DNA from: Actinomycetota bacterium
Lineage (GTDB): Bacteria > Actinomycetota > Acidimicrobiia > Acidimicrobiales > JAJPHE01
NCBI GenBank assembly: GCA_021325435.1
Contig: JAJPHE010000072.1
Coordinates: 1,666-65,665 of the forward strand
Length of the DNA stretch: 64,000 bases
Reading direction: 5' to 3'
Position numbers and translations under genes: made by a program. The notes below the pieces were generated by a model. That model was not told the DNA's origin. It worked only from the letters and a program-made list of their open reading frames with translations, and made no database searches. Below, piece after piece: positions 1 to 64,000 of the stretch. The first letter of the stretch is position 1; the number at the start of each line of letters is the position of its first letter.

Positions 1-1221
1 GGTTTCTGTGGGTAGACGGATGGTGAGCCCGCCCAGGCAGAGGTAGACCATCGCGGCGAGGGAGTCGGTGTTGCGGAAGCCGTAGCCGCGGCGCTGAATG
101 AGCCGGATCCCGGCGTTGACTCCCTCCAGCAGGGCGTTCGACAGCCCCAGCTCGACGGCGGCGACGATGCCGTCGAAGTTGCGTCGGATGGTCCTGGCCA
201 GCTGCACCATGGCGGCGATGCGGCTGTGTGATGCCGAGCTCAGCCAGGCCCGCAGGTAGGGCCGAGAGAACTCGGGCGGCACCCGCCGATACAGATCCCG
301 CAGGCCCTCCTTGAGCTCCCAGGCGCGCCACAACCGGTTGGACTGCTGGCGCAGCCGGGCCAGCAACGCCAGCTGACCCTCGTTGAGGCGCTCGGCTCCG
401 GCCCGCAGCGCGAAGCGGGTCCGGCGCCAGTCGGCGTCGCCGACCCCCGAGCGCGACAGCTCCCGGCCGTGCGCCTTGTAGACCGAGTCGAGAGCCCGGT
501 TGGCCAGTTGGATCGCGTGGAAGGGGTCGAAGCAGATCACCGCCCGGGGGGCCTTGCGGCGGGTGGCGTCGCGATACACGGTGCCGAAGTCCATCGACAC
601 CGCCTTGAGTTTGTCGGCGCGTTCGGGCCCCAACGCGTCGAAGAAAGCCTCCAGGGCGGCGCCTCTTTTGCCCTTGGCCACCCAGACGACACCCTTGCCG
701 TCGTGATCGGCCACCACGGTCAGGTATTGGTGTCCGCGCCGATAGGAGATCTCGTCGACGCCGATCCGGTACAGGCCGTCGAGGCGGGACGAGTCGATGT
801 GTTCAGCCACCACCCGCCCCGCGATGTCGTGGACCGACTGCCACGAGCAGCGCATGAGGCGAGACACGGTGGTGAGGTCGGTTCGCTGGGCCAACCAGGC
901 CGACATGTCCTCGAAGTCCCGGGTGAACCGGGCGCCCGCACGGGCCCAGGGCACGACCTGGGTGCGCACCCGGCCACAGGCCCGACAGTCCACCCGGGCG
1001 ATGTCGGACTCGAGGAAGACCTTGGCCGCGGCCATGTCGAGATGGCGCCAGCGACGGGTCGAGGTGTCGTAGCGGGCCCGGGTGGTGGCCCCGCAGGGAC
1101 AGGTGAGCCGGCGGGCTCGGGACCGGATGCCCACCACGATCCCGCTGCGCTCGAAGCTCACCGATACGACGGTGGCCCCGGGCAGGGAGAGGATCCGGTT
1201 GAATGCCGTGGTGACGCGCAC
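1..1221 (-). CDS. ISL3-family transposase, partial (C-terminus runs off the left edge of the window)
   Basis: My own minus-strand translation from GTG at 1221 is open in frame to base 1, so it is absent from the ORF track for lack of a stop. Sequence: VRVTTAFNRILSLPGATVVSV...LTCPCGATTRARYDTSTRRWRHLD (zf-ISL3-like) ...YRIGVDEISYRRGHQYLTVVADHD...VICFDPFH...GVNAGIRLIQRRGYGFRN (DDE_Tnp_ISL3-like). GAGGAGG lies 9 nt upstream of the GTG. Confidence 0.85.
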   Translation of the reverse strand, partial: MRVTTAFNRILSLPGATVVSVSFERSGIVVGIRSRARRLTCPCGATTRARYDTSTRRWRHLDMAAAKVFLESDIARVDCRACGRVRTQVVPWARAGARFTRDFEDMSAWLAQRTDLTTVSRLMRCSWQSVHDIAGRVVAEHIDSSRLDGLYRIGVDEISYRRGHQYLTVVADHDGKGVVWVAKGKRGAALEAFFDALGPERADKLKAVSMDFGTVYRDATRRKAPRAVICFDPFHAIQLANRALDSVYKAHGRELSRSGVGDADWRRTRFALRAGAERLNEGQLALLARLRQQSNRLWRAWELKEGLRDLYRRVPPEFSRPYLRAWLSSASHSRIAAMVQLARTIRRNFDGIVAAVELGLSNALLEGVNAGIRLIQRRGYGFRNTDSLAAMVYLCLGGLTIRLPTET

Positions 1222-1300
1222 GTGCGCTGTCCTCCTCGTTCGATTGTCTTGGCAGACCCGAACCTAAGGAGGCCCCAGGGCATGTGCGCGTCTTTCGCGC
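1..1300 (-). mobile_element. ISL3-family insertion sequence, partial. The right-hand boundary is approximate because no terminal inverted repeat can be defined without the other end.
   Basis: Transposase gene at 1..1221 plus its upstream region. The IS terminus must lie between 1222 and about 1370, before the operator of the next gene. Confidence 0.55.
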
Positions 1301-1370
1301 CCTGAGGATTGGGGCGGTCAGCCCCTCTGGCCTGGAGCTATGCCGGCCCTGCTTGCTCCAGGTATCCACC

Positions 1371-1398
1371 CGAACGTGTGTTGGGGAACACACGTTCG
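1371..1398. promoter_or_regulatory. Perfect 12-4-12 inverted repeat containing an SOS (LexA/Cheo-type) box GAAC-N4-GTTC
   Basis: CGAACGTGTGTT-GGGG-AACACACGTTCG. The right box GAACACACGTTC(GA) is at 1386-1399. The left box GAACGTGTGTTG at 1372-1383 has one mismatch. The repeat ends 2 nt upstream of the -10 hexamer. It matches the actinobacterial consensus TCGAAC-N4-GTTCGA. Confidence 0.6.
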
Positions 1399-1399
1399 A

Positions 1400-1405
1400 T
1401 AGTAT
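1400..1405 (+). promoter_or_regulatory. -10 hexamer TAGTAT, 6 nt upstream of ATG 1412 (leaderless-type promoter)
   Basis: TANNNT lies 6 nt before the start codon and there is no Shine-Dalgarno sequence. The same geometry recurs at other first-in-operon genes in this window. Confidence 0.5.
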
Positions 1406-1411
1406 GCCCCG

Positions 1412-2899
1412 ATGGGGCAGCTGAGGTGGCGCCTGGCGGACGAGGAGGGCAGCCAGCCGGCGCTGTTCGATCCCGACGACCTGCTCGAGCGCGAGGTCGG
1501 GCGTGGCGAGTTCCGAGGCCTCGAGTTCCTCCACGTGAACGCCCGCCGGATCATCAACGAGGTGCCGGCGGCCTCGCGGATGCCTTTCCGGTACACGATC
1601 AACGCCTACCGAGGATGCAGCCATGCCTGCGCCTACTGCCTGGCTGGGAACACCAGGGTGCTGCTGGCCGATGGCCGGACCCGGCCGCTAGCCGACCTCC
1701 GGCCCGGGGAACTCGTCTGCGGGACGCAACGGGCGGCCAGCTACCGGCGCTACGTGGCCACCCCGGTCCTCGACCACTGGTCCACCGTCAAGGCGGCCCA
1801 TCGAATCACCCTCGAGGACGGGACCACCCTCGTGGCCAGCGGAGACCACCGGTTCCTTACCGACCGAGGGTGGAAGCACGTCACCCGCTCCGAGCCGGGC
1901 GCCCTACCGCGGCCCTTCCTCACCACCAACGACAAGCTGATGAGGGTTGGCGCCCTCCCTGCTCCCCCTGAACACGACGACTACAGGAGGGGCTACCTCT
2001 GCGGCCTGGGGCTGAAGTCCGAGGTCGGCCGACAGGTGCGCTCGATCGAGGCCCTCGGCATTGAGCTGCCGATGTACGACATCACCACCGGCACCGGCGA
2101 CTTCATCGCCAACGGCGTCGTGTCGCACAACTGCTTCGCCCGCCCCACCCATGAGTACCTGGGCCTGAATATCGGCGAGGACTTCGAGCGCAAGATCGTG
2201 GTCAAGATCAACGCGGTCGAGCGGGTGCGGGCCGAGCTGTCCCCGGCCCGGTGGGGCGGCGACCACATCGCCATGGGAACCAACACCGACCCGTACCAGC
2301 GGTGCGAGGGCAAGTACCACCTCACCCGCGGGATCGTGCAGGCCCTTGCCGAGCGGGCCAACCCTTTCTCCATCCTCACCAAGTCAACCCTCATCCTGCG
2401 CGACGTGGACCTCCTGGCCGAGGCGGCCCGGCGCACGGACGTGAGGGTGAACTTCTCCATCGGCACCCTCGACGAGGAGGTGTGGCGCCTGACCGAGCCG
2501 GGCACGCCGCATCCCCGACAGCGGGTGGCGGCGGTGGCCCGGCTGAACCGGGCCGGGGTGCGCTGCGGCGTGCTAGTCGCTCCCGTCATCCCCGGGCTGT
2601 CCGACCGTCCCAGCCAGATCCGGCGGGTGGTGGCGGCCTGTGCCGACGCCGGCGCCGTCTCCATCTCGCCAATCGCCCTTCACCTGCGTCCCGGCGTCCG
2701 CCAGCACTGGATGGAGTGGCTGGAGCGAACCCGCCCTGACCTGGTTTCCACCTACGAGCAGCTCTACCAGCGGGGCAGCTACCTACCGGCTACGTCCCAG
2801 CGGGCCCTGGCTGGTACGGCGGATCGGGCGCGGAAGGTGGCCCCCAGGCATGGCCCTGGCAACGAAAGGGAAAGTCCGGGGGGAACAACAAGGAGGTGA
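1412..2899 (+). CDS. Radical SAM protein, SplB/Rv2578c-like (DNA-repair-photolyase-like family); precursor containing a mini-intein
   Basis: [19 protein letters not shown]...[13 protein letters not shown]...[21 protein letters not shown]...[12 protein letters not shown]. CX3CX2C is at residues 69/73/76. Removing residues 76-240 restores a contiguous [20 protein letters not shown] and leaves a 330-aa protein. Confidence 0.9.
   Translation: [495 protein letters not shown]
1637..2131 (+). other. Mini-intein (165 aa, residues 76-240 of the radical SAM precursor), no intact homing endonuclease
   Basis: Block A is [21 protein letters not shown] (Cys1). Block B is [15 protein letters not shown]. 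Blocks F/G are [23 protein letters not shown] followed by the +1 Cys (CFARP). The short linker [11 protein letters not shown] may be a LAGLIDADG remnant. Confidence 0.8.
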
Positions 2900-3492
2900 C
2901 GGCAGTGGACGCAACCGCCACTACACCCGTCGTCCGTCACGAACGCCGTGTAGCGGCGCGCCGGAGCCGCATCCGCTTCGGTGCGCCTGGGCTCGTGTTG
3001 TGCGGACTCGGACTGCTTCTTCTGGGGGCCTGGGGCGGCATCGTCCCCTTCGTCGGACCGAAGTTCGGATTTGGCCCGGTGGGGGCCCCGGCATGGCAGT
3101 GGACCAACGCCAACGTGGTGCTGAACGTGGTGCCCGGCGTGGCGGCGGTCCTTGCCGGCTTGGCCGTCATGGGCTCGGCCAGCTGGCGGGCGCTGCGGGG
3201 CCTGGCGGCCTTCGGGTCGCTGTTGGCCGTCGGCGCCGGGGCGTGGTTCGTTCTCGGGGAGCTCGTCTACCCCGTCTTCTACGGCACCGCCCCGGTGTGG
3301 GGCGGAACGGCGGGCAACGGGGCCCTCGCTCAGTTCGTGACCCGACTCGGGTACGGCATGGGGGTAGGTCTCGCCCTGTGTCTGCTCGGTGGGATGGCCC
3401 TGGCGCTCATCGCCGCCCGCCGGGCGGAGGCTCTGATTACCCGCGAGTCCATGGTGGCCGAGGACGTGGCTGCGCCTCCGGCGACTGTCTGA
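2896..3492 (+). CDS. Hypothetical integral membrane protein (about 4 TM helices), coupled to the radical SAM gene
   Basis: GTG 2896 overlaps the upstream TGA (GTGA). An alternative GTG at 2905 lies 7-8 nt after AAGGAGG. The sequence has Gly/Ala/Leu-rich hydrophobic segments (LVLCGLGLLLLGAWGGIV, VVPGVAAVLAGLAVMG, LAAFGSLLAVGAGAWFVLG, GVGLALCLLGGMALALIAA). Confidence 0.6.
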   Translation: MTAVDATATTPVVRHERRVAARRSRIRFGAPGLVLCGLGLLLLGAWGGIVPFVGPKFGFGPVGAPAWQWTNANVVLNVVPGVAAVLAGLAVMGSASWRALRGLAAFGSLLAVGAGAWFVLGELVYPVFYGTAPVWGGTAGNGALAQFVTRLGYGMGVGLALCLLGGMALALIAARRAEALITRESMVAEDVAAPPATV

Positions 3493-3520
3493 CCCGACAC
3501 GACCGTGCTGGTGGCCCCGC

Positions 3521-5671
3521 TCAACGGGCGGCGGCCGCCAGCGGGTGTCGCGGCACCTGCACCAGTTCGATGTCGGGGGGCAGCCCCTCGACCGTCACCC
3601 TGTTGGCCGTCACCGACACCGAGATGCGGGTGCCGGCCAACGGGATGTTGTCCATCGTCAGGTCCCCGAGCTCGGCCGGCAGGTCCGGCGCCAGCCACAA
3701 CTTCCCCCATGGAACCCATGGCTCCATTCGCAGCAGGGTGCGCAGCAGGCTGAACGGAGTGGCCGCCGCCCACGCCTGTGGGGAGCACGAGGTGGGGTAG
3801 CCGACCGGGACGGGGAACTCGTGCCGGTCGAATCCGCAGAACAACTCCGGTAGCCGGCCGTCGAAGGCGGTGGCCGCCTCGAGCAGACCGACGGCCACGG
3901 CCTGCGCCTCCTCGACGAAGCCGTAACGCATGAGCCCGGCGGCGATGATGGCGTTGTCGTGCGGCCACACCGACCCGTTGTGGTAGCTCATCGGGTTGTA
4001 CGCGCCCATGGTCGTCGCCAGGGTCCGGATCCCCCAGCCGGTGAACATCTCGGGGGAGAGAAGGTGCTCGGCCACCCGCGGTGCCTTGTCCGGGTCGATG
4101 ATGCCGGTCCACAGGCAGTGGCCCATGTTGGAGGCCAAGGAGTCGATCGGCGCCTTGTCGCCGTCGAGGCCCACGGCAAACCACCCCTTGTCCTCCAACC
4201 AGAACTGCTCGTTGAAGGCGGCCTTCAGCTTGGCGGCGAGGGTCTCGAATCTGGCTGCGGTCGCGTCGTCACCGTCCTCCCGGGCGAAGTGGGCGCGGGC
4301 CATGTAGGCGGCGTAGGTGTAGCCCTGGACCTCGCTGAGGGCGATCGGGGGTTCGGCCAGGCGGCCACTGGCGAAGTTGATCCCGTCCCAGGAGTCCTTC
4401 CATCCCTGGTTGACCAAGCCCCGATCGGTGGCCCGCTGATACTCGACGAAGCCGTCACCGTCGCGGTCGCCGTGGTCGATGATCCACTCCAGCGCCCGGT
4501 CGGCGTGGGGGAGTAGCTCGTCGACGACCTCTCGGGCCAGGCCCCACCGCCGCAACTCTCCCAGCAGCATCACGAACAGCGGGGTGGCGTCGGCGGTGCC
4601 GTAGTAGAGGTCTCCGCCCGCTCCGGGGCCCACGGGGGTCGATCCCGTTCCCCAGCGGGTCTCGTGAAGGATCCGGCCCGGCTCCTCCTCGGACAGTGGG
4701 TCGACCCGGCTCCCCTGGTAGCGGGCGAGGGTCTGCAGGGTGCCCACGGCGAGGCTCGGGTCGACCGGCAGGGTCATCCACGAGGTGATGAGCGAGTCGC
4801 GCCCGAACAGGGTCATGAACCAGGGGGCGCCGGCGGCGACGACGGCCCGGTCGGGGTACTCCGGGTCGAAGATGCGCAGGGCGCCCAGGTCTTCCTCGCT
4901 GCGCTTCAAGGCGGCCGACAGGCCTTCGTGGGTGGTCTCGACCATCGGGGTCGCCCGCCTCCACTGCTGCAGCCGGCGGGCCGGGGTGGAGCTCTCGATC
5001 GGCTGCCCGCACCGGTGGCGGGGATCCAGGGGACGGCCGTCCATCTCGGCGACGTACTGGATGCAGCTAGCCCACTCCCCGCGGGCGGGCACCACCACCT
5101 GCAGGCTGAGAACGCCGCCAGCCGCCACCGCGCCCTCGTCGACCGACACCCGCAGGCCCCGGCTGGTGTCCATCCACTGGTAGCCGAAGACGACGGCGCC
5201 CGCCTCCTGCCCGACGGTGTGTGTCCCGCGGCTCACCACTCTTCCCTCCTTGACTTCGAACACGTGGGAGAAGTCAGCGTCGAGGGTGATGGTGATCGAG
5301 CAGGCGGCCGGCTCCAGGGCGAGGTTGCGCAGCACCAGGTCCTCGCGCATGCCGTCGCCCACGAACCGGCGGCGGACGACGAGGAGGGTGCTGTCGGCCC
5401 GGCCGGCGACCGGTCGGGCCCGCGAGATGAAGGTGGCGGAGAAGGGATCTCCGAGCATGACGGTGAGGGGCTGTTGAGGCTCGCCGTTGATCCGCAGCTG
5501 GAGGCAGGACAGGAAGCGGGTGTCGCGACAGAACAGGCCCTGCGCACTGCCGGGATCGATGTCGCCGGTGGGGGCCGAGATGCAGAACGAGGATCCCTCG
5601 ACCAGGGTGACATTGCTGCCGGTCAGCCCGCTTACCGGGGGGGACCCGGCGAAGTTCCACGCGTCGGCCAT
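3521..5671 (-). CDS. Amylo-alpha-1,6-glucosidase / glycogen-debranching-enzyme family protein (bacterial GDE_N + GDE_C)
   Basis: 716 aa. Motifs: GAPWFMTLFGRDSLITSWM, YYGTADATPLFV, GLVNQGWKDSWDG, MGHCLWTGI, SYHNGSVWPHDN. Confidence 0.85.
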   Translation of the reverse strand: MADAWNFAGSPPVSGLTGSNVTLVEGSSFCISAPTGDIDPGSAQGLFCRDTRFLSCLQLRINGEPQQPLTVMLGDPFSATFISRARPVAGRADSTLLVVRRRFVGDGMREDLVLRNLALEPAACSITITLDADFSHVFEVKEGRVVSRGTHTVGQEAGAVVFGYQWMDTSRGLRVSVDEGAVAAGGVLSLQVVVPARGEWASCIQYVAEMDGRPLDPRHRCGQPIESSTPARRLQQWRRATPMVETTHEGLSAALKRSEEDLGALRIFDPEYPDRAVVAAGAPWFMTLFGRDSLITSWMTLPVDPSLAVGTLQTLARYQGSRVDPLSEEEPGRILHETRWGTGSTPVGPGAGGDLYYGTADATPLFVMLLGELRRWGLAREVVDELLPHADRALEWIIDHGDRDGDGFVEYQRATDRGLVNQGWKDSWDGINFASGRLAEPPIALSEVQGYTYAAYMARAHFAREDGDDATAARFETLAAKLKAAFNEQFWLEDKGWFAVGLDGDKAPIDSLASNMGHCLWTGIIDPDKAPRVAEHLLSPEMFTGWGIRTLATTMGAYNPMSYHNGSVWPHDNAIIAAGLMRYGFVEEAQAVAVGLLEAATAFDGRLPELFCGFDRHEFPVPVGYPTSCSPQAWAAATPFSLLRTLLRMEPWVPWGKLWLAPDLPAELGDLTMDNIPLAGTRISVSVTANRVTVEGLPPDIELVQVPRHPLAAAAR

Positions 5672-5775
5672 CCACCTCGAGCGTACCGGGGCCGGCCAAC
5701 GCCCCGGCCCCGACGTCTCAACCGCCGGCGAAACGGGAAAAAGCGAGAGGAGGGCCCAGCATCCAACGATCGGAG

Positions 5776-6039
5776 GTGGACATGCCCAACTCGAGCGTCA
5801 AGGACGAGCGTCAGTACCAGGCCCTGCGCCGGCAGGGTGCCAGCAAGGAGAAAGCCGCCCGCATCTCCAACGCGTCAGCGTCATCTTCCCGCTCGGAGAC
5901 GGGCCGCAAGGGGGGATCCAGCGGGTCCTATGAGGACCGCAGCAAGCAGGAGCTCTACGACAAGGCCAACCAGGTGGGCATCGAGGGCCGGTCGAGCATG
6001 TCGAAGCAGGAGCTGATCAAGGCCCTCCGCCACCACTGA
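5776..6039 (+). CDS. Small Rho_N-domain protein (DUF7218-like); ATG 5782 is the likelier start
   Basis: MPNSSVKDERQYQALRRQGASKEKAARISNA...SKQELYDKANQVGIEGRSSMSKQELIKALR. GGAGG lies 6 nt before ATG 5782. Confidence 0.7.
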   Translation: MDMPNSSVKDERQYQALRRQGASKEKAARISNASASSSRSETGRKGGSSGSYEDRSKQELYDKANQVGIEGRSSMSKQELIKALRHH

Positions 6040-6046
6040 GCGGCCG

Positions 6047-6565
6047 TCAGGCCCAGGCCCGGTTCCACCATCGGGGGTTGCGGCGGGCCTCCGCCGCCAT
6101 CCAGCGGAAGTGGGATTGGGCCACCGGCCGGAACGCCAACACCGAAGCCATGCCGGCCAGCGACCACTTGCGATGGCGGGGCCCGGTGTCGGCGACCAGG
6201 GCCGCCGCCCCCGCCGCCGCCCACCCGTAGAGGATGGCGTTATAGGCGGGCATCAGCCGCTCGGGCAGCCCCTCCGCCTCAGTGAGCACCGGCACCCCCC
6301 GGTTCAGCTTCCAGGGCCACAGGGTGAAGTGGATGGCCGGCACGCCGAGCGCCACGCCGGAGAGGAAGGCCAACAGCCGGTCGGCTCGGCCCCGCCGGGC
6401 CAGGGCCACCCAGCCGCCGTCGAGCAGCACGGAGGCGGCGATGGCCGGCCCCAGGCCGACCGATGACTGGCCGATGACGCCGGTGCCGAAAGCCAGCTCC
6501 ACCGCCTGGTGGACGGCCGTCATGGCCCCGCCGGCGGCGTGCAGGGGTCGTCTCACGGCCGTCAC
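6047..6565 (-). CDS. Hypothetical membrane protein
   Basis: 172-aa ORF with several hydrophobic helices. Coding-like GC3. No family recognised. Confidence 0.5.
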   Translation of the reverse strand: MTAVRRPLHAAGGAMTAVHQAVELAFGTGVIGQSSVGLGPAIAASVLLDGGWVALARRGRADRLLAFLSGVALGVPAIHFTLWPWKLNRGVPVLTEAEGLPERLMPAYNAILYGWAAAGAAALVADTGPRHRKWSLAGMASVLAFRPVAQSHFRWMAAEARRNPRWWNRAWA

Positions 6566-6586
6566 CGTAGGGCAGGGCGGCGCGCT

Positions 6587-6592
6587 TATCCT
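6587..6592 (+). promoter_or_regulatory. -10 hexamer TATCCT, 6 nt upstream of GTG 6599 (leaderless-type)
   Basis: TANNNT geometry. Supports the shorter start that gives an N-terminal lipoprotein signal. Confidence 0.45.
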
Positions 6593-6598
6593 CGCCTC

Positions 6599-7819
6599 GT
6601 GCCCCTCACCGAGGCCCCCCTCCTCCGGCGGGTTCTGTCCTCAGCCGGATGCGCGCTCCTCCTGGCCGCCTGCTCGTCGGGGGCTCACGCGTCGAGAGGG
6701 ACGACCCAGCCGTCGACCGTCCCCCCGACCACCGGGGCGGTCAGCTCCACGACCGCCAGCACCTCGACCTCCACCACGGCGCCGGTGGGGCCGGCGGGCG
6801 GCCCGGTTCCGGCCGGGTTTCAGCCGCAGTCGGTGACCTTCGTCTCGCTCTCGACGGGGTGGTTGCTGGGCACGGCCCCCTGCTCCCGACCGCCGTGCAC
6901 GTCTGTCGTGCGCACCCGCGACGGTGGTCACCGTTGGCAGGGTGTCCCCGGTCCTCCCGCGGCCCTGGCGGCCGACCCGGTGTCAGGAGCAGGCGTGTCG
7001 GAGCTCCGCTTCGCCGACGCTTCCAATGGATGGGCGTTCGGGCCGGATCTGTACTCGACGCATGACGGCGGGGGACACTGGCAGCGCGAGACGCTGCCCG
7101 CGCCCGGGGCGGGGTACGCCGCCGTGTCGCTCGAGGCCTCGGGCGGCGTGGTGTTCGCCCTGGCCGTCCCCCGGTCCGGTCAGACCGGACCGGCCGTCCT
7201 CTTCCGCCAACCGGTGGCAGGCGGGGGATGGTCGGCCGAGCCCGGGGCGACGGTGCCGGGCGGGCAGCGGGGGCGGGTCGTCCTGCAGGGCGCTGCCGGG
7301 TGGCTGGCCGTGGTGACGTCCCAGGGCGCCACCGCTTTCCTGTCTCGCCAGGCCGACGGGTGGCAACGGCGCTCGTTGCCCTGCCCGATGCCGACTGAGG
7401 CCCTGTCGGCCTCGTCGACGACCGACCTGGTGGTGGTGTGCGGAGGAGCGGGGGCAGCCGGATCCCAGGAGAAGGACGTCTACGTCTCGCACGACGCGGG
7501 GTCGACCTTCGGCCTGGCCGGCCATGCGCCCCTGGCAGGGGATCTCGAAGACGTCGCCTTCGGATCACCGACCACCATCGTGATCGCCGCCGCCTCGGGG
7601 GCATCGGTGCTGCACGGCAGCTTCGACGGCGGGCGGACCTGGTCGACCGTGGCCCAGGAGGCGTCAGGGGGCCTTCCGTGGAGGGACCTGGGCTTCACCG
7701 ACCCCACCCACGCCGAGGTGATTTTGGGCACGGCCGCCTCCCAATTCGCCGGCCAGCCGCCTAGTCAGTTGTTAATGAGCTCCGACGGCGGCCACACCTG
7801 GGCGGCCCTGTCCATCTGA
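6599..7819 (+). CDS. Secreted lipoprotein with BNR/Asp-box repeats (Ycf48-like / sialidase-like beta-propeller)
   Basis: From GTG 6599 the N-terminus is MPLTEAPLLRRVLSSAGCALLLAACSS (lipobox LAAC), followed by a Ser/Thr/Pro linker. Asp-boxes: TRDGGHRWQ, THDGGGHWQ, SHDAGSTF, FDGGRTWS, SSDGGHTWA. The track start 6509 would overlap the divergent gene. Confidence 0.75.
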   Translation: MPLTEAPLLRRVLSSAGCALLLAACSSGAHASRGTTQPSTVPPTTGAVSSTTASTSTSTTAPVGPAGGPVPAGFQPQSVTFVSLSTGWLLGTAPCSRPPCTSVVRTRDGGHRWQGVPGPPAALAADPVSGAGVSELRFADASNGWAFGPDLYSTHDGGGHWQRETLPAPGAGYAAVSLEASGGVVFALAVPRSGQTGPAVLFRQPVAGGGWSAEPGATVPGGQRGRVVLQGAAGWLAVVTSQGATAFLSRQADGWQRRSLPCPMPTEALSASSTTDLVVVCGGAGAAGSQEKDVYVSHDAGSTFGLAGHAPLAGDLEDVAFGSPTTIVIAAASGASVLHGSFDGGRTWSTVAQEASGGLPWRDLGFTDPTHAEVILGTAASQFAGQPPSQLLMSSDGGHTWAALSI

Positions 7820-7828
7820 GTCAGGGGC

Positions 7829-7852
7829 CCGCGACCGACCGAGCGGTCGCGG
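7829..7852. terminator. Perfect 9-bp hairpin between convergent genes (candidate bidirectional terminator)
   Basis: CCGCGACCG-accgag-CGGTCGCGG lies between the stop at 7819 (+) and the stop at 7854 (-). There is no U-tract. Confidence 0.45.
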
Positions 7853-7853
7853 C

Positions 7854-9326
7854 TCAGGAAGTCTCGACCAGGTTCTCGCAGACGCGGTCCCGCCCCGTGC
7901 GCTTGGCGGCGTAGAGGGCGGCGTCGGCCCGGGCTACCGTCGTGGGGGCCCGGCTGGTCGAGGTGTGCACGGCGACTCCGGCCGAGAAGGTCGTGCGGGG
8001 ACGCAGATCACGCCAGCCCGCCACCAGTCGCTGGGCGGTCTCCACCCCGCTGTCGGCGGCCTCGCGCAGCACCACGAGGAACTCCTCGCCGCCGTAGCGG
8101 GCGACCAGGTCGGCGTCGCGGATGCTGCGCCGCAGGTAGTCGGCCAACTCCAGGAGGACCCGGTCGCCGGCGTCGTGGCCCTCGGAGTCGTTGACCTCCT
8201 TGAAGTGGTCGAGGTCGATCATCACCACGGCGTCGCCGGGCTTCAACGATTCGAGCAGGGCCATGGCGTGGCGGCGGTTACCGATGCCGGTGAGTTCGTC
8301 GCGCATGGACACCTCGGCGAGGAACCGGCGGGCCTCGCGCTCCTCGCCGTAGATCTGGGCGTTCTCCAGCGTGCGCCCGGCGTGGTTGGCGAGCAGGGTC
8401 AAGGCCTCGGCATCCTCGTCGGTGACCGTCCGGGTCCCCCCGGCGAGCAGGACGGCAGCCATCTCACCGTGGACCCATACCGGCGCGCCCATGGCGGCTC
8501 GCACACCGGCCTCCACCAGATGCCGAAGGGCTGCCGGGTTGGTCGCGTAGTCGTCGAGGACGACACAGCCGCGCTGAGAGCGCACCAGGGCGGGCAGACC
8601 GGCCGATGCCGGCTGGTCGGCGGATGCCATCTCCTCGGGGAGTCCCCGCACGTGGTGGAGGCGGTAGGTGGCGCCGTCGGTCGAGAAGACGGCTAGTCCC
8701 GCCACCTGCATGCCGAGCCCGATCACCGAGTCCACCACGCCGTCGAGCACCCGGTCGTAGTCGAGGGTGGTGATGGTGGTGGTGCCCCGCACGACCGCCC
8801 TCAGGAGGCGGGCCCGGTGCTCTGCCTGGCGCCGGGCGTCGGCCATCTGGGCCATGGCCCAGGCCACGGTCTCACCCACCAGCACGCACACCGGTACGGC
8901 GACGGCGCCCGACGCCGCCGCTCCGTGCACCGCCTCGTGGCGGGTCAGGATGGGCAGCTCGTAGACCACAGCCGCCAGCGGGGCGAGGGCGAGGCTGGTG
9001 CGTCGCGGATGGACCAGCCCCACCCAGGTGAAGGTGACGACGAAGTAGACCGCGTAGGTGAACGGCGAGTCGATACCGAAGCTCTCGTACAGCCCGATGA
9101 GGGAGAGGGCGATGGGCACCAGCAGCAGGCTCGCCCTGACCGGCCAGCGCTCCCACGGCGCCAGCCAGGTGAGGATGCCGACGACGATGGCGGTGAGCCC
9201 GAGACCGTCGACCACGTTGGCGTTGAGGACCCCGCTGCCGGGGATCCAAGTGTCGACCAGGGTGACGACGCCCGCGACGATGAAAAGCCATGCCGCCGAG
9301 CGGACGAGGGGCCGGTGACCCCGCAC
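7854..9326 (-). CDS. Membrane-anchored GAF-GGDEF diguanylate cyclase
   Basis: Multi-TM N-terminus, then a central GAF-like region. C-terminal sequence: DELTGIGNRRHAM...MIDLDHFKEVNDSEGHDAGDRVL...ARYGGEEFLVVL (GGEEF active site). Confidence 0.9.
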   Translation of the reverse strand: MRGHRPLVRSAAWLFIVAGVVTLVDTWIPGSGVLNANVVDGLGLTAIVVGILTWLAPWERWPVRASLLLVPIALSLIGLYESFGIDSPFTYAVYFVVTFTWVGLVHPRRTSLALAPLAAVVYELPILTRHEAVHGAAASGAVAVPVCVLVGETVAWAMAQMADARRQAEHRARLLRAVVRGTTTITTLDYDRVLDGVVDSVIGLGMQVAGLAVFSTDGATYRLHHVRGLPEEMASADQPASAGLPALVRSQRGCVVLDDYATNPAALRHLVEAGVRAAMGAPVWVHGEMAAVLLAGGTRTVTDEDAEALTLLANHAGRTLENAQIYGEEREARRFLAEVSMRDELTGIGNRRHAMALLESLKPGDAVVMIDLDHFKEVNDSEGHDAGDRVLLELADYLRRSIRDADLVARYGGEEFLVVLREAADSGVETAQRLVAGWRDLRPRTTFSAGVAVHTSTSRAPTTVARADAALYAAKRTGRDRVCENLVETS

Positions 9327-9416
9327 GGTGAAGTTGTCGGCGCGAGTCGGCTACAACTGGAGGAGCATTTCGTTATAGCTCCACCGGACTAGTGCTGGGG
9401 CGGGCATCGTGGAGGC

Positions 9417-11705
9417 ATGAACTCTTCCGAAACCGGCCGGGCGGCCCGGCTGATGGCGGCCATGACCGTCGAGCAGAAGGTCGCTCAGCTGTCGGGGGTG
9501 TGGGTGACCGCCGGCGCAGGTGGGCAGGTGGCCCCCTACCAGGGAACCCTGGCCATGGGGGAGGCCGGTCCCCTGAGCGAGCGCATCGCCAACGGGATCG
9601 GGCAGCTCACCCGCCCCTTCGGCAGCGCCCCGGTGGAGCCCCTCGACGGGATCGATGCGGTCAACGCCCTGCAGCGCAGCCTGCTGTCGGATACCCCCGG
9701 TGTGGCGGCCATGGTCCACGAGGAGTGCCTCACCGGTCTCATGGCCCACGGCGCCACCGCCTTCCCGGGCCCGCTGGCGTGGGGGGCGACCTTCGACCCG
9801 GGCGTCGTGTCCGAAATGGCCGACGCCATCCGCCAGCAGATGCGCTCGGTCGGCGCCCACCAGGGGCTCGCCCCCCTGCTCGACGTGGTGGCCGACGCCC
9901 GCTGGGGCCGGGTGGAGGAGTGCATCGGCGAGGATCCCTACCTGGTCGGCGTCATCGGCTGCGCCTACATCCGGGGCCTGCAGGGCAACGATCCCAGACG
10001 GGGAGTCGTTGCCACCGCCAAGCACTTCGTCGGCTACTCCGCCTCGGAGGGCGGACGCAACCTGGCCCCGGCCCATCTGGGCCCACGGGAGCTGGCTGAC
10101 GTCTACCTCCTGCCCTTCGAGATGGCCGTCACCGAGGCGGGGCTGATGTCGGTCATGAACTCCTACCAGGAGATTGACGGCGAGCCGGTGGCGGCGTCGC
10201 GCCCACTGTTGACCGAGATCCTGAGAGAGAGGTGGGGCTTCGACGGGATCGTCGTGTCCGACTACTTCTCCGTCGACTTCCTCCATCTGCACCACGGGGT
10301 GGCCGCCGATCGGCCCGAGGCGGCGGCCCTGGCTCTGCGGGCCGGCATCGACGTTGAGCTCCCCAACCCCTCCTGTTTCGGTGCCCCACTGCTGGAGGGG
10401 TTGGAGCGGGGTCTGCTGAGCGAAGCCGATGTAGAGCGGGCCTGCCTGCGGGTGCTGTCCACCAAGGAGCGGGTGGGACTGTTGGACCAACCGCTAACCG
10501 ATCGACCTGGCCACGTGGACCTGGATCCACCTGAGCATCGGGCCCTCGCCCGCCGGCTGGCGGAGCGCTCGATCATCCTGCTCCGCAACGAGGACGGTCT
10601 TCTGCCCCTGCCCGAGTCGGTGGCGGCGGTGGCCGTGGTCGGGCCCAATGCCGCGTCGGCCTCCTCCCTGCTCGGCAACTACTCGTTCCAGAATCACGTG
10701 GCCAGCCATGTCCCCGATGCCCCCGAGGGGCCCGAGGTGGTGACGGTGGAGGAGGGCCTTCGCCGTCTTCTCGGGCCCCGAGTGGACGTGCGCTCGGCTC
10801 GAGGTTGCGAGGTGACGGGCGGCGACCGGTCCGGATTCGCCGAAGCCGTCGCCGCCGCCTCCGGCGCCGACGTGGCCGTGGTCGTCCTCGGGGACCAGGC
10901 CGGGCACTTCGGCGGCGGCACGTCGGGTGAGGGCACCGACAGCGACGACCTTCGCCTTCCCGGGGTGCAGGAGGAGCTCCTCCGGGCGGTGTGCGCCACC
11001 GGGGTGCCCACCGTCGCTGTTCTCGTCACCGGGCGGCCCTACGACCTGGGCTGGGTCGCCGGCAACGTGGCGGGGGTGGTGCAGGCGTGGTTCCCGGGCG
11101 AGGAGGGCGGATCCGCCGTCGCCGATGTCCTGTTCGGCCGGGTGAATCCGGCCGGACGAGCGCCGGTCAGCTACTCCCGCGGTGCCGGCCAGCAACCGGT
11201 CACCTACCGGAGCCGCCGGTTGAGCCGCAGCCGCTACGCCGGTTCGACCACCAGGCCGGTGTTCCCGTTCGGTCACGGCCTGAGCTACACCACCTTCGAG
11301 TACTCAGAGCTCAGCCTGCCCCCCGAGGTGCCGGTCGGCGGGGACCTCGTCGTGGAGTGCACGGTCACCAACACCGGTGGCCGCGACGGTGACGAGGTGG
11401 TGCAGCTCTACACGTCCGACCCCGTGGCCAGCGTCACCCGCCCGGTCCAGGAGCTCAAGGGCTTCTGCCGGGTGGCCATCCCATCCGGCGCCTCCAGCCG
11501 CATCAGCTTCAGCGTGCCCACCGATCTGTTGGCCTTCGCCGGCCCCGGCCTGGTCCCCATCGTCGAGCCCGGAACTCTCGAGGTGAGGGTCGGAGCATCC
11601 AGCGCCGACATCCGCCTGCGGGGCGCCACTCATCTGGTGGGGGAGACGCGGGTGCTGACCGGTCGGCGCCGGCTGACCACCGGCGTCAGCGTCCGCCCGG
11701 CGTGA
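9417..11705 (+). CDS. Glycoside hydrolase family 3 (beta-glucosidase/beta-xylosidase type, BglX-like) with C-terminal Fn3-like domain
   Basis: 762 aa. Motifs: KHFVGYSASEGGRN, FDGIVVSDY, VAVVVLGD...GEGTDSDDLRLPG, PFGHGLSYTTFEY. GGAGG RBS before the ATG. Confidence 0.9.
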   Translation: MNSSETGRAARLMAAMTVEQKVAQLSGVWVTAGAGGQVAPYQGTLAMGEAGPLSERIANGIGQLTRPFGSAPVEPLDGIDAVNALQRSLLSDTPGVAAMVHEECLTGLMAHGATAFPGPLAWGATFDPGVVSEMADAIRQQMRSVGAHQGLAPLLDVVADARWGRVEECIGEDPYLVGVIGCAYIRGLQGNDPRRGVVATAKHFVGYSASEGGRNLAPAHLGPRELADVYLLPFEMAVTEAGLMSVMNSYQEIDGEPVAASRPLLTEILRERWGFDGIVVSDYFSVDFLHLHHGVAADRPEAAALALRAGIDVELPNPSCFGAPLLEGLERGLLSEADVERACLRVLSTKERVGLLDQPLTDRPGHVDLDPPEHRALARRLAERSIILLRNEDGLLPLPESVAAVAVVGPNAASASSLLGNYSFQNHVASHVPDAPEGPEVVTVEEGLRRLLGPRVDVRSARGCEVTGGDRSGFAEAVAAASGADVAVVVLGDQAGHFGGGTSGEGTDSDDLRLPGVQEELLRAVCATGVPTVAVLVTGRPYDLGWVAGNVAGVVQAWFPGEEGGSAVADVLFGRVNPAGRAPVSYSRGAGQQPVTYRSRRLSRSRYAGSTTRPVFPFGHGLSYTTFEYSELSLPPEVPVGGDLVVECTVTNTGGRDGDEVVQLYTSDPVASVTRPVQELKGFCRVAIPSGASSRISFSVPTDLLAFAGPGLVPIVEPGTLEVRVGASSADIRLRGATHLVGETRVLTGRRRLTTGVSVRPA

Positions 11706-11708
11706 AGG

Positions 11709-12542
11709 TCAGTGGTCAATGCCGAACTGAGGGCGGCGTTTCTCCAGCAGGGCGGCGACGCCCTCGCGGAAGTCGGGCTCCTTCGTCATCAGCTCCAGCA
11801 ATCGTTGGGCTTCCTCGACGGCGGCGCCAACCCCGCTGTGGAGGTCCGAGTACACCTGCTGACGGGTGGCCCTGAGTGACGCCGGCGACATCGACGAGGC
11901 CATCTCGGTGGCGTATTCGAGGACCCTGGGCATCAACCGCTCGGCAGGTAGCACCTCGTTGACCAGCCCGATGGCGGCGGCCTCCTCGGCCAGCATGACC
12001 CGGCCCGACAGGAGAAGGTCGTTGGCTCGGGTGAGCCCGACCAGACGGGGCAGGAGCCACGACAGGCCGAATTCAGCCGGCAGCCCCAGGCGGCCGTGGG
12101 CGGTGGTGAGCTTGGCCCCGGCGGCGGCGAAGCGCAGGTCACAGAAGCAGGCGAGCACGAAGCCGACGCCCGCGGCGGCGCCGTTGACGGCGGCGATCAC
12201 CGGCTTGGACAGGCCGAAGTGGTAGGCGAAGTCGTGATCGAACTCGGGGTGCACCCCGAAGCCGGGGCGGGGCAGGTCCTCGGGGGTGCCGGGGTCGTAG
12301 CCGCCCTTGGTCACGTGACCAGACAGGGCGGCGCTGTCGGCGCCGGCACAGAATCCCCTGCCGGCGCCGGTCACCACGATGGCGCGCACGGCCGGATCGG
12401 CGTCAGCCTGCGCTAGTGACCACCGGTACTCGGTGTGCATCCGCCCGGTCCAGGCGTTGAGCCGTTCCGGGCGGTTGAGGGTGATCACCGCCACCGGTCC
12501 GTCCGCCTCGTAGCGCACGACTTTCAGTTCCATGCCCGCCAT
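11709..12542 (-). CDS. Enoyl-CoA hydratase/isomerase (crotonase) family protein
   Basis: MAGMELKVVRYEADGPVAVITLNRPERLNAW...[14 protein letters not shown]...KPVIAAVNGAAAGVG. Start chosen at ATG 12542. The track start 12590 adds a non-conserved extension. Confidence 0.85.
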   Translation of the reverse strand: MAGMELKVVRYEADGPVAVITLNRPERLNAWTGRMHTEYRWSLAQADADPAVRAIVVTGAGRGFCAGADSAALSGHVTKGGYDPGTPEDLPRPGFGVHPEFDHDFAYHFGLSKPVIAAVNGAAAGVGFVLACFCDLRFAAAGAKLTTAHGRLGLPAEFGLSWLLPRLVGLTRANDLLLSGRVMLAEEAAAIGLVNEVLPAERLMPRVLEYATEMASSMSPASLRATRQQVYSDLHSGVGAAVEEAQRLLELMTKEPDFREGVAALLEKRRPQFGIDH

Positions 12543-12699
12543 GTTCGCCGACGGGGATGTGGAATTCCTGTGGACCCGGCGGTGCACCACTGTTCCGCGG
12601 CTGGGGACAACCGGAAAATCTCGAGGGACAACCTAGGGATTTCGCCGATCCCTATTGACCCCCGGCCGGCGATGGCGCAACCTGCGTGCAGCCGGACGT

Positions 12700-12900
12700 T
12701 GCGAGGCCGGCACCGAAAGAGGCGAGGTCTTCGGGCCGAGCCGCCGGAGGTGCCAAATCGGAGCCCCGGTGAGGCAGGAAGCGTGGGTGGAGCCCGTTCG
12801 CGGGAGCCTCGACGTGAGCCGGACGGTCCTCAGGGGCCGGGCGGCGACCTTGCCGTGGCGACCCCGAGGAGCAGGCGGCGACGTCGGTTTCTCGGGGTAC
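12700..12900 (+). other. Core of a ~390-nt non-coding gap (12543-12935) with GC-rich stem-loops; candidate structured leader/ncRNA, family unknown
   Basis: Extended hairpin at 12709-12754 (GGCACC..GGCG..GGUC-UUCG-GGCC..CGCC..GGUGCC). CCCG-UUCG-CGGG at about 12793-12804. Segment CCCCGAGG (12862-12869) can pair either with CCUCaGGGG (12828-12836) or with CUCGGGG (12891-12897). Confidence 0.25.
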
Positions 12901-12935
12901 CGCCGCGTCAGGGACCCGTCTGGTAGACACGTGCG

Positions 12936-13187
12936 GTGACTCAGCGCCATCACTACTCCGTCACCGCCCGCTCGCCGCAAGGGGAGCAGGAGGAGTGGTT
13001 CCACACTTTCGCCGAGGCCGAGGCCCGTCACGGCCAACAGGTGTCGACGGCGAGCGGCGAAGGCGCCACCGTCACCGACCGCGGCTACTGGAGGACCGAG
13101 ATCCGCTCCGCCGCCGGGGAGGTGACGGAGGTGCGCCTCGACGACGCCGGCCTGCGGACGTGCGGGTCGCTCTGCGGAGCGGGGTGA
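12936..13187 (+). CDS. Hypothetical small protein (83 aa), translationally coupled to ligC
   Basis: Very high GC3 across the ORF. Its TGA overlaps the ligC GTG (GTGA at 13184-13187). No recognisable family and no obvious SD. Confidence 0.5.
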   Translation: MTQRHHYSVTARSPQGEQEEWFHTFAEAEARHGQQVSTASGEGATVTDRGYWRTEIRSAAGEVTEVRLDDAGLRTCGSLCGAG

Positions 13188-14260
13188 ACCTCCCGGTCAA
13201 CCCCCCCGTCTCGCCGATGCTGGCCAAGCTCGCCCGCCAGCTGCCGGTCTCCGAGGGTCTCGTCTACGAGCCGAAGTGGGACGGGTTCCGCTGCATCGTC
13301 TTTCGCGACGGGGACCAGGTCGAGCTGGGGAGCCGCAACGAGCGCCCCCTCACCCGCTACTTCCCCGAGCTCGAAGAACCCTTACGGGCGCAGCTCCCCG
13401 CCCGGTGCGTTCTGGACGGGGAGATAGTCATCGCCGGGCCTTCCGGACTCGACTTCGACGCCCTCCTGCAGAGAATCCACCCGGCGGAGTCGAGGGTCAG
13501 GATGCTGGCCGCCAGCACCCCGGCGTCGCTGGTGGCTTTCGACCTGCTGGCCCTCGACCAACGCGACCTGCGGCCGGCGCCGTTCTCCGAACGGCGGCAT
13601 CTGCTCGAACAAGCCATGGCAGAGGCCGAGCCCCCCCTTCACCTGACCCCGGCGACCACCGACCCGGAGGTGGCCCGCGACTGGTTCGACCGTTTCGAGG
13701 GAGCCGGCCTGGACGGGGTGGTGGCCAAGCGGTCCGACCTGCCCTACCGCGAGGGGGAACGCCAGATGGTCAAGGTGAAGCACGAGCGCACCGCCGACTG
13801 CGTGGTGGCCGGCTTCCGCTGGCACAAAGAGGGCGGCACCGTCGGTTCTCTCCTGCTCGGCCTGTACGACGGCGAGGGGAACCTGCACCACGTGGGGGTG
13901 ACCGCCTCGTTCACCGCCGCCCGCCGGCGTCAGCTGCTCGAGGAGCTCGCCCCTTACCGGATGGATTCGGTGTCCGGTCATCCCTGGCAGTCGTGGGCAG
14001 GAGAGGAGGGTGCTGGCTCCACCCGGATGCCCGGGGCGCCCAGCCGGTGGTCGGCCCGGCGCGACCTGTCGTGGGAGCCGCTGCGACCCGACGCGGTGTG
14101 CGAGGTCGCCTACGACCACCTGCAGGGCGACCGCTTCCGGCACGGCACGACCTTCCGGCGGTGGCGCCCCGACCGCCAGCCCCGCTCCTGCACCTACGAC
14201 CAGCTGGATGCCGCCGTCCCCGCCGAGCTGGCCCAGGTCTTCGGGGCGGCCAGCGGCTAG
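13184..14260 (+). CDS. ligC: ATP-dependent DNA ligase, LigC type
   Basis: From GTG 13184: VNLPVNPPVSPMLAKL...YEPKWDGFRCIVFRDGDQVELGSRNERPLTRYFPEL...LDGEIVI...RIHPAESRV...FRHGTTFRRWRPDR. As I recall it, this is near-collinear with M. tuberculosis LigC, which starts MQLPVMPPVSPMLAK. The track start 12995 is an upstream run-on. Confidence 0.9.
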   Translation: MNLPVNPPVSPMLAKLARQLPVSEGLVYEPKWDGFRCIVFRDGDQVELGSRNERPLTRYFPELEEPLRAQLPARCVLDGEIVIAGPSGLDFDALLQRIHPAESRVRMLAASTPASLVAFDLLALDQRDLRPAPFSERRHLLEQAMAEAEPPLHLTPATTDPEVARDWFDRFEGAGLDGVVAKRSDLPYREGERQMVKVKHERTADCVVAGFRWHKEGGTVGSLLLGLYDGEGNLHHVGVTASFTAARRRQLLEELAPYRMDSVSGHPWQSWAGEEGAGSTRMPGAPSRWSARRDLSWEPLRPDAVCEVAYDHLQGDRFRHGTTFRRWRPDRQPRSCTYDQLDAAVPAELAQVFGAASG

Positions 14261-15324
14261 GGGGCCTCGCCCCCCGACTTGCGGGCCCGGCTGGGAGGCA
14301 CCCGCCGGGGCTCCCCGGACCGCTTCCCGAAATGCGGCGGCCACGGGGCGTCTCCGAGGCCACCGGCCTCGTCCCGAGCGGCCAGCTCGAGCAGGCTCTC
14401 GAGTCCGAAGGACCGGTCGTCGATGCCGGCACCGGGGTCGACGCCGGCCCGGTAGCGGGCCGGCACGGTGGACAAGGTCAGATCGGCCGGATCCACGGCG
14501 GCTACCTCGTCCCAGGTGAGGGGGCAGGACACCCGGGCCTCGGGGTTGGCCCGCACCGAGTACTCGGAGGCGACGGTGCGGTCCCTGGCGTTCTGGTTGT
14601 AATCGATGAACACCCGCTCGCCCCGCTCCTCCTTCCACCAGGCCGACGTGGCCAGCTGGGGGATGCGCCGCTCGATCTCGCGGGCGAGGGCCAGGGCCGC
14701 CCGACGCACCTCGGTGAACCCCCATTCGGGGCGGATGCGCACGTTGACGTGCAGGCCCCGCGAGCCGGACGTCTTCGGGTAGCCCTCCACGCCGTGCTCT
14801 GACAACACGGCGTGGACCTCGGCTGCCACCCGGCGCACCGCGTCGAAACCGCTGCCCGGCTGGGGGTCGAGGTCGACCCGGAGCTCGTCGGGGTGGTCCA
14901 CATCGGAGCGTCGCACCGGCCACGGATTGAGATCGAGACAGCCCAGGTTCGCCGCCCACACCACGTGGGCGACGTTGACCGGGCAGAGCTCCTCGGCCTG
15001 GCGTCCGCTCGGGAAGTGCACCGTCACCGTCTCCAGCCACGGCGGGCGCGACGCCGGAACCCGCTTTTGAAAGAAGAACTCCCCCTCGGCGCCGTTCGGA
15101 TAGCGCTTGAGCACGGTGGGGCGCTCGCGCACCCCGCGGAGGGCGCCCGGCCCGACCGCCACGTAGTAGCGGGCCAGATCGAGCTTGGTCTCCCCGCGGG
15201 CGGCGAAGAAGACCTTGTCGGGGTTGGTGATCCGCACCTCGTGGCCGTTCACGTCGAGCACCTCGTAGGCGTCGGCGGCGGCCACTCGGCGACGGTAGCC
15301 CGCCTCGGTCGTTCCCGCCGCCAT
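14257..15324 (-). CDS. Stand-alone LigD-polymerase-domain primase-polymerase (Prim-PolC-like)
   Basis: ITNPDKVFF...TKLDLARYY...LKRYPNG...FFQKR...DELRVDLDP...YPKTSGSRGLHVNVRI...VFIDYNQNARDRTVASEYSVR. Convergent with ligC; the two stops share the palindrome CTAG at 14257-14260. Confidence 0.85.
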   Translation of the reverse strand: MAAGTTEAGYRRRVAAADAYEVLDVNGHEVRITNPDKVFFAARGETKLDLARYYVAVGPGALRGVRERPTVLKRYPNGAEGEFFFQKRVPASRPPWLETVTVHFPSGRQAEELCPVNVAHVVWAANLGCLDLNPWPVRRSDVDHPDELRVDLDPQPGSGFDAVRRVAAEVHAVLSEHGVEGYPKTSGSRGLHVNVRIRPEWGFTEVRRAALALAREIERRIPQLATSAWWKEERGERVFIDYNQNARDRTVASEYSVRANPEARVSCPLTWDEVAAVDPADLTLSTVPARYRAGVDPGAGIDDRSFGLESLLELAARDEAGGLGDAPWPPHFGKRSGEPRRVPPSRARKSGGEAP

Positions 15325-15394
15325 GGTCAGGGCCAGGGCGTATCCCCGAAGCCGCGGGGACCCGACGGTACGTTGGGGATGAAGAGGAGGGCCG

Positions 15395-16525
15395 GTGACA
15401 TCTTCCGAGACGGCCGTCCCCAGGTGGCTGGTGACGGCGGCCGCTTACGGGTGGCGCTTCCTGGTGCTCTCCGGCGCCGCCTACGTCCTGGCCCTGGCCT
15501 TCGGCCGGCTGCAGGTGGTGATCGTGCCGATCGTCGCCGCCCTGTTCCTTTCCACCATCCTCGGGCCCCCGGCGGCCTGGCTCCGGCGCCACGGGGTGCC
15601 GCCGCTGGCCGCCACCTGGCTGGTCTTCCTGGCCGCCATCGGCGTCGTCGCCGCCGTCGTCGCCGGCCTGGTGCCCGGCATAAGCAACGAGTTCCACGCT
15701 CTGGGCAGTGAGTTGTCGAAGGGCGTCAAGAAGGTGGAGCGGTGGCTGGAGACCGGCCCTTTCCACCTCTCGCGCCACCAGGTCGACTCCTACGTGACCA
15801 AGCTCCGGAACGAGATCGGCTCCAACGGAACCAAGATCGTCCACGGCGCCCTGAGCGGGCTCTCGCTGGTCCTCGAACTCGTGGCGGCGGCTCTGCTCAC
15901 CCTGGTCCTCACCTTCTTCTTCGTCAAGGACAGCGAGGACATCGGCCGGTGGTTCCTGGGGCTGTTCGACGCCCGGCGGGCGGACGACCTCCGCCACGTC
16001 GGGCGCGACGCGTGGAGCGCCCTCGGCGGCTACGTGCGGGGCACCGCCATCAACGGGTTGGTCAACTCCGTCCTCCTGACGGCCGGCCTGCTCGGGCTGG
16101 GTGTGCCGCTGGTGGCGCCCATCGCCGTGCTCACCTTCATCGGAAGCTTCCTCCCCCTCGTCGGAGCCATCGGAAGCGGTCTGGTGGCCGCCCTGGTGGC
16201 CTTGGTGTCGAAGGGGTTCGTCGCCGCCCTGGTCGTGGTGGGGTTGACGGTCGTCATTCACAACGTCGAGGGCTACCTGGTCGGACCCCTGGTCCTGGGC
16301 CGGGCCGTTCGGCTGCACCCGGTCGTCATCCTCCTGTCGCTCACCATCGGCACGATCCTGGGCGGCATCATCGGCGCCTTCCTCGCCGTTCCGGCCGTGG
16401 CGGTGGCCCTGGCGGTGAACGAGCACTACCGGCTGGCCCGGCGGGCGGCAGCGACGCAGCCACCGGTGGGCTCGACCACCGAAGACGGGGCGGCGCTGGT
16501 GAGCGGGGATCTGACCAGCCCCTGA
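15395..16525 (+). CDS. AI-2E family transporter (PerM/UPF0118)
   Basis: 376 aa with about 8 TM helices. Motifs: FFFVKDSEDIGRW, FIGSFLPLVGAIGSG, HPVVILLSLTIGTILGGIIGAFLAVP. GAGGAGG RBS. Confidence 0.85.
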   Translation: MTSSETAVPRWLVTAAAYGWRFLVLSGAAYVLALAFGRLQVVIVPIVAALFLSTILGPPAAWLRRHGVPPLAATWLVFLAAIGVVAAVVAGLVPGISNEFHALGSELSKGVKKVERWLETGPFHLSRHQVDSYVTKLRNEIGSNGTKIVHGALSGLSLVLELVAAALLTLVLTFFFVKDSEDIGRWFLGLFDARRADDLRHVGRDAWSALGGYVRGTAINGLVNSVLLTAGLLGLGVPLVAPIAVLTFIGSFLPLVGAIGSGLVAALVALVSKGFVAALVVVGLTVVIHNVEGYLVGPLVLGRAVRLHPVVILLSLTIGTILGGIIGAFLAVPAVAVALAVNEHYRLARRAAATQPPVGSTTEDGAALVSGDLTSP

Positions 16526-16581
16526 GAGCCGTCGTAGCCTGCCGACCCGCCGACCCGTGGGGGGGTGGCAAAGGAGCGCGC

Positions 16582-18087
16582 ATGGCACCACCGGTCGTAG
16601 AAACCAGCCTCGGCAGCATCCGGGGTGAGTCGCAGGGCCCGGTTCGGGTCTTCAAGGGAATCCCGTATGCCCGACCCCCGGTCGGCGCCCTCCGCTTCCG
16701 GGCGCCTCAGCCGGCCGAGCCCTGGACCGGAGTACGCGAGGCGATCAGCTTCGGCCCCCTGGCGCCCCAGAACCCGTCCCCGCTCGAACGGCTGCTCGGA
16801 TCGGCGGAGCTAGTCCATGACGAGGCCGCCTGCCTCACCCTGAACGTCTGGACACCGGGCCTCGACGACGGACGCCGCCCGGTCATGGTCTGGATCCACG
16901 GCGGCGCCTTCCTGACCGGCACCGGATCGACCCCCTGGTACGACGGCTCGCGCTTCGCCGCCCATCACGACGTGGTGGTGGTGACCATCAACTACCGCCT
17001 GGGCGCCCTCGGCTTCCTGCACCTCGACGGCCTCCTCGGAGAGGACTACGCCGGGTCGGGCAACGCCGGCATCCTCGACCAGGCCGCCGCCCTCGAATGG
17101 GTTCGTGACAACATCGCCGGCTTCGGCGGCGACCCCGGCAACGTGACGATCTTCGGGGAGTCCGCCGGGGCCATGAGCGTCGGCACCCTGCTGGCCCTGC
17201 CCGCCGCCCGAGGCCTGTTCCACCGGGCCATCCTCCAGAGCGGCGCCGGCCACAACGCCCTGACCGCCGATCAGGCCGAAGCCATCACCAGCGACCTGTT
17301 GGCCCGACTCGGCCTCGGCGAAGGAGAGGCCCGCCGCCTGGTGGAGGTGCCGCTCCCGAGCCTGCTGGAGGCCCAGGGCGCCATCTCCGCCGCCTACTTC
17401 TCCGAAGGTCTGCCATTCGAGCCGGTGGTCGACGGAAGCTGCCTGCCGGCCCGGCCCATCGACGCGGTCAGGGCCGGGGCGGCGGCAGGGGTGGACATCC
17501 TCGTCGGCACCAACGCCGAGGAGTGGAAGCTGTTCGCCCTCCTCGACCCCCGGCTGTCCGGGCTGGACGAGAGCGGCGTCGTCGACGCCGCGTCGAGGGT
17601 CATGGCGGGCGCCGACGTCGAGCAGGCGGTGGCGCGCTACCGGAGCAACCGACCGGACAAGGCGCCGGCCGAGGTCATCGGCGCCATGATCAGCGACCAG
17701 GTGTTCCGCATCCCCGCCATCCGCCTCGCCGAGGCCCACGACGCCGCCGGCGGTGCCGCCCGGATGTACCTGTTCACCTGGGCCACCCCCGTCTTCGGCG
17801 GCGCCCTGGGTTCCTGCCACGCCCTCGAGCTTCCCTTCGTCTTCGACAATCTCGACGCGCCGGGCGCCGCCGCCTTCTGCGGCCCGGACGCGCCGCAGTC
17901 CCTGGCCACCGCCATGAACGCGGCCTGGGCGTCCTTCGCCCGCGGCGGGGACCCCTCCGGGGGAGCCGTCGCCGACTGGCCGCTCTACCAGCCGAGCAGC
18001 CGGTCCACGGTCGTGTTCGACTCCGAGACCAGCGGCGAGGACGATCCGATGGGCGACGAACGGCGGCTCTGGGACGGTCTGCTGTAG
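16582..18087 (+). CDS. Type-B carboxylesterase (para-nitrobenzyl esterase-like)
   Basis: From ATG 16582 (AAGGAG RBS): MAPPVVETSLGSIRG...FKGIPYARPPVGALRF...LTLNVWTP...VWIHGGAF...TINYRLGALGF...FGESAGA. The track ORF 15742 is an upstream run-on. Confidence 0.9.
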   Translation: MAPPVVETSLGSIRGESQGPVRVFKGIPYARPPVGALRFRAPQPAEPWTGVREAISFGPLAPQNPSPLERLLGSAELVHDEAACLTLNVWTPGLDDGRRPVMVWIHGGAFLTGTGSTPWYDGSRFAAHHDVVVVTINYRLGALGFLHLDGLLGEDYAGSGNAGILDQAAALEWVRDNIAGFGGDPGNVTIFGESAGAMSVGTLLALPAARGLFHRAILQSGAGHNALTADQAEAITSDLLARLGLGEGEARRLVEVPLPSLLEAQGAISAAYFSEGLPFEPVVDGSCLPARPIDAVRAGAAAGVDILVGTNAEEWKLFALLDPRLSGLDESGVVDAASRVMAGADVEQAVARYRSNRPDKAPAEVIGAMISDQVFRIPAIRLAEAHDAAGGAARMYLFTWATPVFGGALGSCHALELPFVFDNLDAPGAAAFCGPDAPQSLATAMNAAWASFARGGDPSGGAVADWPLYQPSSRSTVVFDSETSGEDDPMGDERRLWDGLL

Positions 18088-18099
18088 GGACGGGGCCAT

Positions 18100-18105
18100 T
18101 AGGCT
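18100..18105 (+). promoter_or_regulatory. -10 hexamer TAGGCT, 7 nt upstream of GTG 18113 (leaderless-type)
   Basis: TANNNT geometry in the 25-nt gap after the esterase stop. Confidence 0.4.
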
Positions 18106-18112
18106 CGCCCGG

Positions 18113-19147
18113 GTGAGCGACACCACCGCACTGCCGACCGATCAGGGCCTCCTCTCGCGCTGGCGCGAGGTCATGAGGACCTCGAATCCGCCCTCGAGCG
18201 GGCAGCTCGATCCGGTCTCCAAATGGCTGGTGCTGACGCGGGCGGCGGTGCTGCCCATGACCCTCACCGCCGGCCTGGTCGCCGGATTGCTGGCCGTGCG
18301 CAAGCCCGGGTTCAGCCCCGGTTGGTACCTGCTGGCGTTGGCCGGCATCGTGCTCGCCCACGTCTCCAACAACCTGATGAACGACCTGTTCGACGCGGGA
18401 GTGGGCGCCGACACCGACTCGTATCCCCGGGCTCTGTACGCCCCCCACCCGATCCTGTCGGGCTTGGTGAGCCGCCGAGGCCTCGCCGCCTCCGCCCTGG
18501 CTGTCAACCTGGTCGACCTGGCCATCCTGGTCGTGCTGACCCTGGCCCGGGGCTGGCCCATCCTGGTCTTCGGGCTGGCCGGGTTCTTCCTGTCGGCCGC
18601 CTACACCGCCCCGCCCCTGCGCCTCAAGAAGCGGGGGCTGGGGGAGCCCGACGTCCTGGTCGTCTGGGGCCCCCTGATGGTGGGCGGCACCTACTACGCC
18701 GCGGTCGGCCACCTGCCGTGGCAGGTCATCGCGGCATCCATCCCCTACGGCCTGCTGTGCACGGCAGTCCTGATGGGCAAGCACATCGACAAGATCCCCT
18801 GGGACGCCCCTGCTGCCACCCGCACCCTGCCGGTGATGTTGGGCGAAACCGCGGCCCGGAGGGTCACCCAGGGCCTGATGATCGGCTTTTACGTAGCCGT
18901 CGTCGCCTGCGTGGCCGTGCGCGCCCTGCCCTGGCCCGCCCTGCTCGCCCTGGGAGGGCTGCCGGTCCTCGCCCGGGTCTGGCAGGCACTCGACCGGCCC
19001 CGGCCCGACGCGCCCCCCGCCGGGTTTCCGGTCTGGCCGCTGTGGTTCGCGGCCATCGCCTTCCTGCACACCCGCCGGGCCGGCGCCCTCCTGGTGGGCG
19101 GCCTGGCCATCGCCGCCGCTGCCGGCATCCGGATGGCGGGGGGATGA
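18113..19147 (+). CDS. UbiA-family aromatic prenyltransferase (MenA-like membrane protein)
   Basis: 344 aa, multi-TM. NNLMNDLFD (NxxxD-type Asp-rich motif) and a second loop GKHIDKIPWD. Confidence 0.8.
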   Translation: MSDTTALPTDQGLLSRWREVMRTSNPPSSGQLDPVSKWLVLTRAAVLPMTLTAGLVAGLLAVRKPGFSPGWYLLALAGIVLAHVSNNLMNDLFDAGVGADTDSYPRALYAPHPILSGLVSRRGLAASALAVNLVDLAILVVLTLARGWPILVFGLAGFFLSAAYTAPPLRLKKRGLGEPDVLVVWGPLMVGGTYYAAVGHLPWQVIAASIPYGLLCTAVLMGKHIDKIPWDAPAATRTLPVMLGETAARRVTQGLMIGFYVAVVACVAVRALPWPALLALGGLPVLARVWQALDRPRPDAPPAGFPVWPLWFAAIAFLHTRRAGALLVGGLAIAAAAGIRMAGG

Positions 19148-20010
19148 CGGCCGCCTACTACGAGCACATCAGCTACGAGGTCGAGGACGGCATCGCCCTG
19201 GTCACCCTCGACCGCCCCGACCAGCTCAACGCCTTCACCACCCGGATGATGCACGAGCTGATCGACGCCTTCGACCGCAGCGACGCCGACGACTCCGTGC
19301 GGGCAGTCATCGTCACCGGCCAGGGCCGGGGCTTCTGCGCCGGAGCCGACCTGTCCTCGGGCCCGGACACCTTCGCCCGTTCCGACGACTCCTCCCCGGT
19401 CGGGGTCGGCTGGCGCGACGGCGGTGGTCAGGTGGTGCTGCGCATCTTCGAGTCGCGCAAGCCGGTCATCGCCGCCATCAACGGGCCCGCCGTCGGGGTG
19501 GGGATCACCATGACGCTGCCGATGGACGTACGGCTGGCCGCCGACGACGCCCGGATGGGATTCGTCTTCACCCGCCGGGGGCTGGTGCCGGAGGCCTGCT
19601 CCAGCTGGTTCCTCCCCCGGGTGGTGGGAATCAGCCGGGCGGCCGAGTGGGTGTTCACCGGCCGGGTGTTCCCGGCGACCGAGGCCCTCGACGCCGGGCT
19701 GGTCCGCAGCCTCCACCCGAAAGACGAGCTGCTGGCCGCCGCCCGCGCCCTGGCCACCGAGATGTCGCAGCAGACGGCGCCCGTCTCGGTAGCCCTGTCA
19801 CGGCTGATGCTGTGGCGGATGCTCGGGGCCTCCCACCCCATGGAGGCCCATCGGGTGGACAGCCGGGGGATCCGGGTCCGGGGCGCCTCCGACGATGCCC
19901 GCGAGGGGGTTGCCGCCTTCCTCGAGAAGCGCGAGGCCGTGTTTCCCCTGCGGGTGTCGGCCGACCTGCCTGACATCTTTCCGGACTGGTCGCCGCCCGA
20001 GTTCAGCTGA
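19144..20010 (+). CDS. Enoyl-CoA hydratase/isomerase (crotonase) family protein
   Basis: ATG 19144 overlaps the upstream TGA (ATGA). [23 protein letters not shown]...[16 protein letters not shown]...[15 protein letters not shown]...[11 protein letters not shown]. Confidence 0.85.
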
Positions 20011-20095
20011 AGCGGGGGCGGTCTGGGCCGCGCAGGTGCGGGGAGCGGGTCACCGCCTAGAGTTGGCCGGCGAACGGTCGGAACGAGGAGGCCTC

Positions 20096-21514
20096 ATGCA
20101 AGCCCGCGACAAGCTGTACATCAACGGATCCTGGGTGCCATCCACCGGCAAGGGGACCATCGAGGTCGTCAACTCGGCGACCGAAGAGGTGATGGCGACC
20201 GTTCCGGAGGGGACGCCGGAGGACGTGGATCGGGCCGTCCAGGCCGCCCGGGCCGCCTTCGACGAGTGGTCCCAGGTGTCGGTCGAGGAGCGGGGCAAGT
20301 ACCTCCAGCGCATCACCGAGGGCCTGCAGGCCCGCAGCGCCGAGATCGCCCAGGTCGTGGCCCAGGAAGTCGGCATGCCGGTGAACCTCTCCATGATCAT
20401 CCAGGCCGGTCTGCCCACCATGACTTTTGGGTCGATGGGCCAGATCCTCGACTCGTTCCCCTTCGAGGAGCAGGTGGGCAACTCCCTCATCGTGCGCGAG
20501 CCGGTGGGGGTGGTCGGCGCCATCACGCCCTGGAACTATCCGCTCCACCAGATCGCGGCCAAGGTGGCCCCGGCCCTGGCGGCGGGGTGCACGGTCGTGC
20601 TCAAGCCGTCCGAGGTGGCCCCCCTGAACGCCTTCATCCTCGCCGAGATCATCGATGAGGTCGGCCTTCCGCCCGGCACCTTCAACCTGGTGACCGGCTA
20701 CGGCCCGGTCGTCGGCGAGGCCATCGCTGCCCACCCGCAGGTCGACATGGTGTCCTTCACCGGGTCGACCCGAGCCGGCAAGCGGGTCAGCGAGCTGGCG
20801 TCCCAGACGGTCAAGCGGGTCGCCCTCGAGCTCGGCGGCAAGTCCCCGAACGTGATCCTCGACGACGCCGATCTCGAGCGGGCCGTCTCCGACGGCGTGG
20901 GCAAGTGCTACCTCAACTCCGGGCAGACCTGTTCGGCCCTGACCAGGATGCTCGTTCCCCGGGCCCGGCTCTCCGAGGCCGAGGAGATCGCCGTGCGCAC
21001 GGCCGAGTCCTACACGCCGGGGGACCCCTTCGGCGACGGCACCCGCCTGGGGCCCCTGGTGTCGGCGACCCAGCGCGAGCGGGTCCGCGGCTACATCCAG
21101 AAAGGCGTCGAGGAGGGGGCCAAGCTGCTGACCGGCGGGGTCGAGCCCCCGGAGGGGCTGGAGAAGGGCTACTACGTGCGTCCGACCGTGTTCTCCGAGG
21201 TCACCCCGGAGATGACCATCGCCCAGGAGGAGATCTTCGGGCCCGTCCTGGCCATCCTGCCCTACGACTCCGAGGAAGACGCCGTCCGGATCGCCAACGA
21301 CACCGTCTACGGCCTGGCCGGCGGCGTCTGGTCGGGTGACCCGGACCGAGCCCGGCGGGTGGCCCGCCGCCTGCGCACGGGTCAGGTCGAGGTGAACGGA
21401 GGCTCGTTCAACCCGATGGCCCCGTTCGGGGGCTACAAGCAGTCCGGCCACGGCCGCGAGCTGGGCAAGTTCGGCCTCGAGGAGTACCTCGAGGTCAAGG
21501 CCCTCCAGCTCTGA
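20096..21514 (+). CDS. NAD(P)-dependent aldehyde dehydrogenase
   Basis: From ATG 20096 (GAGGAG RBS): [14 protein letters not shown]...ITPWNYPL...VLKPSE...FTGSTRAGK...ELGGKSP...[12 protein letters not shown]...EEIFGPV. Confidence 0.9.
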
Positions 21515-21536
21515 TCCCGGCGCCACCCGGCCGCTC

Positions 21537-21561
21537 GGCCGCCACGCCCAGGCTGGCGGCC
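21537..21561. terminator. 8-bp perfect hairpin downstream of the aldehyde dehydrogenase (weak terminator candidate)
   Basis: GGCCGCCA-cgcccaggc-TGGCGGCC, 23 nt after the stop. No U-tract. Confidence 0.3.
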
Positions 21562-21701
21562 GGCGACCTGGTGGCAGGAACACGCCTATCGGGTGGCGAA
21601 TCCGCCAAAAAGAACCGGATGGCCGGCCCGGCGTGACCGACGCGTCACCGCGGCCAGCCTCCCCCTGACCTAACGCCGAGCGCAGACGAGGGAAATTGCC
21701 G

Positions 21702-23543
21702 ATGAACCGTTCCACACTCGCCCGCCGCTACCTCCCCCTGGCGGCGGTCGTGGCCGTGCAGGCGCTCATCATCGCCGTGGTGCCTTCGACCGCTCCCAAC
21801 TCCTCCGCAGGCGTCGGCGCCGGCGGCGGGGCCTCGGGCTATTCCGTGGGAGGAGGCGCGGCGGCGGGCGGCGGCGCGGGGGGCGGGGCCGGTTCGGCCG
21901 CCTTCGGAGGGGCGGCGGCGGGCGGCGGCGGGTCCCTCGGTGCCGCCGGCGGCGGGGCGGCAGGCGGGGTCGGCGGGGGGGTGGCCGGGGGAGTTGGCCC
22001 CGGGGGTGCGGGCGGCGTGGCCAACGGCGACACCACCCACTGCGTCGGCGGTCGCGAGTTCGACCCGGGCATCGATTACTTCTCCCCGCCGTGCACACCC
22101 GGCACCCCGGGTGGGCCGCTTCCCAACAACGGCGGGGCCACCTACCAGGGAGTGACCGCCAACCAGATCACCATCGTCGACTACGTCTCGAACTACGGCG
22201 CCGAGGTGAACGCCATCCTGCAGGCCGAAGGCCTGCTCGAGGACTACACCCAGGCCAAGGCGCTCGACACCGCCTGGGAGAGCTTCATCAACTCGCACTA
22301 CGTGCTGTACGGGCGCAAGGTCAAGATCATCCCCTACCAGGGTCAGTGCCAGAGCGTTCCGCCCAACTACCAGTGCCTGATCCCCGAGATGGACTCGATC
22401 ATCTCGACCTACCACCCCTACATGGTCTTCTGGAACACCACGCTGTGCTCGGCCTGCTACGCCGAGATCGCCCGCAACAAGGTGGTGGGGGTCGGAGGCG
22501 ACGGGTTCAGCGACGCCTTCGCCAACGCCAACGCCCCCTACTTCTACTCGGCGGGGGAGAGCGCCACCAGGGTGGAGACGGCCTTCGCCCAGTTCTGGTG
22601 CAACCAGCTGTCGTCCAAGAACGCGCCGTCGCGAAAGGTGGCCTTCGCCGGCAAGGAGAACCCGGCTCAGAACTTCAACGGCCAGACCCGGGTTCTCGGG
22701 GTCATCAGCACCAACGACCCCGACAACGAGAACACCGTCACCAACGTGCTCCAGCCCGAACTCAACCGGCTGTGCGGCGACGGCGGCTCGATCAACGCCC
22801 ACCACTACTACTACGCCCAGGACATCAACACCGCCGCCCAACAGACCAACGCCGGCATCGCCGCCATGGACACTCCGTCCAATCCGGCCACCAGCGTCAT
22901 CTGCCTGTGCGACCCCGTCGCCCCCGCCTTCCTGTTCGGCCCGGGCGAGCAGAACCACAACTACTACCCGGAGAACTTCATCGCCACCGACCAGGGCATG
23001 GACCTCGACACCGCCGGGCAGTCCTACGAGTCCCAGGGCGGAAAGGCGTCGCTCGGCTGTCCCACCCCCCAGAACGGCTGTCCGTACGACAACACCATCG
23101 GCCTGTCGACGGTGGACGCCCAGGAGCCCCAGGCCAACGACACCGGCGTGCGGGTGTTCCACGCCGGCGGTGGCGGTTCCCTCCCGTGTGACAGCAGCGG
23201 ATGCATCACGCCGATCACCGCCACCACGCTGTGGGAGTTCTGGAACATGATGGCCACGCTCATCGAGAACACCGGCCCGATCCTCACCCCTCAGCGGATG
23301 CAGTCCGCCGCCCCGGCCATCGGCGCCCGCGGCGGCGGCAGCTCCGGGCACGTGCTTCGCCAGTTCGCCTCCGGTGACTGGGACTGGACCCAGGACGCCC
23401 GGGTCGTCTACTGGGACAACAAGCGTCCGTCCCCGTACAACGGGGTGGCGGGCACCTACGTGCAGATCGAGGGGGGCAACTTCAACCTCGGCCAGTACCC
23501 GACCCTGCCCGGAGGGCCGCCCGTGCCCGCCGTCCGCTCGTGA
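21702..23543 (+). CDS. Divergent, membrane-tethered, Cys-rich substrate-binding protein of a Liv-type (type-I periplasmic-binding fold) ABC importer
   Basis: ATG 21702 (the track TTG 21696 is 2 codons earlier). N-terminal anchor YLPLAAVVAVQALIIAVV, then a ~75-aa Gly/Ala tract. The body, YQGVTANQITIVDYVS...YGRKVKIIPYQG...RVLGVISTNDPDNE, resembles Peripla_BP_6 layout. About 15 Cys. GTGA-coupled to the permease. Confidence 0.6.
   Translation: MNRSTLARRYLPLAAVVAVQALIIAVVPSTAPNSSAGVGAGGGASGYSVGGGAAAGGGAGGGAGSAAFGGAAAGGGGSLGAAGGGAAGGVGGGVAGGVGPGGAGGVANGDTTHCVGGREFDPGIDYFSPPCTPGTPGGPLPNNGGATYQGVTANQITIVDYVSNYGAEVNAILQAEGLLEDYTQAKALDTAWESFINSHYVLYGRKVKIIPYQGQCQSVPPNYQCLIPEMDSIISTYHPYMVFWNTTLCSACYAEIARNKVVGVGGDGFSDAFANANAPYFYSAGESATRVETAFAQFWCNQLSSKNAPSRKVAFAGKENPAQNFNGQTRVLGVISTNDPDNENTVTNVLQPELNRLCGDGGSINAHHYYYAQDINTAAQQTNAGIAAMDTPSNPATSVICLCDPVAPAFLFGPGEQNHNYYPENFIATDQGMDLDTAGQSYESQGGKASLGCPTPQNGCPYDNTIGLSTVDAQEPQANDTGVRVFHAGGGGSLPCDSSGCITPITATTLWEFWNMMATLIENTGPILTPQRMQSAAPAIGARGGGSSGHVLRQFASGDWDWTQDARVVYWDNKRPSPYNGVAGTYVQIEGGNFNLGQYPTLPGGPPVPAVRS
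21804..22035 (+). repeat. Low-complexity GGC/GCG-rich tract encoding a poly-Gly/Ala linker
   Basis: AGVGAGGGASGYSVGGGAAAGGGAGGGAGSAAFGGAAAGGGGSLGAAGGGAAGGVGGGVAGGVGPGGAGGV, inside the binding-protein ORF. Confidence 0.85.
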
Positions 23544-25981
23544 CCGTCACCGAAAAGCCGATCCGCCCCCACCCGCCCCAGTCGGGCGGTAGGGGCGGCC
23601 GGTCGGCCCGCGAGGTGGCGTCGCTGGTCGGCCAGGTGGTCGGGGCCGACAACCTGGCGGCCCAGGCCGGCCGCTACGTGGCGCTGATCCTGGTCTTCTT
23701 CCTCGTCGAGCACCTGGTCTGGCAGACCTCGCCGGCCGGCATCATCAACGGCATCGCCATCGGGGCCCTGTACGGCCTGGTGGGCGTGGGCATCGTGCTC
23801 ATCTACCGGACGGCCCGGATCATCAACTTCGCCGCCGCCGCCATCGGGGCCGTGCCCGCCATCGCCGCCCTTCTGCTCGACGTCGAAAGCGGCGTCCCGT
23901 ACCTGATCGTCCTGCCGTTGGCCCTGCTCGGCGCCCCGCTGCTCGGGGCCCTGGTCGACGTGTTCGTCATCCGGCGATTCTCCAAGTCGCCCCGGCTGAT
24001 CCTGACCGTCGTCACCATCGGTGTGGCCCAGAGCCTCGCCGCCCTCGGCTTCTTCGTGCCGGTGTGGATGGGCGCCCGTGCCGGCGAGATCCCGAACGTG
24101 CCGACCCCGTTCGACAGCTTCGCCCTCCACAACGGCCGGGGAGAGCCGGTGCTCACCGGCAACCAGATCTGGGCCCTGGTCGTCACCGTCGTCATCGCCC
24201 TGCTTCTCGGCCTGTTCCTGCGCTATACCCGGATTGGAATCGCCCTTCGGGCGTCGGCGGAGAATGCCGACCGGGCCGCTCTTCTCGGCATCCCGGTGAA
24301 GCGAGTACAGACGGCGGCGTGGATGATCGCAGGAGTCCTCGGCGGCATGGCCATATTCGTCCAGGCGCCGCTGATCGGCGTCCCCAACGACGCCACCCTG
24401 GGATTCGCCACCCTCCTCTACGGCCTCACCTCCGCCGTCATCGGCCGCATGCAGCGGCTGGGGGCGACTCTCGTGTCGGGGATGATCATCGGGGTGATCG
24501 TCAACGCCTCGGTCACCAGGTACGGCGACAACAGTGTTGCCCTGGCCCTAATGCTGCCGATAATCCTGGTGGCGCTGGTCTTCTTCCAGCGAGGCCGGTT
24601 GACCCGAGCCGAGGACAGCGGAGTCTCCACCTGGCAGGCGGTCAAGGAGTTCCGCCCCATACCGCTGGAGCTGCGCGGCTTTCGCGAGGTCACCGCCGCC
24701 CGGCTCGGGCTGATCGCCGCTCCGGCCGTGCTGGCCATCGTCCTGCCCTTCGTCATCGGCGCCCCCGACGTTCCCCGCCTGACCCTTCTTCCCATCTACG
24801 GCATCGTGGCCGTCTCTCTGGTGATCCTCACCGGGTGGGGGGGCCAGATCAGCCTCGGCCAGTTCGGCTTCGTGGGCGCCGGCGCCCTGGTGGCCGGCGG
24901 GCTGGCCGCCAACCACAACATCGACTTCTTCGTCGCCCTGGCCATCGGCATCGGCGTCGGGGTGGTGTCCGCCATCATCATCGGACTGCCCGCCGTGCGG
25001 ATCCAAGGCCTGTACCTAGCCGTCACCACCCTGGCCTTCGGCTTCGCCGTGGAGTACTACGCCCTCAACGACCATTACTTCATCGGCAAGCACCTGCTGC
25101 CGTCCGGCTACACCGCCCATCTCAACCGCCCGTCGCTGTACGGGCGCATCGCGCTGGACAGCTTCCCCGACCAGAACCCGGGCAACATCAAGTTCTACTT
25201 CACGTGCCTCATCCTGATGGTGCTGTGCATGCTGGCCGCCCTCGCCTTCCGCCGCTACCGCAGTGGCCGGGTGCTCATCGCCGCCCGCGAGAACCAGCGG
25301 GCGGCGCCGGCCTACGCCATCAACCTGACCCGGACCCGGTTGGCCGCCTTCGCCATCTCGGGCGGCATCGCCGGCCTGGCCGGCGTCCTGATGGCCTACT
25401 CCCAGCACAACGTCGTCCAGGGCAGCTACGACGTCACCTACGGAATCGGCATCTTCCTGGCCGTGGTCATCGGGGGCCTGTCCTCGGTCCCGTGGGCGGT
25501 GACGGGCGCCGTGGTCTTCGAGGCGTTCCAGGTCTTCGCGCCGAAGCTGGACCCCTACCTCGGCCCGAACATCACCGCCATCCTTCCGCTCCTGCTGACC
25601 GGGCCCCTGCTCGTGCTGAACCTCTACCAGTACCCGGGTGGCTCGGCGGAGTGGGGATTCGGCATCCGCGACCGGTTCCTGCGCTGGGTGGCACGCCGCC
25701 ACGACGTCCTCGTGCCGTCGCTGGTCGCTGACCGCCGGGTGGAGACGGGCGAGGAGGCTCTCGACGTGGTCCGCCGGGCCGAGCAGCACGTCGAGGAGGT
25801 CGAGTCCTTCGACATCACCGACACGACGATCGTCTGCCCCGTGTGCGACGCCGAGCTCACCCTGGCCGAGGCGACCGCCCACGACCACCTGGCCAGGGGA
25901 GGCGGCCAGACGGCGGCCGGCGCCAGGACCGACGGTGGGGGCCGGGGCCGCCTGGCCCGGGCCCGAAAGGCCCGCCCGTGA
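23540..25981 (+). CDS. Fused LivH-like + LivM-like branched-chain-amino-acid-type ABC permease with a ~110-aa cytoplasmic C-terminal tail
   Basis: 813 aa. N-terminal half: INGIAIGALYGLVGVGIVLIYRTARIINFA. C-terminal half: GQISLGQFGFVGAGALVAGGLA...RIQGLYLAVTTLAFGF...AFAISGGIAGLAG. The tail contains CPVCDAELTL and an Arg/Gly-rich end. Confidence 0.85.
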   Translation: MTVTEKPIRPHPPQSGGRGGRSAREVASLVGQVVGADNLAAQAGRYVALILVFFLVEHLVWQTSPAGIINGIAIGALYGLVGVGIVLIYRTARIINFAAAAIGAVPAIAALLLDVESGVPYLIVLPLALLGAPLLGALVDVFVIRRFSKSPRLILTVVTIGVAQSLAALGFFVPVWMGARAGEIPNVPTPFDSFALHNGRGEPVLTGNQIWALVVTVVIALLLGLFLRYTRIGIALRASAENADRAALLGIPVKRVQTAAWMIAGVLGGMAIFVQAPLIGVPNDATLGFATLLYGLTSAVIGRMQRLGATLVSGMIIGVIVNASVTRYGDNSVALALMLPIILVALVFFQRGRLTRAEDSGVSTWQAVKEFRPIPLELRGFREVTAARLGLIAAPAVLAIVLPFVIGAPDVPRLTLLPIYGIVAVSLVILTGWGGQISLGQFGFVGAGALVAGGLAANHNIDFFVALAIGIGVGVVSAIIIGLPAVRIQGLYLAVTTLAFGFAVEYYALNDHYFIGKHLLPSGYTAHLNRPSLYGRIALDSFPDQNPGNIKFYFTCLILMVLCMLAALAFRRYRSGRVLIAARENQRAAPAYAINLTRTRLAAFAISGGIAGLAGVLMAYSQHNVVQGSYDVTYGIGIFLAVVIGGLSSVPWAVTGAVVFEAFQVFAPKLDPYLGPNITAILPLLLTGPLLVLNLYQYPGGSAEWGFGIRDRFLRWVARRHDVLVPSLVADRRVETGEEALDVVRRAEQHVEEVESFDITDTTIVCPVCDAELTLAEATAHDHLARGGGQTAAGARTDGGGRGRLARARKARP

Positions 25982-27717
25982 AGCTCGCCGACCTGACCGG
26001 GCGCCTGCGGAGGGGCAACGGCACGACCCCCGCCAGCGAGGAGACGTCCACCCGGGCCGCCGGGGATCCGATCCTTTCCTGTCAGGGCGTCGACGTCGCC
26101 TACGACAAGGTGCAGATCCTGTTCGGCGTCGACCTCGAGGTCGCCGAAAACGAGATCATCGCCCTCCTGGGTACCAATGGCGCCGGCAAGTCCACCCTGC
26201 TGAAGGCCATCTCCGGCCTCGTCGACCCCATCGGCGGCAAGATCTACTTCGACGGCCAGGACATCACCCACGCCGACGCCGTCCAGACCGCCCGCATGGG
26301 AATCATCCAGGTGCCCGGAGGCAAAGCGGTCTTTCCCACGCTGTCGGTGGCCGAGCACTTCCGGGCCGGCACCTGGCTCTACGCCAAGGAGGATCCCGCC
26401 GACGTCGACGCCCGCATCCAGCGGGTGCTCGACCTGTTCCCCCGCCTGCGTGAACGCTGGGACCAGATGGCCGGCAACCTCTCCGGAGGCGAGCAGCAGC
26501 AGCTGGCCCTCGGCATGGCCTTCGTGGCCCGCCCCCGGCTGCTGATCATCGACGAGCTCTCCCTGGGCCTGGCCCCCACCATCGTCGAGCAGCTGCTCGA
26601 GATGGTCCGCCAGATCCACGAGCAGGGCTGCACCATCATCCTGGTCGAGCAGTCGGTGAACGTCGCCCTCACCGTGGCCGAGCGGGCCTACTTCATGGAG
26701 AAGGGCGAGGTGCGCTTCTCCGGCCTCACCAGTGAGCTGCTCGAACGCGACGACATCCTCCGCTCGGTGTTCCTCGAGGGGGCCGCCTCGGCGACCGGAG
26801 GGACCGGCGGGCGCACGACCACCTCGGCCCCCCGCCAGGCCGGCTCGGCCCAGACGGGCTCCACGATCCTCGAGGTTCGGGGCCTGACCAAGCGCTTCGG
26901 CGGCATCACCGCGGTGAACGACGTCAACCTCACCCTCCACGAGGGCGAGATCCTCGGACTGATCGGACCCAACGGGGCCGGCAAGACGACGATCTTCGAT
27001 CTGATCTCCGGGCTGCTGCCGGCCGACGGCGGCCGCATCATGCTGCGGGGAATCGACGTAACCGACTGGGGCCCCGACCGCCGCTCCGCCATTGGGCTCG
27101 GCCGCTCGTTCCAGGACGCCCGCATCTTCCCCTCCCTGACGGTGGCCGAGAACATCGCCCTCGGCCTCGAACGTCACCTCGACACCCGCGACCACCTGGC
27201 CGCCCTTCTCGCCCTGCCGGCGATCATCGAGTCGGAGCGCGACGTGGCCTACACCGTCGACGACCTCATCGAGCTCATGAACCTCCAGGCCTTCCGCGAC
27301 AAGTTCGTCTCCGAGCTGTCGACCGGAAGCCGCCGCATCGTCGACCTGGCCATGGCCATCGCCCACGACCCGGCCGTCCTGATCCTGGACGAGCCGTCGT
27401 CGGGCATCGCCCAGCGCGAGACCGAGGCGCTGGGCCCGCTGCTCAAGCGCATCCAGTCGGAGACGAACTGCGCGATGCTGGTAATCGAGCACGACATGCC
27501 CCTGATCACCTCGGTGTCCGACCAGATCATCGCCCTCGAGCTGGGCTCGGTGGTGCTACAGGACGTGCCCGAGAACGTGGTCACCGATCCCCGGGTCGTC
27601 GCCTCCTACCTGGGCGGGGACGCCTCGGTGATCCAACGGTCCGGGGCCGGATCGACCGGCACGTCCGCCACGACCAGCAGCGGCCGGCGGCGCAGCTCGA
27701 AGGGGTCAGGGTCATGA
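25978..27717 (+). CDS. Fused ABC ATPase, LivF-like half followed by LivG-like half
   Basis: GTG 25978 overlaps the upstream TGA. Half 1: GTNGAGKSTLLKAISG, LSGGEQQQLALGMA, LLIIDELSLGLAP. Half 2: LEVRGLTKRFGGITAVNDV, GPNGAGKTTIFDLISG, degenerate signature LSTGSRR, VLILDEPSSG. Confidence 0.9.
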   Translation: MKLADLTGRLRRGNGTTPASEETSTRAAGDPILSCQGVDVAYDKVQILFGVDLEVAENEIIALLGTNGAGKSTLLKAISGLVDPIGGKIYFDGQDITHADAVQTARMGIIQVPGGKAVFPTLSVAEHFRAGTWLYAKEDPADVDARIQRVLDLFPRLRERWDQMAGNLSGGEQQQLALGMAFVARPRLLIIDELSLGLAPTIVEQLLEMVRQIHEQGCTIILVEQSVNVALTVAERAYFMEKGEVRFSGLTSELLERDDILRSVFLEGAASATGGTGGRTTTSAPRQAGSAQTGSTILEVRGLTKRFGGITAVNDVNLTLHEGEILGLIGPNGAGKTTIFDLISGLLPADGGRIMLRGIDVTDWGPDRRSAIGLGRSFQDARIFPSLTVAENIALGLERHLDTRDHLAALLALPAIIESERDVAYTVDDLIELMNLQAFRDKFVSELSTGSRRIVDLAMAIAHDPAVLILDEPSSGIAQRETEALGPLLKRIQSETNCAMLVIEHDMPLITSVSDQIIALELGSVVLQDVPENVVTDPRVVASYLGGDASVIQRSGAGSTGTSATTSSGRRRSSKGSGS

Positions 27718-28787
27718 GGCCCCGGGCTGCGAAGGCCGTCAGGCGCACGGTCCGGGTGGTGGCGGCGGCCGCCCTGGCGACCGGGGGTTTCATGGTCGCC
27801 ACGGCCGGAAGCGCCGGAGCGGTGACACCCGCCCGCACGGCATGGTGGAACGAGGCGCCTCTCGGGGTGCTTCCCCTTCCGGGCCAGGTCGGCGCCGACC
27901 AGCTCGCCGTCGGCCAAGGGGCGGGCGGCCCCACCGCCGTGGCCGCCGTCCTCTACACCCTGAGCAGCACCGACTCATCCGACCCGGGCCAGGCCGGCGC
28001 CACCATGATCCTGCCGATCAACAGCGGATCGTCGGTCGGCACCGCCGCCGTCGTGGCCTGCCCGATCACCTCAGGCGAGGGGTGGGCGGCCGGGGGCAAC
28101 CAGCCGGCCGGCAGTACGCCCAAGTACAGCTGCTCGCCCGGCACCGAGGTGAAAGGGGTGAGCCCCGACGGCAACAGCCTGGTATTCGCCCTGACTCCGG
28201 CCCAGCAGGTGGCCGGAAGCCCGGGCACCTTCAACCTGGCGCTGGTGCCCGACCCCTCGTCCAGCTCGCCGTTCCAGACGGTGGTGAACTCCCCCTCGGG
28301 TGACGACTTCTCGGTGTCCAACCCCCCTGAGGCCGGCGCTCAGCCGGCACCGACGGCTCCGGCCTCCCCGGACCAGGGGACCTCCGCGGTGGCCCCGCCG
28401 GCCGAAACGGCTCCGCCGGTGGACACGCCGTTCGCCTCTGAGCCGGTTGCCTCGGCGCCGCCGGCCCTGCCGGCCCCCGCCGCCCCCACGCCGACGGCGT
28501 CCGCCCCGACCCGCGCCCCTGCCGGGGGCGTCGTCTCCGCCGCCCCGGCCGTGCCCGCCTCGAGCCCCGGCTTCCTGACCGGGCGACGCCAGCAGCTGCT
28601 CGGGGTCTGGCTCATGATCGACGCCGGCCTGGCCCTGGCCTTCTTCGGCGGCTCCGCCGACCGGATGCCCCGCCTGCTCGGTTCGCTCGCCGCCCGGCGG
28701 GGGGAGCACTCCCCGGCGGCGGGCGTGGAGATGGGTGGCATCGGCCGCTTCGCCCGCCCTCGCAGCGGGCCGCCGCGGCGCCTCTGA
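27714..28787 (+). CDS. Hypothetical exported protein: signal peptide, ~170-aa domain, Pro/Ala-rich stalk, C-terminal TM anchor. Coupled to the ABC ATPase gene.
   Basis: ATGA overlap at 27714-27717. Signal VRVVAAAALATGGFMVATAGSAGA. Stalk PPEAGAQPAPTAPASP...PPALPAPAAPTPTASAPT. Anchor LLGVWLMIDAGLALAFFGG followed by a basic tail. Confidence 0.6.
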   Translation: MRPRAAKAVRRTVRVVAAAALATGGFMVATAGSAGAVTPARTAWWNEAPLGVLPLPGQVGADQLAVGQGAGGPTAVAAVLYTLSSTDSSDPGQAGATMILPINSGSSVGTAAVVACPITSGEGWAAGGNQPAGSTPKYSCSPGTEVKGVSPDGNSLVFALTPAQQVAGSPGTFNLALVPDPSSSSPFQTVVNSPSGDDFSVSNPPEAGAQPAPTAPASPDQGTSAVAPPAETAPPVDTPFASEPVASAPPALPAPAAPTPTASAPTRAPAGGVVSAAPAVPASSPGFLTGRRQQLLGVWLMIDAGLALAFFGGSADRMPRLLGSLAARRGEHSPAAGVEMGGIGRFARPRSGPPRRL

Positions 28788-28798
28788 AGCCCCCGCCG

Positions 28799-30178
28799 GT
28801 GACCGCCACCCTGGCGGAGGGCCTGCGAGGGGTCCTCGCCGAGGCGCTGGGCGACCCCGGCCTCGAGGTCGAGGGCGTGGTCCGCCTGTCGGGGGGCGCA
28901 TCCCGCGAGACCTGGTCCTTCGACGCCCGGCGCTCCGACGGGTCGGTGGAGCAGCTGATCCTCCGTCGCGACCCCCCCGGGGCACCGAAGGGCGGGATGG
29001 GCATCGAGGCGGCCGTCATCACCGCCGCCGCCGGCGCCGGGGTGCCGGTGCCGAGGTTGGTGGCCGCCAGCGACGAAACGGCCGCCCTCGGATCGGCCTT
29101 CATCGTCGTCGAACGGATCGAAGGCGAGACCATCCCTCGTCGGGTGCTGCGCGAGCCGGCGCTCGCCGCCGCCCGGCGCGTCCTCGCCGAGCAGTGCGGG
29201 CAGATCCTCGCCGCTCTGCATTCCGTTCCGCCGGAGGCGGTTCCCGGACTGCAGTCACCCGACCAGCTCGAGCAGTACCGCCAGGTCCTCGACGGCCTGG
29301 GGCAGCCGTCGCCCGCCTTCGAGCTCGCCTTCCGCTGGCTCGGGTCGAACCGACCCCCGCCGACTGGGGAGGCGATCGTCCACGGCGACTTCCGCAACGG
29401 CAACCTGCTCATCGGGCCCGACGGCGTGCGGGCCGTGCTCGACTGGGAGCTCGTGCATCTCGGGGACCCGATGGAGGACCTGGGATGGCTGTGCGTCAAG
29501 TCGTGGCGCTTCGGGGTCGACCGCCCGGTGGGGGGGTTCGGCACCTACGAGCAGCTCATCTCCGGCTACGAGGCCGGGGGAGGAAGGAAGGTCGACCGGG
29601 ACGCCCTGCGGTGGTGGGAGGTGCTCGGCAACCTCAAGTGGGGGATCATGTGCATGATGCAGGCGTCGGCCCACCTGTCCGGTGCCCTGCGCTCGGTGGA
29701 GCTGGCCGCCATCGGAAGGCGGGTGTGCGAGGTGGAGTGGGATCTGCTCGACCTGATCCCCGGCGACTCCGGGCCTGACGTGAGCCCATCCCCCGGCCCC
29801 GGTCCTCTCGACGCCGCCGCCACCCGGGGCCTGCACGGGGCGCCCTCGGCGGCCGAGCTGGCCCAGGCCCTGCATGAGTTCCTCGACGGGGACGTGCGCA
29901 CCAGCACCGAGGGTCGGGTGAGCTTCCACGCCCGGGTCGCCGCCAACGTGGCCGCCATGATCGAGCGCGAGCTGATCCTCGGACCGGCCCAGGCCGAGGC
30001 CCACCGGGCCGCCCTCGAGGGGCTGGGCGTGGCCGACGACCGCCGTCTCGCCCAGGGCATCCGCACCGGGGCCATCGAGGGCCCGGAACTGCGCCGGGTC
30101 CTGAGAGCGACGGTCAGGGCCAAGCTCGAGGTGGCCAACCCGCGCTGGCTGGAGCCGCCTCGTCCGCCGGGGGACTAG
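28799..30178 (+). CDS. Phosphotransferase (APH/choline-kinase-like) family protein with a C-terminal DUF6285-like extension
   Basis: IVHGDFRNGNLLIGPDGVRAVLDWELVHLGDPMEDLGW (Brenner/APH motifs). C-terminal ~130 aa: PSAAELAQALHEFLDGDV...FHARVAANVAAMIEREL. Confidence 0.8.
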   Translation: MTATLAEGLRGVLAEALGDPGLEVEGVVRLSGGASRETWSFDARRSDGSVEQLILRRDPPGAPKGGMGIEAAVITAAAGAGVPVPRLVAASDETAALGSAFIVVERIEGETIPRRVLREPALAAARRVLAEQCGQILAALHSVPPEAVPGLQSPDQLEQYRQVLDGLGQPSPAFELAFRWLGSNRPPPTGEAIVHGDFRNGNLLIGPDGVRAVLDWELVHLGDPMEDLGWLCVKSWRFGVDRPVGGFGTYEQLISGYEAGGGRKVDRDALRWWEVLGNLKWGIMCMMQASAHLSGALRSVELAAIGRRVCEVEWDLLDLIPGDSGPDVSPSPGPGPLDAAATRGLHGAPSAAELAQALHEFLDGDVRTSTEGRVSFHARVAANVAAMIERELILGPAQAEAHRAALEGLGVADDRRLAQGIRTGAIEGPELRRVLRATVRAKLEVANPRWLEPPRPPGD

Positions 30179-30181
30179 GGC

Positions 30182-31462
30182 TCAGCCGGCGATCTCGGCC
30201 CGGCGGTAGCCCCCGCCGCCGCCCTTCAGCTCCACCTGCACCGGCAGGTGCATCAGCCCCTGGGCCCGCCCGGGGTTCATGACCTCGAACTGGTGGCGTT
30301 GCTCGTGCCAGTCGTAGACGGTGTGCTCGTCGCGGCTGGTGATGGCGAGGGTCAGGAAGTAGGTGCCGTCGAGCAGGGGCACGTCGGCGAACTGAAAGGC
30401 AACCTCTCCCTCGCCCTCGATCGACGGGATCTCCACCCCGAGGATGCGGGTGTTGTTGCCGGACAGCAGCCGGCCTTCGATGTCGTAGATGGCGTAGCCG
30501 AAGTTGGGGTCCTCGATCCGCTCCGCCGCCTGGTAGCGCAGGCGGATCGTCAGGGCGTCCCCGGGCAGCAGATGGGAGCGGGTGCCCGCCTCCGGATGGT
30601 CGAAGGCGACACTGGTGATCCGGGCCCGCAGGTTGCGCTTGCGCTCCTGGGGCGAGCCGGTCTCCTCCTCGAATGCTTCGTCCCCTGCGAGGGCGGCCTC
30701 CAGTTGCTCGGCGACCTCCGGCCGGTCGCCCGTGCGCAGCAGGTGCTCGCGGAAGGACCGGATGGCCTCCCCGGGCGCGCCACTCGCCACCATCCGCCCG
30801 TGGTCCAGCACCACCGCCTGGTCGCAGATCTGGCGGACCTGGTCGGGCGCATGGGTGACGAACACGATGGTGCGCCCCTCCCGTTGGAAATGGCGGACCC
30901 GATCGAGGCACTTGCGCTGGAACGACTCGTCGCCGACGGCCAGAACCTCGTCCACCAGCAGGACGTCGGGCTCGGCGTTGACCGCCACCGCGAACCCGAG
31001 CCGCATGTACATGCCCGACGAGTAGAACTTCACCTGGTTGTCGATGAACTGCTCGAGTTCGGCGAAGGCCACTATCTCATCGAAGCGGCGCTCGATCTCG
31101 CGCCGCGACAGCCCGAGGAGCGAGGCGTTGAGGAAGACGTTCTCCCGTCCGGAGAGCTCGGGATGGAAGCCCGCTCCCAGTTCGAGCAGGGCGGCCAGCC
31201 GGCCCCGCACCTCGATCTGGCCGGTCGTGGGCTGCAGGATGCCGGCGACGCACTTGAGCAGCGTCGACTTTCCCGAGCCGTTGTGGCCCAACAGACCCCA
31301 CGTCTGGCCCTGCTCGATCTCGAGGTCGATGTGATGGAGGGCCCAGAACTCCTCATACGGCACCCGGCCGAAATGCATCGCCCGTTCCTTCAGGGACGTG
31401 TACTTCTCGTGGTACAGGCGGAATCGTTTCGAGACGCCGGATATGCCGACGGCCGTGGGCAA
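30182..31462 (-). CDS. Wzt/TagH-type polysaccharide-export ABC ATPase with a C-terminal glycan-binding-like domain (start uncertain, TTG 31462)
   Basis: GISGVSKRFRLYHEK...GHNGSGKSTLLKCVAG...YSSGMYMRLGFAVA...LLVDEVLAVGD...VTHA. The C-terminal ~170 aa is a beta-rich Wzt_C-like domain. The track ORF start 32047 runs through fabI in another frame. Confidence 0.8.
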   Translation of the reverse strand: MPTAVGISGVSKRFRLYHEKYTSLKERAMHFGRVPYEEFWALHHIDLEIEQGQTWGLLGHNGSGKSTLLKCVAGILQPTTGQIEVRGRLAALLELGAGFHPELSGRENVFLNASLLGLSRREIERRFDEIVAFAELEQFIDNQVKFYSSGMYMRLGFAVAVNAEPDVLLVDEVLAVGDESFQRKCLDRVRHFQREGRTIVFVTHAPDQVRQICDQAVVLDHGRMVASGAPGEAIRSFREHLLRTGDRPEVAEQLEAALAGDEAFEEETGSPQERKRNLRARITSVAFDHPEAGTRSHLLPGDALTIRLRYQAAERIEDPNFGYAIYDIEGRLLSGNNTRILGVEIPSIEGEGEVAFQFADVPLLDGTYFLTLAITSRDEHTVYDWHEQRHQFEVMNPGRAQGLMHLPVQVELKGGGGGYRRAEIAG

Positions 31463-31512
31463 GGCGGGCTCAGAGCTCCTGGCTGGCTGGCTGCGCGACC
31501 CACGGTATCGGC

Positions 31513-32289
31513 TCAGGCGCCCACGGCGTGGTAGCCGCCGTCGACGTGGACGATCTCGCCGGTCGTCATCGGGAACAGGTCCGACAGCAGGGCGACGCAG
31601 GCTCGGGCCACCGCGCCCTGGGGGTCGCGAACGTCCCACCCGAGGGGAGCCCGGACGTTCCACGCCTCCTCGAAGTCGCCGAAGCCCGGGATCGACTTGG
31701 CCGCCATGGTCCGCACCGGCCCGGCGGCCACCAGGTTCACCCGGACCTGCCGGCTCCCCAGGTCGCGGGCCAGGTAGCGGGCGAGGGACTCGAGGGCTGC
31801 CTTGGCCACCCCCATCCAGGCGTAGGCCGGCCAGGCCACGGTGGCGTCGAAGTCCAGCCCGACCACCGACCCGCCGCCGGCCGCCTCCATGAGCGGCAGC
31901 AGGCCGGCGGTCAGGGCCTTGAGCGAGTAGGCCGACACCTCCATGGCCACCGCCACCTGCTCCCAGTCGGCCCGCAGGACGTCGCCCCCCAGGCACTCGG
32001 GGGGAGCGAAGGCGATGGCGTGCAGGATCCCGTCGAGGCCACCCCACCGCTGGCCGAGCTCGTCACGCACGCGGTCGAGGTGCTCGGGGTGGGTGACGTC
32101 CAGCTCCAGCACCTCGGGCGGGTTCGGCAGTTTGCGGGCCACCCGGCGGGTGAGGGACAGGGCCCGGTCGTGCCCGGTGAGGACGACCTCGGCCCCCTCT
32201 CGCTGGGCCCGGTCGGCGACCCCGAAGGCCAGCGAGTCGTCGGTCAGCACGCCGGTCACCAGTATCCGTTTGCCTTCAAGGAGTCCCAT
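31513..32289 (-). CDS. fabI: Enoyl-[acyl-carrier-protein] reductase (NADH), FabI/InhA type
   Basis: From ATG 32289 (GGAGG 4-5 nt upstream): MGLLEGKRILVTGV...LDGILHAIAFAP...AYAWMGVAKAALESL...RVNLVAAGPVRT. Confidence 0.9.
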   Translation of the reverse strand: MGLLEGKRILVTGVLTDDSLAFGVADRAQREGAEVVLTGHDRALSLTRRVARKLPNPPEVLELDVTHPEHLDRVRDELGQRWGGLDGILHAIAFAPPECLGGDVLRADWEQVAVAMEVSAYSLKALTAGLLPLMEAAGGGSVVGLDFDATVAWPAYAWMGVAKAALESLARYLARDLGSRQVRVNLVAAGPVRTMAAKSIPGFGDFEEAWNVRAPLGWDVRDPQGAVARACVALLSDLFPMTTGEIVHVDGGYHAVGA

Positions 32290-32387
32290 CGAGCCTCCGG
32301 GGGAGGGAGCGGACGAACTTACCGTCACCCGGCGGATGCGGGTCGCGCAACTGCGGGTGCCCGGGCCCGGTGTGCAATCGTGTGGCC

Positions 32388-33047
32388 ATGGCCATCGGCA
32401 TCCTCGGGGGCACCGGACCGGCGGGCAGCGCTCTGGCCGTGCGGCTGGCCTCCGTCGGTCAAGACGTGGTCATCGGGTCGCGCTCGACCGAGCGGGCCGA
32501 GGAGGTGCGGGCCGAGCTGATCGCACGGTGGCCCGGGCGCCAGCTGGCCCTGCGGGGCGGCGGCAACGACGAGGCGGCCGATTGCGAGCTGGTGGTGGTG
32601 GCCACCCCGTGGGACGCGGCGGCGTCCACCGCGGCCTCGGTGGGCCCGCGCCTCGAGGGCAAGGTGGTGGTGAGCATGGCCAACGCCATCGCCAAGGTGG
32701 GCGACGAGCTGCAGCCCCTCGTACCGCCGCGCGGCTCGGTGGCCGCCGGCGTTCAGGCAGCCGTGCCCGCCGCCCTGGTCGCCGCCGCCCTCCATCACGT
32801 TCCTGCCCGCGAGCTCGGCGACATCGACCATCCGGTCGAGTGTGACGTGCTGGTGTGCGCCGACCAACCCGCCGCCCTGAAGGCGGCGTCGGACCTGGTG
32901 GCGGCGGTGCCCGGCCTCACCCCCGTGGATGCCGGCAGCCTGTCGTCGGCCGCGGCCGTCGAAGCCTTCACCGCCGTGCTGTTGCAGGTGAACCGCCGCT
33001 ACCGCACCAGGACGGCCCTGCGCCTCGTCGGGCTGCCCCGGGGATGA
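32388..33047 (+). CDS. npdG: NADPH-dependent F420 reductase (NpdG/Fno-like)
   Basis: [33 protein letters not shown]...ELVVVATPW...[10 protein letters not shown]. Confidence 0.75.
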
Positions 33048-34174
33048 TGCGGCTCTACGACACGGCCCGCCGCCAGGTGGTGCCGTTCGAGCCCGGCCCG
33101 GTCGTCACCATGTACACGTGCGGCATCACCCCCTACGACGCCGCCCACGTCGGCCACGCCGCCACCTACCTCGCCTACGACGTCCTGCAAAGGCGCCTGC
33201 GCGATCTCGGCCACACCACCCGGTGTGTCCGCAACATCACCGACGTCGACGACGACATCCTGCGCAAGGCCCGCCAGCTCGGGGTCCACTTCCTCGACCT
33301 GGCCGCCGAGGAGATGGCCCGGTTCGACTCGGTGATCCGCGCCCTGCGCCTGCTGCCGTCCTGGAGCGAGCCCCGGGCCACGTCGGCGATACCCGACATC
33401 CTCGGCTTCATCGGCATGGTCCTCGAATCGGGCCACGCCTACCAGGCCGGCGGTGGCGTCTACTTCGACGTCAGCTCCTTCGACCACTTCGGCCAGGTCT
33501 CCCATCTCGACCGGGCCGCCATGCTCGCTCTGGCCGCCGAGCGAGGAGGCAACCCCGACGACCCGAACAAGCGCGACCCCCTCGACTTCGTGCTCTGGCA
33601 GCCGTCGGCGCCGGACGAGCCGGCCTGGGACTCGCTGTGGGGGCGGGGGCGACCCGGCTGGCACATCGAGTGCTCGGCCCTGGCCATGCGCGAGCTGGGC
33701 ACGACCGTGGACCTGCACGGCGGGGGAGCCGACCTCATCTTCCCCCACCACGAGTGCGAGGCGGCCCAGTCGGAGGCGGTCACCGGCGAGCCGTTCGTCC
33801 GGCACTGGATGCACGCCGGTCTGGTCCATCTCCACGGCGAGAAGATGTCCAAGTCGCTCGGCAACCTCGTCTTCGTGAGCGACCTGCTGAAGGACTGGGA
33901 GCCCGACGCCATTCGCCTCGGCATCGTCGACCACCGCTACCGCGACGAGTGGGAATGGGAGAGCGGCTCGATGCCGGAGGCGGCGGCGCGGCTCGAGCGC
34001 TGGCGCCAGGCCGGACCGGGCGACGCGGCCGTCGACGACGTCCGGGCGGCCCTCGACGAGGACCTCGACACGCCGGCGGCCATCCGGGTCATGGACGACG
34101 CCGTTCGCCGCGGCCACGGGGTGTCGGAGGCCGCCGCCCTACTGGGCGTGGACGCCCTCACCCAGCCGGCGTAA
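33044..34174 (+). CDS. mshC: Cysteine:1D-myo-inosityl 2-amino-2-deoxy-alpha-D-glucopyranoside ligase (mycothiol ligase)
   Basis: ATGA overlap with npd[22 protein letters not shown]...[10 protein letters not shown]...[20 protein letters not shown]...[13 protein letters not shown]...[12 protein letters not shown]...KMSKSLGN. CysRS-like but lacks an anticodon-binding domain. Collinear with mycobacterial MshC as I recall it. Confidence 0.85.
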
Positions 34175-34202
34175 AGGGGGCCGGGCCCCCGAGCGCCGCC
34201 GG

Positions 34203-34208
34203 TATCCT
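34203..34208 (+). promoter_or_regulatory. -10 hexamer TATCCT, 7 nt upstream of ATG 34216 (leaderless-type)
   Basis: TANNNT geometry; no SD. Confidence 0.45.
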
Positions 34209-34215
34209 CGGCCGG

Positions 34216-36207
34216 ATGCCGGGCCAGATCACCGTGTCGCTACCCGACGGCTCCTCGCGCACCCTTGACGCCGGGGCCACCGCGGCCGACCTGGCCCAGT
34301 CGATAGGACGCCGTCTCGCCCGCGCCGCCGTAGCCGCCGTGGTGGACGGCGCAGAGGTCGACCTGGCCCGTCCGCTGCCGGACGGAGCCAAGGTCGAGAT
34401 CGTCACCAACGAGACCCCTGCCGGGCGCACCGTGCTGCGACACTCGGCCGCCCACGTCCTCGCCCAGGCGGTGCTGCGCCTCTGGCCCGGCGCCCACTTC
34501 GCCATCGGTCCGCCCATCGCCGACGGCTTCTACTACGACTTCGAGCTGCCCGGCGGGGCCCGGTTCAGCGAGGAGGACCTGGGCCGCATCGAGGAGGAGA
34601 TGCGTCGCATCGCCGCCGAGGACCAGACCTTCCACCGCGAGGAGCACACCATCGCCGAGGGCTTGGAGATCTTCTCCGATCAGCCCTACAAGTCCGAGAT
34701 CATCCGGGCGGTGGCCGAGGGCGCCGCGGGGGAGGAGGACGCGGGCGAGCTCGCCGGGGCAGGGGAGCGCCCGGTCAGCGTCTACGCCAACGACGGAGGG
34801 TTCGTCGACCTGTGCCGCGGCCCCCATGTTCCGTCGACCGGCCGTCTCGCCCACTTCAAGCTGATGCGGGTGGCGGGGGCCTACTGGCGAGGCGACGAGC
34901 ACCGCCCCCAGCTCCAGCGCATCTACGGAACGGCGTGGGAGTCCTCCGCCGCCCTGGCCGAGCACCTGCACCGCCTGGAGGAGGCGGAAAAGCGCGACCA
35001 CCGACGCCTCGGAGTCGAGCTCGACCTCTTCTCCTTCCCCGACGAGATCGGCTCCGGCCTGGCCGTGTTCCACCCCAAGGGGGGCCTGGTCCGCAAGGTG
35101 ATGGAGGACTACTCGCGGCGCCGGCACGAGGAAGCCGGCTACTCCTTCGTCAACTCCCCGCACATCACCCGCTCGGACCTGTTCGAGATCTCCGGGCACC
35201 TCGACTGGTTCGCCGACGCCATGTACCCGCCCATGGAGCTCGACGAGGGGCACCGGTACTACCTGAAGCCGATGAACTGCCCCTTCCACATCCTCATCTA
35301 CCGGAGCCGGCAGCGCTCCTACCGCGAGCTTCCCATGAGGTTGTTCGAGTTCGGCAGCGTCTACCGCTACGAGAAGTCAGGTGTGGTGCACGGCCTCACC
35401 CGGGTGCGGGGCATGACGCAGGACGACGCCCACATCTTCTGCACCCGCGACCAGATGGCGGCGGAGCTGCGCTCACTGCTCGTGTTCGTCCTCGACCTGC
35501 TGCGCGACTACGGGCTGTCGGACTTCTATCTCGAGCTGTCCACCAGGCCCGAAGGCAAGGCCGTCGGCACCAACGAGGAGTGGGAGGAGGCCACCGAGAC
35601 GCTGCGAACGGTGGCGTCCACCATGGACCTCGACCTGGTGATGGACGAGGGGGGCGGAGCCTTCTACGGACCGAAGATCTCGGTGCAGGCCCGCGACGCC
35701 ATCGGCCGCACCTGGCAGATCTCCACCATCCAGCTCGACTTCCAGCTGCCGCAGCGCTTCCAGCTCGAGTACGTGGGAGCGGACAACAGCCGCCACCGGC
35801 CCATCATGATCCACCGGGCCCTGTTCGGCTCGGTGGAGCGGTTCTTCGCCGTGCTGCTCGAGCACTACGGGGGCGCCCTGCCCGCCTGGCTGTCACCGGT
35901 CCAGGCCCGGGTCCTGCCCGTGCGCGACGACCACGAAGGCTACGCCGAGGCGGTCGCCGACCGGCTTCGCTCCGAGGGGCTCCGGGTCGACACCGCCGGG
36001 GCCAGCGAGCCCCTAGGGGCCCGCATCCGCAAGGCGAAGCTGGAGAAGCTGCCGTACGTGCTGGTCGTCGGGGACGACGATGTGGCGGCGGGCACGGTGG
36101 GCGTGAACCGCCGAGGATCGGAGCGACCCGAGCGCGGCGTCGACGTCGGGCCCTTCGCCGCCGCCCTCGCCGAGGACGTGGCCCGGCGCGACCCCGGCCC
36201 TCGGTGA
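34216..36207 (+). CDS. thrS: Threonine--tRNA ligase
   Basis: TGS domain [13 protein letters not shown].... Also [12 protein letters not shown]...[37 protein letters not shown]-terminal anticodon domain [11 protein letters not shown]. Confidence 0.95.
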
Positions 36208-36701
36208 GCCTCGAGCGGCTGTGGGCCGGCTGGCGCAGCGAGTACGTGTCCTCCGCCGCGGTGGACGACGGCGATGACTGCGTCCTGTGCCGCATCGCCG
36301 GCTCCGACGACGACCGGGCGGCTCACGTGGTGTGGAGGGGAGAGGTCGCCCTGGCCGTGCTGAACGCCTACCCCTACACCAGCGGGCACCTCATGGTCAT
36401 GCCCCGCCGCCACGTGGGCGAGCTGGAGGCGCTGGACGAGGAGGAGGCCGCCGAGGTGTGGCGCGCCCTGTCGGATGCGGTGCGGGCCATCCGCCAGGCG
36501 TACCAGCCCGACGGGCTCAACGTGGGGGCGAACCTGGGACGGGTGGCCGGCGCCGGGGTGCCCGGACACTTCCATCTGCACGTGCTGCCCCGCTGGAGCG
36601 GCGACACGAACTTCATGACGGCGGTGGCCGAGGCCCGGGTGCTCCCCGAGGCGCTGCCGGTCAGCTGGGAGCGGCTGCGCAAGGCCTGGCCGCCCGCCTG
36701 A
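36204..36701 (+). CDS. HIT-family protein (Ap4A-phosphorylase-like, Rv2613c-like)
   Basis: GTGA overlap with thrS. CVLCRI...[18 protein letters not shown]...[20 protein letters not shown]. Confidence 0.85.
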
Positions 36702-36705
36702 GGGG

Positions 36706-38763
36706 TCAGTCCTCCTTCTTGGCCACCTTGTCGTAGAGGTGCTGGGGGAGGGCGTCGTAGTGGTCGTGGGTGGTGGTGAACCGCCCCCAACCGCCGGTCA
36801 GGGAACGCAGGTCGATGGCGTAGCGCAGCAGCTCCGAGGTGGGCACCAGCGCCCTGATCACCTGCTCGCCCGTCGGTGTGGTCTCGGTGCCCTGCACCCG
36901 GCCCCGCCGGGCGTTGAGATCTCCCATCACGTCGCCCTGGTAGGCGGCCGGCACCACCACCTCCAGGGCGGAGATCGGCTCCAGGATGATGGGGCCGGCC
37001 TTGGCCATGGCCTCCTTGAATCCCAGCGAGCCGGCCATCTTGAAGCTCATCTCCGAGGAGTCGACCGGGTGGTATTTGCCGTCGAAGCAGGTGACGGTCA
37101 CGTCGACCACCGGGTATCCGTAGTGGCCGCCCTGGGCCATCGTCTCGGCGATGCCCTTCTCCACCGCCGGGATGAACTGACGGGGGATGGCGCCCCCCAC
37201 GATCTGGTCGACGAAGCTGAACCCGGCACCCCGTTCCGCCGCATCGATGCGCAGGCTGGCCACCCCGAACTGGCCGTGGCCGCCGGTCTGCTTCTTGTAC
37301 TTCCCCTCGGCCTCCGCCGTCTTGGTGATGGTCTCGCGGTAGGGGACCTGGACCGGCTCGGACTCGACCTCCACGCCGAACTTGCGCTGCAGGCGCTCGG
37401 TGACGATCGACAGGTGGGTCTCGCCCATGCCGGCGAGCAGGGTCTGGTGGGTCTCGTCCTCCCGTCGCACCTGCAGGGCCGGGTCCTCCTCCTGCAGACG
37501 GTGCAGGGCGGTCATCAGCTTGTCCTCGTCACCCTTGGACTTGGGCCTGATGGCGATCGACAGCACCGGCGTCGGCGAGGGAATGGCCTCGACCGTGACG
37601 GGAGTGCCTTTGGGGGCCAGGGTGTCACCGGTGGCCGTGTCGGAGAGCTTGGACACCGCGCCGATGTCGCCGGCGGGCAGCTCGGACACCTGGACCTGCT
37701 CCTTGCCCCTCAGGGTGAACAGGGAATGGAGACGCTCGTCGGCGTGGCTGCGCGGATTGGTGAGAACGGCGTCCGGGCGGATGGTGCCCGACAGGACCTT
37801 GAAGATCGACACCTTGCCCACGTACGGGTCGGCGAGGGTCTTGAAGACATAGGCCAGCGGGTCGCCGCCCGGGTCGCACGCCACCTCGTGGGTCGACCCC
37901 CCGGCCTGGACGCTCACCCCGGGTCGGTCCGAGGGTGACGGGCCGATCTCGCAGATGAACGTCGCCAGCCGGTCGATGGCGACCCCCTTGGTCGCCGACC
38001 CGCACACCACGGGGAAGACGGTGGCCGCCGCCACCCCCTTGGCCAGGGTGTCCTCGAGCTCCTTGGGGTCGGGCACGTCCCCTTCCAGGTAGCGCTCCAT
38101 CAGGGCGTCGTCGGCGACGACGATGCCCTCCACCAGCGCCTCGCGCACCTGGTGCTCCGACGCCTCCATGTCCGCCGGGATGGCCCCGGTGGACGGGGCG
38201 CCGCCGTCGTAGGTGATGGCGGTGTCGGTCAGCAGGTCCGCCACGCCCCGGAACGCCGCCTCCTCACCGATGGGAAGCTCCAGCGGGGCGACCCCGGCCC
38301 CGAACACCTCGCGCAGCTGGTCGAGGGTGCGCTCGAAGCTGGCCCGCTCGCGGTCGAGCTTGTTGACGAAGATCATCCGGGGGATGCCGCGCTCGGCGGC
38401 CATCCTCCAGGCCACCTGGGTCTGGACCTCCACGCCCTCCACCGCGCTGACGACGAACACCGCCAGGTCGGTCACCGACAGGGCGGCCTCGACGTCGTAG
38501 ACGAAGTCGGCGTAGCCGGGGCAGTCGATGAGGTTGATCTTGTGCCCGGCGAACTCGAAAGGGGCGAGGGCCAGCGACAGTGATATGCCCCGTTTGACCT
38601 CCTCGGGGTCGAAGTCGGTGGTGGTGGACCCGTCCTCGACCCGGCCCTGGCGGTTGATGGTGCCCGAGCACAGCAGCAGCGCCTCGGTAAGGGTCGTCTT
38701 ACCGGCGCCACCGTGGCCCACCAGAGCGACGTTTCGGATCCTGGCCGGGGGGAAGCTCTGCAC
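36706..38763 (-). CDS. Elongation factor G paralogue (EF-G2-like GTPase)
   Basis: RNVALVGHGGAGKTTLTEALL...DCPGYADF...NKLDRE. Domains II-V follow (685 aa). GAGGTG RBS 8 nt upstream of the GTG. Confidence 0.9.
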   Translation of the reverse strand: MQSFPPARIRNVALVGHGGAGKTTLTEALLLCSGTINRQGRVEDGSTTTDFDPEEVKRGISLSLALAPFEFAGHKINLIDCPGYADFVYDVEAALSVTDLAVFVVSAVEGVEVQTQVAWRMAAERGIPRMIFVNKLDRERASFERTLDQLREVFGAGVAPLELPIGEEAAFRGVADLLTDTAITYDGGAPSTGAIPADMEASEHQVREALVEGIVVADDALMERYLEGDVPDPKELEDTLAKGVAAATVFPVVCGSATKGVAIDRLATFICEIGPSPSDRPGVSVQAGGSTHEVACDPGGDPLAYVFKTLADPYVGKVSIFKVLSGTIRPDAVLTNPRSHADERLHSLFTLRGKEQVQVSELPAGDIGAVSKLSDTATGDTLAPKGTPVTVEAIPSPTPVLSIAIRPKSKGDEDKLMTALHRLQEEDPALQVRREDETHQTLLAGMGETHLSIVTERLQRKFGVEVESEPVQVPYRETITKTAEAEGKYKKQTGGHGQFGVASLRIDAAERGAGFSFVDQIVGGAIPRQFIPAVEKGIAETMAQGGHYGYPVVDVTVTCFDGKYHPVDSSEMSFKMAGSLGFKEAMAKAGPIILEPISALEVVVPAAYQGDVMGDLNARRGRVQGTETTPTGEQVIRALVPTSELLRYAIDLRSLTGGWGRFTTTHDHYDALPQHLYDKVAKKED

Positions 38764-38900
38764 TGGTCAAGCACCTCGCTCTCGACGATTCCCCCGGGCC
38801 CGACGGTCTCGGCCTCGACCCAGGGCCACTGGTCCCGCCAGAGTACCGACCACCGATGGTAGGTTGAAGGGCGAGACGACGCCCTCACCAGGAGCTTCCA

Positions 38901-39653
38901 TTGTTCGACGGACGCTGGCGGGCCGGCGTTGACCGCGGCACCAAGCCGCTCGGCACGGCTCTCCAACGCACTGGTATCACCGCCAACCAGCTGACCGCCG
39001 TCGGCCTGGTCGTCGCGCTGGCTGCCGCCTGGGCCATCGGCAGCGGCCATCTCCTGGTCGGGCTGGTCCTGGTCGTCGGCGCCGCCGTGCCCGACCTGCT
39101 CGACGGACCCGTCGCCAAGGCGTCGGGCACCACGTCACGCCGAGGGGCCTTCCTCGACTCGGTGACCGACCGGGTCACCGACGCCCTCCTGCTCGGGGGG
39201 GTGGCCTGGTACCTGGGCTCGACCCGGGGCCCCCACGCCCCGCTTTTGGCCTTCGCCGTGTTCGGGGCGGCGTCGCTCGTCTCCTACGAGCGGTCCAAGG
39301 CCGAGTCCCTGGGGTTCCAGGCCAAGGGCGGCCTCATGGAGCGGGCCGAACGGATCGTCGCCCTGTCGATCGGCCTGCTGGTCCCGGTGCTGCTCGTTCC
39401 CGCCCTGTGGGTCATGCTGGCCCTGAGCCTCATCACCGCCGTCCAGCGTTTCGCGAAGGTGTGGCGCCAGAGCGGGCCGGCCAGCGCCGGGCGCGACCTG
39501 CAGCCCCGCTGGACCATGGCGGCGGTGGAGGCCCGCTGGAGGGCCCGGCGCGAGGCGCTGACCGCCGGCCGCCGAGCCGGCGTCGACCGGCGCTTCCGGG
39601 TCCGCCGCCAGCCGGCGCGGGGCGGTCGCCACCGGGCCCGCACCCGCCCCTAG
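38901..39653 (+). CDS. pgsA: CDP-alcohol phosphatidyltransferase (phosphatidylinositol-phosphate synthase, PgsA1-like)
   Basis: TTG start with AGGAG 6 nt upstream. DLLDGPVAKASGTTSRRGAFLDSVTDRVTD matches the D-x2-D-G-x2-A-R...G-x3-D-x3-D motif. Arg-rich C-terminal tail. Confidence 0.85.
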   Translation: MFDGRWRAGVDRGTKPLGTALQRTGITANQLTAVGLVVALAAAWAIGSGHLLVGLVLVVGAAVPDLLDGPVAKASGTTSRRGAFLDSVTDRVTDALLLGGVAWYLGSTRGPHAPLLAFAVFGAASLVSYERSKAESLGFQAKGGLMERAERIVALSIGLLVPVLLVPALWVMLALSLITAVQRFAKVWRQSGPASAGRDLQPRWTMAAVEARWRARREALTAGRRAGVDRRFRVRRQPARGGRHRARTRP

Positions 39654-39668
39654 GCGTCACCGGCCCGC

Positions 39669-40562
39669 TTGGCCTTCGCCGAGGACCGCACCTACTACCT
39701 CTACCGCGCCCTTTTCGCGGTGGGCCGGTACCTGCCCCGGCCTGTCGCCACGGCCCTGGCCCACAGCAGCGGACTGGTGTCGGCCGCCACCATGGCCGGG
39801 CGGCGCCAGCTCATCACCCGACACCTGGACCGGGCCACCGGCGGCCTGGCCGAGCCGGACCGCCAGCGGGCCGTCAGGCAGGCGTTCCTCTCCTACGCCC
39901 ACTACTGGCTGGAGTCGGCCCGGGCGACCGGCGCCTCGGCCGAGGAGCTCGACACCCGGACCTCCTACGAGGGTCTCGACCACATCGACGCCGCTCTGGC
40001 CGCCGGCAGGGGGGCGATCCTCGCCCTGCCCCACCTCGGCACTTGGGACTCCGGGGGCGCCTTCCTGGCGTCGATCGGCTACCCGCTGACCGTCGTGGTC
40101 GAGCCCATCCGGCCCCAGCGGCTGTTCGACTGGTTCGCGGCCATGCGGGCCTCGCTCGGGCTCGAGGTGGTGCCGCTCGGTCCGACGGCGGTGGCGGCGG
40201 TCACCCGCCGGTTGCGCCAGGGCGGCCTCGTCGCCCTGGTCAGCGACCGCGACCTGGCCGGAACCGGCGTCGAGGTGGAGTTCTTCGGGGAACGGACCCG
40301 CCTTCCCGGCGGGGCGGCGACCCTGGCCCTGCGGACCGGCGCCGCCCTCCTGCCGGTGGCCGTCTATCTGCAGCCCAAAGGCCGGATGCACGCCGTCGTC
40401 CGCCCGGCGCTGCCGGTGGCCCGTCAGGCGACCCTGCGCGAGGACGTCGTACGGGTCACCCAGGCCCTCGCCGCCGCCATGGAGGAGCTCATCCGCGCCC
40501 ACCCGGAGCAGTGGCACCTCTTCCAACCGAACTGGCCGTCGGACCCCGGGTACCGGGGCTGA
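39669..40562 (+). CDS. Lauroyl/myristoyl (LpxL/HtrB-family) acyltransferase, PatA-like PIM acyltransferase
   Basis: AILALPHLGTWDSGG (HX4D). Also LVSDRDLAGTGVEVEFFGERTRLPGGAATLA...HPEQWHLFQPNW. Position between pgsA and pimA matches mycobacteria. Confidence 0.8.
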   Translation: MAFAEDRTYYLYRALFAVGRYLPRPVATALAHSSGLVSAATMAGRRQLITRHLDRATGGLAEPDRQRAVRQAFLSYAHYWLESARATGASAEELDTRTSYEGLDHIDAALAAGRGAILALPHLGTWDSGGAFLASIGYPLTVVVEPIRPQRLFDWFAAMRASLGLEVVPLGPTAVAAVTRRLRQGGLVALVSDRDLAGTGVEVEFFGERTRLPGGAATLALRTGAALLPVAVYLQPKGRMHAVVRPALPVARQATLREDVVRVTQALAAAMEELIRAHPEQWHLFQPNWPSDPGYRG

Positions 40563-40581
40563 GGCGGCGTACCGTTCGGTC

Positions 40582-41654
40582 GTGCGCATCGCGCAGGTAT
40601 GCCCCTACAGCCTGACCGTGCCCGGCGGCGTGCAGGGGCAGGTGACGGGGCTGGCCCGCAGCCTGCGGTCCCTCGGACATCACGTGGTTGTGCTCGGCCC
40701 GTGCGACGGGCCGCCCCCGGAGCCTGGCGTCCGGCCACTCGGTCGTTCCATCCCGCTGGCCGCCAACGGCTCGGTCGCCCCGATCGCCCCCGACGTGGCC
40801 TGCGCCCTGCGGACCATCGCCGCCCTGGCCGACGAGCACTTCGACGTGGTCCACCTGCACGAGCCGCTGGTGCCGGGTCCGACGTTGACCGGGCTCCTCT
40901 ACCGCGACGGGCCGGTCGTCGGCACCTTTCACATGGCCGGGGCCAGCGCCGCCTACCGGATGCTCCGCCCCCTGTTGGCCCGGTGGGCCGACCGGCTCAC
41001 CCTGCGCTGTGCCGTCTCGCAGGACGCCATCTACACCGCCCGCCAGGCACTGGGGGGCCGGTACGAGCTGGTGTTCAACGCCATCGACACCCTGCCCTTC
41101 GCCAAGGCCACGCCCACGCCGACAGCGGGGCCGACCGTGTTCTTCATCGGCGCCACGAGCCCCGCAAGGGCCTGGCCGTCCTTTTGCGAGCCTTCGCCTC
41201 CCTGCCAGCGGACACCCGGCTGTGGATCGCCAGCGACGGCCCCCAGACCGCCGAGCTGCTCGCCGAGCACGGTGGTGACCCGAGGATCGAGTGGCTGGGG
41301 CGGATCGACGACGGGGAACGGGCGGCCCGGATGCGGGGGGCCGACGTGGTCTGCGCCCCGTCGATTCACGGAGAGTCGTTTGGGGTGGTCCTCCTCGAGG
41401 CCATGGCGGCCGGAACCCCGGTCGTGGCCAGCGACCTGCCCGGCTACCGCACCGTGGCGACCGACGGAGTCGATGCCGTCCTGGTCCCACCCGGGGATGC
41501 CGGGGCCCTCGCCGAAGGGCTCCGAGCGGTGCTCGGCGACCGGCGCCTGGCCGAGGCGCTCAGCGCCGCTGGTGAGGCCCGGGCCGCCGAGCTGTCGATG
41601 GACCGCCTGGCCGAGCGCTACCTCGACCTGTTCGCCTCGCTGCTCGCCGGCTGA
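40582..41654 (+). pseudogene. pimA: GT4 phosphatidylinositol mannosyltransferase (PimA-like) interrupted by a 1-nt deletion-type frameshift near 41150
   Basis: N-terminal half in the frame of 40582: MRIAQVCPYSLTVPGGVQGQV...HLHEP...GPTVFFIG. C-terminal half in the frame of track ORF 40599..41654: RHEPRKGLAVLLRAF...GESFGVVLLEAMAAGTPVVASD. The DNA reads ATCGGCGCCACGAG where ATCGGCCGCCACGAG would give the conserved FFIGRHEPRKG. Confidence 0.8.
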
Positions 41655-41692
41655 GGGGCCCGAGGCGCGAAGCTGTTGGAGGTGAGACCCCT

Positions 41693-42502
41693 GTGAGCCG
41701 GCAGATGGCGACCGAGATCCCTTCTCCCTACGCCTTCCACCCCGGCTCCGTCGCCCGCAACCGGCGGCGGGCGATGGCCCTGGTGGCCGGGGCCGCCGCC
41801 ATGCCGGCCCTGGTCCTACTGGCGGTGGTCGCCCTGGCCTGGTCGGCGGCGGTGGGCGTGGTCGCCGGGGCGGTCCTCGCCACCGCCCTCAGCGTCTGGC
41901 TGTGGCGGGCCGGCCCCCGAGCGGTGATCGGGAGACTCGACGGCGCACCGGCCGACCCCGTGGTCCACGCCCGCCTGCACAACCTGGTGGAGAGCCTGTG
42001 TGCCGCCGCCGGGCTCTCGAAGCCCGAGCTGCTGGTGGTGAGGGCCCCGGCGGCCAACGCCCTGTCGGTAGGGCACGGCCCGAGCGACGCCACCCTGGTC
42101 GTCACCGAGGGCCTGCTCACCCGGCTGACCCGGGTGGAGCTCGAAGCCATCCTGGCCCACGAGCTCTCCCACGTCCGCAAGGGGGAGGTGGCGGTGGCCG
42201 CCGCCGCCGCCGTCACCATCGCCCCGTTGATGCGGGTGGTGCCGACTCTGGTCACCCCCCTCGGCCGCCGCCTGGTCGGCGGGCGCGAGGCCGACGCCGA
42301 TCTGGCCGCCGTTGGGCTCACCAGGTACCCCCCGGGGTTGATCGGGGCCCTGGAGAAGATGCGCTCGCCCCGCATGCCCCCTTCCTCGCCCGGGGTGGAC
42401 CTGCTGTGGGCGGTGCCCCCCTCGGGCGCCATCTCCGGTCAGGTCGAGGCGGCGGTGGCCGACCCGCTCGAATCTCGACTCCAGACCCTGCGCGAGCTCT
42501 GA
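41693..42502 (+). CDS. M48-family zinc metalloprotease (HtpX-like), membrane-anchored
   Basis: Two N-terminal TM helices and HELSHV (HExxH). GGAGG RBS 10 nt upstream of the GTG. Confidence 0.8.
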   Translation: MSRQMATEIPSPYAFHPGSVARNRRRAMALVAGAAAMPALVLLAVVALAWSAAVGVVAGAVLATALSVWLWRAGPRAVIGRLDGAPADPVVHARLHNLVESLCAAAGLSKPELLVVRAPAANALSVGHGPSDATLVVTEGLLTRLTRVELEAILAHELSHVRKGEVAVAAAAAVTIAPLMRVVPTLVTPLGRRLVGGREADADLAAVGLTRYPPGLIGALEKMRSPRMPPSSPGVDLLWAVPPSGAISGQVEAAVADPLESRLQTLREL

Positions 42503-42555
42503 GCTCCGTCGGACCGCCGCCTGGCAAAGGGGTCGGGAACCAGGGGTGTGACCGA

Positions 42556-42561
42556 TAGAAT
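42556..42561 (+). promoter_or_regulatory. -10 hexamer TAGAAT, 6 nt upstream of GTG 42568 (leaderless-type)
   Basis: Best -10 match in the window; no SD. Confidence 0.5.
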
Positions 42562-42567
42562 CGGGTC

Positions 42568-43482
42568 GTGGCCCCCGAAGCGCAACCCGGCACCGCCAAC
42601 CCCGAACACGCCCGCGGCACGGCCCGGGTGAAGCGGGGCCTGGCCGAGATGCTCCGGGGCGGGGTGATCATGGACGTGGTCACCGCCGAGCAGGCCAAGA
42701 TCGCCGAGGACGCCGGCGCGGTGGCCGTCATGGCCCTCGAGCGGGTACCGGCCGACATCCGCCGCGACGGGGGCGTGGCCCGCATGAGCGACCCGGCCCT
42801 GATCGAAGGCATCCAGCAGGCCGTCACCATCCCGGTGATGGCCAAGGCCCGCATCGGCCACTTCGCCGAGGCCCAGGTCCTCGAGAGCCTCGGGGTCGAC
42901 TACGTGGACGAGAGCGAGGTGCTCACCCCGGCCGACGAGGCCCACCACATCGACAAGTGGGCCTTCACCGTCCCGTTCGTGTGCGGCGCCACCAACCTGG
43001 GCGAGGCCCTGCGGCGGGTTTCTGAGGGCGCCGCCATGATCCGGTCCAAGGGCGAGGCCGGCACGGGCAACATCGTGGAAGCGGTGCGTCACCTGCGCTC
43101 CATCCTCGGAGACATCCGCCGCCTGACCCAGGCCGACTCGGCCGAGCGTTACGGGTGGGCCAAGGAGCTGCGGGCCCCCATCGGCCTGGTCGAGGAGGTC
43201 GCCGAGGCCGGATGCCTGCCGGTGCCCCTGTTCTGCGCCGGAGGCATCGCCACCCCGGCCGACGCCTCTCTGGTCATGCAGCTGGGCGCTGAGGCGGTCT
43301 TCGTCGGGTCGGGCATCTTCAAGTCGGAGGATCCGGCTCGCCGGGCGAGGGCCATCGTCGAGGCGACCACCCACTTCCGCGACCCCGCCATCGTGGCCAA
43401 GGTCAGCAAGGGCCTCGGCACCGCCATGCCCGGCCTCGAGGTCGACGGTCTCGAGGTCAAACTGGCCGACCGGGGCTGGTAG
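42568..43482 (+). CDS. pdxS: Pyridoxal 5'-phosphate synthase, lyase subunit
   Basis: [56 protein letters not shown]...[10 protein letters not shown]...GEAGTGN. Confidence 0.95.
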
Positions 43483-43512
43483 CGGTGGGCGAACGACGCG
43501 AGGTGCCGCCAG

Positions 43513-44094
43513 GTGAAGGTAGGCGTCCTCGCCCTGCAGGGTGACGTCAGGGAGCACCGGGCCGCCCTACTAGAGGCGGGCGCCGACCCCGTCGAGGTGA
43601 GGCGCCCCGACGACCTGTCCGCGGTGGACGCCATCGTCCTTCCTGGGGGGGAGTCGACGACCCTGTCCATGCTCCTCGAGAGCTCAGGGGTGGGTGACGC
43701 GCTGTCGGCGTCGCTGGCCGAGGGCCTTCCGGCCTTCGGCACCTGCGCCGGCATGATCCTGCTGGCCCGCCAGGTGGTGGGGGGCCGGCCCGACCAGCGC
43801 AGCTTCGGTGTGGTCGACATCACCGTGCGCCGCAACGGCTTCGGCCGCCAGGTGCAGTCCTTCGAGTGCGACCTCGCCGTCGAGGGGACCGGTCCGGTGC
43901 GGGCGGTGTTCATCCGCGCTCCTGTCGTCGAGCGGGTCGGGCCCGACGTCGAGGTGCTGGCCACCGTCGACGGCCCCGGCGGCCCGACGCCGGTGCTGTG
44001 CCGCCAGGGCCCGCACGTGGTCTCCTCATTCCATCCCGAGCTGTCCGGCGACCGGAGGATCCATGAGCTGTTCCTCTCCGGTCTGCGTCACTAG
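43513..44094 (+). CDS. pdxT: Pyridoxal 5'-phosphate synthase, glutaminase subunit
   Basis: MKVGVLALQGDVREH...VLPGGESTT...FGTCAGMILLA...SFHPEL. Confidence 0.9.
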   Translation: MKVGVLALQGDVREHRAALLEAGADPVEVRRPDDLSAVDAIVLPGGESTTLSMLLESSGVGDALSASLAEGLPAFGTCAGMILLARQVVGGRPDQRSFGVVDITVRRNGFGRQVQSFECDLAVEGTGPVRAVFIRAPVVERVGPDVEVLATVDGPGGPTPVLCRQGPHVVSSFHPELSGDRRIHELFLSGLRH

Positions 44095-44111
44095 GACGAG
44101 AAAGGCAGACG

Positions 44112-44879
44112 ATGTCCGGTCATTCCAAGTGGGCGACCATCAAGCACAAGAAGGGCGCCCAGGACAAGGCGAGAGGCAAGCTCTTCGCCAAGCTGATCCG
44201 CCAGGTGGAGGTGGCGGCCCGCGAGGGCGGCGGGGACATCAACGCCAACGCCACCCTGCGGACCATGTACAGCAAGGCGAGGGAGGCCTCGGTCCCCCTC
44301 GACACCATCGAACGGGCCATCAAGCGGGGCACCGGCGAGTTGGAGGGCGTCCGTTACGAGGCGGTCAGCTACGAGGGCTACGCCTCCGCCGGGGTGGCGG
44401 TCATCGTCGAGTGCCTGACCGACAACCGCAACCGCACCGGAGCCGACATCCGCAGCCTGTTCAGCCGCAACGGCGGCTCGATGGCCGAGCCAGGCGCGGT
44501 GTCGTGGCAGTTCGAGCGCAAAGGGGTGGTCATCCTGCCCCGGCGCAAGCCCGACGGAGGCGAGGTCACCGAGGACGACCTCATGGTGGTGGCCGTCGAC
44601 GCCGGCGCCGAGGACCTGGCCGACCAGGGCGACACCTGGCAGCTCACCTGCCCGCCCGGCGACCTCGGGCGGCTCCGCTCGGCGCTCGAGGAGGCCGGCG
44701 TTCCCTACGACTCGGCCGAGCTGACCATGCTGCCCACCAACGCCGTGCCCCTCGAGAGCGAGGGTGACGCCCGCAAGGTCCTGCGCCTCGTCGACGCCCT
44801 CGAGGAGCTGGACGACGTCCAGAACGTCTACGCCAACTTCGACATCCCCGATTCCATCCTGGAGCTGGTCGAGGCGTGA
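44112..44879 (+). CDS. yebC: YebC/PmpR-family DNA-binding transcriptional regulator
   Basis: [42 protein letters not shown]... Confidence 0.95.
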
Positions 44880-45346
44880 GGGCGCCGGCCGTCGGCGACC
44901 CCGCCCCCGACTTCACCCTGGAGGGGACGGGTGGGCGCTCGTACTCCCTGTCGGACCACCGGGGCCAGACGGTCGTGCTGGCCTTCTATCCCGGAGACGA
45001 CACCCCGGTCTGCACCCGCCAGCTGCGCAGCTACTCCCACGACCTCGAGCGGTTCTCAGACCTGGGCGCCGCCGTGTTCGGGATCAGCCCCCAGAGCGTG
45101 GACCGCCACGAGGCCTTCGCCGCCCGCCACGGGTTGCGGATGCCCCTTCTCGCCGACACCGACCGGGCCGTGGGCCGGAGCTACGGGATCCTCGGCCCGG
45201 TCGGCTTCTACCGCCGCTCGGTCTTCGTCGTCGACGGGGGTGGAATCGTGCGCTACGCCCATCGGACCGCGGCTGGGCTCACCTACCGCGGCGTCGACGA
45301 GCTGGTGGCGGCGGTCAGGGCGGCGGGCGCCTCCGCCGGGCGCTAG
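44876..45346 (+). CDS. bcp: Thiol peroxidase / peroxiredoxin, Bcp type
   Basis: GTGA overlap with yeb[10 protein letters not shown]...[18 protein letters not shown] (peroxidatic Cys). Confidence 0.9.
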
Positions 45347-45386
45347 CTCGCCGGCGGCCATCCCCCATCGGGACGAGCCGCCCCAC

Positions 45387-45392
45387 TACCCT
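45387..45392 (+). promoter_or_regulatory. -10 hexamer TACCCT, 7 nt upstream of ATG 45400 (leaderless-type ruvC promoter)
   Basis: TANNNT geometry within the 53-nt gap after bcp. Confidence 0.4.
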
Positions 45393-45407
45393 CGAACGGA
45401 TGTTCGT
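45392..45407. promoter_or_regulatory. SOS (LexA) box TCGAACGGATGTTCGT overlapping the ruvC start codon
   Basis: 15/16 match to TCGAAC-N4-GTTCGA. The core GAAC-GGAT-GTTC is at 45394-45405, and the ATG at 45400-45402 spans the N4 spacer/GTTC half-site boundary. Confidence 0.65.
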
Positions 45408-45909
45408 GCTCGGCATCGACCCGGGTGTGTCGCGCTGCGGCTACGGCTGTGTCCGGCGAGGCGCCGCCGGCCTCGAGGCCGTCGCCGGCGGGGCCATAAC
45501 CACGTCGCCGGCGGACCCGTTGCCGCTCCGTCTGGGCCAGCTCGCCGGCGAGCTGGAGGCGTTGATTACCGAGCTCCAGCCCGACGCGGTCGCCGTCGAG
45601 CGGGTCTTCTTCCAGGTCAACGCCCGCACGGCGATGTCGGTGGGCCAGGCCAGCGGGCTGGCCCTGGCCGCCGCCGCCCGGGCCGGTTGTCCGGTCTTCG
45701 AGTACAACGCCAACGAGGTGAAGCAGGCGGTCGCCGGCTACGGGTCGGCGGACAAGCTGTCGGTGCAGAAGATGATCCAGAAGATCCTGGCCCTGCCGGC
45801 TCTGCCCCAGCCCCCTGACGCCGCCGACGCCCTGGCCCTCGCCGTCTGCCATCTGGCCGCCGCTCCGGTGCTGGCGGCCGCCGCCCGCCAAGGAGGAGGA
45901 AGCAGGTGA
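45400..45909 (+). CDS. ruvC: Crossover junction endodeoxyribonuclease RuvC
   Basis: [16 protein letters not shown]...AVERVFF...SVGQASG...[20 protein letters not shown]...L...[13 protein letters not shown]. The track ORF 44764 is an upstream run-on. Confidence 0.9.
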
Positions 45910-46508
45910 TCGGCTCACTGCGCGGGGTGCTCCTCGACCGGCTGCCCAAGGGCGAGCTGCTGGTCGAGGTGGGGGGGGTCGGCTATCGGGTGACCGTGCC
46001 CGCCGGCACCCTGTCGGCGACCGGCCCCGCCGGCTCGCCGGTCTTCCTCCACGTCCACACCCACGTCCGCGACGACGCCATCATCTTGTTCGGCTTCGCC
46101 ACCTCCGAGGAGCGTCACTGCTTCGAGGCGCTGATCGGCGCCCACGGGGTCGGACCCGCCGTCGCCCTGGCCATCCTCTCCACCCACTCGCCGGTCGCCC
46201 TCCGGCGGGCGGTGGCGACCGACGACGTCGACGCCCTCGTCCTCGTGCCCGGTATCGGGCGCAAGACGGCGGTGCGCCTGATCATGGAGCTCAAAGCCCG
46301 CTTCGAGGTGCCCGACGATCCGGGCGAGGCCCTGGTGGCGCTGGGCGCCGGCCATGCCCCCACCGCCCGGGCCGAGGTCCAGGCCGCCCTGGCCGGCCTC
46401 GGCTACGGCGCCGACGAGGTGCGCGAGGCCCTGCGCGACGTCAGCGAGGAGGCCAGCGCCGAGCAGATGCTGCGGGGCGCCCTGCGCAACATGGCGGCAG
46501 CCCGGTGA
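45906..46508 (+). CDS. ruvA: Holliday junction branch migration complex subunit RuvA
   Basis: GTGA overlap. [12 protein letters not shown]....[14 protein letters not shown]...[16 protein letters not shown]...[13 protein letters not shown]. Confidence 0.9.
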
Positions 46509-47554
46509 GCCCCCGCCAGGAGATCGTCGCCGGCCCGCGGACCATGGACCCGGTGGCCGACCCGATCGAGGCGGCCGAGGAGGTCAACCTCCGCCCCCGC
46601 CGCCTGACCGAGTTCGTCGGGCAGGCCCAGGTCGTCGAGCACCTCGAGATCGTCCTCGAGGCCGCCCGCCGCCGGTCCCAGCCCGTCGACCACCTGCTGT
46701 TCGCCGGCCCGCCGGGGCTGGGCAAGACCACCCTGGCCGGCATCGTCGCCGCCGAGATGGGCGTCGGGCTGCGGGTCACGTCGGGCCCCGCCCTGGTCCG
46801 GGCCGGCGACCTGGCCGCCATCCTCAACGACCTCCAGGACGGCGACGTCCTCTTCATCGACGAGATCCACCGGCTCGGACGCGCCGTCGAGGAGATCCTC
46901 TATCCGGCCATGGAGGACTTCCAGCTCGACATCGTCATCGGCAAGGGGCCGACGGCCCGCTCCATCCGTCTCGACCTGCCCCGCTTCACCCTGGTGGGCG
47001 CGACCACCCGTACCGGCCTCATCACCGGTCCGCTGCGCGACCGCTTCGGGCTGGTGGCCCGGCTCGACTACTACGGGCCCGGCGACCTCGAGGCCATCGT
47101 GGCCCGAGCCGCCCGCATCCTCGACGTCCGTCTCGACCCGTCCGGCGCCGAGGAGATCTCCCACCGCTCGAGGGGCACGCCCCGCATCGCCAACCGGCTG
47201 CTCCGCCGGGTGCGCGACTTCGCCGAGGTCCGGGGGGACGGGGTGGTAACCCGGCAGGCGGCCAGCGAGGGCCTGCGCCTGTTCGGGGTGGACGAGCTCG
47301 GCCTGGACAAGGTGGACCGGGCTGTCCTCGCCGCCGTGTGCCAACGCTTCGGCGGAGGGCCGGTCGGGTTGACGACCCTCGCCGTCAGCGTCGGCGAGGA
47401 GCCCGACACCGTCGAGGACGTCTACGAGCCCTTCCTGCTGCAGCTCGGCCTGCTGATGCGGACCCCGCGGGGCCGGGTGGCCACGCCCGCCGCCTGGCGG
47501 CACCTCGGCCTGGCCCCGCCGCCGGTCGAGACCACCTCCTCGCTGTTCGAGTAG
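46505..47554 (+). CDS. ruvB: Holliday junction branch migration DNA helicase RuvB
   Basis: [12 protein letters not shown]...[16 protein letters not shown]...LFIDEIHRL...GATTR.G......LRDRFG...[15 protein letters not shown]. Confidence 0.95.
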
Positions 47555-47589
47555 GGGGGAGCCCCCGTCCGAGGTGCAAGTCTGGGCGG

Positions 47590-48564
47590 GTGGACGCCTT
47601 CGACTACCTGCTGCCGGAGGACGCCATCGCCCAGCAGCCGGTCGAGCCCCGCCACGCCGCCCGCCTGCTGGTGGCGACGGGTGAGCGGACCGAGCACCGT
47701 CGGGTGGCCGAGCTGCCCGAGCTGGTCGGACCGGGCGACCTGATCGTGGTGAACGAGACCCGGGTGTCGCCGGCCCGCCTGCGCCTGCGCAAGGAGACGG
47801 GCGGCTCGGTTGAGGTGCTGCTCCTCGAGCAGGCCGGCGCCGACCGCTGGGACGCCCTGGTGAGGCCGGGCCGCCGGGTGCCACCCGGCACCACCCTGTG
47901 GTCCGATGACGGGCCCGCCGTCCGGGTGGGGGAGAGGCGCCCGGATGGCCGCCGCGAGGTGTGCCTGATCGACCCGGAGCTGCCGGAGCGGGCCGGCGCC
48001 GTCCCCCTCCCTCCCTACATCCACCGCGGTGACATCGACCCTGCCCGGTATCAGACGGTCTACGCCCGCTCGCCGGGCTCGGTCGCCGCCCCCACCGCCG
48101 GCCTGCACCTGACCGACGAGGTGCTCGACCGGTGCCGCCAGGCCGGCGCCGTCGTCGCCACCGTGGACCTGTCAGTGGGCCTGGACACCTTCCGCCCGGT
48201 GACGGCCGACGACCCGGCCGACCACGTCATGCACAGCGAGCGGTACCGCGTGCCCCCGGAGACGATGAGCGCCTGCCGGGGCGCCGACCGGGTGCTGGCG
48301 GTGGGCACCACGACCGTGCGGGCCCTCGAGGCGGCGGCTGCCACCGGGCGCCTCGAAGGGCGCACCGAGCTGTTCATCCGGCCCGGCTTCCGGTTCCGGG
48401 TGGTGGACCGGCTGATGACGAACTTCCACCTGCCCCGCTCCAGCCTGCTGCTGCTGCTGGCCGCCTTCTGCGGTCCCCGATGGAAGGAGCTCTACGCCGA
48501 GGCCCTGGCCGCCGGCTACCGCTTCCTCTCGTTCGGTGACGCCATGCTGGTGGACCGCCGGTGA
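47590..48564 (+). CDS. queA: tRNA preQ1(34) S-adenosylmethionine ribosyltransferase-isomerase
   Basis: From GTG 47590: VDAFDYLLPEDAIAQQPVEPR..ARLLV...LIVVNETRV.PARL...PLPPYI...YQTVYA...GSVAAPTAGLH...GTT.VRALE...NFHLP.S.LL.L..AF. The track ORF 46354 is an upstream run-on. Confidence 0.9.
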   Translation: MDAFDYLLPEDAIAQQPVEPRHAARLLVATGERTEHRRVAELPELVGPGDLIVVNETRVSPARLRLRKETGGSVEVLLLEQAGADRWDALVRPGRRVPPGTTLWSDDGPAVRVGERRPDGRREVCLIDPELPERAGAVPLPPYIHRGDIDPARYQTVYARSPGSVAAPTAGLHLTDEVLDRCRQAGAVVATVDLSVGLDTFRPVTADDPADHVMHSERYRVPPETMSACRGADRVLAVGTTTVRALEAAAATGRLEGRTELFIRPGFRFRVVDRLMTNFHLPRSSLLLLLAAFCGPRWKELYAEALAAGYRFLSFGDAMLVDRR

Positions 48565-49676
48565 CCCTACGTCTCGAGGTGTCCGCCGTCGACGGAGCGG
48601 CGCGGGCCGGCCGGGTCCACACCGCCCGGGGGAGCTTCGACACCCCCTGCTTCATGCCGGTGGGGACCCGCGGCACGGTGCGGGCCCTCAGCCCCGCCGA
48701 CCTCGAGTCACTCGGCTATGAGGTCGTGCTGGCCAACACCTACCACCTCATGCTGCGCCCGGGGGCGGACGTCATCGAGGGGTTGGGCGGCATCCACGAG
48801 TTCTCGGGGTGGACCGGACACGTGCTGACCGACTCCGGCGGCTACCAGGTCTTCTCGCTTAGCCCCCGAGTCGACGACGGCGGCGTCACCTTCCGGTCCA
48901 CCTACGACGGCTCCACCCATCGGCTGACGCCCGAGGGGGCCGTCGCCGTCCAGGAGCGCATCGGCGCCGACATCCAGATGGTGCTCGACGTGTGTCCGCC
49001 CCTGCCCTCCCCGCCGGAGGTGCTGGCCGAGGCGGTGCGGCGCACGGCCGAGTGGGCCCGGCGGGCCCGGACCGCCCACCGGCGCGAGGGTCAGTCGATC
49101 TTCGGCATCGTGCAGGGAGGCACCGACCCCGACCTTCGTCGCCACAGCGCCCGGCTGACGGTGGACGTCGGCTTCGACGGTTACGGGATCGGCGGGCTGT
49201 CGGTCGGCGAGCCCCGCCACGAGATGATCCCCGCCCTGGCCGCGGCGGTAGAGGAGCTGCCGCCGGACCAGCCCCGGTATCTGATGGGCGTGGGCGACCC
49301 CCTCGGCCTGGTCGACGCCGTCACCCTCGGGGTGGACATGTTCGACTGCGTCCTGCCCACCCGGCTGGGCCGGCACGGCACCGCCCTCACATCGGTTGGC
49401 CGGCTCCAGCTCCGGGGGGCCGCCTACGCCGAGGACGGCGGCCCCATCGACCCGGAATGCGGTTGCGCCGTGTGCGCCCGATGGTCGCGGGCCTACCTGC
49501 GCCACCTCCTGTCGGTCGGGGAGCCGTCGGCCGCCCGCCTGGTCAGCCTGCACAACCTGGCGTGGACGACCGAGCTGGTCCGCCAGATCCGCCACGCCGT
49601 CGCACAGGGCACCCTGGCCGAGCTGCGGCGCCGGGTGGCCGACGTCTGGGAGGCACCCGGCGCCCACCGCCCCTGA
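48561..49676 (+). CDS. tgt: Queuine tRNA-ribosyltransferase
   Basis: ARAGRVHTARGSFDTPCFMPVGTRGTV...ANTYHL...LTDSGGYQV...FGIVQGG...GYGIGGLSVGE...MGVG...D.FDCV.PTR.GR.G...CGCAVC. Confidence 0.95.
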   Translation: MTLRLEVSAVDGAARAGRVHTARGSFDTPCFMPVGTRGTVRALSPADLESLGYEVVLANTYHLMLRPGADVIEGLGGIHEFSGWTGHVLTDSGGYQVFSLSPRVDDGGVTFRSTYDGSTHRLTPEGAVAVQERIGADIQMVLDVCPPLPSPPEVLAEAVRRTAEWARRARTAHRREGQSIFGIVQGGTDPDLRRHSARLTVDVGFDGYGIGGLSVGEPRHEMIPALAAAVEELPPDQPRYLMGVGDPLGLVDAVTLGVDMFDCVLPTRLGRHGTALTSVGRLQLRGAAYAEDGGPIDPECGCAVCARWSRAYLRHLLSVGEPSAARLVSLHNLAWTTELVRQIRHAVAQGTLAELRRRVADVWEAPGAHRP

Positions 49677-49749
49677 CCGGGCGGCGATGCGGACCTGCGC
49701 TATGGTCTCCGTTCGCTCTTTCCGGCCTTAACCGGACGCGCACGCACCC

Positions 49750-50070
49750 ATGTTCTTCATCTACCTACTGGTCGTCTTCGTCTTCGGCTGGCTCCTTCTC
49801 GTCCGGCCCCAGCAGCAGCGCGCCCGCCGCCAACGCGAGCTCATCGCCACCCTGGAGGTGGGGGCCGAGGTGCAAACGGCGGGCGGCATCATCGGGCGGA
49901 TCGTCGGGCTCGACGACGAGGTGGTCCGCATCGAGGTGGCTCCCGGGGTGGTAATCAGCTTCGTCCGGGGGGCCATCGCCCGGGTGGTGGAGGTCACCGA
50001 CACCGACACGACCGGGGGGGCCGGCGACGCGCCGACCGACGACCCGCACCCCGAGGCGGAGGCCGGCTGA
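49750..50070 (+). CDS. yajC: Preprotein translocase subunit YajC
   Basis: N-terminal TM helix, then VRPQQQRARRQRELIATLEVGAEVQTAGGIIGRIVGLDDEVVRIEVAPGV. Confidence 0.85.
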   Translation: MFFIYLLVVFVFGWLLLVRPQQQRARRQRELIATLEVGAEVQTAGGIIGRIVGLDDEVVRIEVAPGVVISFVRGAIARVVEVTDTDTTGGAGDAPTDDPHPEAEAG

Positions 50071-51431
50071 TGCGCCGCTCGCTCCTCCTCCCCGTCCTCG
50101 TCCTGACCTTCCTGGGAGTCGGCGGCACCGCCGCGGCGGTGGCCACCCACACCTCACCGCTGCTCGGGCTCGACCTGCGAGGAGGTGCGTCCGTCGTCCT
50201 CCAGCCCGCTCGCCGCGTCGGCAGCGACATCCTCGACCAGACCATCAACATCATCCGCAACCGGGTGGACGCCCTGGGCGTGGCCGAGCCGAACATCACC
50301 CGGCAGGGCAACGCAATCGACGTGGAGCTGCCCGGGGTCAAAGACACCCAGCGCGCCCTCAACATCGTGGGCAAGACGGCCCAGCTCACCTTCCGCCCCG
50401 TGGTCGGTCAGCCCATCTCCCCGACCGGTCCGCCGGCCACCACCCCCAGCGACAAGGTGACCGACACCGGGACGGCGGTGCTCGCCGAACGTGACTCGTC
50501 CGGCACCGTCACCGCCCGCTACCAGGTGGGTCCGGTGGTCGGCAAGGGAACGATCATCAAGACGGCCACGGCCGCCATCGACCCCAACACCAGCCAGTGG
50601 CTGGTCAACTTCGTGACCACCTCGGCCGGCAACGGCGAGTGGGACGCCATCGCCCAGAAGTACTACCAGCAGTCCCTGGCCATCGTGCTCGACGACGTGG
50701 TGGTGTCGGCGCCCACCATCAACTCCCAGCACTTCGGCGGCCGGGGCCAGATCACCGGCAACTTCACCGAGCAGCAGGCCAAGGACCTCGCCCTCGAGCT
50801 CAGCTACGGCGCTCTGCCGGTGCAGCTCAAGCCGCTCACCGTGCAGACCGTATCGGCCACGCTCGGCAAGGACTCGCTGCGGGCCGGACTGGCCGCCGCA
50901 GTGGGCGGCCTCATCCTCGTCCTGCTCTACATCGTCCTTTACTACCGGGCCCTGGGCGTGGTCGCCTTCGTCGGCCTGGCTCTGACCGGCCTGCTGCTGT
51001 GGCCGATCATCTCCTACCTCGGCAAGACCAGCGGCCTGGCCCTCACCCTGGCCGGCGTCACCGGCATCATCGTGTCGATCGGCATCACCGTCGACTCCTA
51101 CATCGTGTACTTCGAGCGGCTGAAAGACGAGATCCGCTCGGGCAAGACCATCCGGTCGTCGGTGGACCGAGGCTTCGCCCGGGCCTTCCGCACCATCGTG
51201 GCCGCCGACGCCGTGTCCTTCATCGGCGCCCTGCTGCTCTACCTGCTGACCGTGGGGCCGGTCCGGGGCTTCGCCTTCTTCCTCGGGCTGTCCACCCTCC
51301 TCGACGTGTTCACCAGCTACTTCTTCACCCGGCCCCTCGTCATCCTCCTGGGCCGCAACCGGCTGTTCACCGAGGCCCGGTGGATGGGTGTCGCCCGGGG
51401 CCTGGCCGCCCCCACCCTGGAGGCGCAGTGA
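50070..51431 (+). CDS. secD: Protein translocase subunit SecD
   Basis: The ATG shares its A with the yajC TGA. GLDLRGG...I..RVDALGV.EP.I..QG...I.VELPG. C-terminal 6-TM region with TLAGVTGIIVSIGITVDSYIVYFERLKDE. Confidence 0.9.
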   Translation: MRRSLLLPVLVLTFLGVGGTAAAVATHTSPLLGLDLRGGASVVLQPARRVGSDILDQTINIIRNRVDALGVAEPNITRQGNAIDVELPGVKDTQRALNIVGKTAQLTFRPVVGQPISPTGPPATTPSDKVTDTGTAVLAERDSSGTVTARYQVGPVVGKGTIIKTATAAIDPNTSQWLVNFVTTSAGNGEWDAIAQKYYQQSLAIVLDDVVVSAPTINSQHFGGRGQITGNFTEQQAKDLALELSYGALPVQLKPLTVQTVSATLGKDSLRAGLAAAVGGLILVLLYIVLYYRALGVVAFVGLALTGLLLWPIISYLGKTSGLALTLAGVTGIIVSIGITVDSYIVYFERLKDEIRSGKTIRSSVDRGFARAFRTIVAADAVSFIGALLLYLLTVGPVRGFAFFLGLSTLLDVFTSYFFTRPLVILLGRNRLFTEARWMGVARGLAAPTLEAQ

Positions 51432-52588
51432 GCACCCGGCCGCGGGGCCTCTGGGGCCGCCTCTACCACGGCGAGACCGCCTTCGACTTCGTCGGGCGCA
51501 AGCCCATCTGGTTCCTCATCTCCGCCATCATCATCCTGATCGGCGTGGTCTCCCTCCTCGTGCGGGGCCTGAACTTCGGCATCGACTTCCGGGGCGGCAC
51601 CTCCTGGGAGCTGCGGGCCCCCCACGTGACAGTGGCCCAGGCCCGTTCGGCGGTGGCCTCGGCCGGCGTGCCCGGAGCGACCGTCCAACAGGTCGGGTCC
51701 TCGACCCTGCGGGTCGAGGCGGAGGTGAAGGGGACCGGGGGAGCGGCCAACCGCGACCTCGAACAGAAGGTGGCCCAGAGCCTCGCCGCCCTGGCCCACA
51801 CCTCCACCTCCCAGGTCAGCGTCAGCGACATCGGGCCGTCGTGGGGGAGTGACATCAGCAGCAAGGCGTGGAGGGCCCTGGGCTTCTTCCTGCTGGCGAT
51901 CATCCTCTACCTGTCCGTGCGGTTCGAGCCGAAGATGGCGGCGGCGGCGATCATCGCCGTACTCCACGACATCCTCGTCACCGTGGGCATCTATGCCATC
52001 TTCGGGTTCCTCGTCACGCCCGACACGGTCATCGCCTTCCTGACGATTCTCGGCTACTCGCTCTACGACACCGTCGTGGTGTTCGACAAGGTGCAGGAGA
52101 ACACGAGGGGCCTGGCGTCGACCGGCCGGATGACCTACACCGACACCGTCAACCTGTCCATGAACCAGGTGCTGATGCGCTCGGTGAACACCAGCCTGGT
52201 GGCGGTCATGCCGATCGTGTCGGTCCTCGTCGTCGGGGCCTACTTCCTCGGGGCGTCGACCCTGCAGAACTTCGGGCTCGCCCTGTTCATCGGCCTGCTC
52301 TCCGGGGCCTACTCGTCGATCTTCATCGCCTCCCCCATGCTGGCCATCCTCAAGGAGCGCGAGCCCCGCTACGCGGCCATCCGCGGCCGGCTCGCCTCTC
52401 GGGGCGGCTACACCCCCCTCACCCCGGCGGCGGCCGCCGCCGGCGCGCTGGTCCCCGACGGCCGGGGACCCCAGGAAGGCAAGGCCCGTCCCGAACCGGC
52501 CCGCCAGGCCGCCGCCCGACCCGGATCGAACCGGCCCGGCGCCGCCCGCCGACCTCCCCGCCCCCGCAAGAAGGGCAAGCGCCGCTAG
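51428..52588 (+). CDS. secF: Protein translocase subunit SecF
   Basis: GTGA overlap. FDFVGRKPIWF...GLNFGIDFRGGT...AVLHDILVTVGIYA...LGYSLYDTVVVFDKV. Basic Pro/Arg-rich tail. The track ORF 50597 is a run-on. Confidence 0.9.
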   Translation: MSTRPRGLWGRLYHGETAFDFVGRKPIWFLISAIIILIGVVSLLVRGLNFGIDFRGGTSWELRAPHVTVAQARSAVASAGVPGATVQQVGSSTLRVEAEVKGTGGAANRDLEQKVAQSLAALAHTSTSQVSVSDIGPSWGSDISSKAWRALGFFLLAIILYLSVRFEPKMAAAAIIAVLHDILVTVGIYAIFGFLVTPDTVIAFLTILGYSLYDTVVVFDKVQENTRGLASTGRMTYTDTVNLSMNQVLMRSVNTSLVAVMPIVSVLVVGAYFLGASTLQNFGLALFIGLLSGAYSSIFIASPMLAILKEREPRYAAIRGRLASRGGYTPLTPAAAAAGALVPDGRGPQEGKARPEPARQAAARPGSNRPGAARRPPRPRKKGKRR

Positions 52589-52626
52589 AGAGGTCCGCCT
52601 CGCCCGGCGGGGCCGGTCCCGGGCGG

Positions 52627-52632
52627 TACCGT
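52627..52632 (+). promoter_or_regulatory. -10 hexamer TACCGT, 6 nt upstream of GTG 52639 (leaderless-type)
   Basis: TANNNT geometry in the gap after secF. Confidence 0.4.
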
Positions 52633-52638
52633 GGATAT

Positions 52639-53165
52639 GTGCCGGTCGATGTCATCAAGGTGCGTGAGCTGGTCCGTGACGTAGCGGACTTTCCCCGCCC
52701 CGGCATCGGTTTCAAGGACCTGACCCCGGTCCTGGCCGACGGCCACGCCTACGCCTTTCTGGTGGACTGGCTCGCCGACCAGCTGGCCGGGCTCGACGCC
52801 ACCAAGGTCGTCGGAGTCGAGGCGCGGGGCTTCCTGCTGGCCGGCCCGGTCGCCCGAGCCCTCGGGGCCGGCGTGGTGCCGATGCGCAAAGCCGGCAAGC
52901 TTCCCTGGGAGGTGGAGTCGGCTTCCTACTCCCTCGAGTACGGGGAGGACCGCCTCGAGATCCACCGCGACGCCGTCAGCCCCGGCGAGACCGTCGTGGT
53001 CGTCGACGACGTGCTGGCCACCGGGGGGACGGCGGCGGCCGCCGCCTCCCTCCTCGAGCGTCTCGGCGCCGAGGTCGCCGCCCTGGCCTTCGTCCTGGAG
53101 CTGGAGGCGCTCGGCGGCCGTCAGCGCCTGGCCGGCCGCCCCGTGCACGCCATGGTGACCTACCC

Positions 53166-53169
<4 letters not shown>
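52639..53169 (+). CDS. apt: Adenine phosphoribosyltransferase
   Basis: From GTG 52639: VPVDVIKVRELVRDVADFPRPGIGFKDLTPVL...GVEARGFLL...VVVVDDVLATGGTA. Confidence 0.9.
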
Positions 53170-55388
<2,219 letters not shown>

Positions 55389-55426
55389 GGGCGGACAAAC
55401 CGGTCGGGAGCCGCAGGTCGCTCCAC

Positions 55427-55432
55427 TAACCT
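55427..55432 (+). promoter_or_regulatory. -10 hexamer TAACCT, 7 nt upstream of GTG 55440 (leaderless-type)
   Basis: TANNNT geometry; no SD. Confidence 0.4.
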
Positions 55433-55439
55433 CGCCCGG

Positions 55440-56723
55440 GTGTCCTCCCCCTCCTTCCAGGCGCCGAAGGGCACCCACGACGTCCTGCCGCCCGAGTCGT
55501 GGCGCTGGGAGCAGCTGATCGCCCGCTTCGCCACGACGGTGGAGGGGGCCGGCTACGGCCTCGTCGTCAACCCCCTGTTCGAGGACATCGGGGTGTTCCT
55601 GCGGGGGATCGGCGAGGGCAGCGAGGTCGTCACCAAGGAGATGTACGAGTTCGAGGACAAGGGGGGACGGCGCCAGGCTCTCAGGCCGGAGGGGACGGCG
55701 TCGGTGGTGCGGGCGTTCGTGCAGCACCGCCCCCCTGTCCCGTTCAAGGGGTGGTACGTGACCCCCGCCTTCCGGTACGAGGCGCCCCAGGCCGGCCGGT
55801 ATCGCCAGCACCACCAGTTGGGGGTGGAGGCGCTCGGCACCCACGACCCCGACCTCGACGTCGAGGTGATCGCCCTGGCCGACGAGGTGTACCGGTCCCT
55901 CGGCCTGCGCCAGGTGACGCTGAAGGTGAACTCGATGGGCGACTCGAGCTGCCTGCCGGCCTACCGCCGCCTGCTGGCCGACTACCTGGTGTCACGCTCG
56001 CTGTGCGCCGAGCACCGCGAGAAGGTGGCCCTCAACCCGCTGCGCACCCTCGACTGCAAGCGCGACGAGTGCCGGGCGGCGACGGAGGACGCGCCGCGGA
56101 TGGTGGACCACCTGTGTGCGCCGTGCGCCGAGCACTTCGCCCGCCTGGGCGACGGCCTCGCCGCCCTCGGCATCGCCTACTCGGTCGACTTCCGCCTGGT
56201 CCGGGGGTTCGACTACTACACCCGCACCACCTTCGAGTTCGGGGCCGAGGCCCTGGCCGCCGCCCAGAACGCCGTCGGCGGCGGGGGCCGCTACGACGGT
56301 CTGGTCGAAGCGCTGGGCGGACCGCCCACGCCGGGCATCGGTTTCGGCATGGGGGTCGAACGCATCCTGCTGGCCTGCGACGCCGAGGGCGTCCTGCCCG
56401 TTCCCGAGACCCGCTTGGACGCTTTCGTCGTCGACGTCGTCGGGGGGCGCGAAGCGCTGGCCCTGACCGCCGAGCTGCGGGCCGCCGGCCTCCGGGTCGA
56501 CCGGGCCTACGCGTCCGACGACGGACAGCCCCGCTCGATGAAGGCCCAGCTGCGAGCGGCCGACCGCTCCGGCGCCCGGGTGGCGATCATCGTCGGCGAG
56601 GACGAGCTGGCGGCGGGCACAGCCACGGTGAAAGCCCTGCAGGGAGGCCCGGTGCAGGAGCAGGTGTCCCGCAGCGACGTGGTGGAGTGGGTCACCAAGC
56701 TGTCGGGGGGAAGCCGGCCGTGA
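55440..56723 (+). CDS. hisS: Histidine--tRNA ligase
   Basis: APKGTHDVLP...EMYEFEDKGGR...LRPEGTASVVRA...FRYEAPQAGRYRQHHQ...GGGRYDGL. Confidence 0.95.
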   Translation: MSSPSFQAPKGTHDVLPPESWRWEQLIARFATTVEGAGYGLVVNPLFEDIGVFLRGIGEGSEVVTKEMYEFEDKGGRRQALRPEGTASVVRAFVQHRPPVPFKGWYVTPAFRYEAPQAGRYRQHHQLGVEALGTHDPDLDVEVIALADEVYRSLGLRQVTLKVNSMGDSSCLPAYRRLLADYLVSRSLCAEHREKVALNPLRTLDCKRDECRAATEDAPRMVDHLCAPCAEHFARLGDGLAALGIAYSVDFRLVRGFDYYTRTTFEFGAEALAAAQNAVGGGGRYDGLVEALGGPPTPGIGFGMGVERILLACDAEGVLPVPETRLDAFVVDVVGGREALALTAELRAAGLRVDRAYASDDGQPRSMKAQLRAADRSGARVAIIVGEDELAAGTATVKALQGGPVQEQVSRSDVVEWVTKLSGGSRP

Positions 56724-58441
56724 TGCGCACCCACTACTGTGGCCAGCTCGGGCGGCCCGACGTCGGGACCGAGGTGGCGGTGTGCGGCTGGGTGGCGCGC
56801 CGGCGCGAGCACGGCGAGCATCTGGCCTTCGTCGACCTGCGCGATCACACCGGCGTGATCCAGTGCGTGGTGGACGGGGCCCACGACGTGCGCAGCGAGC
56901 AGGTGCTGCGCATCACCGGCGTCGTGCGCCTCCGACCAGAGGGCACGGCCAACCCCAACCTCGGGACCGGCGAGATCGAGATCGGCGACTGCGAGGTGGA
57001 GCTGCTGGCGGCGGCCGAACCTCCCCCGTTCCCGGTGGCCGACGACGTCGACGCCGACGAGAGTGTCCGGCTCCGTCACCGCTACGTCGACCTGCGCCGG
57101 CCGCGGATGCAGCGCAACCTGCGCATCCGGGCCGCGGTGAACTCGGCACTGCGCTCAGCCATGGAGGCCCTGGGCTTCGTCGAGGTCGAGACCCCGCTGC
57201 TGTGGACGCCGACCCCTGAGGGCGCCCGCGAGTTCGCCGTGCCGTCGCGCCTGCAGCCCGGATCGTTCTACGTGCTGCCCCAGAGCCCCCAGATCGCCAA
57301 GCAGCTGCTGATGGTGAGCGGGTTCGACCGCTACTTCCAGATCGCCCGCTGCTTGCGCGACGAGGACCTGCGGGCCGACCGCCAGTTCGAGTTCACCCAG
57401 CTCGACCTCGAGGCATCCTTCGTGACCCAGGACGACGTGCTCGGCTTCGTGTCCGACGCGGTGCTCGCCGCCGCCAGGGCGGTCACCGGGGAGTCAACTC
57501 CGCCCATCGACCGGCTCACCTGGTCCGACGCCATGGACCGGTACGGCACCGACAAGCCCGACCTCCGGTTTGGCATGGAGCTGGTGGAGCTCACCGACCT
57601 GTTCGCCTCCACCGAGTTCAAGGCCTTCCGGGCCCCGTGTGTGAAGGGTCTCCTGGTGTCCGGGGCCGGCGACTGGTCGCGCAGCCGCCTCGACGGCCTG
57701 GTGGACCGGGCCAAGGCCCTCGGGGCCAAGGGGCTGGTGTGGATGAAGGCGGTGGGCGGCGCCCCAGAGCTCGAGTCGCCCATCACCAAGTTCCTGTCCC
57801 CGGCCGAGATCTCCGGCATCCTCACCGCCACCGGCGCCGCCCCCGGCGACCTGGTGCTGGTGGTGGCCGACGAGCGCCGGGTGGCCCAGACGGTTATGGG
57901 CCAGCTCCGTAACGACCTCGGCCGCCCACCCGTGGGCGACGGCCCCTACCGCTACGTGTGGATCGTCGAGTTCCCCCTGTTCGAGGCCCTCGACGACGAG
58001 GGGCGCCCGGTGCCGGCCCACCACCCGTTCACCATGCCCCACCCCGACGACTTCGACCTGCTGGACACCGACCCTCTGGCCGTGCGCTCCCAGTCCTACG
58101 ACCTGGTCCTCAACGGGTGGGAGCTGGGTTCGGGCAGCATCCGGATCCACCGTCCCGACATCCAGGAGCGGATCTTCCGCACCCTCGGCATCAGCGACGA
58201 GGAGGCCGCCGCCCGCTTCGGCTTCCTGCTCGGGGCCTTCCGGTACGGGGCGCCGCCCCACGGAGGCTTCGCGGTGGGCATCGACCGGCTGGTGGCGGTG
58301 CTCGCCGGCGAGGAGAACATCCGCGAGGTCATCGCCTTCCCGAAGACCCAGTCGGGGGCCGATCCCCTGACCGGAGCGCCCAAGCCCCTGGCGACCCGGG
58401 CCCTCGCCGACCTCGGAATCCGGCTGGCCCCGAGAACCTGA
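56723..58441 (+). CDS. aspS: Aspartate--tRNA ligase
   Basis: The ATG shares one base with the hisS TGA. MRTHYCGQL...LAFVDLRDHTGVIQ...LRHRYVDLRR...QSPQIAKQLLMVSG...CLRDEDLRADRQFEFTQLD...GGFAVGIDRLV. Confidence 0.95.
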   Translation: MRTHYCGQLGRPDVGTEVAVCGWVARRREHGEHLAFVDLRDHTGVIQCVVDGAHDVRSEQVLRITGVVRLRPEGTANPNLGTGEIEIGDCEVELLAAAEPPPFPVADDVDADESVRLRHRYVDLRRPRMQRNLRIRAAVNSALRSAMEALGFVEVETPLLWTPTPEGAREFAVPSRLQPGSFYVLPQSPQIAKQLLMVSGFDRYFQIARCLRDEDLRADRQFEFTQLDLEASFVTQDDVLGFVSDAVLAAARAVTGESTPPIDRLTWSDAMDRYGTDKPDLRFGMELVELTDLFASTEFKAFRAPCVKGLLVSGAGDWSRSRLDGLVDRAKALGAKGLVWMKAVGGAPELESPITKFLSPAEISGILTATGAAPGDLVLVVADERRVAQTVMGQLRNDLGRPPVGDGPYRYVWIVEFPLFEALDDEGRPVPAHHPFTMPHPDDFDLLDTDPLAVRSQSYDLVLNGWELGSGSIRIHRPDIQERIFRTLGISDEEAAARFGFLLGAFRYGAPPHGGFAVGIDRLVAVLAGEENIREVIAFPKTQSGADPLTGAPKPLATRALADLGIRLAPRT

Positions 58442-58575
58442 CCCACCTCGACGGCCCTGCGGGGGGCCCGGGGGGAGGCTGGCTATGCTCGGCGGGCCCT
58501 GCGACCGGGCGGACGCCGGGGCCGCCCACTCCCAGGAGGTCTTCAACAGCTGATGTTCACCACTGCGACCGTCGC

Positions 58576-58965
58576 ATGAGCGCCGGCGACATAGGCGCCG
58601 CCGTCGGAGGGGGGGTCGGCCTGGTCGTGGCGGCCGTGCTGGTGTGGGCGGTCCTGTCGCTGCGCCGGGCGGTCGACGGGCTCGAGCGGGCCGTCGAAGC
58701 CGCCCGGGGCACGGCCGAGGAGGTCCGCGACGGGGCCGTCCCCCTGCTCGGTCAGATGCGCGAGATCGCATCCCGGACCGAGGGCGAGCTGGCCCGGATG
58801 GACGACCTCCTGCAGACGGCGTCGTCGATATCGGTGACCGTCGACTCGGCGTCGAGGCTGGCCTATCTCGCCTTCTCGAACCCGGTGATCAAGGCGCTCG
58901 CCTTCGCCTCCGGCACGGGACGGGCGGTCTCGCGCCTGCGCCGGCGCCGCGAGGACGGACGCTAG
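58576..58965 (+). CDS. DUF948-like small membrane-anchored coiled-coil protein
   Basis: From ATG 58576: N-terminal TM helix GGGVGLVVAAVLVWAVLSL, then helical RRAVDGLERAVEAARGTAEEVRD.... The track ORF 57958 is a run-on inside aspS. Confidence 0.6.
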   Translation: MSAGDIGAAVGGGVGLVVAAVLVWAVLSLRRAVDGLERAVEAARGTAEEVRDGAVPLLGQMREIASRTEGELARMDDLLQTASSISVTVDSASRLAYLAFSNPVIKALAFASGTGRAVSRLRRRREDGR

Positions 58966-58969
58966 GCCC

Positions 58970-59209
58970 GTGTTCAAGCGGCTGTTCTGGCTGGCGGTGG
59001 GCACCGGGCTCGGGTTCGGGCTGTCGTTCTGGCTCACCCGCTTCATCCGCTCCACCGTCGAGCGCTACACGCCCGAACGGGTCTCATCCGATCTGGCCAG
59101 CGCCATGCGACGCCTCGGAGAGGACATCCGAGCGGCGGTGCAGGAAGGGCGCGAGGCCATGCGCGAGCGAGAGGCGGAACTGCGGGAGTCGATGCAGGGC
59201 CGCCGGTAG
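58970..59209 (+). CDS. Small membrane protein (one TM helix plus charged helix), function unknown
   Basis: MFKRLFWLAVGTGLGFGLSFWL..., then REAMREREAELRE. Coding-like GC3. Confidence 0.55.
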   Translation: MFKRLFWLAVGTGLGFGLSFWLTRFIRSTVERYTPERVSSDLASAMRRLGEDIRAAVQEGREAMREREAELRESMQGRR

Positions 59210-59221
59210 GCTCGACGGGCC

Positions 59222-61807
59222 ATGGACGCGGAACAGCTCCGCCGGGCCTTCACCGGCTTTTTCGAGGAGCGGGGGCACACCCGGTTGCCCTCGGCGAGCC
59301 TCATCCCGCACCACCCGGCCGCGCCCCTCCTGACCCCCGCCGGCATGGTTCCGTTCATCCCCATCTTCCTGGGTGAGGAGCGCCCCGCCCACAAGCGGGC
59401 CACCAGCGTCCAGAAATGCTTCCGCACCGCCGACGTGGAGATCGTCGGGCGCACGACGAGGCACCTCACCTTCTTCGAGATGCTGGGCAACTTCAGCTTC
59501 GGTGACTACTTCAAGGAGCTGGCCATCCCCTTCGCGTGGGAGCTGGTCACCGGTCCGCTCGGAGTCGACGGGGACCGTCTCTGGGTGAGCGTCCACGAGA
59601 CCGACGACGACGCCGCCGCCATCTGGTCCGACACCGTCGGCGTGCCCGCCCAGCGCATCCAGCGCATGGGCGAGGACAACTTCTGGGAGATGCAGAAGGG
59701 GGCGCCGGGGCCGTGCGGAGTCTCCTCCGAGCTCTACTACGACAAGGGCGACGAGTTCGGGGAAGGTGGCGGCCCCGCCGTCGGCGGCGACGAGCGTTAC
59801 GTCGAGATCTGGAACCTCGTGTTCATGCAGTCGCAGCGCCTGGCCGACGGCACCATCGTCGACCTGCCCCGCAAGAACATCGACACCGGCGCCGCGTTGG
59901 AGCGCATCCTGCCCATCAGCGCCGGCAAGCCGTCCGTGTTCGACACCGACGTCCTCCGGCCCATCGTCGCCGCGGCCGAGTCGGCCACCGGCCGCCGCTA
60001 CGGGGACGACGAAGAGGGCGACGTCGCCCTGCGGGTGATGGCCGACCACGCCCGGGGGATGGCGTTCCTCGTGGCCGACGGGGTGCTTCCCTCCAACGAG
60101 GGACGGGGCTACGTACTGCGTCGGGTGATCCGCCGGGCCGTGCAGCGGGCCTACCAGCTCGGATCCGAGAAGCTGGTCACCCCCACCCTGGTCGCGTCGG
60201 TCGTCGAGGTGCTGGGCGGGGCGTGGCCGGAGCTGACCGAGTCCGCCGACCTGATCACCGACATCGTCAGCCGCGAAGAGGAGCGCTTCCGCCAGACGCT
60301 GCGCTCCGGGTTCGCCCTGCTGGACGAGGCCCTGGCCGCCGGCAACCGGACCATCGCCGGCGACGTCGCCTTCCGCCTCCACGACACCTACGGCTTCCCC
60401 ATCGAGCTCACCCGCGAGATCGCCGAGGAGCGGGGCGTGGAGGTCGACGTCACCGGCTTCGAGGCGGAGATGGCGGAGCAGCGCCGTCGGGCCCGCCGTC
60501 ACGCCAAGGAGGGGGCGGGCGCCGCCTCGGCCGACGAGCGCTACCGGGCACTCGTCGACGAGCACGGCCCGACCGAGTTCGTGGGCTACGAGGTCACCGA
60601 GGCGGCGGCCCGGATCCTCGCCGTGCTGGCCAGCGAGGGGGACACCGTCGAGGTGTTCCTCGACCGCACCCCCTTCTACGCCGAGGGCGGCGGTCAGGTC
60701 GGTGACGCCGGCACCATCACCACGCCCACCGGCACGGTCGAGGTCACCGACACCAACTCGGCGCTGCCCGGTCTGCACCGTCACCTCGGACGGGTGGTCG
60801 AAGGTGAGGTAACGGCCGGGCAGGAGGCCACGGCGACGGTGGACGCCGACCGGCGCCGGGCCACCATGCGCAACCACACCGGCACCCACCTGTTGCACTG
60901 GGCCCTGCGCGAGGTGCTCGGCGATCACGTCAAGCAGCAGGGCTCCTACGTCGGGCCCGACCGCCTCCGCTTCGATTTCAGCCACTTCTCCGCCCCGACC
61001 CGTCAGGAGCTGGCCCGGGTCGAGGAGCTGGTCAACCTGGCCGTCATCTCCGACGCGCCCGTCCTCACCGAGGAGACCTCCATGAAGGAGGCCCGGTCCC
61101 GCGGCGCCATCGCCTTCTTCGGTGACAAGTACGGCGACATGGTGCGGATGGTGCGGGCCGGCGAGCGCTCGCTCGAGCTGTGCGGAGGCACCCACGTTCC
61201 CGCCCTCGGAATGATCGGCCCGGTGCGCATCGTGTCCGAGTCGTCGATCGGGGCCAACACCCGCCGGATCGAAGCGCTCACCGGCGAGGCGGCGCTCGAC
61301 CGGATCGCCGCCGAGGAGCAGCTCCTCGAGCGGCTGGCCGCCCAGCTGAACGCCCGGCCCGACGAGCTGCCCGACGCCGTTGAGCGCCTTGTCGAAGGCA
61401 AGCGGGCCGCCGACGAGGAGCTCCGCAGCGTCCGTCGGCGGGGGCTGGCCGAGCAGGCGGCACAACTGGCCGCCGCCGCCGAGGACGGCGCCGTGGTGGC
61501 CCGGGTCGACGGGTTGCCGCCTGATCAGCTGCGCGAGCTGGCCACGTCCGTGCGGTCGGCGCCCGGCGTCGACGTGGTGGTCCTCGGGGGCAGCCCCGAC
61601 GGACAGCGGGCGTCGCTGGTGTCGGCCGTGGCCAAGGGCTCCGGCCTGGTCGCCTCCGACCTCATCACCGAGGCGGCCCGGACCGTGCAGGGCGGCGGAG
61701 GGCGCCACGCCGAGCTCGCCACCGCCGGGGGCCGCGACGCCTCGCGCCTGGACGAGGCCCTCGATGGCGTGAGGCGCACCGTGGCGGAGGCCCGGCGCTC
61801 CGGGTGA
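59222..61807 (+). CDS. alaS: Alanine--tRNA ligase
   Basis: FFEERGHTRLPSASL...FFEMLGNFSFGDYFK...YVEIWNLVFMQ. Editing site HTGTHLLHWALR...CGGTHV. C-terminal DHHA1-like region. Confidence 0.95.
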   Translation: MDAEQLRRAFTGFFEERGHTRLPSASLIPHHPAAPLLTPAGMVPFIPIFLGEERPAHKRATSVQKCFRTADVEIVGRTTRHLTFFEMLGNFSFGDYFKELAIPFAWELVTGPLGVDGDRLWVSVHETDDDAAAIWSDTVGVPAQRIQRMGEDNFWEMQKGAPGPCGVSSELYYDKGDEFGEGGGPAVGGDERYVEIWNLVFMQSQRLADGTIVDLPRKNIDTGAALERILPISAGKPSVFDTDVLRPIVAAAESATGRRYGDDEEGDVALRVMADHARGMAFLVADGVLPSNEGRGYVLRRVIRRAVQRAYQLGSEKLVTPTLVASVVEVLGGAWPELTESADLITDIVSREEERFRQTLRSGFALLDEALAAGNRTIAGDVAFRLHDTYGFPIELTREIAEERGVEVDVTGFEAEMAEQRRRARRHAKEGAGAASADERYRALVDEHGPTEFVGYEVTEAAARILAVLASEGDTVEVFLDRTPFYAEGGGQVGDAGTITTPTGTVEVTDTNSALPGLHRHLGRVVEGEVTAGQEATATVDADRRRATMRNHTGTHLLHWALREVLGDHVKQQGSYVGPDRLRFDFSHFSAPTRQELARVEELVNLAVISDAPVLTEETSMKEARSRGAIAFFGDKYGDMVRMVRAGERSLELCGGTHVPALGMIGPVRIVSESSIGANTRRIEALTGEAALDRIAAEEQLLERLAAQLNARPDELPDAVERLVEGKRAADEELRSVRRRGLAEQAAQLAAAAEDGAVVARVDGLPPDQLRELATSVRSAPGVDVVVLGGSPDGQRASLVSAVAKGSGLVASDLITEAARTVQGGGGRHAELATAGGRDASRLDEALDGVRRTVAEARRSG

Positions 61808-62211
61808 GGGTGGTCGCCCTTGACCTCGGCACCCGCCGGATCGGGCTGGCCGTGAGCGATCCGACCGGCACAGTGGCCTCGCCCCTCGCCGTGGTCGACC
61901 GCCGGGGCGACCGCGAGGCCGAGCACACCGAGGTGGCCCGGTGGGTGGGGGAGGCCGGCGCCGCTCTCGTTCTCGTCGGGTTGCCCCTGTCCCTGTCCGG
62001 CCGGACCGGGCCCGCCGCCCGCGCCGCCCTGGAGGAGGTCGAACAGCTCCGTCAGCGCCTCGAGGTGCCGGTGGAGACGGCCGACGAGCGGTTCACGACG
62101 GTCACCGCCACCCGCGCCCTGCGCCAGTCGCGCCGCCGCCGCCCCGAGCGGGGAGCGGTCGACCAGGCCGCCGCCGCCGTGCTCCTTCAAGCCTGGCTGG
62201 ACGGTAGGTGA
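61804..62211 (+). CDS. ruvX: YqgF/RuvX-family putative pre-16S rRNA nuclease (Holliday junction resolvase-like)
   Basis: GTGA overlap. MRVVALDLGTRRIGLAVSDPTGTVASPL...VVGLPLSLSG...DERFTT...D..AAAV.LQ.WL. Confidence 0.9.
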   Translation: MRVVALDLGTRRIGLAVSDPTGTVASPLAVVDRRGDREAEHTEVARWVGEAGAALVLVGLPLSLSGRTGPAARAALEEVEQLRQRLEVPVETADERFTTVTATRALRQSRRRRPERGAVDQAAAAVLLQAWLDGR

Positions 62212-63251
62212 CCGCCCGCCTCCGCCCCCCGGGGGGGACCTGGGCCCGGGCGATCCTCGTGGTGGCGGCCGTGGGACTGGCCCTCGTCGCGGGCCTGGTC
62301 GCCTGGGCCGAGCACCAGATGAATCCGGCCGGGGCGCCCGGCCCGCCCGTGGACGTCGACATACCGATGGGCACCTCCACCCACGGCATCGCCAACCTGC
62401 TGGCGAGCAGGGGGGTCATCAGCAACTCGACCCTGTTCCTCGTCTACCTCAAGCTGAAGGGTGGCGGGCCGTTCCAGGCGGGCGTCTACTCGCTGCACCG
62501 CCCCGAGACCTACTCCGCCGTCGTCCACGACCTGTCCGCGTCCCAGGGCTACCGGCTGACCGTCCCCGAGGGGTTCACCGCCGCCCAGATCGCCGACCGG
62601 GTCGGCCACATCCGGGGCCATGACGCCGGGAACTTCCTGGCCGTGGCCACCGGCAAGGTCGCCTGCCCGGGCCTGCGCTCGCCGTACGAGCCGGCCGGGG
62701 GCGACCTCGAGGGGCTCCTGTTCCCCGACACCTACCGGATCAACCCGGACGAGAGCGACTGCGAGATCGCCCGCACCATGGTCGACCACTTCGACGTGGT
62801 CGCCCGGACCATCGGCCTTGACCGGGCCCCGGCCACCGTGGGGCTGACGCCCTACCAGGCGGTGATCGTGGCGTCGATGGTCGAGCGCGAGGCGAAGCTG
62901 GCCTCCGACCGGAGCCTCGTCGCCGAGGTCATCTACAACCGCCTGAAGCGGGGCATGCGGCTGCAGGTCGACGCCACCGTCCTCTACGCCGTGGGCGCCT
63001 CGCGACCGGGCGGCCCAACGGCGGCCGAGCTCGGAGTGGACTCGCCGTACAACACCTACCGGGTGGCCGGGCTGCCACCGACCCCGATCGCCTCGCCCGG
63101 AAAGGCCGCCCTCGAGGCTGCCCTCGCCCCCGCCCAGGGCGACTTCCTCTACTACGTGGTGGTGCAGGCCGACGGCAAGGAGGCGTTCTCGCCGACCCTC
63201 GCCGGCCAGGACGCCAACATCCGCCTGGCCCAGCAGCGGGGGCTGCGGTGA
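62208..63251 (+). CDS. mltG: Endolytic murein transglycosylase MltG (YceG-like)
   Basis: N-terminal TM helix. EGLLFPDTY...ASMVEREA...VIYNRL...LQVDATV.Y...SPYNTY...GLPPTPIASPG..AL.A... Confidence 0.9.
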   Translation: MTARLRPPGGTWARAILVVAAVGLALVAGLVAWAEHQMNPAGAPGPPVDVDIPMGTSTHGIANLLASRGVISNSTLFLVYLKLKGGGPFQAGVYSLHRPETYSAVVHDLSASQGYRLTVPEGFTAAQIADRVGHIRGHDAGNFLAVATGKVACPGLRSPYEPAGGDLEGLLFPDTYRINPDESDCEIARTMVDHFDVVARTIGLDRAPATVGLTPYQAVIVASMVEREAKLASDRSLVAEVIYNRLKRGMRLQVDATVLYAVGASRPGGPTAAELGVDSPYNTYRVAGLPPTPIASPGKAALEAALAPAQGDFLYYVVVQADGKEAFSPTLAGQDANIRLAQQRGLR

Positions 63252-64000
63252 ACGCCGGCCCGTCGTGGCCCACGGCGTCGACGCGGCTGGCGGCGGTCAT
63301 CGGTGATCCGGTCCGCCACTCCCTGTCGCCCGCCCTGCACAACGCGGCGTTCCGGGCCGTCGGAGCCGACTGGGTCTACGTGGCCCTGCCCGTGCCGGCC
63401 GGCAGGGCCGCCGAGGCGGTCGCCGGCATGCGGGCCCTGGGCGTCGGCGGGTTGTCGGTGACCATGCCCCACAAGTCGGAGGTCGCCCGGCTGGTCGACC
63501 GGCTGTCGCCGACCGCCGAGCGCCTCGGCGCCGTCAACACCGTGGTTCCCTCAGGCCATGAGCTCGTCGGGGAGAACACCGACGGCGACGGCTTCGTCGA
63601 CTCCCTGCGCTTCGACCGGGGCATCGACCCGGCCGGCATGCGGGCCGTCGTCATCGGGGCGGGCGGCGCCGCCCGGGCGGTGGTTCTGGCCCTCGCCGCC
63701 GCCGGGGCGGCCCAGATCGTGGTGGTGAACCGTACGGCCGAGCGGGCCGGGGAGGCGGCCGCCCTGGCCGGGGAACGGGGCCGAGCGGGGATCGTCGACG
63801 ACGTGGCCGAGGCCGACCTGGTGGTCAACGCCACGCCCGTCGGCATGGAACGGACCGTGGTGGACCTGGCCACGGCCCAGCCGGTCCCCGAGGAGCTGCC
63901 CTTCCCGGGGGACCTGCTGTCACCGGGTCAGGTGGTGGTGGACCTGGTGTACCACCCCACCATCACCCCCCTGCTCCGGGAGGCTCGGGCCCGAGGCGCG
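63248..64000 (+). CDS. aroE: Shikimate dehydrogenase, partial (runs off the right edge)
   Basis: My own translation from GTG 63248 (GTGA overlap with mltG) is open to base 64000: AAVIGDPVRHSLSPALHNAAF...LSVTMPHK...LGAVNTVV...GENTDGDGF...VVIGAGGAARAV...NRT...VVNATPVGM. Absent from the track because there is no in-window stop. Confidence 0.85.
   Translation, partial: MNAGPSWPTASTRLAAVIGDPVRHSLSPALHNAAFRAVGADWVYVALPVPAGRAAEAVAGMRALGVGGLSVTMPHKSEVARLVDRLSPTAERLGAVNTVVPSGHELVGENTDGDGFVDSLRFDRGIDPAGMRAVVIGAGGAARAVVLALAAAGAAQIVVVNRTAERAGEAAALAGERGRAGIVDDVAEADLVVNATPVGMERTVVDLATAQPVPEELPFPGDLLSPGQVVVDLVYHPTITPLLREARARGA

Follow-up and report, generated by a model that had tools for sequence, protein, structure and literature searches.

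A perfect palindrome upstream of an Rv2578c-family radical SAM gene in an Acidimicrobiales genome as the probable junction of an ISL3 insertion sequence with a predicted LexA operator

The DNA analysed here (the window) is a stretch of 64,000 nucleotides from an Acidimicrobiales metagenome-assembled genome. An ISL3-family insertion sequence (IS) lies at its left edge and is followed, on the other strand, by an intein-containing radical SAM gene of the Rv2578c family; a perfect palindrome spans the boundary between the two. A ruvCAB cluster lies further along. The coordinates of these features are collected in Table 1.

Table 1. Positions of the features discussed, numbered from the first nucleotide of the window; L081 is the extended contig.
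Feature	Position	Strand	Remarks
ISL3-family insertion sequence, 1398 bp total	1..1387	-	From transposase profiles, the extended contig and the alignment of relatives
ISL3 transposase CDS, 407 aa, GTG start 1221	1..1221	-	Stop codon immediately outside the window
Left terminal inverted repeat (IRL), TCCCCAACACACGTTCGGGTGGATACCT (minus-strand reading)	1360..1387	-	Holds the entire left palindrome arm and the spacer
IS-borne pseudo SOS box, CCGAACGTGTGTTGGG	1370..1385		Core GAAC-GTGT-GTTG, one core mismatch; the left box of the text
Target-site duplication, ACACACGT	1388..1395		Second copy beyond the other end of the IS, L081 1681-1688
Predicted regenerated LexA operator, GGGAACACACGTTCGA	1384..1399		Core 1386-1397; perfect core, two flank mismatches
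-10 hexamer TAGTAT	1400..1405	+	Predicted leaderless promoter; TANNNT conserved in orthologues
Intein-containing Rv2578c-family radical SAM gene	1412..2899	+	495 aa; transcription start predicted at or next to A1412
Mini-intein, 165 aa (Cys76 to Asn240)	1637..2131	+	From the translation and a TIGR01445 match
Second predicted SOS box, TCGAACGGATGTTCGT	45392..45407	+	Overlaps the ruvC start, ATG 45400

The best profile matches of the radical SAM protein, by far, were NF038136 and NF038135, with scores just under the NCBIfam curated cut-offs. The full protein scored 646.9 bits against NF038136 (cut-off 700) and 404.4 bits against NF038135, and the spliced extein scored 409.2 against the NF038135 cut-off of 430. 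Acidimicrobiia have many homologues at 70-77% identity, and the alignment of the N-terminus, MGQLRWRL, with the MGELRWRL starts of homologues supports ATG 1412 as the start codon. The intein interrupts the CxxxCxxC cluster motif at its third Cys. Intein-free homologues read CSHACxYC; the motif here reads C69-SHA-C73-AY, then the intein, then C241, which supplies the cysteine after splicing. The intein begins CLAGNT and ends VVSHN before the next C, and so has an N-terminal Cys, a C-terminal His-Asn and Cys at +1; excised, it matched TIGR01445 with 28.4 bits (cut-off 24.5). It would have to splice out of CxxxCxxC before the radical-SAM cluster site could form. A frameshift restoring the C-terminal QLxLG motif of the homologues was sought in all frames and was absent.

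An inverted-repeat search upstream of this gene returned two arms of 12 nt each, CGAACGTGTGTT at 1371-1382 and AACACACGTTCG at 1387-1398, which are 100% complementary and are separated by a 4-nt spacer, GGGG, in agreement with the perfect 12-4-12 inverted repeat described in an earlier note on this DNA. By arithmetic, about 0.004 perfect hairpins with 12-nt arms and a fixed 4-nt loop are expected per 64 kb. The same note had read the right half as a canonical LexA box and the left half as a second box with one mismatch, and the sequences bear out both descriptions: the right box, GAACACACGTTC (1386-1397), has a perfect GAAC-N4-GTTC core, and the left box, GAACGTGTGTTG (1372-1383), has one core mismatch. 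The mycobacterial SOS box is TCGAAC-N4-GTTCGA, for which Davis et al. are said to have obtained per-base mutational data in 2002. Compared with this 16-mer the right box has two mismatches, both in the flanks, and the left box has three. The TAGTAT hexamer, 6 nt from ATG 1412 and with no Shine-Dalgarno sequence following it, lies where the note had placed it. The gap of 2 nt given there between repeat and hexamer is true for the GTTC core, but the repeat itself ends only 1 nt (A1399) before TAGTAT.

The GAAC-N4-GTTC core occurs twice in the 64-kb window against 0.56 expected, a count that was reached in 12 of 100 shuffles and that by itself is weak evidence. Both copies are found at start codons, those of the Rv2578c homologue and of ruvC, which are LexA targets in M. 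tuberculosis. At ruvC, where the note had pointed to an independent good box, the core is perfect and the likely -10 is TACCCT (45387-45392), separated from the ATG by 7 nt. The product matched RuvC in Pfam with an E-value of 1e-46, and ruvA and ruvB, also assigned by Pfam, follow. As in M. tuberculosis, ruvC would be a LexA target, here predicted from the box.

Orthologous promoters were compared for the layout around the right box. A perfect GAAC-N4-GTTC core was found close to the 5' side of the gene at 65 of 80 orthologous loci, and at 64 when a stricter window was applied. A TANNNT hexamer lies 1-4 nt 3' of the core in 59 of these 64 box-bearing orthologues, and the full layout of box, 1-4 nt, TANNNT and in-frame start recurs in 58, with a hexamer-to-start gap of 6-8 nt in 53 of the 58. 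The proposal that the box lies in the spacer upstream of the -10 of a leaderless promoter is supported by this recurrence, and TTG about 3 nt 5' of the box in 36 of the 64 would place the box in a 17-nt spacer. A second box (at most one core mismatch, within 40 nt upstream) was found in 0 of the 64 promoters. A consensus scan of positions 1150-1500 returned no sigma-70-type -35/-10 pair, as expected for a promoter relying on the -10 alone, and a terminator scan of the same interval returned no terminator-like site.

In M. tuberculosis the Rv2578c/Rv2579 site is LexA ChIP-seq peak 20, with one mismatch and RecA-dependent induction (PMC3381160), which confirms the note's statement that Rv2578c is listed among SOS-box genes. 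The LexA consensus in that organism is TCGAAC(N4)GTTCGA (Smollett et al. 2012, PMC3381160). The locus described here has a gene of the same family as the M. tuberculosis site and the same operator consensus, likewise placed directly 5' of the gene. It differs in belonging to another class, in the intein within the gene, in the predicted leaderless promoter with the box in its spacer, and in an operator that an IS has interrupted and rebuilt. The sequence comparisons support the prediction that the box on the right is a true LexA-type operator and a conserved one. From conservation and by analogy with M. tuberculosis, a LexA dimer bound at GAACACACGTTC would keep RNA polymerase off the promoter until DNA damage led to RecA-stimulated cleavage of LexA; transcription would then begin at or beside A1412 and the mRNA would be translated without a leader. 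SOS control of an Rv2578c-family gene is a known kind of regulation, and the operator itself is ordinary.

The left arm and spacer of the palindrome belong to the IS. Its transposase gene, called at L081 1697-2920, encodes a protein that matched NF033550 with 295.9 bits (cut-off 180) and the Pfam families DDE_Tnp_ISL3, HTH_Tnp_ISL3 and Zn_ribbon_ISL3 (PF01610, 209.6; PF13542, 48.2; PF14690, 29). The far end of the element was supplied by the extended contig. There the final 11 nt of the IS (L081 1689-1699), which form the tip of its right inverted repeat, lie just before window position 1 and are preceded by ...ctctgTCGAACACACGT. An inverted-repeat search across the IS missed the true terminal repeats, which are only about 67% alike (16 of 24 positions match by eye), and the ends were found by homology. 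A look-up of the exact transposase returned no second site, only the same locus in three assemblies, and the IS ends were therefore defined from relatives; the arrangement of IS and operator is present in four assemblies. In an alignment with seven related elements, homology reaches from the start of the transposase to the tip of the IS and ends exactly at TCGAAC-N4-GT. The identical 28-nt IRL is carried by a related IS, with an 81% identical transposase, at an unrelated site in another metagenome (L187), where it has its own perfect duplication, ACACGCGT. The IRL of a further element (L186) differs by 1 nt. Template switching after insertion, considered as a means by which the left arm might have been perfected, was rejected in view of this identical 28-nt end at another site.

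The two copies of the target-site duplication at the locus (entry L084) are identical at 8 of 8 positions as a direct repeat, which reaches 10 nt (GAACACACGT) owing to the GA contributed by the tip of the IS. G1386 and A1387 of the present operator are likewise from the IS tip, and the remainder is native. When the flanks of the IS were rejoined they gave the perfect 16-mer consensus, TCGAACACACGTTCGA, with no mismatch and at the orthologous offset; the reconstructed native site is cctctgTCGAACACACGTTCGAtagtat, and an IS-free allele would read CCTCTGTCGAACACACGTTCGATAGTATGCCCCGATGG. The empty site is thus reconstructed, since a search for this exact locus without the IS found no copy. The palindrome is perfect because the N4 of the operator, ACAC, by chance complements ACAC in the IS end. 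We conclude that it is very probably a composite junction between an IS end and a native operator, produced by an ISL3 clade that inserts into the centres of LexA boxes generally.

The behaviour of the clade was examined in the flanks of its other members. Among 67 distinct flanks, 53 read exactly GAAC-N4-GT up to the IS end and 64 did so with at most one mismatch, against a background frequency for this motif of 5.5e-4 per position. At 47 IS ends, positions -10 to -7 were G in 44, A in 44, A in 45 and C in 46, and positions -2 and -1 were G in 47 and T in 43. Ten of 19 two-ended elements, 7 of these 10 non-palindromic, had perfect 8-bp direct repeats, and six further cases were visible elsewhere. 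Rejoining the flanks of clade members rebuilt TCGAAC-N4-GTTCGA, and each of two sets of identical transposases, P0134 and P0185, was found at five or more different boxes. The complete plasmid pCP54 of a Rhodococcus opacus isolate, which is among the elements surveyed, bears out the pattern: its duplication is ACTTATGT and the empty site reads TCGAACTTATGTTCGA. On a 370-kb contig (L188) the box occupied by the IS belongs to a leaderless gene for a Y-family polymerase. Other flanking genes encode a DUF222 protein, a DnaQ-like exonuclease and an MDMPI_N/DinB_2 protein; in the Pfam searches of flanking genes, N-terminal fragments of 70 aa were uninformative and longer fragments gave DUF222 and RNase_T. 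Roughly one in three of the IS copies from metagenomes had duplications that did not match. The cause could be chimeric assembly over a repeated element or genuine rearrangement mediated by the IS.

In their transposase domains, length of about 1.4 kb, 8-bp duplications and imperfect terminal repeats ending ...TGTGGGT, these elements resemble canonical ISL3 elements, which have GGCTCTTC-type ends and A/T-rich 8-bp duplications. The sister group within ISL3, at 40-45% identity, has GGCTCTCC... ends and A/T-rich flanks with no box (for example the duplications CCATTTCG and CCTTTTTG in L125 and L153), whereas the clade described here, at 49% identity or more, requires TCGAAC-N4-GTTCGA. The anatomy of the element, the conservation of the box, the duplications and the target motif are read directly from the sequences; LexA binding, damage induction, the transcription start and the reason why operators would be chosen are inferred. 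In the papers searched, no report of an SOS-box-targeting or operator-seeking IS was found, and the clade seems to be undescribed.

Other explanations of the palindrome were weighed against the composite junction. The earlier note had taken it for a double SOS operator; if this had evolved as a unit, the two adjacent boxes would give cooperative, tighter repression of the radical SAM gene. Both halves do resemble the consensus, with box centres 14 bp apart, and tandem or overlapping SOS boxes are known from E. coli lexA, recN and the colicin genes. The resemblance to those operons lies in two LexA-like boxes adjoining at one promoter; the second box here is derived from an IS, is absent from all 64 orthologues, and is imperfect at a key base, the G of GAAC; of 47 IS target half-sites, 44 have G there. 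With the left arm and GGGG contained in a terminal repeat whose 28 nt recur at an unrelated site, the note's double operator does not stand as an evolved structure, and we regard it as very improbable. A double operator could also be real but serve the IS, if the pseudo-box were a functional LexA site and LexA, bound there and at the junction box, hid the IS end from transposase or blocked transcription until SOS induction. The pseudo-box is conserved in three elements of the lineage at three sites, other sub-lineages have a GTTCG half-site at the corresponding position of their repeats (ACGTTCGTGTGGG in the P0185 group, for instance), and near-complete boxes are regenerated at both junctions in most elements. 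Against this, most clade members have TCCCCTCCTCAssTTT at that place and no box, the likely transposase -10, TAGGTT (conserved block CCTTAGGTTCGG), is about 120 nt deeper in the element, and the single mismatch falls on a highly conserved position; a function of this kind appears unlikely.

TCGAAC-N4-GT abuts both ends of nearly every element, and might on that account be the outermost part of the IS inverted repeat and not the target, the gene-side box then having been imported by the IS. The N4 sequences at the two ends, however, form a direct repeat in 13 non-palindromic cases and an inverted one in none, and they differ, as do the outer flanks, between elements with identical transposases and repeats. 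The outer half-box runs into host promoters complete with -10 and start, that of the radical SAM gene here and that of the Y-family polymerase gene in L188, and IS-free orthologues carry the box at the same offset, all of which makes an imported box extremely improbable. With its perfect 12-bp stem and 4-nt loop the palindrome would form a stable hairpin, and it could in principle act as one (terminator, attenuator or cruciform) or be a chance palindrome without regulatory role. There is, however, no T-run and no terminator-like site by scan, a leaderless mRNA from 1412 would exclude the palindrome, and the expectation of about 0.004 per window speaks against chance. The conserved operator and the IS repeat each explain one half independently, and we give the hairpin or chance reading a negligible probability.

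On the composite-junction reading, an ISL3 element would have integrated at the exact centre of an original TCGAAC-ACAC-GTTCGA, duplicating the central 8 bp. With an IS tip of TC..., the gene-side junction would have regained a perfect GAAC-N4-GTTC, leaving the -10 and start codon untouched. The left arm would be the IS inverted repeat, which in this lineage holds cAAC-ACAC-GTTCg and would complement the operator N4 by chance. The insertion put other sequence in place of the -35 region and left the box flanked by GG where it had been TC, and regulation may have been altered. In Actinomycetota, members of the clade would insert centrally in LexA boxes, leaving a near-complete box at either junction, and every insertion would restore the operator core beside the gene. 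Tentatively, the clade might recognise the LexA operator, or LexA bound to it, and cut symmetrically so that operators are rebuilt on both sides, the lineage described here carrying a pseudo-operator besides; by occupying the operator, LexA would then tie access to the IS ends, and with it transposition, to the SOS response. This is a possibility that we hold with low confidence.

Mobile elements under LexA control include integron integrases, the Tn5 transposase, SOS-induced prophages and ICEs. The present elements are similar in tying mobile DNA to the SOS regulator, but those elements have the LexA site in their own promoter, whereas here the LexA sites of the host are the integration target. 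Site-targeting IS elements are known in the REP-targeting IS (PMC1525189), ISPpu9 (PMC12288879) and the IS1202 family at dif/pdif Xer sites (PMC10132070). Like these, the clade inserts at a fixed position in a short, conserved, multi-copy palindromic protein-binding motif, which offers many low-cost landing sites per genome. It differs from them in family (ISL3, with a DDE transposase and 8-bp duplications), in its target, which is the operator of a transcription factor within promoters of DNA-damage genes, and in insertion at the exact centre with the operator core rebuilt.

The predicted operator would extend LexA control of Rv2578c-type radical SAM enzymes from mycobacteria to Acidimicrobiia, and the fixed leaderless design with the operator in the spacer supports a DNA-repair role for the uncharacterised Rv2578c family. 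IS junctions in Actinomycetota can pass for double operators in motif scans. A DDE transposase that places its element, precise to the base pair, within the operator of a transcription factor represents an unusual mode of targeting, and these elements offer a natural system in which to study the recognition of a palindromic motif, or of a bound repressor, by a transposase. They suggest a direct route by which mobile DNA may sense or rewire the SOS regulon, and could account for rearrangements between SOS-regulated loci. If the operator or LexA is indeed what is recognised, SOS promoters throughout the genome would become portable recombination sites.

The window carries a perfect 12-4-12 inverted repeat upstream of the radical SAM gene, with perfectly complementary arms separated by GGGG. 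As the earlier note had stated, the right half contains a canonical SOS (LexA) box with a perfect GAAC-N4-GTTC core, the left half contains a second box with one core mismatch (GAAC-GTGT-GTTG), and TAGTAT lies 6 nt before the ATG; the gap between repeat and hexamer is 1 nt rather than the 2 nt described. The perfect core occurs twice in 64 kb, against an expected 0.56, and at least twice in 12 of 100 shuffles. The other copy overlaps the start of ruvC (ruvCAB identified by Pfam), confirming the second box proposed there; M. tuberculosis ruvC is LexA ChIP-seq peak 18 (PMC3381160). The window ruvC promoter also looks leaderless, and its start codon falls within the N4 of the box.

Features of the window discussed in the text
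Feature	Position	Strand	Details
ISL3 transposase gene	1221..1	minus	upstream of and divergent from the radical SAM gene
Transposase leader	1245-1310	minus	between IS end and transposase start
Palindrome, left arm	1371-1382		CGAACGTGTGTT
Palindrome, right arm	1387-1398		AACACACGTTCG
Right-hand box core	1386-1397		GAAC-N4-GTTC
TAGTAT hexamer	1400-1405		6 nt to ATG 1412
Radical SAM ORF	1412-2899		495 aa
Mini-intein	1637-2131		165 aa, CLAGNT...VVSHN then Cys; at third Cys of CxxxCxxC
ruvC box and start	45387-45409		TACCCT, 7 nt, ATG 45400

Among 80 orthologous radical SAM loci from reference genomes, 65 had a perfect-core box close upstream of the gene; layouts were counted on the 64 with a box in a stricter window. 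TANNNT followed 1-4 nt past the core in 59 of these, and box, TANNNT and in-frame start codon were combined in 58, with a hexamer-to-start gap of 6-8 nt in 53. In 36/64, TTG precedes the box by about 3 nt, which gives a 17-nt spacer taken up by the box at these loci. The window promoter has exactly the same arrangement of box, -10 and start. In M. tuberculosis, Rv2578c/Rv2579 is LexA ChIP-seq peak 20 and shows RecA-dependent induction, in agreement with the earlier note, which lists Rv2578c among SOS-box genes, and the LexA consensus is TCGAAC(N4)GTTCGA (PMC3381160). On these comparisons the right-hand box is genuine and conserved as an operator, set in the spacer of a promoter with a leaderless layout, and the predicted SOS control of the window gene through it is well supported. 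M. tuberculosis already provides an example of SOS regulation in the Rv2578c-type family; the window gene would add a case with a clear leaderless design.

The left box had been interpreted as part of a double-operator design. This did not hold: a second box was found in the 40 nt upstream of 0/64 orthologous promoters, and the left arm belongs to an ISL3-family insertion sequence (IS). When the window IS was aligned with seven related elements, homology extended from the transposase start to the IS tip, through conserved blocks GAAAGACGCGCAC and CCTTAGGTTCGG, and stopped exactly at TCGAAC-N4-GT. A relative whose transposase is 81% identical carries the identical 28-nt IS end elsewhere, at a site that is unrelated and has a perfect duplication of its own (ACACGCGT); an 89% identical relative differs by one base in this end. 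Because homology runs to the tip and the same end occurs elsewhere, the palindrome takes its left arm and spacer from the IS inverted repeat. The inverted repeat of this lineage includes cAAC-ACAC-GTTCg, and the palindrome is perfect only because the N4 of the window operator is ACAC. In the IS-end pseudo-box C replaces the half-site G, which is G in 44/47 target half-sites, so it would be a weak LexA site at best. Both conserved blocks lie in the transposase leader (alignment columns ~120-160) and are clade-conserved; CCTTAGGTTCGG contains TAGGTT, a -10 candidate ~45 nt before the GTG start. One radical SAM orthologue locus (L010, 100-150) has two imperfect boxes upstream, CCGAACATATGTTTGG and ACGAATATATGTTCGT, 30 bp apart, which could represent either a natural double site or the remnant of an insertion or excision.

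On the extended contig L081 (window position = L081 position minus 1699), the far IS junction reads ...cctctgTCGAACACACGT then GCGTCAACTCAGGTTTCTGTGGGTAG, and the near junction, on the minus strand, ...ATACTATCGAACGTGTGT then TCCCCAACACACGTTCGGGTGGATACC. The IS is bounded at both sides by the direct repeat ACACACGT; GA contributed by the IS tip lengthens this repeat to 10 nt. When the flanks are joined back together they form cctctgTCGAACACACGTTCGAtagtatgccccgATG, which matches the 16-mer consensus perfectly and lies at the orthologous position. Past the IS, upstream of the window, L081 1-1670 holds a 70-aa ORF, a divergent DUF72 gene and, at the contig end, an IS256-type (Transposase_mut) gene fragment; mobile DNA is abundant in this part. 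The IS tip provides TC (GA on the plus strand), rebuilding a perfect core at the gene-side junction, and the -10 and start codon are intact. LexA control of the radical SAM gene has probably been retained. The -35 region, however, now consists of IS sequence, and the box flank has changed from TC to GG. The box at the far junction reads GAAC-ACAC-GTGC.

Transposase relatives found in metagenomes at 49% identity or above carry TCCCCTCCTCAssTTTsTGTGGGT-like ends, and on either flank tCGAAC-N4-GT directly abuts the IS. Across 47 ends the half-site hardly varies (G 44, A 44, A 45, C 46; beside the IS, G 47, T 43). Of 67 pooled distinct flanks, 53 were exact and 64 had at most one mismatch (background 5.5e-4 per position). 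In 10/19 two-ended elements (7 of the 10 non-palindromic) the two flanks form direct rather than inverted repeats, and direct-repeat flanks were seen in six further elements; this identifies them as duplications of the target's central AC-N4-GT and not as element sequence. Two transposases (P0134, P0185) were each found, in identical form, at five or more different boxes. The isolate plasmid Rhodococcus opacus pCP54, which is complete, has duplication ACTTATGT and empty site TCGAACTTATGTTCGA, and on a 370-kb contig the IS is inserted in a box that belongs to a leaderless Y-family polymerase gene (GTTCGA g TACCCT ggttccg ATG). Other neighbours of clade copies include genes for DUF222, for a DnaQ-like exonuclease and for an MDMPI_N/DinB_2 protein. 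More distant ISL3 relatives (40-45% identity) show GGCTCTCC... at their ends, with A/T-rich 8-bp duplications and no box. Judged from its flanks, the clade at 49% identity or above targets LexA boxes.

Duplications do not match in about one third of metagenomic copies, which could be short-read assembly chimeras or reflect recombination between IS copies at different SOS promoters. At retrieved loci L088, L090, L094, L098, L099, L100, L107, L112, L169, L172 and L190, the IS has an SOS half-box on each side, and the two do not make up a matching duplication. Many IS-flanking ORFs open with ATGTTCGA (Met-Phe-Asp/Glu; flanks of L107, L108, L089, L100, L092), and their start codon therefore lies within the SOS box. 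DUF222 proteins are the products of at least some of these ORFs; their counterparts in M. tuberculosis would be the 13E12-repeat family. Several of the strongest LexA sites in PMC3381160 lie at such counterparts. A recognisable regulated gene usually faces the left IS end, whose TC tip restores the perfect core (L188 2309-2336; left flanks of L084, L090, L112); these few cases hint at an orientation preference.

REP-targeting IS (PMC1525189, PMC12288879) and the IS1202 family, which inserts at dif sites (PMC10132070), are the nearest parallels to this behaviour. A search limited to the literature found no report of an ISL3-family DDE element inserting into a repressor operator and no paper combining 'ISL3' and 'SOS box'.

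The radical SAM protein best matched the NCBIfam model for intein-containing Rv2578c-family proteins (646.9 bits, cut-off 700); the Rv2578c family model scored 404.4 bits with the full protein and 409.2 bits with the spliced form (cut-off 430). Acidimicrobiales MAGs supply homologues at 70-77% identity, and several begin MGELRWRL, which supports ATG 1412 as the start. The mini-intein breaks CxxxCxxC exactly at the third cysteine, and splicing is needed before the C-extein +1 Cys can complete the set of iron-sulfur ligands. Nearly all Rv2578c-family homologues in the alignment have a C-terminal Q-L-x-L-G-(L/V) motif (e.g. QLGLGV, QLSLG, QLDLGL); it is absent from the window protein, and no reading frame of 2780-2899 restores it. 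The family motif resembles the tail with which E. coli Pol IV binds the beta clamp (QLVLGL). If real, a clamp-binding-like tail would connect the Rv2578c-type radical SAM family to the replisome.

What the first reader, a model, noticed from the sequence alone, without database searches (positions are those of the whole stretch)
1637..2131. Mini-intein inserted exactly at the third cysteine of the radical-SAM CX3CX2C motif
The sequence reads ...YRGC69SHAC73AY | C76[12 protein letters not shown]...GDHRFL...[19 protein letters not shown]240 | C241FARPTHEYL.... Residues 76-240 carry intein blocks A, B, F and G with Cys1, a penultimate His-Asn, and a +1 Cys. Excision restores the family-typical [18 protein letters not shown] and a 330-aa protein. 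The +1 nucleophile is also the third [4Fe-4S] ligand. In the unspliced precursor the intein's Cys1 sits where that ligand should be, so an apparent CX3CX2C exists both before and after splicing. This geometry invites crosstalk between cluster loading or redox state and splicing (conditional splicing), which is my inference. At 165 aa the element lacks a homing endonuclease; only a possible LAGLIDADG remnant ([11 protein letters not shown]) is left. I do not know of a characterised intein at this site in this family, but I cannot search databases here.
Basis: partly seen in the sequence, partly recalled or inferred. Interest (0 to 1): 0.72.

Follow-up and report, generated by a model that had tools for sequence, protein, structure and literature searches.

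The report
Mini-intein in a radical SAM gene
A self-splicing protein element (intein) that has lost its homing endonuclease interrupts a radical SAM enzyme exactly at its third iron-sulfur-binding cysteine, but inteins at this site in this enzyme family are already catalogued and common in Acidimicrobiales, so this is an ordinary new example.

Summary
The ORF at 1412..2899 (+) encodes a 495-aa precursor, and residues 76-240 (nt 1637-2131) form a 165-aa class-1 mini-intein. It sits between Tyr75 and the third Cys of CX3CX2C in an Rv2578c/COG1533 ("SplB-like") radical SAM protein. Seventy-eight intein-free genomic homologues read CSHACxYC|FARPTH without interruption. A structure model of the intein matches solved inteins. 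The catalytic residues C1, S68/H71 (SxxH), D148, H164-N165 and Cys+1 are invariant in 31 homologues. YRRGYLCGL is a genuine remnant of the first LAGLIDADG motif: full-size relatives of about 342 aa carry both motifs.

The intein at this site is not new. NCBIfam has a dedicated model, NF038136 ("intein-containing Rv2578c family radical SAM protein"). Novikova et al. 2016 list SplB/COG1533 as the sixth most common bacterial intein host. I found no experimental study of it.

The proposed redox or Fe-S gating of splicing is untested. It has a published precedent in the Pyrococcus abyssi MoaA intein, where a Cys-3:Cys1 disulfide blocks splicing.

One extra result: close relatives of this intein occupy the same motif position in other radical SAM-type families (DUF5131, B12-binding radical SAM), and once the second Cys.

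The parts
1412..2899 (+). Precursor gene: 495-aa Rv2578c/COG1533-family radical SAM protein interrupted by an intein (stop codon included)
   Evidence: ORF list and sequence. NF038136 646.9 bits, NF038135 404 bits, Pfam Radical_SAM 51.7 bits. The identical protein is encoded on NCBI GCA_035653035.1 contig DASRCP010000076.1 and on ENA and JGI metagenome contigs.
1412..1636 (+). N-extein, aa 1-75. It carries the first two cluster cysteines, C69 (nt 1616-1618) and C73 (nt 1628-1630). C73 is position -3 relative to the intein.
   Evidence: Alignments A1 and A2: C69, S70, H71, C73 and Y75 are invariant. Coordinates.
1637..2131 (+). 165-aa class-1 mini-intein (aa 76-240)
   Evidence: Clean insertion relative to intein-free homologues. 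TIGR01445 and TIGR01443 score above their cutoffs. AlphaFold2 pLDDT 86.8. Foldseek PDB top hits: BIL2 6y75 at 1e-9, Npu DnaB intein 4o1r at 7e-9, gp41-1, Ssp DnaB, Mtu RecA. phmmer against PDB: 23 of the 24 hits with E <= 1 are inteins or intein-containing chains, best 4o1r at 4.5e-4.
1637..1675 (+). Block A: Cys1 (C76, nt 1637-1639) followed by [12 protein letters not shown]. Cys1 occupies the motif position of the third cluster cysteine in the precursor.
   Evidence: C1, T6 and G13 are invariant in 31 intein-containing homologues. Coordinates.
1838..1849 (+). Block B S143-G-D-H146 (a TxxH-type motif with Ser in place of Thr)
   Evidence: S68 and H71 (intein numbering) are invariant in alignment A3. 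Coordinates.
1982..2035 (+). Homing-endonuclease scar: remnant of LAGLIDADG motif 1 (YRRGYLCGL, aa 191-199) joined directly to GLKSEVGRQ. About 180 aa are deleted relative to full-size relatives.
   Evidence: Full-size relatives read YQRGYLCGLIRGDGH...KGFLAGIFDAEGS...ALKSDAPLRVVSVE in the aligned positions. LAGLIDADG motif 2 is absent. This region has the lowest pLDDT (intein residues 115-127 below 50) and the lowest conservation (42% identity).
2075..2131 (+). Blocks F and G: [19 protein letters not shown], with the block F Asp (D223, nt 2078-2080) and the terminal His239-Asn240 (nt 2126-2131)
   Evidence: D148, T150, T151, G154, F156, S163, H164 and N165 (intein numbering) are invariant. The C-lobe is 80% identical across homologues.
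2132..2896 (+). C-extein, aa 241-495. It begins with Cys+1 (C241, nt 2132-2134), which is both the splicing nucleophile and the third cysteine of CX3CX2C after ligation.
   Evidence: C241-F-A-R-P-T-H is invariant. The spliced extein scores 409.2 bits on NF038135 in one contiguous stretch, residues 11-314 against profile positions 12-313.

Best explanation
The gene encodes a precursor of an Rv2578c/COG1533-family radical SAM enzyme, interrupted by a class-1 intein that has lost its LAGLIDADG homing endonuclease by an in-frame deletion.

Inferred mechanism, from the canonical class-1 pathway:
1. Cys76 (Cys1) attacks the Tyr75 carbonyl (N-S acyl shift).
2. Cys241 (Cys+1) takes over the N-extein by trans-thioesterification.
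3. Asn240 cyclises and releases the 165-aa intein.
4. An S-N shift leaves a normal peptide bond.

The product is a 330-aa enzyme whose C69-x3-C73-x2-C76 (mature numbering) binds the [4Fe-4S] cluster. The enzyme cannot be assembled in its native form until splicing has happened.

The element is an immobile, vertically inherited remnant of a widespread mobile intein that targets the DNA encoding this motif. It probably persists because only a precise deletion would restore the essential motif.

Shown here: the insertion, its position, its fold, its conserved catalytic residues, its relatives and the endonuclease loss. Inferred: that it actually splices, and that splicing is constitutive.
For: - Family models: NF038136 at 3e-194, and the intein N- and C-terminal TIGRFAMs above their cutoffs.
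- Junction: the spliced sequence matches NF038135 contiguously, and 78 intein-free loci read [14 protein letters not shown].
- Relatives: all 30 intein-containing homologues examined have the intein at the identical site. Sizes fall into about 342 aa (both LAGLIDADG motifs), 225-286 aa (partial) and 154-196 aa (mini), with different deletion end points.
- Catalytic residues: C1, S68/H71 (SxxH), D148, H164-N165 and Cys+1 are invariant.
- Conservation: the splicing lobes are 65% and 80% identical to homologues, comparable with the exteins (81% and 73%), while the endonuclease scar is only 42%.
- Fold: HINT fold with pLDDT 86.8, and PDB matches are inteins.
- Composition: GC3 is 0.89 in the intein against 0.91 and 0.88 in the exteins, so the intein is a long-term resident.
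- Distribution: intein presence and absence are interleaved on an extein tree, with at least 19 changes among 109 sequences. This is typical of a homing, decay and loss cycle.
- Target site: the empty site is strongly conserved at the DNA level, TGCagcCAcGCcTGcgcnTAc|TGcTTcGCcCGnCCnACnCAC.
- Prior cataloguing: PMC4760082 Table 1 lists SplB/COG1533 with 48 inteins in Actinobacteria.
Against: - No experiment shows splicing of this or any Rv2578c-family intein; none turned up in the literature searches.
- Pfam Intein_splicing is below its gathering score.
- The protein scores just under both curated NCBIfam cutoffs: 646.9 against 700 for NF038136, because about 95 profile positions of the endonuclease are missing, and 404-409 against 430 for NF038135.
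- Block B has Ser where most inteins have Thr.
- The AlphaFold2 model of the whole precursor is poor (pLDDT 68.7, N-extein below 50). It says nothing about the geometry around the cysteines.
Confidence: 0.87

Rival explanations
1. Conditional splicing. The four clustered thiols C69, C73 (position -3), C76 (Cys1) and C241 (Cys+1) make splicing depend on redox state or metal/Fe-S loading. Two routes are possible: a C73-C76 CxxC disulfide, or coordination of Cys1 by iron or zinc, blocks the first acyl shift. The oxygen-labile enzyme would then be matured only under reducing, cluster-permissive conditions. This is a refinement of the best explanation, not an alternative to it.
For: - The precursor keeps an apparent CX3CX2C with Cys1 as the third Cys, and Cys-3, Cys1 and Cys+1 are invariant in all 31 homologues.
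- Published precedent in another radical SAM host: the P. abyssi MoaA intein forms a native Cys-3:Cys1 disulfide that blocks splicing until it is reduced (Callahan 2011, as summarised in PMC3922620 and PMC10663303).
- The DnaBi1 intein (shown experimentally) and the SufB intein (cited there) of mycobacteria are inhibited by oxidants through their catalytic cysteines (PMC6195587).
- The same intein lineage sits at this motif in several radical SAM families.
Against: - Nothing was tested here, and sequence alone cannot show gating.
- A +1 Cys at a conserved catalytic motif is what any homing intein needs, so the geometry is explained by selfish site choice without any regulatory role.
- Loss of the intein in many close relatives shows the host does not need it.
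- That the MoaA insertion is at the equivalent Cys is my recollection and inference. I could not verify it.
Confidence: 0.25
2. Dead HINT insertion. The element no longer splices. Either the gene is a decaying pseudogene, or the protein works as a permanent fusion in which Cys76 serves as the third cluster ligand.
For: - The endonuclease is deleted and the scar region is poorly conserved and low in confidence.
- Scores fall below both curated NCBIfam cutoffs.
- An ISL3 transposase lies immediately upstream, so the neighbourhood is not pristine.
- The C-terminal tail lacks the QLxLG ending of homologues.
Against: - The ORF is intact, and the identical protein occurs in four assemblies from three independent sources.
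- Every catalytic residue is retained and invariant across homologues.
- The splicing lobes are as conserved as the exteins, which is not expected for a non-functional insertion.
- Many natural mini-inteins splice efficiently (established knowledge; structures of such mini-inteins are the top fold matches).
Confidence: 0.08
3. Chance resemblance or mis-called ORF: the 165 aa are a lineage-specific insertion unrelated to inteins.
For: Only the sub-threshold Pfam score.
Against: - NF038136 at E 3e-194, with TIGR01445 and TIGR01443 above their cutoffs.
- HINT fold with intein matches at 1e-9.
- 163 cluster representatives at E <= 1e-30 in a search of 1.84 billion proteins.
- Full-size relatives carry LAGLIDADG domains.
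Confidence: 0.01

Closest known systems
Intein-containing Rv2578c family radical SAM proteins (NCBIfam NF038136), listed as 'SplB' COG1533 inteins of Actinobacteria in Novikova et al. 2016 (PMC4760082)
   Same: Same host family and same insertion point (Tyr|Cys of CX3CX2C). The splicing domain is homologous, at 59-69% identity to the 30 relatives examined. Same Cys1, His-Asn and Cys+1 chemistry.
   Different: The window's copy lacks the LAGLIDADG endonuclease: 165 aa against about 342 aa, with profile positions ~196-290 unmatched. It therefore scores 646.9, under the curated cutoff of 700. Other independently shortened minis of 154-196 aa exist, so even this state is not unique.
Pyrococcus abyssi MoaA intein (redox trap; Callahan et al. 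2011 NSMB, as described in PMC3922620 and PMC10663303)
   Same: The host is a radical SAM, oxygen-labile [4Fe-4S] enzyme. An N-extein Cys lies at -3 and the catalytic Cys1 forms a CxxC with it. The published idea is that the disulfide holds back splicing until conditions are reducing.
   Different: It is archaeal, in a different radical SAM family, and has experimental evidence. Here nothing is tested. Whether the MoaA insertion is at the same cluster cysteine is my inference from the -3/+1 spacing, not verified. Homology between the two inteins was not tested.
Mycobacterium tuberculosis SufB intein and M. smegmatis DnaBi1 intein (oxidative-stress-sensitive splicing; PMC8891592, PMC6195587)
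   Same: Actinobacterial inteins whose catalytic cysteines make splicing sensitive to oxidants. SufB links inteins to Fe-S metabolism.
   Different: Different hosts, sites and intein classes (DnaBi1 is class 3). The hosts are not radical SAM enzymes, and the intein does not replace a cluster ligand.
'Classic' P-loop intein insertions shared by unrelated ATPases (Novikova 2016; Kelley 2016, PMC5050341)
   Same: Related inteins recur at one short, highly conserved catalytic motif in different protein families. Here the motif is CX3CX2C, in the Rv2578c, DUF5131 and B12-binding radical SAM families.
   Different: The motif and superfamily differ. I found no paper in the searched library describing the radical SAM cluster motif as such a recurrent site.
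Natural and engineered mini-inteins (Npu DnaB 4o1r, Ssp DnaB 1mi8, Mtu RecA splicing domain 2in0, gp41-1 6qaz)
   Same: HINT fold without an endonuclease. TM-score normalised to the target is 0.77-0.86.
   Different: Only 19-25% sequence identity, and different hosts and sites.

Membership tests
Class-1 intein (HINT splicing domain) | Nucleophile (Cys/Ser) at position 1 and block A | tested here: met
   C76 followed by [12 protein letters not shown]. C1 is invariant in 31 homologues. TIGR01445 scores 26.0 bits against a cutoff of 24.5.
Class-1 intein (HINT splicing domain) | Block B TxxH motif | tested here: met
   S143-G-D-H146, with Ser in place of Thr. S68 and H71 are invariant.
Class-1 intein (HINT splicing domain) | Block F Asp, block G penultimate His and terminal Asn, and a +1 Cys/Ser/Thr | tested here: met
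   D223, H239, N240 and C241 are all invariant. TIGR01443 scores 19.2 bits against a cutoff of 15.6.
Class-1 intein (HINT splicing domain) | HINT fold | tested here: met
   AlphaFold2 pLDDT 86.8, pTM 0.80. Foldseek against PDB gives 58 matches at E <= 0.001; the 50 listed are inteins, bacterial intein-like domains or hedgehog autoprocessing domains.
Class-1 intein (HINT splicing domain) | In-frame insertion at a conserved host site that is absent from close homologues | tested here: met
   78 intein-free loci have a contiguous junction. Alignment A1.
Class-1 intein (HINT splicing domain) | Pfam Intein_splicing (PF14890) at or above its gathering score | tested here: not met
   24.4 bits for the precursor and 29.0 bits for the intein alone, against 35.8. 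Several full-size relatives (P0147, P0207, P0227) are also just below it, so the model is weak for this clade.
Class-1 intein (HINT splicing domain) | Autocatalytic excision with extein ligation | not testable with these tools
   Needs protein expression, or proteomics for the junction peptide.
NF038136 intein-containing Rv2578c family radical SAM protein | Score at or above the curated cutoff of 700 bits | tested here: not met
   646.9 bits. Two stretches match profile positions 76-195 and 291-572, and the endonuclease positions are missing. The shortfall is explained by the deletion. Site and homology are the same.
NF038136 intein-containing Rv2578c family radical SAM protein | Intein at the Tyr|Cys junction of the CX3CX2C motif of an Rv2578c-type protein | tested here: met
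   The boundary is identical in 30 homologues, several of which NCBI names with this family name.
Rv2578c family radical SAM protein (NF038135; COG1533 'SplB') | Score at or above the curated cutoff of 430 bits for the mature protein | tested here: inconclusive
   The spliced extein scores 409.2 bits in one stretch covering profile positions 12-313 of 317. This is just under the cutoff. The next family, PA0069, scores 252.8 bits.
Rv2578c family radical SAM protein (NF038135; COG1533 'SplB') | CX3CX2C cluster motif and radical SAM core | tested here: met
   C69-SHA-C73-AY-C after splicing. Pfam Radical_SAM scores 51.7 bits against a cutoff of 29.5.
LAGLIDADG homing endonuclease domain | Two LAGLIDADG motifs with the intervening alpha-beta core | tested here: not met
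   Only YRRGYLCGL of motif 1 remains. Motif 2 (GFLAGIFDAEG in relatives) is absent. No LAGLIDADG_3 hit in Pfam.
Redox-trap inteins (Pab MoaA type) | N-extein Cys at -3 forming a CxxC with Cys1 | tested here: met
   C73-A-Y-C76. C73 is invariant.
Redox-trap inteins (Pab MoaA type) | Reversible disulfide that blocks splicing under oxidising conditions | not testable with these tools
   Biochemical property. The precedent was taken from reviews only.

The most novel reading that the evidence does not exclude
This intein belongs to a lineage specialised on the DNA and protein of the radical SAM CX3CX2C motif. The lineage has spread across several radical SAM-type families (Rv2578c/COG1533, DUF5131/Gp37-Gp68-like, B12-binding radical SAM). 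In all of them, the Cys-7/Cys-3/Cys1/Cys+1 cluster would act as a redox- or Fe-S-sensitive gate, so that an oxygen-labile enzyme is completed only when a cluster can be loaded. That would be a general post-translational checkpoint for radical SAM maturation. The cross-family distribution is shown. The gating is speculation.
Probability: 0.2. Interest if true: 0.65.

Novelty: new member of a known kind. Interest (0 to 1): 0.3.

Why it matters
By itself, little. It is one more endonuclease-less copy of an intein that NCBI already models and that a 2016 survey already counted.

**Annotation.** Mini-intein copies fall below the curated cutoffs of both the intein-containing model (NF038136) and the intein-free model (NF038135). 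They are therefore likely to be labelled only "radical SAM protein".

**Biology.** The site is attractive for experiments. The splicing nucleophiles are the same thiols that must bind the [4Fe-4S] cluster, and the same intein lineage recurs at this motif in several radical SAM families. A compact 165-aa natural mini-intein flanked by CxxxCxY|C...N|C would be a convenient test object. It could show whether cluster loading, metals or oxidation control splicing, as reported for P. abyssi MoaA.

Tried and rejected
- **Literature.** I found no experimental paper on an Rv2578c/SplB intein. The Campylobacter phage paper that mentions both inteins and radical SAM is unrelated. The supplements of Novikova 2016 are not held. 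Callahan 2011 and Belfort 2017 are not held, so I could not verify where exactly the MoaA intein is inserted.
- **Precursor model.** It was too poor (pLDDT 68.7, N-extein below 50) to say anything about thiol geometry.
- **Horizontal-transfer signal.** There is no GC or GC3 difference between intein and exteins.
- **Phage carriage.** tblastn against 50,697 phage genomes found only distant terminase inteins at 28-34% identity. A scan of IMG/VR viral contigs found nothing. There is no evidence here for a viral vector.
- **Other copies in the window.** An HMM built from this intein clade finds only this one copy among all ORFs of 80 aa or more.
- **C-terminal frameshift.** I looked for a frameshift that would restore the QLxLG tail of homologues. 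None was convincing, and the radical SAM core is complete.
- **Near-identical protein P0001.** It is not on record in the contig index.
- **RNA genes.** The window has no Rfam hit at gathering score and no tRNA.
Full report
**1. The observation**

The ORF at 1412..2899 (+) encodes 495 aa. The sequence reads ...YRGC69SHAC73AY | C76[12 protein letters not shown] ... S143GDH146 ... Y222DITT ... VVSH239N240 | C241FARPTHEYL. Deleting residues 76-240 leaves 330 aa containing [18 protein letters not shown].

**2. Is it an intein?**

NCBIfam gives three relevant hits for the precursor:
- NF038136, "intein-containing Rv2578c family radical SAM protein": 646.9 bits, E 3e-194.
- TIGR01445, intein N-terminal splicing region: 26.0 bits against a cutoff of 24.5.
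- TIGR01443, intein C-terminal splicing region: 19.2 bits against a cutoff of 15.6.

Pfam Intein_splicing is sub-threshold at 24-29 bits against 35.8. Several full-size relatives are also just below it.

The spliced 330-aa sequence matches the intein-free model NF038135 (Rv2578c family) in one uninterrupted stretch, at 409.2 bits.

A genome scan with the spliced sequence returned 80 loci, mostly Acidimicrobiales MAGs, at 60-77% identity. Of these, 78 read CSHACxYC|FARPTH contiguously. Alignment A1 shows a clean 165-aa insertion.

An AlphaFold2 model of the 165 aa has pLDDT 86.8. Only intein residues 115-127 are unconfident. The Foldseek matches listed in the PDB are all HINT domains: BIL2 at 1e-9, Npu DnaB at 7e-9, then gp41-1, Ssp DnaB and Mtu RecA. 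Sequence search of the PDB likewise returns almost only inteins: 23 of the 24 hits with E <= 1.

**3. Relatives and anatomy**

All of the 120 best database homologues listed are 495-740 aa long, the size of intein-containing proteins. NCBI names some of them "intein-containing Rv2578c family radical SAM protein".

In the 30 I examined, the intein is at the identical junction (C1...SHN|CFARP). Sizes fall into three groups:

| Group | Size | LAGLIDADG motifs |
|---|---|---|
| Full | 337-346 aa | both (GYLCG..GDGH and GFLAGIFDAEG) |
| Partial | 225-286 aa | motif 1; motif 2 also in the 286-aa copy |
| Mini | 154-196 aa | none, or a motif 1 remnant; deletion end points differ |

The window's YRRGYLCGL aligns with motif 1 of the full-size inteins.

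C1, S68, H71, D148, H164, N165 and Cys+1 are invariant. The splicing lobes are 65% and 80% identical to homologues, like the exteins at 81% and 73%. The endonuclease scar is only 42% identical. That pattern indicates selection for splicing, not decay.

GC3 is the same in intein and exteins: 0.89 against 0.91 and 0.88. On a neighbour-joining tree of exteins, intein-containing and intein-free alleles are interleaved, with at least 19 state changes in 109 sequences. The tree is poorly resolved, so this count is only indicative. The empty site is highly conserved at the DNA level. Together this is the textbook life cycle of a homing intein: invasion, endonuclease decay, occasional precise loss.

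**4. Mechanism**

The canonical class-1 pathway is inferred, not shown:
1. Cys76 performs the N-S acyl shift at Tyr75.
2. Cys241 performs the trans-thioesterification.
3. Asn240 cyclises and releases the intein.
4. An S-N shift restores a peptide bond.

The third cluster ligand of the mature enzyme is the +1 nucleophile, so the native CX3CX2C exists only after splicing. This holds for all homologues, because Cys-7, Cys-3, Cys1 and Cys+1 are invariant.

Whether that gates splicing cannot be told from sequence, and the whole-precursor model was uninformative. The idea has a published precedent. The P. abyssi MoaA intein, also in a radical SAM enzyme, forms a Cys-3:Cys1 disulfide that blocks splicing until it is reduced (Callahan 2011, as described in PMC3922620 and PMC10663303). 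Mycobacterial SufB and DnaBi1 inteins are also oxidant-sensitive (PMC6195587). That the MoaA site is the equivalent cysteine is my inference from the -3/+1 spacing. The primary paper is not held.

**5. Comparison with what is known**

The intein at this site in this family is catalogued. NCBIfam NF038136 is a dedicated "exception" model. Novikova et al. 2016 (PMC4760082, Table 1) list SplB/COG1533 with 48 inteins, all in Actinobacteria, as the sixth most frequent bacterial intein host. I found no experimental work on it.

The window's copy is a shortened member of this family. Because the endonuclease positions are missing, it scores under the 700-bit cutoff of NF038136 and also just under the 430-bit cutoff of NF038135. 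Such copies are likely to be annotated only generically.

**6. An extra finding: the same lineage in other host families**

A full HMMER search of 1.84 billion cluster representatives, using the intein plus short flanks, gave 1,879 hits at E <= 1e-3 and 163 at E <= 1e-30. Only the best 150 are visible.

Nearly all of those with a readable N-terminal boundary have GCxxxCx[YF] immediately before Cys1. Most are Rv2578c-like, but close relatives (43-57% identity, the same LAGLIDADG domain) sit at the same motif position in other families:
- DUF5131 (Gp37/Gp68-like) proteins, some with a ParB N-terminal domain: P0147, P0170, P0205, P0206, P0258. Flanks are TGCxHxCxY|...|CYARDIA.
- B12-binding radical SAM proteins: P0207 and P0252.
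- More distant radical SAM proteins: P0227, P0233, P0255, P0265.
- P0224, where the intein lies before the second cysteine (GCPYR|C...HN|CNFCSAH).

This resembles the recurrent "classic P-loop" intein insertions in unrelated ATPases (PMC5050341). I found no close relative in sequenced phages or IMG/VR contigs.

**7. Context**

The identical protein is encoded on NCBI GCA_035653035.1 (contig DASRCP010000076.1) and on ENA and JGI metagenome contigs. The neighbours are:
- upstream, an ISL3-family transposase on the minus strand (window ~1..1221);
- downstream, a 195-aa protein with no Pfam hit;
- then a glycogen-debranching-like enzyme (3521..5671, minus strand).

**8. Verdict**

This is a real mini-intein, correctly described, at a catalogued site, and a new member of a known kind. 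The conditional-splicing idea is reasonable and testable, but it is neither shown nor conceptually new. The cross-family distribution at the CX3CX2C motif is the most interesting by-product.

Noticed in passing
proteins P0147, P0170, P0205, P0206, P0258, P0207, P0252, P0227, P0233, P0255, P0265: Close relatives of this intein (43-57% identity, same LAGLIDADG domain) are inserted at the same Tyr/Phe|Cys position of CX3CX2C in other host families. These are DUF5131/Gp37-Gp68-like proteins (some with a ParB N-terminal domain), B12-binding radical SAM proteins and distant COG1533-like radical SAMs. The lineage appears specialised on the cluster motif and not on one host gene.
   Followed up: partly
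protein P0224 (821 aa, B12-binding radical SAM): Here the related intein lies before the second cysteine of the motif (GCPYR|C...ISHN|CNFCSAH), a 3-residue shift of the insertion point relative to all the others.
   Followed up: no
window 1412-2899: The mini-intein form scores below the curated cutoffs of both NF038136 (646.9 against 700) and NF038135 (404-409 against 430). Automatic annotation would therefore probably call it only 'radical SAM protein', as happened for several homologues.
   Followed up: partly
window ~1-1221 (- strand): An ISL3-family transposase (407 aa; HTH_Tnp_ISL3 and DDE_Tnp_ISL3) lies directly upstream, divergently oriented, and is cut by the window start. A Transposase_mut fragment lies further upstream on the source contig (L081/L082).
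   Followed up: no
window ~2780-2896: The C-terminal tail of the radical SAM protein (…[31 protein letters not shown]) lacks the QLxLG[VI] ending conserved in almost all intein-containing homologues. No convincing frameshift was found. The stop overlaps the start region of the next ORF (2896/2905..3492).
   Followed up: partly
window 2905-3492 (+): A 195-aa ORF with no Pfam hit follows immediately, possibly co-transcribed. The translation looks like a multi-pass membrane protein. Conservation of this pairing in other genomes was not checked.
   Followed up: no
window 1718-1720 and 2000-2002: The intein carries two further cysteines, C103 and C197, besides Cys1. C103 is not conserved in the homologues (position GDxVxGT), and C197 belongs to the LAGLIDADG remnant. 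Both could matter for any disulfide chemistry.
   Followed up: no
window 1-64000: The whole 64-kb window has no tRNA gene and no Rfam family at gathering score.
   Followed up: yes
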